DNA from: a virus
Lineage: Duplodnaviria > Heunggongvirae > Uroviricota > Caudoviricetes
IMG/VR virus record: IMGVR_UViG_3300013837_000016
Length of the DNA: 4,161 nucleotides
Strand: one strand, 5' to 3'
How positions within the stretch are numbered: position 1 is the stretch's first letter; the number at the start of each line of letters is the position of its first letter. Both the position numbers and the translations under genes were made by a program. The notes beneath the pieces are model-generated. The model made no database searches, was not told the origin of the DNA, and worked only from the letters and a program-made list of their open reading frames with translations. Shown piece by piece: positions 1-4,161 of the stretch.

Positions 1-2
1 AG

Positions 3-968
3 CCCCGTGACGAGGTTAAACCTGTACGGTTAGGGGAAATCATTACTGACTACACTGACACGCTTGACAGGCGTCTGAGGAACGGAGAAGAGTCAGATAC
101 CCTGAAGACCGGAATCGAAGAACTTGATGCCATCACCGGAGGGATGAACGCGGAAGACCTGGTGATAATCGCTGCTCGTCCTGGTATGGGGAAAACCGAA
201 CTGGCGCTGAAGATTGCCGAAGGCGTTGCAAGTCGCGTTATTCCTGGTTCTTACGTCCGGCGCGGAGTGTTGATTTTCTCGATGGAAATGAGCGCATTGC
301 AGATTGCAGAGCGAAGTATTGCCAACGCCGGGAGGATGTCGGTTAGCGTGCTGCGAAATCCTGCATCGATGGATGACGAGGGCTGGGCACGTGTTGCTAA
401 CGGCATGAGTCAGCTTGCAGATTTGGATGTATGGGTAGTCGATGCCTCGCGGTTATCGGTCGAAGAAATACGCTCAATCGCAGAACGGCACAAACAGGAA
501 AATCCAAACCTGTCACTCATCATGGCGGATTATCTTGGCCTGATTGAGAAGCCGAAAGCAGACCGCAACGACCTCGCAATTGCTCACATCTCAGGAAGCC
601 TTAAGGCGATGGCGAAAGACCTGAAAACGCCTGTTATCTCCCTGAGTCAGCTTTCGCGCGATGTTGAGAAGCGACCAAACAAACGCCCGACAAACGCAGA
701 TTTGCGTGATTCAGGAAGCATTGAACAGGACGCAGACTCAATCATCATGCTCTATCGGGAAGCAGTATATGACGAGAACAGTAGCGCCGCACCATTTGCT
801 GAAATCATTGTGACGAAAAACCGTTTTGGCTCGCTTGGTACGGTTTACCAGCGGTTCTGTAACGGACACTTTGTTGCATGTGACCAGGATGAAGCCAGAC
901 AGATTTGCACAGCATCAAATGCACCCGCTGCACGTGGCAGGCGATATGCACAAGGGGCTGACGTATGA
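3..968 (+). CDS. DnaB-family replicative DNA helicase (P22 gene 12-like), 5'-truncated at window edge
   Basis: Open frame runs from position 3 with no upstream stop to TGA at 966-968. The translation contains ...[37 protein letters not shown]..., which matches the DnaB C-terminal RecA-like domain: the TGG loop followed by a Walker A motif (AARPGMGKT). Downstream DxxG/SQLSRD-type motifs are typical of DnaB helicases. It is not lambda P-like. Confidence 0.88.
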
Positions 969-993
969 CCATCTACATCACTGAGCTTGTAAC

Positions 994-1025
994 AGGCCTG
1001 CTGGTAATCGCAGGCCTTTTTATTT
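994..1025 (+). terminator. Rho-independent terminator, tR2-like, immediately after the helicase gene
   Basis: Perfect 8-bp inverted repeat AGGCCTGC (994-1001) / GCAGGCCT (1010-1017) with an 8-nt loop, followed directly by TTTTATTT (1018-1025). Its position between the replication genes and the nin region matches tR2 of lambdoid phages. Confidence 0.7.
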
Positions 1026-1040
1026 GGGGGAGAGTAAATC

Positions 1041-1247
1041 GTGGCTGAGTTAATTTTCTCTGCATTGAGGATTCTCGGTGCTATGTGGATGGTGTCGACG
1101 TTCATTGTGGTTGTCGGAAGTTTTGTCCGGTTGGTAGGCGAAGGTAAAGACCTGGTGGGTGTGCTTTTCGGTAGCATTTTCCTGTGGGTGATTATCGGTG
1201 TTATGCCTGTCGCTGTAGCAAAAATGGCGTGGCGTTTTGTTAGTTGA
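1041..1247 (+). CDS. small hydrophobic protein (68 aa, predicted two transmembrane helices), unknown function
   Basis: GTG start at 1041 preceded by a strong Shine-Dalgarno GGGGGAGAG (1026-1034); stop TGA at 1245-1247. The translation has two hydrophobic stretches (MWMVSTFIVVVGSFV and VLFGSIFLWVIIGVMPVAVA) separated by the charged loop GEGKD. It occupies the slot between tR2 and ninB. Confidence 0.5.
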   Translation: MAELIFSALRILGAMWMVSTFIVVVGSFVRLVGEGKDLVGVLFGSIFLWVIIGVMPVAVAKMAWRFVS

Positions 1248-1254
1248 GGTAACG

Positions 1255-1701
1255 ATGAAGCAAATATACATGCTTCGCAACGAAGCAATCAGAAACAATG
1301 TCATAGACGCAATACTCTCACTCCCCATCGACGACAAGTCACCTCACGAAGTCCACGTTAAAGAAGCCAAGCGGAGTAATCCTCAAAACCGCCTTATGTG
1401 GGCGTTATTGCAGGACGTATCGCGTCAGGTGCTTTGGCATGGAGAGAGACTTGCGCCGGAGGACTGGAAAGATCTGTTCACTGCCCTGTGGCTTAAGACC
1501 AAAAAAATGGAGCAAAGAAGTGCGCCTGGTATCGACGGTGGCGTTGTCATGCTTGGCGTGCGTACTAGCAAAATGCGAAAGGCCAACATGACTGAGCTTA
1601 TCGAAATCATGTTCTGGTTCGGCTCAGAGCGCAACGTGCGGTGGAGTGATGACTCCAGGCGAGAGTATGAATGGTCACAACGAAAAGGGAAGGCTGCATG
1701 A
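1255..1701 (+). CDS. ninB: NinB (Orf) recombination mediator protein
   Basis: ATG at 1255 with SD GAGG 6-9 nt upstream. The 148-aa product (MKQIYMLRNEAIRNN...NPQNRLMWALLQDVSRQVLWHGERL...[20 protein letters not shown]) matches lambda NinB/Orf in length and in conserved blocks (QNRxLWAxLxDVSRQVxWHG, KWSDE-like C-terminus). The six-frame ORF start at 1237 is an upstream in-frame codon lacking an SD. Confidence 0.9.
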   Translation: MKQIYMLRNEAIRNNVIDAILSLPIDDKSPHEVHVKEAKRSNPQNRLMWALLQDVSRQVLWHGERLAPEDWKDLFTALWLKTKKMEQRSAPGIDGGVVMLGVRTSKMRKANMTELIEIMFWFGSERNVRWSDDSRREYEWSQRKGKAA

Positions 1702-2225
1702 CTATCAAATCAAATACGCCATCACACGACAAGGACTGCTGGCAAACGCCGCTTTGGCTTTTTGATGCGCTGGATATTGAGTTTGGATTCTGGCTGGACT
1801 CGGCAGCGAGCGACAAAAATGCTCTGTGCGCTCACTGGCTAACTGAGGCCGACGACGCGCTAAATTCTGAGTGGATAAGCCACGGTGCAATCTGGAATAA
1901 CCCACCGTACAGCAATATCAGGCCGTGGGTGGAAAAAGCCGCTGAGCAGTGCATACAACAGCGACAGACGGTAGTTATGCTTGTGCCAGAGGATATGTCA
2001 GTCGGATGGTTCAGCAAGGCTCTGGAGAGTGTTGACGAAGTTCGCATCATCACTGATGGACGGATTAATTTTATCGAACCATCGACAGGGCTGGAGAAGA
2101 AGGGAAACAGCAAAGGCTCCATGCTGCTGATTTGGCGACCGTTCATCAGTCCTCGACGGATGTTTACTACCGTATCCAAAGCGGCATTGATGGCGATCGG
2201 GCAGGGCGTCAGGAGGGCGGCATGA
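1698..2225 (+). CDS. phage-type DNA N6-adenine methyltransferase (orphan; Dam-like phage family)
   Basis: ATG at 1698 overlaps the ninB stop (ATGA), with SD AAGGGAAGG upstream. The 175-aa product carries the catalytic motif IV NPPY (..[14 protein letters not shown]..) and an N-terminal CWQTPxxLF block typical of small phage N6-adenine methyltransferases. The six-frame ORF start at 1671 is an upstream in-frame codon. Confidence 0.75.
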
Positions 2226-2374
2226 GGCGACAGCGACGAAGTTTCACCGACATCATCTGCGAAAACTGCAAATACCTTCCAACGAAACGCTCCAGAAATA
2301 AACGCAAGCCAATCCCAAAAGAATCTGACGTAAAAACCTTCAATTACACGGCTCATCTGTGGGATATCCGGTGA
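2222..2374 (+). CDS. ninE: NinE protein
   Basis: ATG at 2222 overlaps the methyltransferase stop (ATGA), with SD AGGAGG 5 nt upstream. The 50-aa product [50 protein letters not shown] is near-identical to my recollection of lambdoid NinE. It was too short to appear as a separate ORF in the track, whose entry begins at 2132. Confidence 0.85.
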
Positions 2375-2400
2375 CTAAGACATCGTGCGAGGAAATGACA

Positions 2401-2760
2401 ATGGATTATTCACAGTTAAGTGATTTTGAAATTAACAAGCGAGTGGCAATTTGCTGTGGATTTGCTCCCGAAGATTGCGAAATCGCAAAGTTGGGAACAT
2501 CAATCGTTGGTGTTGAGTGGGATGACGAAACTGGTTATGCAATAAAAACGGTTGATTACTGTAAAAGCCCATCAGACGCAGAGCCGATTATCGTAGAGAA
2601 CAGAATTGGCATTATTCCAGCGCCAGAAAATGGATTATGGAAGGCAGCGCATAGAAAAGTTGGCAGTGATAGTACCCCATATCATATGAATCAAGATGAA
2701 AACCCACTCCGCGCTGCCATGATTGTCTTTCTCATGATGCAGGACGCCAATAATGCTTAG
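2401..2760 (+). CDS. acidic hypothetical nin-region protein (119 aa), unknown function
   Basis: ATG at 2401 with SD GAGG (2389-2392) 8 nt upstream; the ATG at 2395 abuts the SD, and the track's 2359 start overlaps ninE. Stop TAG at 2758-2760. I count 19 Asp/Glu against 10 Lys/Arg, giving a strongly acidic protein with 4 Cys. It has no lambda counterpart at this position; it may belong to a conserved phage DUF family, which I cannot confirm without a search. Confidence 0.6.
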   Translation: MDYSQLSDFEINKRVAICCGFAPEDCEIAKLGTSIVGVEWDDETGYAIKTVDYCKSPSDAEPIIVENRIGIIPAPENGLWKAAHRKVGSDSTPYHMNQDENPLRAAMIVFLMMQDANNA

Positions 2761-2929
2761 CCCATCCCAATCCCTTCAATACCAGAAAGAAAGCGTCGAG
2801 CGGGCTTTAACGTGCGCTAACTGCGGTCAGAAGCTGCATGTGCTGGAAGTTCACGTGTGCTCCGATTGCTGCGCAGAACTGATGAGCGATCCGAATAGCT
2901 CAATGTACGAGGAAGAAGACGATGGCTAA
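2753..2929 (+). CDS. ninF: NinF protein (58 aa, Cys-rich)
   Basis: Not in the ORF track (below the size cut-off). ATG at 2753 with SD AGGA 8 nt upstream; it overlaps the previous gene's stop by 8 nt. The translation [58 protein letters not shown] is near-identical to lambda NinF and contains CxxC...CxxCC. Stop TAA at 2927-2929. Confidence 0.85.
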
Positions 2930-3533
2930 ACCAGCGCGAAGACGATGTAAAAACGATGAATGCCGGGAATGGTTTCACCCTGCATTCGCTAATCAGTGGT
3001 GGTGCTCTCCAGAGTGTGGAACCAAAATAGCACTCGAACGACGAAGTAAAGAACGCGAAAAAGCGGAAAAAGCAGCAGAGAAGAAACGACGACGAGAGGA
3101 GCAGAAACAGAAAGATAAACTGAAGATTCGAAAACTCGCCTTAAAGCCCCGCAGTTACTGGATTAAACAAGCCCAACAAGCCGTAAACGCCTTCATCAGA
3201 GAAAGAGACCGCGACTTACCATGTATCTCGTGCGGAACGCTCACGTCTGCTCAGTGGGATGCTGGACATTACCGGACAACTGCTGCGGCACCTCAACTCC
3301 GATTTGATGAACGCAATATTCACAAGCAATGCGTGGTGTGCAACCAGCACAAAAGCGGAAATCTCGTTCCGTATCGCGTCGAACTGATTAGCCGCATCGG
3401 GCAGGAAGCAGTAGACGAAATCGAATCAAACCATAGCCGCCATCGCTGGACTGTCGAAGAGTGCAGGTCCATCAAGGCGGAGTATCAGCAGAAACTCAAA
3501 GACCTGAGAAATAGCAGAAGTGAGGCCGCATGA
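2922..3533 (+). CDS. ninG: NinG (Rap) recombination-associated structure-specific endonuclease
   Basis: ATG at 2922 overlaps the ninF 3' end by 8 nt, with SD GAGGAAGAAG upstream. The 203-aa product starts [33 protein letters not shown]..., has a lysine/glutamate-rich coiled segment and a C-terminal Cys/His cluster (CISCG...HYR...CVVCNQHK). Length and sequence match lambda NinG/Rap. Confidence 0.9.
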
Positions 3534-3736
3534 CGTTCTCAGTAAAAACCATTCCAGACATGCTTGTTGAAGCATACGGAAACCAGACAGAAGTAGCACG
3601 CAGACTGAAATGTAGTCGCGGTACGGTCAGAAAATACGTTGATGATAAAGACGGGAAAATGCACGCCATAGTCAACGACGTTCTCATGGTTCATCGCGGA
3701 TGGAGTGAAAGAGATGCGCTATTACGAAAAAATTGA
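3530..3736 (+). CDS. ninH: NinH, small Fis-like DNA-binding protein
   Basis: ATG at 3530 overlaps the ninG stop (ATGA). The 68-aa product [39 protein letters not shown]... is near-identical to lambda NinH and contains a helix-turn-helix-like segment ([18 protein letters not shown]). Confidence 0.9.
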
Positions 3737-4161
3737 TGGCAGCAAATACCGAAATATTTGGGTAGTTGGCGATCTGCACGGATGCTACACGAACCTGATG
3801 AAAAAACTGGAGACGATAGGATTCGACACCAAAAAAGACCTGCTTATCTCGGTTGGCGATTTGGTCGATCGCGGTACAGAGAACGTCGAATGTCTGGAAT
3901 TAATCACATTCCCCTGGTTCCGAGCTGTACGTGGAAACCATGAGCAAATGATGATTGATGGCTTATCAGAGCGTGGAAACGTCAATCACTGGCTGCTTAA
4001 TGGCGGTAGTTGGGTCTTTTATTTCGATTACGCCAAAGAAACCCTGGCAAAAACCTTTGCCCACAAAGCAGAAAAACTTCCATTAACACACAAAACGGGG
4101 GGCAAAAGAAAAAAACCGCCCCTTAACAACATCCCCGGGCCGCGGGGCCCCCCCCACCCCC
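3714..4161 (+). CDS. ninI: NinI-like Ser/Thr protein phosphatase (lambda PPase family), 3'-truncated; tail from about 4087 unreliable
   Basis: ATG at 3714 with SD GGAG 8 nt upstream, overlapping ninH by 23 nt. This frame is absent from the ORF track because no stop occurs before the window end. The translation [80 protein letters not shown]... carries the metallophosphoesterase signatures GDLHG, GDLVDRG and GNHE. After about 4087 the translation becomes implausible. Confidence 0.85.

Follow-up and report, generated by a model that had tools for sequence, protein, structure and literature searches.

The 68-codon open reading frame (ORF) that lies between the terminator tR2 and the gene ninB in the viral DNA described here is very probably a real gene for a membrane protein. 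It is, as it stands, an ordinary accessory gene. We read it as an accessory gene of lambdoid phages and prophages of the Enterobacterales, whose 68-residue product would be an inner-membrane protein with two transmembrane helices. That the protein acts through contacts made within the membrane we propose tentatively, with a confidence that falls a little short of even. The family has already been catalogued as a hypothetical protein (PHROG 1165, Lahn2 ORF69, Stx2-86_gp69 and WP_000818845.1), and its existence is not new. What is gained here is a corrected map, in which the gene is neither ren nor ninA; the correct start, giving a protein of 68 aa; and a wider family that shares a conserved motif.

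The gene is carried by Stx2-converting phages, too, and has neither a name nor a Pfam family. Small proteins that reside entirely in the membrane are systematically under-studied. A conserved gene, apparently expressed early, in such model phages as HK022, HK620, HK630 and mEp235 could lead to a target in the host membrane or to a role in counter-defence.

Gene order in the window

The window—the whole stretch of 4161 bases that was analysed—is, by the order of its Pfam-assigned genes, the right-hand early operon of a lambdoid phage or prophage. Its features are collected in Table 1. Region 1041–1247 has 100% DNA identity to the gene that encodes WP_000818845.1 in a prophage of Escherichia coli AVS0969. 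In that prophage the window genes are flanked by cI, cro, cII and replication genes and by genes for Q, holin and endolysin. The AVS0969 prophage carries its own lambda-family holin, endolysin and lysis protein, and this lysis cassette is situated ~5 kb downstream of the 68-aa ORF.

Table 1. Features of the window, including the segments of the 68-aa ORF
Feature	Position	Strand	Basis or detail
DnaB-type replicative helicase, 3' part; end of the replication module	1–968	+	Pfam DnaB_C, E 4.2e-72; replicative DNA helicase in the AVS0969 annotation
ninA mini-ORF, 27 codons, contains tR2	965–1048	+	ninA annotation in HK620, HK630, SPN9CC, Lahn2 and Sf6
tR2 intrinsic terminator: 8-bp GC-rich stem, 8-nt loop, T-run	994–1027 (hairpin 994–1017)	+	Terminator scan
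Shine-Dalgarno (SD) region of the 68-aa ORF, GGGGGAGAG	1026–1034	+	Sequence; lambda alignment
68-aa ORF, predicted helical-hairpin inner-membrane protein, PHROG 1165	1041–1247	+	GTG start; TGA stop 1245–1247
Helix 1, codons 11–29, ILGAMWMVSTFIVVVGSFV, flanked by R10 and R30	1071–1127	+	Kyte-Doolittle (KD) mean 2.16; Hessa sum -0.05
Turn, codons 32–38, conserved loop motif V-x-x-G-x-D-(P/L)	1134–1154	+	AlphaFold2 (AF2) loop residues 34–37
Helix 2 and short basic/aromatic tail, codons 41–68 (W49, G53, P56V, AK61, W64RF)	1161–1244	+	KD mean 2.49 (41–59)
ninB (orf), recombination mediator; gene after the 68-aa ORF	1255–1701	+	Pfam NinB PF05772, E 1e-48
Dam-type N6-adenine methyltransferase	1698–2225	+	Pfam PF05869, E 7e-65
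NinE	2222–2374		Pfam
NinX	2401–2760		Pfam
NinF	2753–2929		Pfam
NinG	2922–3533		Pfam
NinH	3530–3736		Pfam
NinI-like phosphatase gene	from 3714

Two other parts of the window deserve mention. The Dam-type methyltransferase gene occupies the place of lambda ninC, is joined to both ninB and ninE by ATGA-type overlaps, and is likely to be anti-restriction or self-methylation cargo. Over the last ~150 bases (~4008–4161), the window diverges progressively from the otherwise near-identical AVS0969 prophage. The NinI-like phosphatase ORF becomes a nonsense protein within this stretch, and homopolymer runs of G, C and A occur at the end. The divergence looks like read-end sequencing error and not biology.

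The boundary sequence: tR2 and ninA

The hairpin at 994–1017 is followed by TTTTTATTT, and the whole is base-for-base the tR2 sequence that stands between ren and ninB in lambda. tR2 is annotated at the same hairpin in HK620, Lahn2 and Sf6. It is the sole + strand terminator with a T-run, and it is upstream of the 68-aa ORF. Here and below, locus counts cover 80 related IMG/VR viral loci, out of the 265 IMG/VR stretches that encode the 68-aa protein; the exact tR2 hairpin occurs at most 90 nt upstream of the ORF in 76 of them.

Around this terminator runs the ninA mini-ORF, the ATG of which overlaps the helicase stop codon (ATGA) and the stop of which overlaps the GTG of the 68-aa ORF by 8 nt. 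In lambda the mini-ORF follows ren, and it is present, with a few amino-acid variants, in 67 of the 80 loci. Together, ninA and tR2 form the conserved ‘boundary sequence’ of lambdoid phages, a term that comes from the Sf6 annotation. The mini-ORF is ATGA-coupled to the helicase gene in the window and to ren in lambda, and in both it overlaps the start of the next gene. A single transmembrane helix is a plausible product. The 68-aa ORF itself was also considered as ninA, and this is ruled out: ninA is the 27-codon ORF that spans tR2 and is linked by ATGA to the preceding gene.

Start site and ribosome-binding site

The GGAG core of GGGGGAGAG lies ~8 nt 5' of the GTG. The same element is found upstream of every homologue, and alignment indicates that in lambda it serves ninB. 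In the window, ninB has an SD of its own (GAGG, 1246–1249), which overlaps the stop of the 68-aa ORF. Homologues from Salmonella phages (SPN9CC) have ATG at the codon where the window ORF has GTG, and this fixes the start of the 68-aa form. The boundaries given in the initial annotation—a 68-aa ORF at 1041–1247, between tR2 and ninB, which begins with GTG behind a strong SD—are confirmed.

Database records treat the gene differently. The GenBank annotations HK630_052 and mEp235_046 begin at an internal ATG, codon 17, and give a protein of 52 aa; in the HK620 and HK022 records the gene is unannotated. (The coordinates of the gene in the respective locus stretches are 746–904 in HK630, 743–901 in mEp235, 701–904 in HK620 and 695–901 in HK022.) Were the real product the shorter, 52-aa protein, as the two GenBank entries have it, it would comprise about one and a half helices. 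This is very improbable. Neither codon 15 nor codon 17 encodes Met in the clades of HK620 and SPN9CC or in the distant ones; the Salmonella clade has ATG as codon 1; and the SD sits before codon 1. The 68-aa form is the correct one because the internal Met is absent from other clades and because K/R10, G13 and W16, which precede codon 17, are conserved. Given so well kept a frame of 68 aa, the HK630 and mEp235 annotations, and the omissions from HK620 and HK022, would seem due for revision.

A conserved reading frame

A tblastn search with the 68-aa protein yielded 107 phage records, which fall into clades with identities of roughly 81–96%, 56–60% and about 44%. By megablast, the clade of the gene to which the window belongs is present in 503 of 5426 complete E. 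coli genomes (roughly 9%). At all 80 IMG/VR loci the frame is unbroken, begins with GTG and has 68 codons; these loci comprise 30 DNA alleles that encode 22 protein variants. Disruption of the frame in related phages, which the initial annotation had raised as a possibility, was not encountered among them. The homologues in HK620, mEp213, 720R6 and SPN9CC are collinear and free of indels at identities of 44–59%.

The pattern of substitution speaks for a protein. For between-clade pairs, dN/dS (Nei-Gojobori) is 0.21–0.35 at a dS of 1.1–2.2, and of the two halves of the gene the C-terminal one has the lower dN. Values of dN/dS as high as 0.5–1.2 are reached by some close pairs and, for the N-terminal half, by HK620 versus SPN9CC, so constraint on helix 1 is weak. 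The ORF's own frame (+1) is the only one that is open in all homologues, including those from Izhakiella that are ~30% identical. Taken together, these comparisons indicate that the 68-aa ORF is under purifying selection.

Two antisense ORFs extend over the gene, at 845–1288 (-, 147 aa) and 1050–1337 (-, 95 aa). As candidate genes they were rejected: they are shadow ORFs, a by-product of the abundance of T (54%) at the second codon positions of the gene, and in the Izhakiella homologues neither stays open. In Salmonella phage 146851_sal5 (locus 701–1015), the frame shifts near codon 61, with the result that the conserved K-M-A-W-R-F tail is replaced and the ORF runs on to 104 aa. Either the gene has been knocked out naturally there or the record contains a sequencing error. 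One homologue has an N-terminal half of the window-clade type, and its loop and the beginning of its helix 2 are of the HK620-clade type, which points to recombination between clades, apparently inside the 207-bp gene.

It might be supposed that the ORF is a chance or ‘filler’ frame, devoid of function and conserved through linkage to the boundary sequence. An open frame of 68 codons is by itself weak evidence for a gene (its chance p is about 0.04); the gene goes unannotated in two phage records, as noted above; and its C-terminus is frameshifted in one phage. Against this stand the conservation of the protein, without indels, across DNA that is saturated at synonymous sites, the intact frame at every one of the loci counted, and the homologues of ~30% identity that occupy the same operon position in three other genera. 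A filler frame is, to our minds, extremely improbable.

The predicted membrane hairpin and its conserved motif

The 68-aa protein is very hydrophobic (GRAVY 1.50). Kyte-Doolittle means, taken over 19-residue windows, delimit two hydrophobic segments (Table 1), for both of which the summed Hessa-scale values are ~0. The eight charged residues are all in the termini or in the 30–37 turn. AF2, given a 22-sequence alignment, models helices at residues 2–33 and 38–67 with a mean pLDDT of 90.4 and no soluble domain. The two-helix membrane assignment rests on hydropathy and on this model, and the two together confirm it as a prediction. The initial annotation had described a two-helix membrane protein and, in its remarks on function, had spoken of ‘bitopic’ proteins. 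The two helices stand, upheld by the hydrophobic segments and the AF2 hairpin; ‘bitopic’, which means single-pass, is the wrong word for a hairpin. As for orientation, the window protein has ~3 basic residues in the termini versus 2 in the loop, and in distant members the numbers are about equal; the positive-inside rule thus favours neither topology.

The residues conserved across the family are K/R10, W16, F21, V32, G35, D/E37, (P38), W49, G53, P56, V57, K61 and W64. Helix 1 contributes W16 and F21. In the turn, V32, G35 and D/E37 are conserved in 16–17 of 19 family members. Helix 2 and the tail form the most conserved part, with G53 and P56 invariant and W49, K61 and W64 nearly so. Conservation in helix 2 peaks at a period of 100 degrees, and so this helix would present one conserved face. 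Such a face fits equally well with intramolecular packing, with self-association and with the binding of another protein.

Family and database comparison

Comparison with PHROG 1165 (‘unknown function’) gives a full-length match, residues 1–68 against profile positions 1–68 of 68 (E 3.6e-36), and the protein is 92.5–94% identical to Lahn2 ORF69 and Stx2-86 gp69. The protein has no Pfam match at E<=0.1, no match among the NCBIfam profiles, and none among the PADLOC anti-phage defence profiles at E<=1. A profile search of PDB sequences likewise gave no match, and no Rfam family was found over the whole window. Foldseek, run against BFVD and the PDB, returned nothing below E 0.8, only generic helical hairpins; the nearest PDB folds, none significant, are transmembrane hairpins such as LH1 subunits, the ATP-synthase c subunit and designed transmembrane hairpins. 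Searches of one literature library found no publication on the 68-aa protein. The initial view that the protein belongs to no named family is borne out by these searches, in which PHROG 1165 is the sole match, and the structure prediction and Foldseek comparison that it called for yield the hairpin described above.

The gene occurs in the siphoviruses HK022, HK630 and mEp235, and in the P22-like and 933W-like podoviruses HK620, SPN9CC and Stx2-86. When 1.84 billion representative proteins were searched with a profile, only 27 matches emerged, distant members of the family among them. These distant members are 60–66 aa long (one N-terminally extended form has 85 aa) and about 26–36% identical. 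They come from Pantoea, Serratia fonticola and other assemblies, and related copies are present in two Izhakiella capsodis prophages. Viral contigs searched with single distant family proteins gave no match, whereas genome contigs searched with one such protein gave the two Izhakiella loci. The family thus appears to be a small one, restricted to prophages of Escherichia, Salmonella, Izhakiella, Pantoea and Serratia.

Distant members, too, keep company with replication genes. In one Izhakiella prophage the homologue overlaps the stop of a DnaB-type helicase gene, and in the other it comes directly after a lambda-P-type gene; in both it is upstream of NinB. In S. fonticola the order is cI-cro-cII-O-DnaC-like-NinX-like-homologue ... 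RusA-Q-holin, so that the homologue is one gene removed from the DnaC-like loader, and a second metagenomic contig is similar. Near-identical distant homologues are thus found behind three kinds of replication protein: a DnaB-type helicase, a lambda-P-type protein, and a DnaC/IstB-like loader accompanied by a NinX-like gene. A PF26207 (Phage_phiTE_015) gene lies within one or two genes after the homologue in Serratia and in the second metagenomic contig.

The cargo slot and ren

In lambda, the genes run P–ren–[ninA mini-ORF/tR2]–ninB, and the space from tR2 to ninB is empty. Of the lambdoid phage records that have the tR2 boundary in common, about a quarter carry the 68-aa gene at this point. 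Where present, it is always the first gene after tR2 and the boundary sequence, and in the distant relatives it follows the replication genes directly or nearly so. What surrounds it varies. The gene upstream is a DnaB-type helicase at 39 of the 80 loci, P and/or ren at 31 and a primase-helicase at 8; ninB comes immediately after the ORF at only 24, and nearly all the others have 0.1–1.1 kb of other cargo in between. The gene is thus combined with three or four replication modules, with or without ren.

Other phages fill the same space differently. In Sf6 it holds gp46–49. In 933W and Sakai Sp5, in which the 68-aa gene was sought and is absent, it holds different cargo, namely a hypothetical protein of 92 aa that is highly acidic. 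In 933W a Lar-like restriction-alleviation gene comes next, and the order there is ren, then tR2, then this other cargo. (The cargo is at 5551–6357 in the 933W locus stretch and at 7316–7594 in that of Sakai Sp5.) The space after ninA and tR2 is, on comparison of these loci, a hypervariable cargo slot.

The initial annotation had called this the ‘ren slot’, and that description does not hold. The lambda ren gene is upstream of tR2 and the 68-aa ORF is downstream of it, and at 24 of the 80 loci a lambda-type P, ren and the 68-aa ORF are all present (ren is found at 7 more). Since at least 24 loci have both genes, ren and the 68-aa gene coexist and do not substitute for one another. The ORF was also considered as a ren homologue and rejected as such: tblastn with lambda Ren finds a separate, upstream gene at 31 of the 80 loci and never the 68-aa ORF.

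Expression and proposed mode of action

A consensus scan of positions 800–1500, which is weak evidence, revealed no promoter-like site on the + strand. In lambda, transcription from pR needs N in order to pass tR2. By analogy, the 68-aa ORF, which lacks a promoter of its own and lies in the pR operon past tR2, would be made only upon N antitermination; infection or induction would yield its product in the delayed-early phase, and none would be made from a repressed prophage. That the protein would not be made in a repressed prophage argues against classical prophage-expressed exclusion and lysogenic conversion; a role in lytic growth remains compatible. Translation would proceed from the ORF's own SD and GTG, and might be coupled to that of the overlapping ninA mini-ORF. 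The nin genes are nonessential (PMC8022706), and the 68-aa gene would, as in the rest of the lambda nin region, be dispensable for plaque formation. We also considered whether the gene is a moron, that is, autonomous cargo expressed from the prophage. This was rejected: the gene has neither a promoter-like site of its own nor a downstream terminator, and the ORF abuts ninB, with which it overlaps at the SD.

Two transmembrane helices joined by a turn of 4–7 residues, with no soluble domain, would place the action of the protein inside the membrane; it must act there, on this model, because essentially the whole of it is in the bilayer. Most likely, the conserved face of helix 2 and the interfacial tail (W49-G53-P56-K61-W64) would dock on an inner-membrane protein of the host (or of the phage), and docking would change the activity of that partner during lytic growth. 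Other small membrane proteins, of bacteria and of phages, act by such docking.

Alternative functions

The roles put forward in the initial annotation (superinfection exclusion, membrane-acting toxin, modulator of host defence) are generic suggestions. A hairpin of this kind might instead associate with itself. As a pore or membrane-depolarizing peptide—viroporin-, holin- or toxin-like—it would oligomerize and leak ions, and the outcome might be host shut-down, a change in lysis timing or aborted superinfection. We judge both the mechanism and these effects unlikely. The protein is, it is true, very hydrophobic, with two helices only and with an invariant Gly and Pro in helix 2, and in size and two-helix layout it resembles the class II holins and pinholins. 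However, the gene belongs to the early operon and stands outside the lysis cassette, which in the AVS0969 prophage is supplied with a holin, endolysin and lysis protein of its own. Nor does the product have the features to be expected: in place of a highly charged, holin-type C-terminal tail it has only K61 and R65, its helices contain no polar or charged residues that might line a pore, and it has no Pfam holin or toxin match. Exclusion of superinfecting phage during lytic growth, at the stage of DNA entry, in the manner of T4 Imm, is distinctly unlikely. The inner-membrane route of incoming genomes would be blocked by a small early phage membrane protein, such as the initial annotation proposed, and Imm itself provides a precedent for an exclusion protein that is expressed early. 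But the gene is common to siphoviruses and to P22-like and 933W-like podoviruses, whose entry routes differ, and it has no Pfam Imm or Sie match. Expression from a repressed prophage, moreover, would not be expected of a gene that lies past tR2 and has no promoter of its own.

A further possibility, and a rather improbable one, is that the protein serves counter-defence, either by doing what Ren does or in some other way, as an antagonist, acting within the membrane, of a membrane-embedded abortive-infection effector such as RexB. In its favour, the slot behind the replication genes and tR2 holds counter-defence cargo in other phages, with ren just upstream in lambda and 933W and the Lar-like gene in the slot of 933W. 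The argument is one of position, however; coexistence with ren means that the protein is no ren substitute, and it has no similarity to known anti-defence proteins and no PADLOC match. With equally little confidence, one might imagine a new kind of counter-defence, in which an early intramembrane ‘plug’ neutralizes a membrane effector of the host or of a resident prophage (a channel of the RexB type or some other transmembrane effector). If true, this would explain the place of the gene in a hypervariable slot near ren and Lar-like cargo, and its free recombination among phages with unrelated virions and replication modules. The formation of a pore or leak, lytic exclusion, and the antagonism of a defence effector may each be either a rival to the binding of an inner-membrane protein, the reading that we prefer, or a sub-case of it.

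Comparison with known systems

The window ORF and the catalogued proteins PHROG 1165, Lahn2 ORF69, Stx2-86_gp69 and WP_000818845.1 belong to the same family and have no differing feature. Its neighbour NinA (lambda, P22 and HK620) is likewise very hydrophobic, but is a different product of a different reading frame. Lambda Ren, like the 68-aa ORF, is dispensable cargo of the pR operon that comes just after the replication genes, and one of the Izhakiella homologues is directly behind a P-type gene, as ren is in lambda. The two proteins have no sequence similarity: Ren has 96 aa, is soluble by sequence and is encoded upstream of tR2, whereas the 68-aa ORF specifies a predicted membrane hairpin and is downstream of it.

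Class II holins and pinholins (e.g. S68 of phage 21) are, like the 68-aa protein, phage-encoded, of similar size (about 65–95 aa) and composed of two transmembrane helices. They differ in context, being encoded in the late lysis cassette beside endolysin, whereas the 68-aa ORF is in the early-right operon between helicase and ninB. They differ also in having a highly charged C-terminal tail, where the 68-aa protein has KMAWRFVS, with two basic residues. A type I toxin (Hok/Ldr/TisB-like), which would have a single transmembrane segment, fewer than 60 aa and an antisense RNA antitoxin, was considered and rejected: the protein has two helices and no Pfam match, and the Rfam search of the window was negative. 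Small exclusion proteins, T4 Imm among them, are, as is the 68-aa protein, small, early and membrane-bound, without soluble domains. Unlike Imm, SieA and SieB, the 68-aa protein has no Pfam match and no significant fold match in BFVD or the PDB, and unlike proteins of the Imm type it is spread over phages with unrelated entry machinery. Closest to the proposed mode of action are AcrZ, MgrB, MgtS and SgrT. Although these are mostly single-pass, are encoded by the host and have no homology to the 68-aa protein, they, too, are shorter than 70 aa and nearly all transmembrane, and they act by binding to a larger membrane protein.

Follow-up and report, generated by a model that had tools for sequence, protein, structure and literature searches.

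Organization of the locus

The 4,161-nt stretch of DNA analysed here (the window) carries on its + strand, in this order, the genes for a DnaB-type replicative helicase, ninA with the terminator tR2, a small open reading frame termed orf68, ninB, dam, ninE, ninX, ninF, ninG, ninH and ninI. In profile searches NinB, NinE, NinX, NinF, NinG and NinH all scored above the Pfam gathering cut-offs, with the lambda/P22 order kept. The helicase gene lies directly 5' of the nin chain and Q falls beyond the end of the window; in the closest relatives, mEp213, HK544 and the AVS0969 prophage, Q is found directly 3' of ninI. The genes are closely packed, with ATGA stop/start overlaps at the helicase/ninA, ninB/dam, dam/ninE and ninG/ninH junctions, overlaps of 8 nt at both ninX/ninF and ninF/ninG, and an overlap of 23 nt at ninH/ninI. 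Such packing, with its ATGA motifs, has been described as typical of lambdoid nin genes (PMC8022706).

The helicase gene is represented by its 3' part (positions 1-968; P22 gene 12/HK97 gp55 type), which matches PF03796 DnaB_C with an E-value of 4e-72 and runs off the 5' end of the window. A premature stop in this gene, as might be read from an open reading frame list that begins an ORF at position 144, was rejected, since no stop interrupts the frame from base 3 onwards. The product shares 99.6% amino acid identity with the helicases of HK97 and mEp213 and lacks similarity to lambda P; thus, the replication gene upstream of the nin chain departs from lambda too.

A ninA-like mini-ORF of 27 codons (965-1048) overlaps the helicase stop at its 5' end through an ATGA motif and the orf68 start at its 3' end. 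Its first 23 residues are identical to the annotated P22 NinA, and one position differs in lambda. The segment 965-1034 shows 95.7% nucleotide identity to the lambda ninA/tR2 segment, which begins with the ren stop codon, and 97.1% to VT2-Sakai. It contains a tR2-type intrinsic terminator (994-1027) with an 8-bp G+C-rich stem, an 8-nt loop and a T-run, the hairpin of which (994-1017) was located by the terminator scan and has a predicted RNA fold of -16 kcal/mol (z = -2.1). By alignment this element coincides with annotated terminators of P22 (L2, "similar to lambda") and HK620 (tR2). The ren slot, from the helicase stop to ninA, is empty in the window.

orf68 and the segment upstream of ninB

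orf68 (1041-1247) starts with GTG, encodes 68 amino acids and lies between tR2 and ninB, directly before ninB, at a place where lambda has 7 nt. It matches phrog_1165 over its full length (E = 4e-36), while searches of Pfam, NCBIfam and PADLOC returned no match for it. The product has two hydrophobic segments, at about residues 11-32 and 38-60, and looks like a two-helix membrane hairpin. As judged from its alleles, which are 56-93% identical with a dN/dS of 0.25-0.37 and no indels, orf68 is a genuine gene on which purifying selection acts. Relatives occur in 107 phage records and in 201 protein clusters; every one bears the name "hypothetical", and the listed source names are all Escherichia or Salmonella. 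Carriers include HK022, HK629/630 and many Stx2a phages.

The initial annotation had placed a small membrane protein at the ren position. The two hydrophobic segments agree with the first half of that description; the position does not, since orf68 lies 3' of tR2. A tblastn comparison of orf68 with the lambda locus gave no match anywhere, Ren included, and Ren relatives, among the records listed, adjoin lambda-type P. Annotations of matches in HK630 and HK620 would equate orf68 with "ninA", an assignment that we rejected because in P22 and HK620 the name ninA belongs to the ORF of 26-27 codons that runs across tR2 (965-1048 in the window). orf68 is an ORF separate from ninA and has been left unannotated in HK620 and HK022.

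ninB and dam

ninB (1255-1701; PF05772, E = 1e-48) encodes an Orf-family recombination mediator and is present as a VT2/933W-type allele, its product being 100% identical to that of the E. coli AVS0969 prophage, 88.5% identical to that of VT2-Sakai and only 42.6% identical to that of lambda; no match between ninB and lambda was detected at the DNA level. Both ninB and ninX have been described as divergent members of the nin region between phages P22 and L (PMC8022706), and the gene context of orf is conserved across lambdoid phages (PMC4118853).

dam (1698-2225), with an ATGA overlap at each end, encodes an orphan phage N6-adenine DNA methyltransferase of the M.EcoVT2Dam type. The product matches PF05869 over profile positions 1-167 of 169 (E = 9e-65; 218 bits against a cut-off of 28.1) and the TIGR01712 equivalog with 263.6 bits against a cut-off of 97.05, contains NPPY as the catalytic (D/N)PP(Y/F) motif, and is 98.9% identical at the amino acid level to Dam of VT2-Sakai; a PDB sequence search returned no match. 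VT2-Sakai Dam is M.EcoVT2Dam, with a listed specificity of GATC (PMC6602927), and through this near-identity we infer the same specificity for the enzyme encoded in the window. Such an enzyme would most likely methylate replicating phage DNA and so shield it from restriction at unmethylated GATC sites, and it would also compensate for incomplete methylation by the host Dam. An orphan GATC methyltransferase is plausibly one cargo gene with a part in phage-host conflict. Relatives of this protein outnumber those of lambda NinC in the phage collection (244 records at a minimum of 95% amino acid identity against 64 at a minimum of 60%), and the view of the lambda gene order as canonical is accordingly not borne out.

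ninE, the ninX cassette and ninF

ninE (2222-2374; PF05322, E = 2e-36, profile positions 1-50 of 58) ends eight codons early through a TGG to TGA change at 2372-2374, a stop found in the window alone in an alignment of seq­uences, seven in all. Beyond it lies a cassette that is delimited by DNA breakpoints (2396-2786), consists of ninX together with the final 3 nt ahead of the full-length ninE stop on one side and the opening 11 codons of ninF on the other, and replaces 33 nt of lambda. The matches to lambda, HK97, HK022, HK620 and mEp213, and that to the ninB-dam-ninE block of VT2-Sakai, all stop at 2395 and, among these relatives, the five that have ninF restart at 2787 in the DNA alignment.

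ninX (2401-2760) encodes an acidic alpha/beta protein of 119 amino acids (pI 4.5) that matches PF10765/DUF2591 along the entire profile (positions 1-114 of 114), scoring 78 bits where the cut-off is 22.6, and phrog_444 with an E-value of 1e-40. The initial annotation had noted an extra acidic protein between ninE and ninF; this protein is indeed present here and absent from lambda, and it can be identified as a P22-type NinX in the same position as in P22. ninX likewise occupies the ninE-ninF interval of HK544, Oslo, vB_EcoP-611R6 and two E. coli prophages. Structural modelling predicts that NinX, which belongs to a widespread phage family, is well folded with an alpha/beta architecture; its closest structural counterparts are uncharacterised proteins, two solved structures among them. 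A PDB sequence search with NinX gave no match. In literature searches the term "NinX" led to little besides nickel-nitrogen chemistry and, in the portions of the literature covered, "DUF2591" received passing mention in phage genome papers.

The following gene, ninF (2753-2929; PF05810), has a P22/HK544-type N-terminus that travels with ninX, and its product is 96.6% identical to those of P22 and HK544 and 85% identical to that of lambda.

ninG to ninI and the 3' end

The distal genes are of lambda type. ninG (2922-3533; PF05766, E = 3e-91) encodes the Rap branch-specific endonuclease, with 97.5% amino acid identity to the lambda protein, and ninH (3530-3736; PF06322, E = 2e-44) encodes a product 100% identical to lambda NinH. 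ninI, for a Ser/Thr phosphatase, is represented by its 5' part (3714-4086), 88.7% identical to lambda NinI over 124 amino acids, and runs off the end. The last ~75 nt (4087-4161) contain no ninI match and decay into homopolymers, and the DNA matches to relatives all end at 4086 or 4115. This tail is probably an untrimmed low-quality read end, that is, sequencing noise, with ninI reliable to about position 4086.

Cassette boundaries and prevalence

Breakpoints were mapped by DNA comparison with lambda, HK97, HK022, HK620, mEp213, P22, HK544 and VT2-Sakai, and gene identities were determined against ten reference loci. The cassette edges fall at 1034/1041, 1247/1254, 1692, 2395/2396 and 2786/2787; all are sharply defined, none lies farther than about 35 nt from a gene end, and they recur across many phages. 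orf68 is shared with HK022, HK629/630 and Stx2a phages, the ninB-dam-ninE block is of the VT2-Sakai/933W type, ninX and the 5' end of ninF are of the P22/HK544 type, and the stretch from the ninF body through ninI (2787-4086) aligns to lambda without a gap at 95.8% nucleotide identity. Further positions vary among the relatives, namely the ninB-dam gap (HNH), the ninF-ninG gap (Roi/KilAC), ninG itself (DUF1364 plus RusA) and the segment after ninH.

These alignments to lambda, P22, HK97 and VT2-Sakai confirm that the region is mosaic relative to lambda, as had been proposed, and the lambdoid nin region has been described as "typically mosaic" (PMC2629481). The proposal of three cargo substitutions holds in content, in that lambda possesses ren, ninC and ninD, with no gene separating its ninE from its ninF, and fails in number, at least five positions being variable. 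Similarly, of the supposed conserved backbone ninB-ninE-ninF-ninG-ninH-ninI, ninE and the stretch from the ninF body through ninI are shared with lambda, and ninB is not.

The exact combination of genes is rare. Using colinearity of positions 1041-2929 at a coverage of at least 80% as the criterion, it was found in none of 50,697 phage records and in no more than 34 of the 5,426 complete E. coli genomes, so the assortment in the window is not a standard arrangement. Judging from the breakpoint positions, the combination probably arose when lambdoid phages or prophages sharing a host cell recombined, with exchange in the conserved segments flanking the variable ones (ninA/tR2, ninE and the ninF body).

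Expression of the gene chain

A simple consensus scan, which weak or activator-dependent promoters could escape, found no sigma-70-like promoter on the + strand of the whole window. The sole strong + strand terminator detected by the terminator scan is tR2, upstream of orf68, dam and ninX, and a search of Rfam at gathering thresholds found no RNA family in the window. Taken with the start/stop overlaps, the lack of a + strand promoter and the presence of tR2 alone upstream indicate that the genes are read within the early rightward operon rather than as autonomous prophage units. As the anatomy of the locus suggests, all genes 3' of tR2 would be expressed only after antitermination of the N type in lytic growth and would be silent in a repressed prophage; their location behind tR2, the missing + strand promoter-like site and the several start/stop overlaps all point this way. 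The genes of the nin region are dispensable (PMC10695390), and the earlier description of a non-essential nin region finds support here in a gene chain that sits behind a predicted tR2 hairpin homologous to the lambda segment.

Interpretation and alternatives

We conclude, with a probability of roughly 0.88, that the window derives from a lambda-like E. coli phage or prophage and represents part of its delayed-early rightward operon, with an ordinary mosaic nin region assembled from circulating cassettes. Nin mosaicism, the P22 ninX, the Dam of HK97 and Stx phages and a small ORF upstream of ninB are all already present in published genomes. The practical yield is a precise breakpoint map of nin cassettes, which also singles out orf68/phrog_1165 and NinX/PF10765 as conserved nin-region proteins and cheap genetic targets.

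The foremost alternative, which we regard as unlikely, is that all three positions belong to a hotspot dedicated to host-interaction genes, with orf68, Dam and NinX acting as defence, anti-defence or moron effectors. Dam lends itself to an obvious anti-restriction reading and matches the "orphan methyltransferase" models of PADLOC; NinX is acidic and a compositional outlier; small membrane proteins are a frequent type of phage exclusion factor; and a gene annotated as "Lar-like restriction alleviation protein" lies directly upstream of ninB in Stx phages, as ren lies upstream of tR2 in lambda. The expectation that other phages would carry defence or anti-defence genes at the same junctions finds some support in these last two examples upstream of ninB, but the other occupants are DNA-metabolism genes (HNH, RusA and the PAPS-reductase-like NinC) or regulators (Roi/KilAC). 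When eight window proteins were searched against PADLOC-DB 2.0, orf68, NinB, NinE, NinX and NinF matched no model, NinG and NinH gave weak matches only (E = 3e-4 to 4e-3), and Dam matched only orphan methyltransferase and MTase_II models; the locus was therefore rejected as a known defence system. The uncharacterised structural matches of NinX likewise lend the host-interaction reading no support. The nin proteins of known function (NinB/Orf, NinG/Rap, RusA and NinH) act in DNA recombination or binding (PMC4118853), and with orf68 and NinX lacking any PADLOC match the claim of a hotspot for host-interaction functions rather than core machinery is not upheld.

The moron interpretation of orf68, dam and ninX fared no better and was rejected on the absence of a + strand promoter site in the consensus scan: none of the three genes is bracketed by such a promoter or by a terminator besides tR2, and each overlaps or abuts its neighbours. 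A moron-type deviation in base composition applies to ninX, which is unlike the neighbouring genes (GC 0.425, GC3 0.375), and not to dam (GC 0.521) or orf68 (GC 0.478). That orf68 or NinX is an undescribed delayed-early counter-defence or host-takeover factor strikes us as quite improbable; if true, the segment upstream of ninB and the ninE-ninF gap would be exchange points for such factors.

It is very unlikely that Dam is a functional replacement of lambda NinC/NinD, an alternative allele doing an equivalent job in the same slot. The methyltransferase gene does lie between ninB and ninE in the window, HK97, HK544, mEp213 and VT2-Sakai, where lambda has ninC and ninD, and to this extent the initial annotation of a methyltransferase at the ninC/ninD position was correct. 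An exchange of one for the other is nevertheless contradicted by Salmonella phage Oslo, which carries ninB-dam-ninC-ninD-ninE in tandem; this co-occurrence indicates independent insertions and deletions rather than alternatives. In addition, the interval from ninB to ninE holds ninD alone in P22 and is empty in HK620 and vB_EcoP-611R6, HNH accompanies dam in the CFSAN061762 prophage, and the proteins belong to unrelated families (PF05869 versus a PAPS-reductase-like protein).

Finally, the poor sequence at the 3' end (about 4087-4161) and a ninE stop found in none of six compared relatives mean that the sequence quality is not perfect, but the notion that the mosaic arose artificially, through chimeric assembly or a clone joining different prophages, is scarcely credible and was rejected for positions 1-4086, since each junction is present in at least one independent genome and near-identical stretches of independent complete genomes span every internal junction: AVS0969 covers 1-2436 (98.8%, gapless), CFSAN061762 covers 1-1721 and 1734-2924 (98.0% over the latter), HK544 covers 1692-4086, and both HK544 and lambda cover 2787-4086.

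Comparison with known phages and prophages

In lambda the order is P-ren-ninA/tR2-ninB-ninC-ninD-ninE-ninF-ninG-ninH-ninI-Q. The window shares with it ninA/tR2 (95.7% nucleotide identity), ninE (95.2%) and the stretch from ninF codon 12 through ninI (95.8%), whereas lambda has P and ren in place of the DnaB-type helicase, ninC and ninD in place of dam, and neither orf68 nor ninX.

The P22 order is 12-ninA-ninB-ninD-ninE-ninX-ninF-ninG-ninY-ninH-ninZ-23. Like the window, P22 has a DnaB-type helicase (93% amino acid identity), a ninA that holds tR2, and the ninE-ninX-ninF-ninG order with the same overlap pattern; the flanks of ninX are nearly identical, with a nucleotide identity of 96.4% over 2228-2450 and 91.3% over 2704-3533. 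It differs in lacking orf68, in having ninD where the window has dam, in another ninB allele (42% amino acid identity), in a diverged central part of NinX (42% amino acid identity), in the presence of ninY and in the replacement of ninI by ninZ.

Phages of the VT2-Sakai/933W type share the ninB-dam-ninE block at 94.8% nucleotide identity over 1254-2395. Their helicase is only 35% identical at the amino acid level, four other small ORFs, including one that carries a Lar-like annotation in a relative, lie upstream of ninB, Roi precedes ninG, and ninX, ninF and ninI are missing.

HK544 and HK97 have helicases about 99% identical to that of the window at the amino acid level, but gp56/gp60-type ORFs instead of ninA/tR2 and orf68 between helicase and ninB, and a lambda-type ninB allele (43% amino acid identity). 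HK97 shares dam-ninE at 96.9% nucleotide identity; it lacks ninX, and Roi, gp66 (an annotated HNH endonuclease) and RusA replace ninG. In HK544 the order dam-ninE-ninX-ninF-ninG-ninH-ninI is identical to that of the window, with 94.9% nucleotide identity over 1692-4086 and a NinX that is 74% identical.

The AVS0969 prophage (NZ_CP124475) and no more than 33 further complete E. coli genomes have the arrangement helicase-orf68-ninB-dam-ninE-ninX-ninF of the window. In AVS0969 the products of orf68, ninB and dam are 100% identical to those of the window, from which this prophage differs in its NinX allele (44.5% amino acid identity) and in a KilAC antirepressor gene between ninF and ninG.

Gene content and packing

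Family scans combined with comparison with annotated phages yielded a gene order in which every substantial gene of the window lies on the + strand: the 3' part of a DnaB-type replicative helicase gene (1-968, reading frame open from base 3; PF03796 match, 99.6% amino acid identity to the HK97 and mEp213 helicases), a ninA-like ORF of 27 codons (965-1048), orf68, encoding a 68-residue protein (phrog_1165; 1041-1247), ninB (1255-1701), the orphan methyltransferase gene dam (1698-2225), ninE (2222-2374), the P22-type gene ninX (2401-2760), ninF (2753-2929), ninG (2922-3533), ninH (3530-3736) and the first ~124 codons of ninI (3714-4086). ATGA start/stop overlaps link helicase to ninA, ninB to dam, dam to ninE and ninG to ninH, and further overlaps link ninX to ninF (8 nt), ninF to ninG (8 nt) and ninH to ninI (23 nt). 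All lambdoid nin regions have been described as interlinked gene chains of this kind (PMC8022706). At 2372-2374, ninE has a TGA codon that is TGG in each of the six relatives it was compared with (lambda, P22, HK97, HK544 and two E. coli prophages); the change costs the product its last 8 residues and could reflect a genuine nonsense mutation or an error in sequencing.

The last ~75 nt (4087-4161) resemble no ninI and break down into homopolymer runs of A, C or G ('ggggggcaaaagaaaaaaaccgcccc...ccccccccaccccc'). Mismatches to relatives increase from about base 4010, and all DNA matches end at 4086 or 4115. This end has the look of low-quality read sequence left untrimmed, not of a recombination breakpoint, and ninI, listed in the initial annotation as part of the backbone, is represented by its 5' part.

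Breakpoints and mosaicism

As originally proposed, gene content differs from that of lambda (P-ren-[ninA/tR2]-ninB-ninC-ninD-ninE-ninF-ninG-ninH-ninI). Identity to lambda DNA is 95.7% over 965-1034 and 95.2% over 2229-2395 (ninE), with similarity absent over 1035-2228; 2396-2786 is a 391-nt insertion, made up of ninX and the first 11 codons of ninF, opposite 33 nt in lambda, and 2787-4086 is 95.8% identical and gap-free. Conservation of the backbone with lambda holds for ninE and from the ninF body through ninI, but not for ninB, which lacks a DNA match and whose product is 42.6% identical to lambda NinB; its amino acid identity is 88.5% to VT2-Sakai, 91% to mEp213 and 100% to an E. coli prophage. 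The edges at 2395 and 2787 recur against HK97, HK022, HK620 and mEp213. The HK022 match (994-1247, 95.7%) runs precisely to the stop codon of orf68, that of VT2-Sakai covers ninB-dam-ninE (1254-2395, 94.8%), those of HK97 and HK544 begin at 1692, 6 nt upstream of the dam start codon, and P22 matches at either end of the ninX cassette (2228-2450 and 2704-3533) and not in its centre. The alignments indicate a patchwork with seams at or within ~35 nt of gene ends, in which conserved segments (ninA/tR2, ninE and the ninF body) flank the variable pieces. An assembly artefact as the source of this mosaic was ruled out, since each seam is covered by a near-identical stretch of an independent complete genome (the E. 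coli genomes AVS0969, 1-2436, 98.8%, gap-free, and CFSAN061762, 1734-2924, 98.0%; phage HK544, 1692-4086).

The small membrane protein had been assigned to the ren position. Instead, orf68 lies downstream of tR2, after 965-1034, which corresponds in lambda to the stretch from the ren stop codon to a point 7 nt short of ninB; the ren slot, from the replication gene to ninA, is empty. Among the records listed, Ren relatives adjoin lambda-type P, and the window has another, DnaB-type replication module.

Probable expression within the early operon

An intrinsic terminator lies inside the ninA-like ORF, with an 8-bp G+C-rich stem (994-1017) followed by a T-run; its hairpin (-16 kcal/mol, z = -2.1) aligns onto the annotated tR2/L2 terminators of P22 and HK620. 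The hydrophobic mini-ORF, annotated as ninA in P22 and HK620 and near-identical in lambda, P22 and VT2-Sakai, shares its first 23 residues with P22 NinA (one difference in the lambda equivalent) and overlaps the orf68 start at its 3' end.

A consensus scan found no promoter-like site on the + strand across the whole window, and tR2, which lies upstream of orf68, dam and ninX, is its only strong + strand terminator. Taken with the overlaps between start and stop codons, this suggests that the three genes are read within the early rightward operon after antitermination. A moron is an autonomous unit expressed from a repressed prophage, and a prophage-encoded defence gene would need the same. Judged from these signals, orf68, dam and ninX would not be such units, contrary to the suggestion that they are moron genes.

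The orf68, Dam and NinX proteins

The dam product is an intact enzyme of the PF05869/TIGR01712 family carrying an NPPY motif, 98.9% identical to VT2-Sakai Dam, the orphan enzyme M.EcoVT2Dam, for which GATC specificity is listed (PMC6602927). No restriction partner is present in the window, and the most likely role of Dam is methylation of replicating phage DNA. GATC occurs 5 times in the whole window against ~15.8 expected from base composition, despite the GATC-type Dam encoded by the phage; GATC-poor prophage regions have been reported earlier (PMC6602927).

A conserved GTG start, a length fixed at 68 residues, a pair of hydrophobic segments and dN/dS values of 0.25-0.37 (alleles 56-93% identical) mark orf68 as a real gene. 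All 201 of its protein clusters bear the name "hypothetical", the listed source names are all Escherichia or Salmonella, and Pfam, NCBIfam and PADLOC gave no match. The last ~20 residues (WVIIGVMPV.VAK.AWRFVS) are near-invariant even in alleles 56% identical overall (window versus HK620 and mEp213), which could reflect functional constraint or a conserved recombination junction beside ninB.

The acidic protein between ninE and ninF is indeed present, but it is NinX (PF10765, "Bacteriophage P22, NinX"; 78 bits, cut-off 22.6) and not extra cargo, occurring at exactly the same place in P22, HK544, Oslo and vB_EcoP-611R6. In an alignment of window 2401-2757 with 39 homologues, NinX is mosaic in blocks: its N-terminus (MDYSQLSDFEINK), central DYCNNPxDAWPII motif and C-terminus (NPLRAAMIVFLMM) are conserved, and homologues differ in how the intervening blocks are combined.

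The reading as a host-interaction hotspot was not supported: orf68 and NinX, both PADLOC negative, gave no positive sign of a host-conflict role, and the nin genes with assigned functions act in DNA recombination or bind DNA (PMC4118853). For plaque formation, the region can be dispensed with in its entirety (PMC10695390). Should orf68, dam and ninX act in host conflict, counter-defence during lytic growth would be the more plausible direction, which Dam fits.

Variable positions and prevalence

Variation among relatives extends beyond the three slots first envisaged. The helicase-ninB interval carries ren, HK97 gp56/gp60, four small ORFs (VT2-Sakai; one annotated in a relative as "Lar-like restriction alleviation protein") or two extra ORFs (vB_EcoP-611R6); ninB-dam carries HNH in CFSAN061762; ninB/dam-ninE carries ninC and ninD, ninD alone or nothing; ninE-ninF carries ninX, another ORF or nothing; ninF-ninG carries Roi/KilAC; the ninG position carries DUF1364 and RusA; and downstream of ninH lies ninI, ninZ or nothing. 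The methyltransferase does lie between ninB and ninE, but dam and ninC/ninD are not alternatives, since all three co-occur in Salmonella phage Oslo (ninB-dam-ninC-ninD-ninE-ninX-ninF). In Stx phages, the ORF adjoining ninB upstream and overlapping its start is a RefSeq 'Lar-like restriction alleviation protein' (locus L011 2309-2545, phage SH2026Stx1; locus L009 4809-5045, VT2-Sakai H0103); it occupies the position of orf68, with no detectable similarity to it.

Members of the orf68 family are present in 107 phage records (72 at >=80% amino acid identity), among them HK022, HK75, HK629/630, Stx2 phage 86 and numerous Stx2a phages, Dam in 244 (>=95%) and the NinX family in 598 (Escherichia, Salmonella, Klebsiella, Vibrio and others), the window's NinX allele (>=99%) in two only. 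Lambda NinC is found in only 64 (>=60%) and Ren in 148 (>=80%); lambda is no "canonical" reference for cassette positions. Window 1041-2929 was colinear at >=80% coverage in no phage record and in at most 34 of 5,426 complete E. coli genomes: single cassettes are common and the exact combination is rare. Tested as a possible common ancestral arrangement, the window's order proved not to be one, because no nin arrangement is standard and not because this one is special. Unrelated Vibrio phages (~49 kb; e.g. OZ196641 K142, OZ196172 K197, OZ195803 K193) carry homologues of NinX (37-39% amino acid identity), lambda NinC (PAPS-reductase-like, 34%) and PF05869 Dam (42-43%), so these 'nin' accessory genes circulate far beyond enterobacterial lambdoid phages.

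The initial annotation was thus a correct but imprecise account of a well-known phenomenon assembled from known parts. Of the closest arrangements, that of the E. coli AVS0969 prophage agrees in gene order as far as ninF, differs in its NinX allele and carries KilAC in addition; HK544 shows the window's order for dam and everything downstream of it, P22 shares ninE-ninX-ninF-ninG, and VT2-Sakai shares the ninB-dam-ninE block.

Follow-up and report, generated by a model that had tools for sequence, protein, structure and literature searches.

Among the Dam-like methyltransferases encoded by phages, only those of T2 and T4 are homologs of the cellular Dam enzyme (PMC7139368). VT-2 is one of the phages with demonstrated Dam-like (G-m6A-TC) activity, according to statements in two papers that draw on the same source (PMC7139368 and PMC7556043, citing PMID 11720311), and M.EcoVT2Dam, an orphan methyltransferase encoded by prophage VT2-Sa, 'is known to target 5'-GATC-3'' in the wording of a passage in a third (PMC6602927, citing PMID 11720311). 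The source cited in these passages for the GATC specificity of M.EcoVT2Dam is Radlinska & Bujnicki 2001 (PMID 11720311). The Dam enzyme of Haemophilus phage HP1 is cited as Dam-like in a passage of PMC7556043, and expression of a 528-nt 'dam' CDS of phage Phi24B has been detected in lysogen cultures (PMC3342100).

The DNA considered here, which we call the window, is the whole stretch of 4,161 nt that was analysed. Its ORF list and Pfam scans identify it as a lambdoid-phage replication/nin segment with the genes on the + strand. An earlier note, made from the letters of this stretch, had singled out an ORF between ninB and ninE as an orphan N6-adenine methyltransferase that replaces ninC and ninD of lambda. 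We find that this gene (1698-2225, + strand) encodes a Dam-type N6-adenine DNA methyltransferase near-identical to the enzyme that we take to be M.EcoVT2Dam, and that it is an ordinary lambdoid-phage gene of a type already named, studied and routinely annotated.

Results

Family membership and conservation

Read from the sequence, the ORF opens with an ATG at 1698, closes with a TGA at 2223-2225 and encodes 175 residues with NPPY at residues 68-71, as the earlier note had it. In a Pfam scan, residues 4-169 align with positions 1-167 of the 169-position PF05869 (Dam) model at E=7.2e-65 (218.2 bits against a cut-off of 28.1), and a match of this strength over nearly the whole model shows that the ORF has not arisen by chance. 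Over positions 1-165 of 165 the protein also matches the NCBIfam equivalog TIGR01712, "phage N-6-adenine-methyltransferase", scoring 263.6 bits where the cut-off is 97.05. These two full-length matches place the protein in the phage Dam-type family that a profile search had been expected to return, and they support the core reading of the gene as an N6-adenine methyltransferase. The protein is also included in PHROG 111 ('DNA methyltransferase'), and its top PADLOC matches are models for 'orphan methyltransferase' (oMTase). In a literature search, PF05869 was mentioned only in passing.

The protein is 100% identical to RefSeq WP_000153306.1 of E. coli AVS0969, where the same ninB-methyltransferase-ninE arrangement is found, and copies of the gene at 95% nucleotide identity or more are carried by 1,566 of 5,426 complete E. 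coli genomes (about 29%). There are homologs in 1,903 phage records, and members down to about 30% identity are found in very different hosts, among them Bacillus, Lactococcus and Haloferax. The nearest relatives of the whole window are mEp213, HK544, HF4s and many Stx-converting phages, and in every one of them the gene bears a methyltransferase annotation; it is called 'dam' in Phi24B and phage N-6-adenine-methyltransferase in HK544, mEp213 and many Stx phages.

Gene boundaries

A mechanical ORF search starts the gene at an in-frame ATG at 1671, giving 184 residues. We rejected this start on the basis of homolog lengths and the RefSeq annotation: full-length relatives are mostly about 175-180 residues long and align from the methionine at 1698, and the identical RefSeq protein of 175 residues is annotated from the ATG that corresponds to 1698. 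The start at 1698 is supported by these two observations together with a purine-rich, putatively Shine-Dalgarno-like stretch, AGGGAAGG (1686-1693, + strand), which sits 4 nt 5' of the ATG within the 3' end of ninB.

Both ATGA overlaps described in the earlier note are real: at 1698-1701 (+ strand) the ninB stop overlaps the methyltransferase start, and at 2222-2225 (+ strand) the methyltransferase stop overlaps the ninE start. The overlaps suggest that translation of the gene may be coupled to that of ninB and ninE, and ATGA junctions of this kind are the norm across nin regions (PMC8022706).

Two further ORFs lie on the opposite strand. A 174-aa ORF at 1832-2356 (-), which covers most of the methyltransferase gene and ninE in antisense, is taken as spurious, its best Pfam match (E=0.024) being at the level of chance; a 147-aa ORF at 845-1288 (-) has no family match and is likewise taken as spurious.

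Conserved motifs and predicted fold

Conservation was assessed in a 13-sequence alignment made up of the VT2-Sakai and HP1 enzymes, members from a Drexlerviridae phage, from mEp013 and from Bacillus, Lactococcus and Vibrio phages, and enterobacterial prophage copies. A second alignment comprised 31 closer family members, and an AlphaFold2 model was built on these 31 sequences. Fourteen columns of the 13-sequence alignment are invariant, and the protein encoded in the window retains every one of them: W15, T17, P18, D34, N41, L55, N68, P69, P70, Y71, L95, E114, R122 and F125.

Three of these residues, W15, T17 and P18, form an N-terminal W-x-T-P motif (W15-Q16-T17-P18, codons at 1740-1751, + strand) that may serve in binding the cofactor or the base. 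The segment L33-D34-S35-A36-A37-S38 (codons at 1794-1811, + strand), in which D34 is invariant and A37 nearly so, is the putative S-adenosylmethionine-binding motif I, an assignment suggested by its likeness to Rossmann-fold methyltransferases. Catalytic motif IV, N68-P69-P70-Y71 (codons at 1899-1910, + strand), is invariant in both the 13- and the 31-sequence alignments.

The AlphaFold2 model (mean pLDDT 78.1, pTM 0.80) has alternating strands and helices and predicts a Rossmann-like SAM-methyltransferase fold. In it, L-D34-S-A-A lies at the end of a predicted strand (31-35) and NPPY directly follows another (64-67), and this predicted placement is that of motifs I and IV in SAM-dependent methyltransferases. 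When the model (m14ff5a35e727) was compared with the PDB by Foldseek, the best match was PCIF1/CAPAM (TMq 0.60, E=2.6e-4), and much weaker matches were obtained with other Rossmann-fold methyltransferases, including METTL4, Type I/ISP and BREX adenine methylases. Because motifs I and IV are in place and N6-adenine methyltransferase folds are the best matches, a degenerate fold, in which the SAM-binding motif and the catalytic residues would be lost, is rejected at the level of sequence and prediction.

Relation to other adenine methyltransferases

The enzyme belongs with the very small methyltransferases of the PF05869/TIGR01712 family (the HP1 Dam / VT2 Dam group), which have no separate target-recognition domain. 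HP1 Dam (orf13, NP_043482.1) is a compact member of the same family and shares W-x-T-P, D34, N41, NPPY, E114, R122 and F125, but its gene is located at the end of the HP1 early operon. Identity to HP1 Dam (35%) and to other PF05869 members such as the enzyme of the Drexlerviridae phage WaterSpirit is only 35-36%; the WaterSpirit enzyme has the conserved residues in common but carries an N-terminal extension of about 40 residues and is found in another genomic context.

The alpha-class (MethyltransfD12) enzymes, E. coli Dam and T2/T4 Dam, carry out the same chemistry, presumably on the same GATC target, yet they are not family members. E. coli Dam has about 278 residues; the phage enzyme is much smaller and is without a separate DNA-recognition domain. 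No homology to cellular Dam or T4 Dam was found, PF05869 being the sole Pfam match at E<=0.01, and a sequence search of the PDB gave no match to any Dam structure at E<=10. The same search yielded no solved PF05869 relative, its top match, SdiA at E=0.17, being one expected by chance.

As judged from the predicted model, PCIF1/CAPAM and MT-A70-type enzymes are the closest solved folds (TMq 0.57-0.60, E about 3e-4), and it is thus in these eukaryotic proteins, not in bacterial Dam structures, that the solved folds nearest to the minimal phage enzyme are found. PCIF1/CAPAM and MT-A70-type enzymes have an NPP(Y/F/W)-type catalytic loop. They differ from the phage enzyme in being RNA enzymes with large extra domains and only 15-16% identity, PCIF1/CAPAM being a eukaryotic cap adenosine N6-methyltransferase (mRNA m6Am), and the predicted resemblance to PCIF1/CAPAM would be one of fold, not a family assignment.

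The VT2-Sakai enzyme and target specificity

The closest named relative is far nearer than any of these. The protein is identical at 173 of 175 positions to VT2-Sakai orf32 (NP_050531.1), which we take to be M.EcoVT2Dam, and the only two differences, S9A and I60V, are both conservative and both outside the invariant columns of the 13-sequence alignment. The VT2-Sakai enzyme also has 175 residues, and its gene occupies the same site, flanked by ninB and ninE and overlapping both in the same way; the ninB-dam-ninE block as a whole is 94.7% identical in DNA. Around this block the two genomes are mosaic, the window having ninX after ninE and lacking the ant/roi insert before ninG.

The earlier note had held that target specificity cannot be read from the sequence. 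The near-identity to VT2-Sakai orf32, taken together with what the literature states of M.EcoVT2Dam in the passages quoted above, instead suggests GATC as the probable target. In this 175-residue enzyme, as in the family as a whole, there is no recognisable target-recognition domain by which GATC would be read.

GATC is scarce in the window: there are 5 sites in 4,161 nt (at 1471, 2195, 2888, 3771 and 3867, the one at 2195 lying within the methyltransferase gene itself), where 16-19 would be expected from base or dinucleotide composition. The enzyme therefore has few local targets. Prophage regions have been reported to be GATC-poor (PMC6602927), and the scarcity in the window agrees with this.

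The nin region of the window

Reading from the 5' side, the window contains the C-terminal part of a DnaB-type helicase (Pfam; ends at 968, + strand), a 68-aa strongly hydrophobic ORF (1041-1247, + strand) and then ninB/orf, the recombination mediator (1255-1701, + strand; PF05772, E=1e-48), for which the same start is annotated in the near-identical prophage. The methyltransferase gene is followed by ninE (2222-2374, + strand; PF05322, E=4.9e-37) and, on the same strand, by ninX (2401-2760), ninF (2753-2929), ninG (2922-3533) and ninH (3530-3736), all assigned from ORFs and Pfam, and by the 5' part of ninI (from 3714, + strand), assigned by translation only.

In lambda the order at the equivalent site is ninB-ninC-ninD-ninE. 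The methyltransferase shows no similarity (E=9.6) to lambda NinC, which is PAPS-reductase-like, and between ninB and ninE there is no DNA match to lambda. Lambda DNA matches the window at three places only, namely 965-1034, ninE (2229-2395) and ninF to ninI (2787-4086). The ninB gene is itself a divergent allele, with 43% amino acid identity to lambda Orf and no match at the DNA level, and for this reason the exchanged unit takes in not just the ninC-ninD slot but ninB too. The description of the gene as a replacement for ninC-ninD is thus right as to its position between ninB and ninE, but the exchanged unit is larger than that description allows, since it includes ninB.

Several other features of the segment were observed. 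A conserved 70-nt block (965-1034), 96-97% identical to lambda and to VT2-Sakai, stands between otherwise unrelated flanks. The block contains an intrinsic-terminator-like hairpin at 994-1017, AGGCCTGC...GCAGGCCT followed by TTTTATTT, with a T-run that extends to 1027; it is placed where lambda has tR2, immediately before the nin genes. The 68-aa ORF between this terminator and ninB is matched over its full length by PHROG 1165 (unknown function; E=3.6e-36) and has no Pfam or PADLOC match; it is hypothetical in E. coli AVS0969 and absent from lambda at that site. In some relatives ant, with a KilAC domain, and roi are located between ninF and ninG (L001:7249-7971, L003:7416-8947), whereas in the window ninF overlaps ninG directly at 2922; the ninF-ninG junction is another mosaic junction of the nin region.

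An alignment of ninE with the alleles of AVS0969, VT2-Sakai and lambda revealed a TGA at 2372-2374 where all three have TGG (Trp51), giving a NinE of 50 residues as against 58-60; either a genuine nonsense polymorphism or an error in sequencing could account for the change. The last ~75 nt of the window (4087-4161) are homopolymer-rich and without a match in most relatives, the phage matches ending at 4086, and the NinI translation departs from lambda NinI after about residue 124. Together these have the look of poor sequence at the end of a read or contig, not of biology. An Rfam scan of the whole window gave no match.

Orphan status

The window ORFs that were scanned with Pfam and PADLOC (DnaB-type helicase, NinB, NinE, NinX, NinF, NinG, NinH and the 68-aa ORF of unknown function, the partial NinI being known by translation only) include no restriction nuclease partner, and there is no restriction-system nuclease in 12.5 kb of the near-identical E. 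coli AVS0969 prophage, from N to the lysis genes. The statement that the window holds no restriction endonuclease partner accordingly extends to a larger segment, and membership in a restriction-modification pair is rejected because the nuclease is absent.

YbcN and the base-flipping annotation

The earlier note had also mentioned a protein reported to have DNA base-flipping activity, encoded just upstream of ninE in some E. coli prophages, without confirming that it is a homolog of the methyltransferase. The protein is real. In the K-12 prophage DLP12 the gene directly upstream of ninE is ybcN, annotated as 'DNA base-flipping protein', but it is unrelated to the methyltransferase, with which it shares only the position immediately upstream of ninE. 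A two-sequence BLASTP of YbcN against the methyltransferase gave no significant alignment (best E=0.014 over 38 residues). YbcN has a weak, sub-threshold match to the PF05772 NinB profile (21.7 bits against a cut-off of 23.8; L002:6467-6922), and the methyltransferase matches PF05869 only and not the NinB profile. YbcN has been described as an ssDNA- and SSB-binding member of the Orf family, for which a mismatch preference was not found, and as having no homology to methyltransferases (PMC4118853). On sequence grounds, then, YbcN is a distant NinB/Orf relative and the counterpart of ninB, not of the methyltransferase, and its 'DNA base-flipping' annotation may be misleading.

Discussion

Taken as a whole, these observations are very probably explained by an active orphan SAM-dependent GATC m6A methyltransferase that is made as a delayed-early product and tops up the methylation of phage DNA. 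For this exact allele we infer activity, expression timing and benefit to the phage. The enzyme would use S-adenosylmethionine to turn the adenine within 5'-GATC-3' into N6-methyladenine, and its mark would be the one that host Dam also places. By analogy with lambda, its gene would be transcribed from pR in the delayed-early phase, when N has allowed transcription past the tR2-like terminator (994-1027). GATC methylation would then be topped up on fast-replicating phage DNA that host Dam leaves under-methylated, so that progeny genomes would be fully methylated at any host Dam level and progeny DNA would be shielded from those GATC-cutting enzymes whose action is blocked by m6A. In P22 and lambda, virion DNA is indeed left under-methylated by host Dam (PMC8022706), and this provides a rationale for a copy carried by the phage.

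It is improbable that the same GATC enzyme has instead a regulatory role, in which the prophage, expressing the gene at a low level, would add to the activity of host Dam, stabilising lysogeny or altering host or phage gene expression. The gene lies in the pR delayed-early operon, downstream of the tR2-like terminator, and this operon is silent in a repressed lambda-type prophage. Expression of the Phi24B copy was detected in lysogen cultures, and in the authors' view it may supplement host Dam (PMC3342100), but the signal from such cultures may stem from spontaneously induced cells. A passage of the same paper, citing Murphy et al. 2008, states that Dam is needed for stable 933W lysogeny, but the Dam that is essential for maintenance of that lysogeny is the host-encoded one (PMC3342100). 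Dam-dependent switches are known in related phages, an example being P22 gtrABC (PMC8022706), and would be in keeping with a regulatory role.

Since E. coli already has Dam, the topping-up enzyme looks redundant in its usual host. A second activity beyond duplication of host Dam can be imagined, whether methylation of ssDNA or recombination intermediates, for which the linkage to NinB might speak, or relaxed methylation of near-GATC sites at high expression that blunts host defence; we consider such an activity quite unlikely.

An active enzyme with a specificity other or broader than GATC, which would lay down a distinct phage-specific methylation mark, is highly implausible. The family has no obvious target-recognition domain, small changes can shift specificity in some methyltransferase families, as in Type IIG enzymes (PMC6602927), and in the hosts of the ~30%-identity members (Bacillus, Lactococcus, Haloferax) GATC need not be the target. 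The present protein, however, departs from VT2-Sakai orf32 only at S9A and I60V, both away from invariant columns. In STEC 95NR1, moreover, whose genome has the gene in two near-identical copies, every adenine-methylated motif was assigned (PMC6602927), and the passage of PMC7556043 mentioned above calls HP1 Dam, a protein of only 35% identity, Dam-like as well. Scarcely credible is a degenerate, non-catalytic remnant carried in the nin mosaic: nin-region genes are non-essential, ninE in the same window has a premature stop and the 3' end of the window is of poor quality, but the methyltransferase reading frame is intact and of full length, all of the family-invariant residues are present (NPPY and D34 included), a RefSeq genome encodes the identical protein, and nucleotide identity of at least 95% is kept in 1,566 complete E. 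coli genomes.

The preferred reading thus remains that of an active GATC methyltransferase acting on phage DNA. The locus adds little that is new, being near-identical to a named, experimentally characterised enzyme, and what it teaches is already known. The benefit that a phage draws from the enzyme in a Dam-positive host and the recognition of GATC by a protein of this size are matters for the family as a whole, and the window offers no special handle on either. The practical value is one of annotation: the name phage Dam-type (M.EcoVT2Dam-like) GATC methyltransferase can be given to the gene, and it is the YbcN/Orf family, unrelated to the enzyme, that should bear the 'base-flipping' label. 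In methylome studies this common prophage gene counts as a second GATC methylase, one that by its motif is indistinguishable from host Dam.

Follow-up and report, generated by a model that had tools for sequence, protein, structure and literature searches.

The nin region studied here encodes a strongly acidic protein of 119 aa between ninE and ninF, and the question is whether this gene is a novel insertion that specifies a DNA mimic directed against host defence, or an established member of the region with another role. We analysed the whole 4,161-nucleotide stretch of phage DNA that contains it (the window), which comprises the replication and nin region of a lambdoid phage with all listed genes on the + strand (Table 1). 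The original prediction had described an acidic ORF with its own Shine-Dalgarno sequence, an 8-nt overlap with ninF and an operon shared with an adenine methyltransferase, and these descriptive points are all borne out. The product contains 19 acidic residues (10 Asp and 9 Glu) and 10 basic residues (6 Lys and 4 Arg), giving a net charge of -9 and a pI of 4.49. Its start codon lies 26 nt after the ninE stop codon (2372-2374) and is preceded by a GAGGAA element. Two other in-frame starts are available (ATG2395 and GTG2359); we took ATG2401 as the start because the homologues, and the annotation of Escherichia phage vB_EcoP-611R6 (ON470589), begin at MDYSQ. The stop codon (TAG, 2758-2760) lies beyond the ninF ATG at 2753, which creates the 8-nt overlap. 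The methyltransferase is a PF05869 protein, and a scan of 2100-3000 found nothing resembling a promoter or terminator, which places the gene inside one transcription unit; an Rfam scan gave no match in or around it. The gene would be co-transcribed with ninB, dam, ninE, ninF, ninG and ninH in the delayed-early rightward operon. From what is established for the nin regions of lambda and P22, we infer that it is non-essential and expressed with delayed-early timing.

Table 1. Features of the 4,161-nucleotide window and segments of the ninX gene. Identity values are mean pairwise identities within the NinX family.
Feature	Coordinates	Strand	Remarks
DnaB-type helicase ORF, C-terminal part	144-968	+	
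68-aa hydrophobic ORF	1041-1247	+	
NinB	1255-1701	+	
Dam-type N6-adenine methyltransferase	1671-2225	+	PF05869, E 9e-65
ninE, upstream neighbour of ninX	2222-2374	+	PF05322, E 4.9e-37
Shine-Dalgarno-like GAGGAA	2388-2393	+	Read from sequence, 7-9 nt before ATG2401
ninX (119 aa + stop)	2401-2760	+	Full-length PF10765 match; PHROG 444
Conserved N-terminal helix segment	2401-2448 (codons 1-16)	+	Identity 0.64
Variable cassette 1	2449-2553 (codons 17-51)	+	Beta-hairpin; net charge -5; identity 0.10
Conserved central segment, start of helix 2	2554-2592 (codons 52-64)	+	Identity 0.74
Variable cassette 2	2593-2700 (codons 65-100)	+	Three-stranded beta meander; net charge -1; identity 0.23
Conserved C-terminal helix (NPLRAAMIVFLMM)	2701-2757 (codons 101-119)	+	Identity 0.81; pLDDT 97
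ninF, downstream neighbour of ninX	2753-2929	+	PF05810, E 8.3e-14
NinG	2922-3533	+	
NinH	3530-3736	+	
NinI-type phosphatase, start	from 3714	+	

Several features of the surrounding DNA deserve mention in their own right. The dam start overlaps the end of ninB by 31 nt (1671-1701), and the TGA of dam shares the letters ATGA with the ninE start codon (2222-2225); tight gene packing of this sort is typical of nin regions (PMC8022706). Between the helicase gene and ninB, the ORF at 1041-1247 has a GTG start and encodes a strongly hydrophobic product with a pI of ~10. Its position is roughly that of ninA in P22, and ON470589 carries a 207-nt hypothetical CDS right after the helicase, with other ORFs between that CDS and ninB. 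The 58-aa NinF is itself acidic (net charge -8, pI 4.24) and displays a CxxC...CxxC zinc-ribbon-like pattern with a weak match to DZR_2. At the downstream edge of the window, the final ~75 bases (4087-4161) are rich in G/C homopolymers and end in ...ccccgggccgcggggccccccccaccccc. Beyond 4086 there are no further matches to other phages and the frame encoding the NinI phosphatase breaks down, so that this terminal piece looks like a read-end or assembly-end artefact and not biology.

By sequence, the gene between ninE and ninF is almost certainly ninX, a member of the NinX/DUF2591 family. In Pfam, the product matches PF10765 (Phage_P22_NinX, formerly DUF2591) over positions 1-114 of the 114 in the profile (E = 6.1e-22, 78.5 bits against a gathering score of 22.6). 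The product also matches PHROG 444, labelled as of unknown function (E = 1.2e-40), and its DNA is 99.7% identical to the CDS annotated as NinX in vB_EcoP-611R6. The family is large: one search returned 1404 matches in a 90%-identity collection and another returned 1872 clusters at 50% identity, which indicates a real gene and not a chance ORF. Nearly all matches are stand-alone proteins of 100-140 aa. Among 5426 complete E. coli genomes, ~1100 match its DNA over at least part of its length; in 70 the match is near-full-length, to a "phage protein NinX family protein". One apparent relative, a 2234-aa protein (P0228), scored E = 1e-24 with the NinX profile because 20 weak repeats were added up; it is a cadherin-like tandem-repeat protein and was rejected as a false positive.

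The family motifs are all present in the window protein, namely Y-x3-SDFEIN-x2-V at the N-terminus, DYCNNP-DAWPII in the centre and NPLRAAMIVFLMM at the C-terminus, with a single departure at E61. Codon 61 (2581-2583) encodes Glu where 94% of family representatives have the Trp of the DAWPII motif; the resulting DAEPI variant recurs in a minority of relatives.

The original prediction had also taken the gene to be an extra one inserted between ninE and ninF. We take lambda to have ninE directly followed by ninF, with no ninX, and by this comparison the gene is indeed extra. It is nevertheless no novel insertion, since P22 has a gene in the same slot. In P22 (NC_002371), ninE (35324-35500), ninX (35497-35835) and ninF (35828-36004) follow one another, and P22 NinX (NP_059615) occupies the same ninE-ninX-ninF position with the same 8-nt ninF overlap as in the window. 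The two proteins share N- and C-terminal motifs (MDYSQLSDFEINKRVA... and ...PLRAAMIVFL.MQDANNA) and align with E = 5e-22; they are only 42% identical overall because both internal cassettes, described below, are of different types. In a genome paper on phage L (PMC8022706), ninX appears among the ten P22 nin genes, whose functions are described as largely unknown, and is absent from the list of lambda nin genes. The P22 slot, the family matches and this published gene list together show that ninX, although additional by comparison with lambda, is a standard component of P22-type nin regions. It is an accessory gene of the nin region in P22-type lambdoid phages and was already known.

An AlphaFold2 model of the window protein, built with a 41-sequence alignment, is confident (pLDDT 91.7, pTM 0.86). 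It has helices at residues 8-18, 57-66 and 102-118 and strands at 36-40, 47-51, 69-74, 79-84 and 95-99, and depicts NinX as a small soluble alpha/beta/alpha sandwich in which the three conserved helices would form the scaffold. The only strong fold matches among solved structures are 4PUP/4QYB from Burkholderia cenocepacia and 1R7L, a Bacillus cereus 'phage protein', with 4QYB and 1R7L as the top Foldseek hits; the predicted sandwich is superimposable on 1R7L. All of these proteins are uncharacterised, have 15-18% sequence identity to NinX and were not detected by NinX sequence profiles. 1R7L is, we presume, the type structure of Pfam PF18066 (Phage_ABA_S). Sequence searches for PF18066 (Phage ABA sandwich) gave no match for the window protein and weak matches (E = 0.02) for 2 of the 144 cluster representatives. 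Judged by its modelled fold, NinX would belong to a phage alpha/beta/alpha sandwich superfamily; as 4PUP/4QYB and 1R7L are themselves uncharacterised, the likeness adds nothing on mechanism. A search of the BFVD viral structures returned uncharacterised phage proteins only, and PDB sequence searches with the single protein and with two family profiles produced chance-level matches only (E above 0.3). The window protein had no match in an NCBIfam scan, and no sequence match to catalytic families or solved enzymes was found across Pfam, NCBIfam and the PDB.

Conservation along NinX is sharply bimodal, with mean pairwise identities of 0.64-0.81 in the helix segments versus 0.10-0.23 in the beta segments. 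Among 144 cluster representatives, residues Y3, S7, D8, E10, I11, N12 and V15 of the N-terminal segment are conserved in at least 90%, and the same degree of conservation holds for N101 to I108 of the C-terminal helix. In the model, S7/D8/E10, N56-P57-x-D59 and N101-P102 fall at expected helix N-cap positions, suggesting that most conserved polar residues are probably structural rather than catalytic. The two beta segments behave as exchangeable units: the cassette-1 type of the window is found with 6 cassette-2 types, and its cassette-2 type with 12 cassette-1 types. When an allele carrying a different cassette 2 was modelled, AlphaFold returned the same scaffold and cassette 1 but gave the new cassette low confidence (pLDDT 45-78).

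Comparison of the DNA with three phages locates the boundaries of these units. Codons 1-16 are ~100% identical to both P22 and HK544. Cassette 1 is identical to HK544 and 37-43% identical to P22, and cassette 2 is ~87-100% identical to phage Bas82, 37-53% to HK544 and 27-43% to P22; over codons 101-119, identity to P22 and HK544 is 87-97%. Followed along the window, HK544 is ~100% identical from ninE to ~nt 2590, 37-53% identical at 2612-2700, and 90-100% identical from ~2700 into ninF. P22 diverges from ~2440 to ~2700, apart from a partial island of similarity over the helix-2 segment, and Bas82 shows near-identity only at 2582-2700, its match starting at ~nt 2575-2582. On these alignments the central segment (2554-2592) is also a recombination joint, at which the HK544 match ends and the Bas82 match begins. 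Read in this way, ninX is an intragenic mosaic: each of its two hypervariable beta cassettes is exchanged separately among phages, at recombination joints in conserved helix-coding DNA.

We then considered the genomic setting of NinX in 80 related viral loci. An upstream ORF could be scored in 76 of these, 36 of which have NinE in that position; immediately downstream, NinF is found in 48 of the 80. The other Pfam-matched immediate neighbours (TraR-type zinc finger, DUF4222, DUF551, DUF1367 and Exc-like proteins) are small nin-type accessory genes, and no recurring defence or anti-defence partner was found among the immediate neighbours other than NinE and NinF. Only 16 of the 80 loci have a Dam homologue within 4 kb. 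A functional link between NinX and the methylase was rejected for this reason, and the operon that the two genes share in the window is a mosaic coincidence. Relatives of NinX/DUF2591 also occur in 252 plasmid records, mostly non-mobilizable and of 100-115 kb, from Yersinia pestis (pMT1), Salmonella, Enterobacter and Citrobacter; we assume that these are probably SSU5-like phage-plasmids. The plasmid types with such relatives include pMT1 and pHCM2. On Y. pestis pMT1 (L084, locus 4995-5366), the NinX gene comes after genes for a 5'-3' exonuclease, a recombinase and an SPFH protein, and in phage Bas82 it lies between those for a DNA polymerase and a DNA methyltransferase. The recurrent setting of NinX is an early DNA-metabolism and accessory module.

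What NinX does must be argued from these data, as our search of the literature on NinX, DUF2591 and the nin region found genome-annotation mentions only and no functional study, nor any paper linking NinX or DUF2591 to anti-defence. The original prediction put forward a candidate DNA mimic or anti-defence factor, with Ocr and ArdA as examples. An anti-restriction protein of this kind would present an acidic, B-DNA-like surface and so sequester Type I restriction-modification enzymes or other defence proteins that bind DNA. The net charge of -9 and pI of 4.5, a family that is mostly acidic, and a small early gene in an accessory region near a Dam-type methylase are all consistent with such a role, and T7 Ocr (gp0.3) is like NinX in size (117 versus 119 aa), in being an early phage gene and in its acidic pI. 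The resemblance failed for each feature that we tested, namely acid density, charge conservation, sequence and fold, and we regard a DNA mimic as extremely improbable. Ocr, as given in its GenBank record, is 29% acidic with a net charge of -28, or -0.239 per residue, whereas NinX is 16% acidic with -9, or -0.076 per residue; even the adjoining NinF, at -0.138 per residue (-8 in 58 aa), is more densely charged than NinX. Net charge ranges from -16 to +1 in 143 cluster representatives of the family (mean -7.3; mean -10 among 112 closer relatives), and P22 NinX, at -2, is nearly neutral where the window protein has -9. Family members thus tend to be acidic, but this is no fixed property. Conservation of acidic residues is confined to D8, E10, D52, D59, E66 and E115, and the remaining charge is scattered diffusely over the variable cassettes. 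The Pfam search found no Ocr or ArdA domain, and the confident sandwich model has no known DNA mimic among its top structural matches and no fold match to Ocr. A PADLOC scan, which covers defence systems only, gave no match for the window protein, and the scarcity of a nearby methylase across the loci also argues against this role.

Other roles can be weighed on the same evidence. NinX may be an accessory factor of phage DNA replication or recombination that binds and tunes NinB/Orf, NinG/Rap, an exonuclease-annealase pair, SSB or a helicase. We consider this unlikely: co-location with early genes counts for little, direct nucleic-acid binding is hardly to be expected of an acidic protein, the similarity to dsRBD is marginal, and only 44 of the 80 loci contain NinB and only 30 NinG. 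The phage proteins Tad1, Tad2 and Acb2, which are likewise small and stand-alone, can serve as sponges for signals, and by this precedent NinX could bind a small molecule or immune signal, or be a small enzyme, through the polar cluster Y3, N12, C54 and R104. These four residues are 97-99% conserved in 143 cluster representatives, and the near-invariant C54, N12 and R104 might be a functional site, which would point to a conserved and not a variable target. Most other conserved polar residues fit helix N-cap positions, and no likeness to known sponges or enzymes emerged from the Pfam, PDB sequence and fold searches, making a sponge or enzyme highly improbable. It is also conceivable that ninX is a dispensable passenger ORF with no adaptive function of its own, retained chiefly for its conserved ends, which would act as linkers for recombination within the mosaic nin region. 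Lambda is without it, its cassettes are extremely variable and its end DNA is 96-98% identical across phages with differing middles. We nonetheless find a passenger improbable, given the intact reading frame in more than 1800 clusters at 50% identity, the confidently predicted fold and the protein-level conservation of the scaffold in distant phages and phage-plasmids without lambdoid flanking genes.

The proposal that we prefer, tentatively and with considerable doubt, is that NinX is a stoichiometric protein-binding module. It draws on the conserved scaffold with variable, mildly acidic modules, the stand-alone size and the lack of a catalytic signature, as well as the location among accessory early genes and the exchange of cassettes across temperate phages, other phages and phage-plasmids. 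As a protein binder, NinX would use its conserved helices to hold the fold, and its variable, mildly acidic sheet would contact a variable partner, most plausibly a host protein. Against this, the hypervariability of the cassettes could stem from relaxed constraint and not from diversifying selection. A more specific version, which we think unlikely as it stands, makes NinX a modular anti-defence or host-factor inhibitor consisting of a three-helix scaffold with two swappable beta cassettes. Recombination in helix-coding DNA would then reshuffle the cassettes among temperate phages, virulent phages and phage-plasmids, and this reshuffling would retarget NinX to other variants of a host defence or host protein. 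Taken jointly, the ninX identity, the anatomy of scaffold and cassettes and the protein-binding mechanism offer the best explanation of the locus, to which we give clearly less than an even chance.

Our result mainly corrects a label, in that the supposed insertion turns out to be an ordinary gene of the nin region, widely annotated and belonging to a very common phage protein family without assigned function. Only the cassette architecture merits further pursuit, and it provides a concrete handle for experiments; if the cassettes set target specificity, NinX would be a compact case of domain-level shuffling in phage-host conflict. As a protein-binding module, NinX would be a host-takeover or anti-defence modulator in the broad sense, rather than a DNA mimic like Ocr or ArdA. 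T7 Gp1.2, which inhibits the host dGTPase, illustrates how a small phage protein can block an enzyme of its host.

Follow-up and report, generated by a model that had tools for sequence, protein, structure and literature searches.

The 3' tail of a lambdoid prophage ninI record is very probably the unedited end of a Sanger-type read

The last 148 bases (4014-4161) of the 4,161-base stretch of DNA analysed here, which we call the window, are very probably the unedited low-quality end of a single Sanger-type read, where we infer the platform, the single-read coverage and the behaviour of the base-caller. The tail is not a real biological feature. It is a commonplace sequencing artefact, and the DNA beneath it is ninI, an ordinary and widespread lambdoid phosphatase gene. 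The evidence for the artefact is found in the graded loss of identity to related genes, in the way in which the wrong bases copy their neighbours, and in the restriction of all the variants to this one record.

The open reading frames and the relatives of the window identify it as the nin region of a lambdoid prophage, with its genes in the following order.

Up to 968: 3' part of a dnaB-like replication gene (P)
Between the dnaB-like gene and ninB: an ORF of 68 aa
Between the 68-aa ORF and dam: ninB
1671-2225: dam-type methylase
2222-2374: ninE ORF
Between ninE and ninF: ninX
2753-2929: ninF
2922-3533: ninG
3530-3736: ninH
From 3714, open at the 3' end of the window: ninI

Reference contigs were obtained through an exact-protein look-up of NinG, which returned eight independent contigs. 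One of these is L006 (GCA_036292745.1), from E. coli, whose alignment to the window needs no gaps. The ninI gene occupies the slot of the nin operon that lies between ninH and Q, and the relatives L001-L011 share this gene order, with Q coming next. The start of ninI at 3714 falls 23 nt inside the 3' end of ninH, an overlap that is also annotated in relatives and is the kind of translational coupling usual in the nin operon. The ninG gene is intact in the window, and its homologue at 923-1534 of L001, a prophage of E. coli GF43, is a RefSeq pseudogene with an internal stop. Genes for tRNA-Asn and tRNA-Thr stand just downstream of Q in L001 (2959-3114) and in L003 (2759-2914); their carriers are relatives with a short (172-aa) Q antiterminator, and the window stops before that region.

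Upstream of ninI the window differs from its relatives in two respects. Over 1-912, within the dnaB-like gene, there are 20 mismatches to L006, 16 synonymous and 4 non-synonymous, with 16 of the 20 at codon position 3. Decay at the 5' end was looked for and none was seen, and these mostly synonymous, third-position differences have every appearance of ordinary divergence under purifying selection. From 913 to 4013 only one mismatch remains in 3,101 nt. This step in divergence from L006 and L011, from about 2.2% to 0.03%, suggests that recombination has left a mosaic breakpoint within the replication gene, near 912/913. Bases 233, 252, 317 and 602 are private to the window among only about 16 covering loci. 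The sole difference to L006 in 913-4013 is a G>A change at 2374, common to none of about 96 aligned loci, which converts ninE codon 2372-2374 from TGG to TGA (W51*) and leaves a NinE of 50 aa instead of 58. Because the exact 50-aa protein is carried by 84 contigs in the public protein collection, some of them naming it as a non-partial "NinE family protein", the truncated NinE is probably a natural allele and not a sequencing error.

The 5' part of ninI is reliable. Over 3714-4013 it is identical to L006 at 300 of 300 positions, and to L001 from 3731 on. The product matches lambda phosphatase 1G5B over residues 1-134 (E = 1.8e-75; phmmer, PDB), the alignment reaching residue 134 by pairing KRKK with KDKK, and the N-terminal metal-binding motifs GDLHG, GDLVDRG and GNHE are present at residues 18-77 as VGDLHG, GDLVDRG and RGNHE. 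The downstream His-ligand motifs ICHADYP and GHTP, whose histidine metal ligands are His139 and His186 in lambda-PP, are both found in the full-length L006 protein and are absent from the ninI translation of the window. Their absence is a property of the record and not of the phage: the calls at that place are noise, and GHTP would lie beyond the record's end. Opposite the divergent C-terminal stretch the L006 protein reads ...KDKKYVICHADYPFDEYEF, and the L006 sequence includes ...GGTTCTTTAATCTCGATTACGACAAAG...ATCATCGAACTGGTGAGCAAAGATAAAAAATATGTCATCTGCCACGCCGAT....

Compared with L006, the gene falls into four parts.

3714-4013, plus strand: reliable 5' part of ninI, residues 1-100, lambda-type Ser/Thr phosphatase by its motifs and its identity to the references
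4014-4086, plus strand: early decay zone, still recognisably ninI, 62 of 73 bases identical, 11 mismatches
4087-4115, plus strand: heavy decay zone with the ninI register kept, 17 of 29 bases identical, 12 mismatches
4116-4161, plus strand: terminal noise of C/G-rich homopolymer calls, 12 of 46 bases identical, 34 mismatches, chance level

The same gradient is found with three further relatives: in bins of 25 nt all 25 bases are identical up to 3999, after which the counts are 22, 21, 20, 16, 15 and 9 of 25 and, in the last bin, 2/12. The error density thus climbs toward the end of the record after a long error-free stretch, as a read-end artefact would have it, and the progressive increase in mismatches that the first-pass annotation proposed to look for among related ninI genes is present. 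That annotation also took the sequence as a coherent phosphatase up to about 4086. This does not hold, with 11 private substitutions and seven false residues already within the 73 nt from 4014. All megablast alignments, whether to the 73 phage records or to the 1,185 from E. coli, end exactly at 4086, and sensitive blastn against E. coli genomes extends the alignment to 4115. Up to that point there are no indels relative to L006, and the match of 17/29 in register over 4087-4115 is equalled by only 2 of the 13,109 other offsets tried along the two strands of L006. For 4116-4161, a gapped local alignment to the true continuation of ninI, made to recover any signal hidden by indels, scores below the mean of the shuffles, and none of 131 loci covers this segment. 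The claim that all resemblance is lost after 4086 is therefore right for 4116-4161 and wrong for 4087-4115, where ninI is still in register and fades by about 4115. Likewise, the bases 4087-4161 are unreliable as had been proposed, but the unreliable stretch starts at 4014, 73 nt earlier.

The composition of the tail is as unusual as its alignment. It holds the runs GGGGGG (4097-4102), AAAAAAA (4109-4115), CCCC (4119-4122 and 4133-4136) and GGGG (4144-4147), followed by CCCCCCCC at 4148-4155, an A and CCCCC, and the 3' end of the record is CCCCCCCCACCCCC. The homopolymer-rich end and its translation are thus as first described: runs of at least four bases hold 46 of the last 75 bases, against a mean of 4.0 and a maximum of 17 in other 75-nt windows of 1-4013, and true ninI has just 6 bases in such runs over the tail span. 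This homopolymer excess is far beyond chance. T occurs 3 times in the last 75 bases, compared with 20 in true ninI, and C occurs 33 times, compared with 16 in true ninI and at most 28 elsewhere in the window. Retention, sorted by the true base, is 40% for T, 52% for G, 74% for A and 76% for C, a pattern that points to T-channel dropout.

The wrong bases are not random. Between 4014 and 4115, 22 of 23 miscalls equal the true base directly before or after them, where 9.3 ± 2.1 are expected when the wrong calls are permuted among the error sites (0 of 2000 permutations reach 22). The relation accounts for 10 of 11 miscalls in 4014-4086 and for all 12 in 4087-4115, and the GGGGGG and AAAAAAA runs exist because the miscalls in the latter zone copy neighbouring true bases. 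In 4116-4161 the relation is gone (12 of 34, with 11.4 expected), so this segment is noise. The 11 substitutions of 4014-4086 comprise 7 non-synonymous and 4 synonymous changes, with 6 of the 11 at codon position 1, in contrast to the 4 non-synonymous and 16 synonymous differences of the naturally diverged 1-912. The errors therefore mirror the physics of a trace, with bleed from neighbouring peaks and channel dropout, and not selection. Base-calling decay at a read or contig end, already named as a cause from the homopolymer runs, gains support from both the rise in mismatches and the copying of neighbours.

A course of events can be proposed for such a tail. The read would cover the 3' edge of an amplicon or clone, 4.2 kb long, from a lambdoid prophage nin region. 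As it faded, adjacent electrophoresis peaks would have merged and no longer been resolved, and a base-caller that emits one base per expected peak position would have preserved both length and register. Each position would increasingly have been given the identity of an adjacent, stronger peak. Such neighbour copying would turn mixed sequence into homopolymer runs, for example GGT into GGG, ATCATC into ACACAC, TGGTGAG into GGGGGGG, GATAAAAAAT into GAAAAAAAC and ATCATCGAAC into ACACACAAAA. T would be the weakest channel and would drop out, and the final calls, about 46 of them, would be pure noise, mostly C and G.

A rival origin is a cloning-vector, adaptor or assembly junction somewhere after about 4115, at which genuine ninI would be joined to non-phage DNA, such as a polylinker, that was itself poorly read. 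CCCGGG (SmaI/XmaI), CCGCGG (SacII) and GGGCCCCCCC, strings that also occur in common polylinkers (pBluescript, pGEM-T), are found in the last 46 nt, whose identity to ninI is at chance only. Noise made of C and G homopolymers should yield strings of this kind by chance, however, and in local alignments of the tail to five polylinkers (pBluescript, pGEM-T, pGEM-T Easy, pUC19 and pCR2.1), between 43 and 496 of 500 composition-preserving shuffles scored as well. The in-register ninI at 4087-4115 excludes a junction before 4115 and takes away the ground for the one suggested there by the first-pass annotation, and the decay is continuous, beginning 100 nt upstream of any possible junction. We consider this origin very unlikely, and it would itself still be an artefact.

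The read-end reading also agrees with the distribution of the variants. A panel of ninI sequences was assembled by scanning viral contigs for the natural form of the 27-mer at 4012-4038, which yielded 120 loci (at least 120 matches) and 88 distinct sequences; the references are identical at 4012-4038 by construction, and the other bins are free. Relative to these 88 references, 45 bases of 3714-4161 are private to the window. The first of them does not come before 4014, so that the 300 nt ahead of that position have none. The 11 substitutions of 4014-4086 are among them and alter 7 amino acids. The 27-mer of the window at 4012-4038, ahead of the tail, carries four private bases and has no exact match in viral, genome or metagenome contigs, and at least 120 viral contigs contain its natural version, which serves as a positive control. 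A 30-mer of the tail has no exact match in genome and viral contigs, nor does a 34-mer in metagenome contigs, so the same tail, whose presence in independent genomes had been put forward as a possible refutation, was not encountered. Of the complete E. coli genome records with a blastn match, 1,146 in number, the best is 81% identical over 3990-4115. No alignment passes 4115 among complete E. coli genomes or phage records, and a sensitive blastn search of the tail against phage records gave merely two short chance matches. The variants are confined to this record and have no counterpart in independent sequences.

This distribution bears directly on the idea that the tail is genuine biology, either because it marks a junction of mosaic recombination or because this particular prophage has a ninI whose 3' half is hypermutated or pseudogenised. 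Lambdoid phages are highly mosaic, and the window itself has a divergence step relative to L006 near 912/913. Mosaic junctions, however, are sharp switches to a natural allele, and here the change is graded over 150 nt with the noise exactly at the end of the record. All the variants are private against the 88 references, the errors copy adjacent bases and ignore codon position, T is nearly eliminated, and nothing similar exists in the phage, plasmid-free E. coli, viral, genome and metagenome collections. The product would additionally be devoid of the two downstream metal-ligand motifs of the L006 protein. A natural mosaic or pseudogene is thus largely refuted, and we regard it as highly improbable. 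Equally slim is the chance that 4116-4161 is a badly read genuine junction, such as a GC-rich insertion or rearrangement that truncates ninI in the source prophage; if this were true, the phage would be without a functional lambda-type phosphatase. Homopolymer tailing (terminal-transferase dC/dG) or another deliberate synthetic addition at a clone end is scarcely credible, as the terminal C-run with which the record closes is only 8+5 bases and interrupted, the mixed G, A and C runs before it grade out of ninI, and the sharp boundary after clean sequence that tailing would leave is not seen. Targeted hypermutation of the DGR type was also considered and rejected, as all four bases are hit, the miscalls copy neighbours, and the window contains no reverse transcriptase or template repeat.

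As a read end, the tail matters only in practice. Trimming belongs at 4013 and not at 4086, or 4014-4161 may instead be marked as low quality, and these bases should not be annotated. Any NinI protein or annotation that draws on them contains 7 false substitutions, and after these comes an invented C-terminus rich in proline and glycine. In databases, tails like this can give rise to spurious protein variants, to mosaic junctions that do not exist and to false low-complexity domains. In the present case the corrupted NinI seems not to have propagated, because its 149-aa product was not found in a collection of 15 billion proteins.

Two known systems help to place this record. The first is lambda-PP (NinI, PDB 1G5B), of the PPP/metallophosphoesterase family. 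Residues 1-100 of the window product are a bona fide homologue, encoded in the canonical place after ninH. From residue 101, the translation diverges from every natural NinI, and the C-terminal 40% of the protein, including ICHADYP and GHTP, is not represented in the window.

The second is the decay of a Sanger or capillary read at its end, which the tail resembles in most respects. The error rate rises monotonically to the end of the record, the miscalls copy neighbouring peaks, homopolymer runs are inflated, the T dye channel is lost and the final tens of bases are noise, and the stretch so affected forms the very end of a record that is itself partial. A low-quality 3' read tail of this kind, as Ewing and Green are said to have described in 1998, is normally removed by phred quality trimming, Lucy or manual editing. 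The window differs from usual Sanger read ends, where indels and N calls are frequent, in that its sequence up to 4115 shows neither N calls nor detectable indels, and this indel-free register could be explained by a caller with fixed peak spacing that always calls a base.
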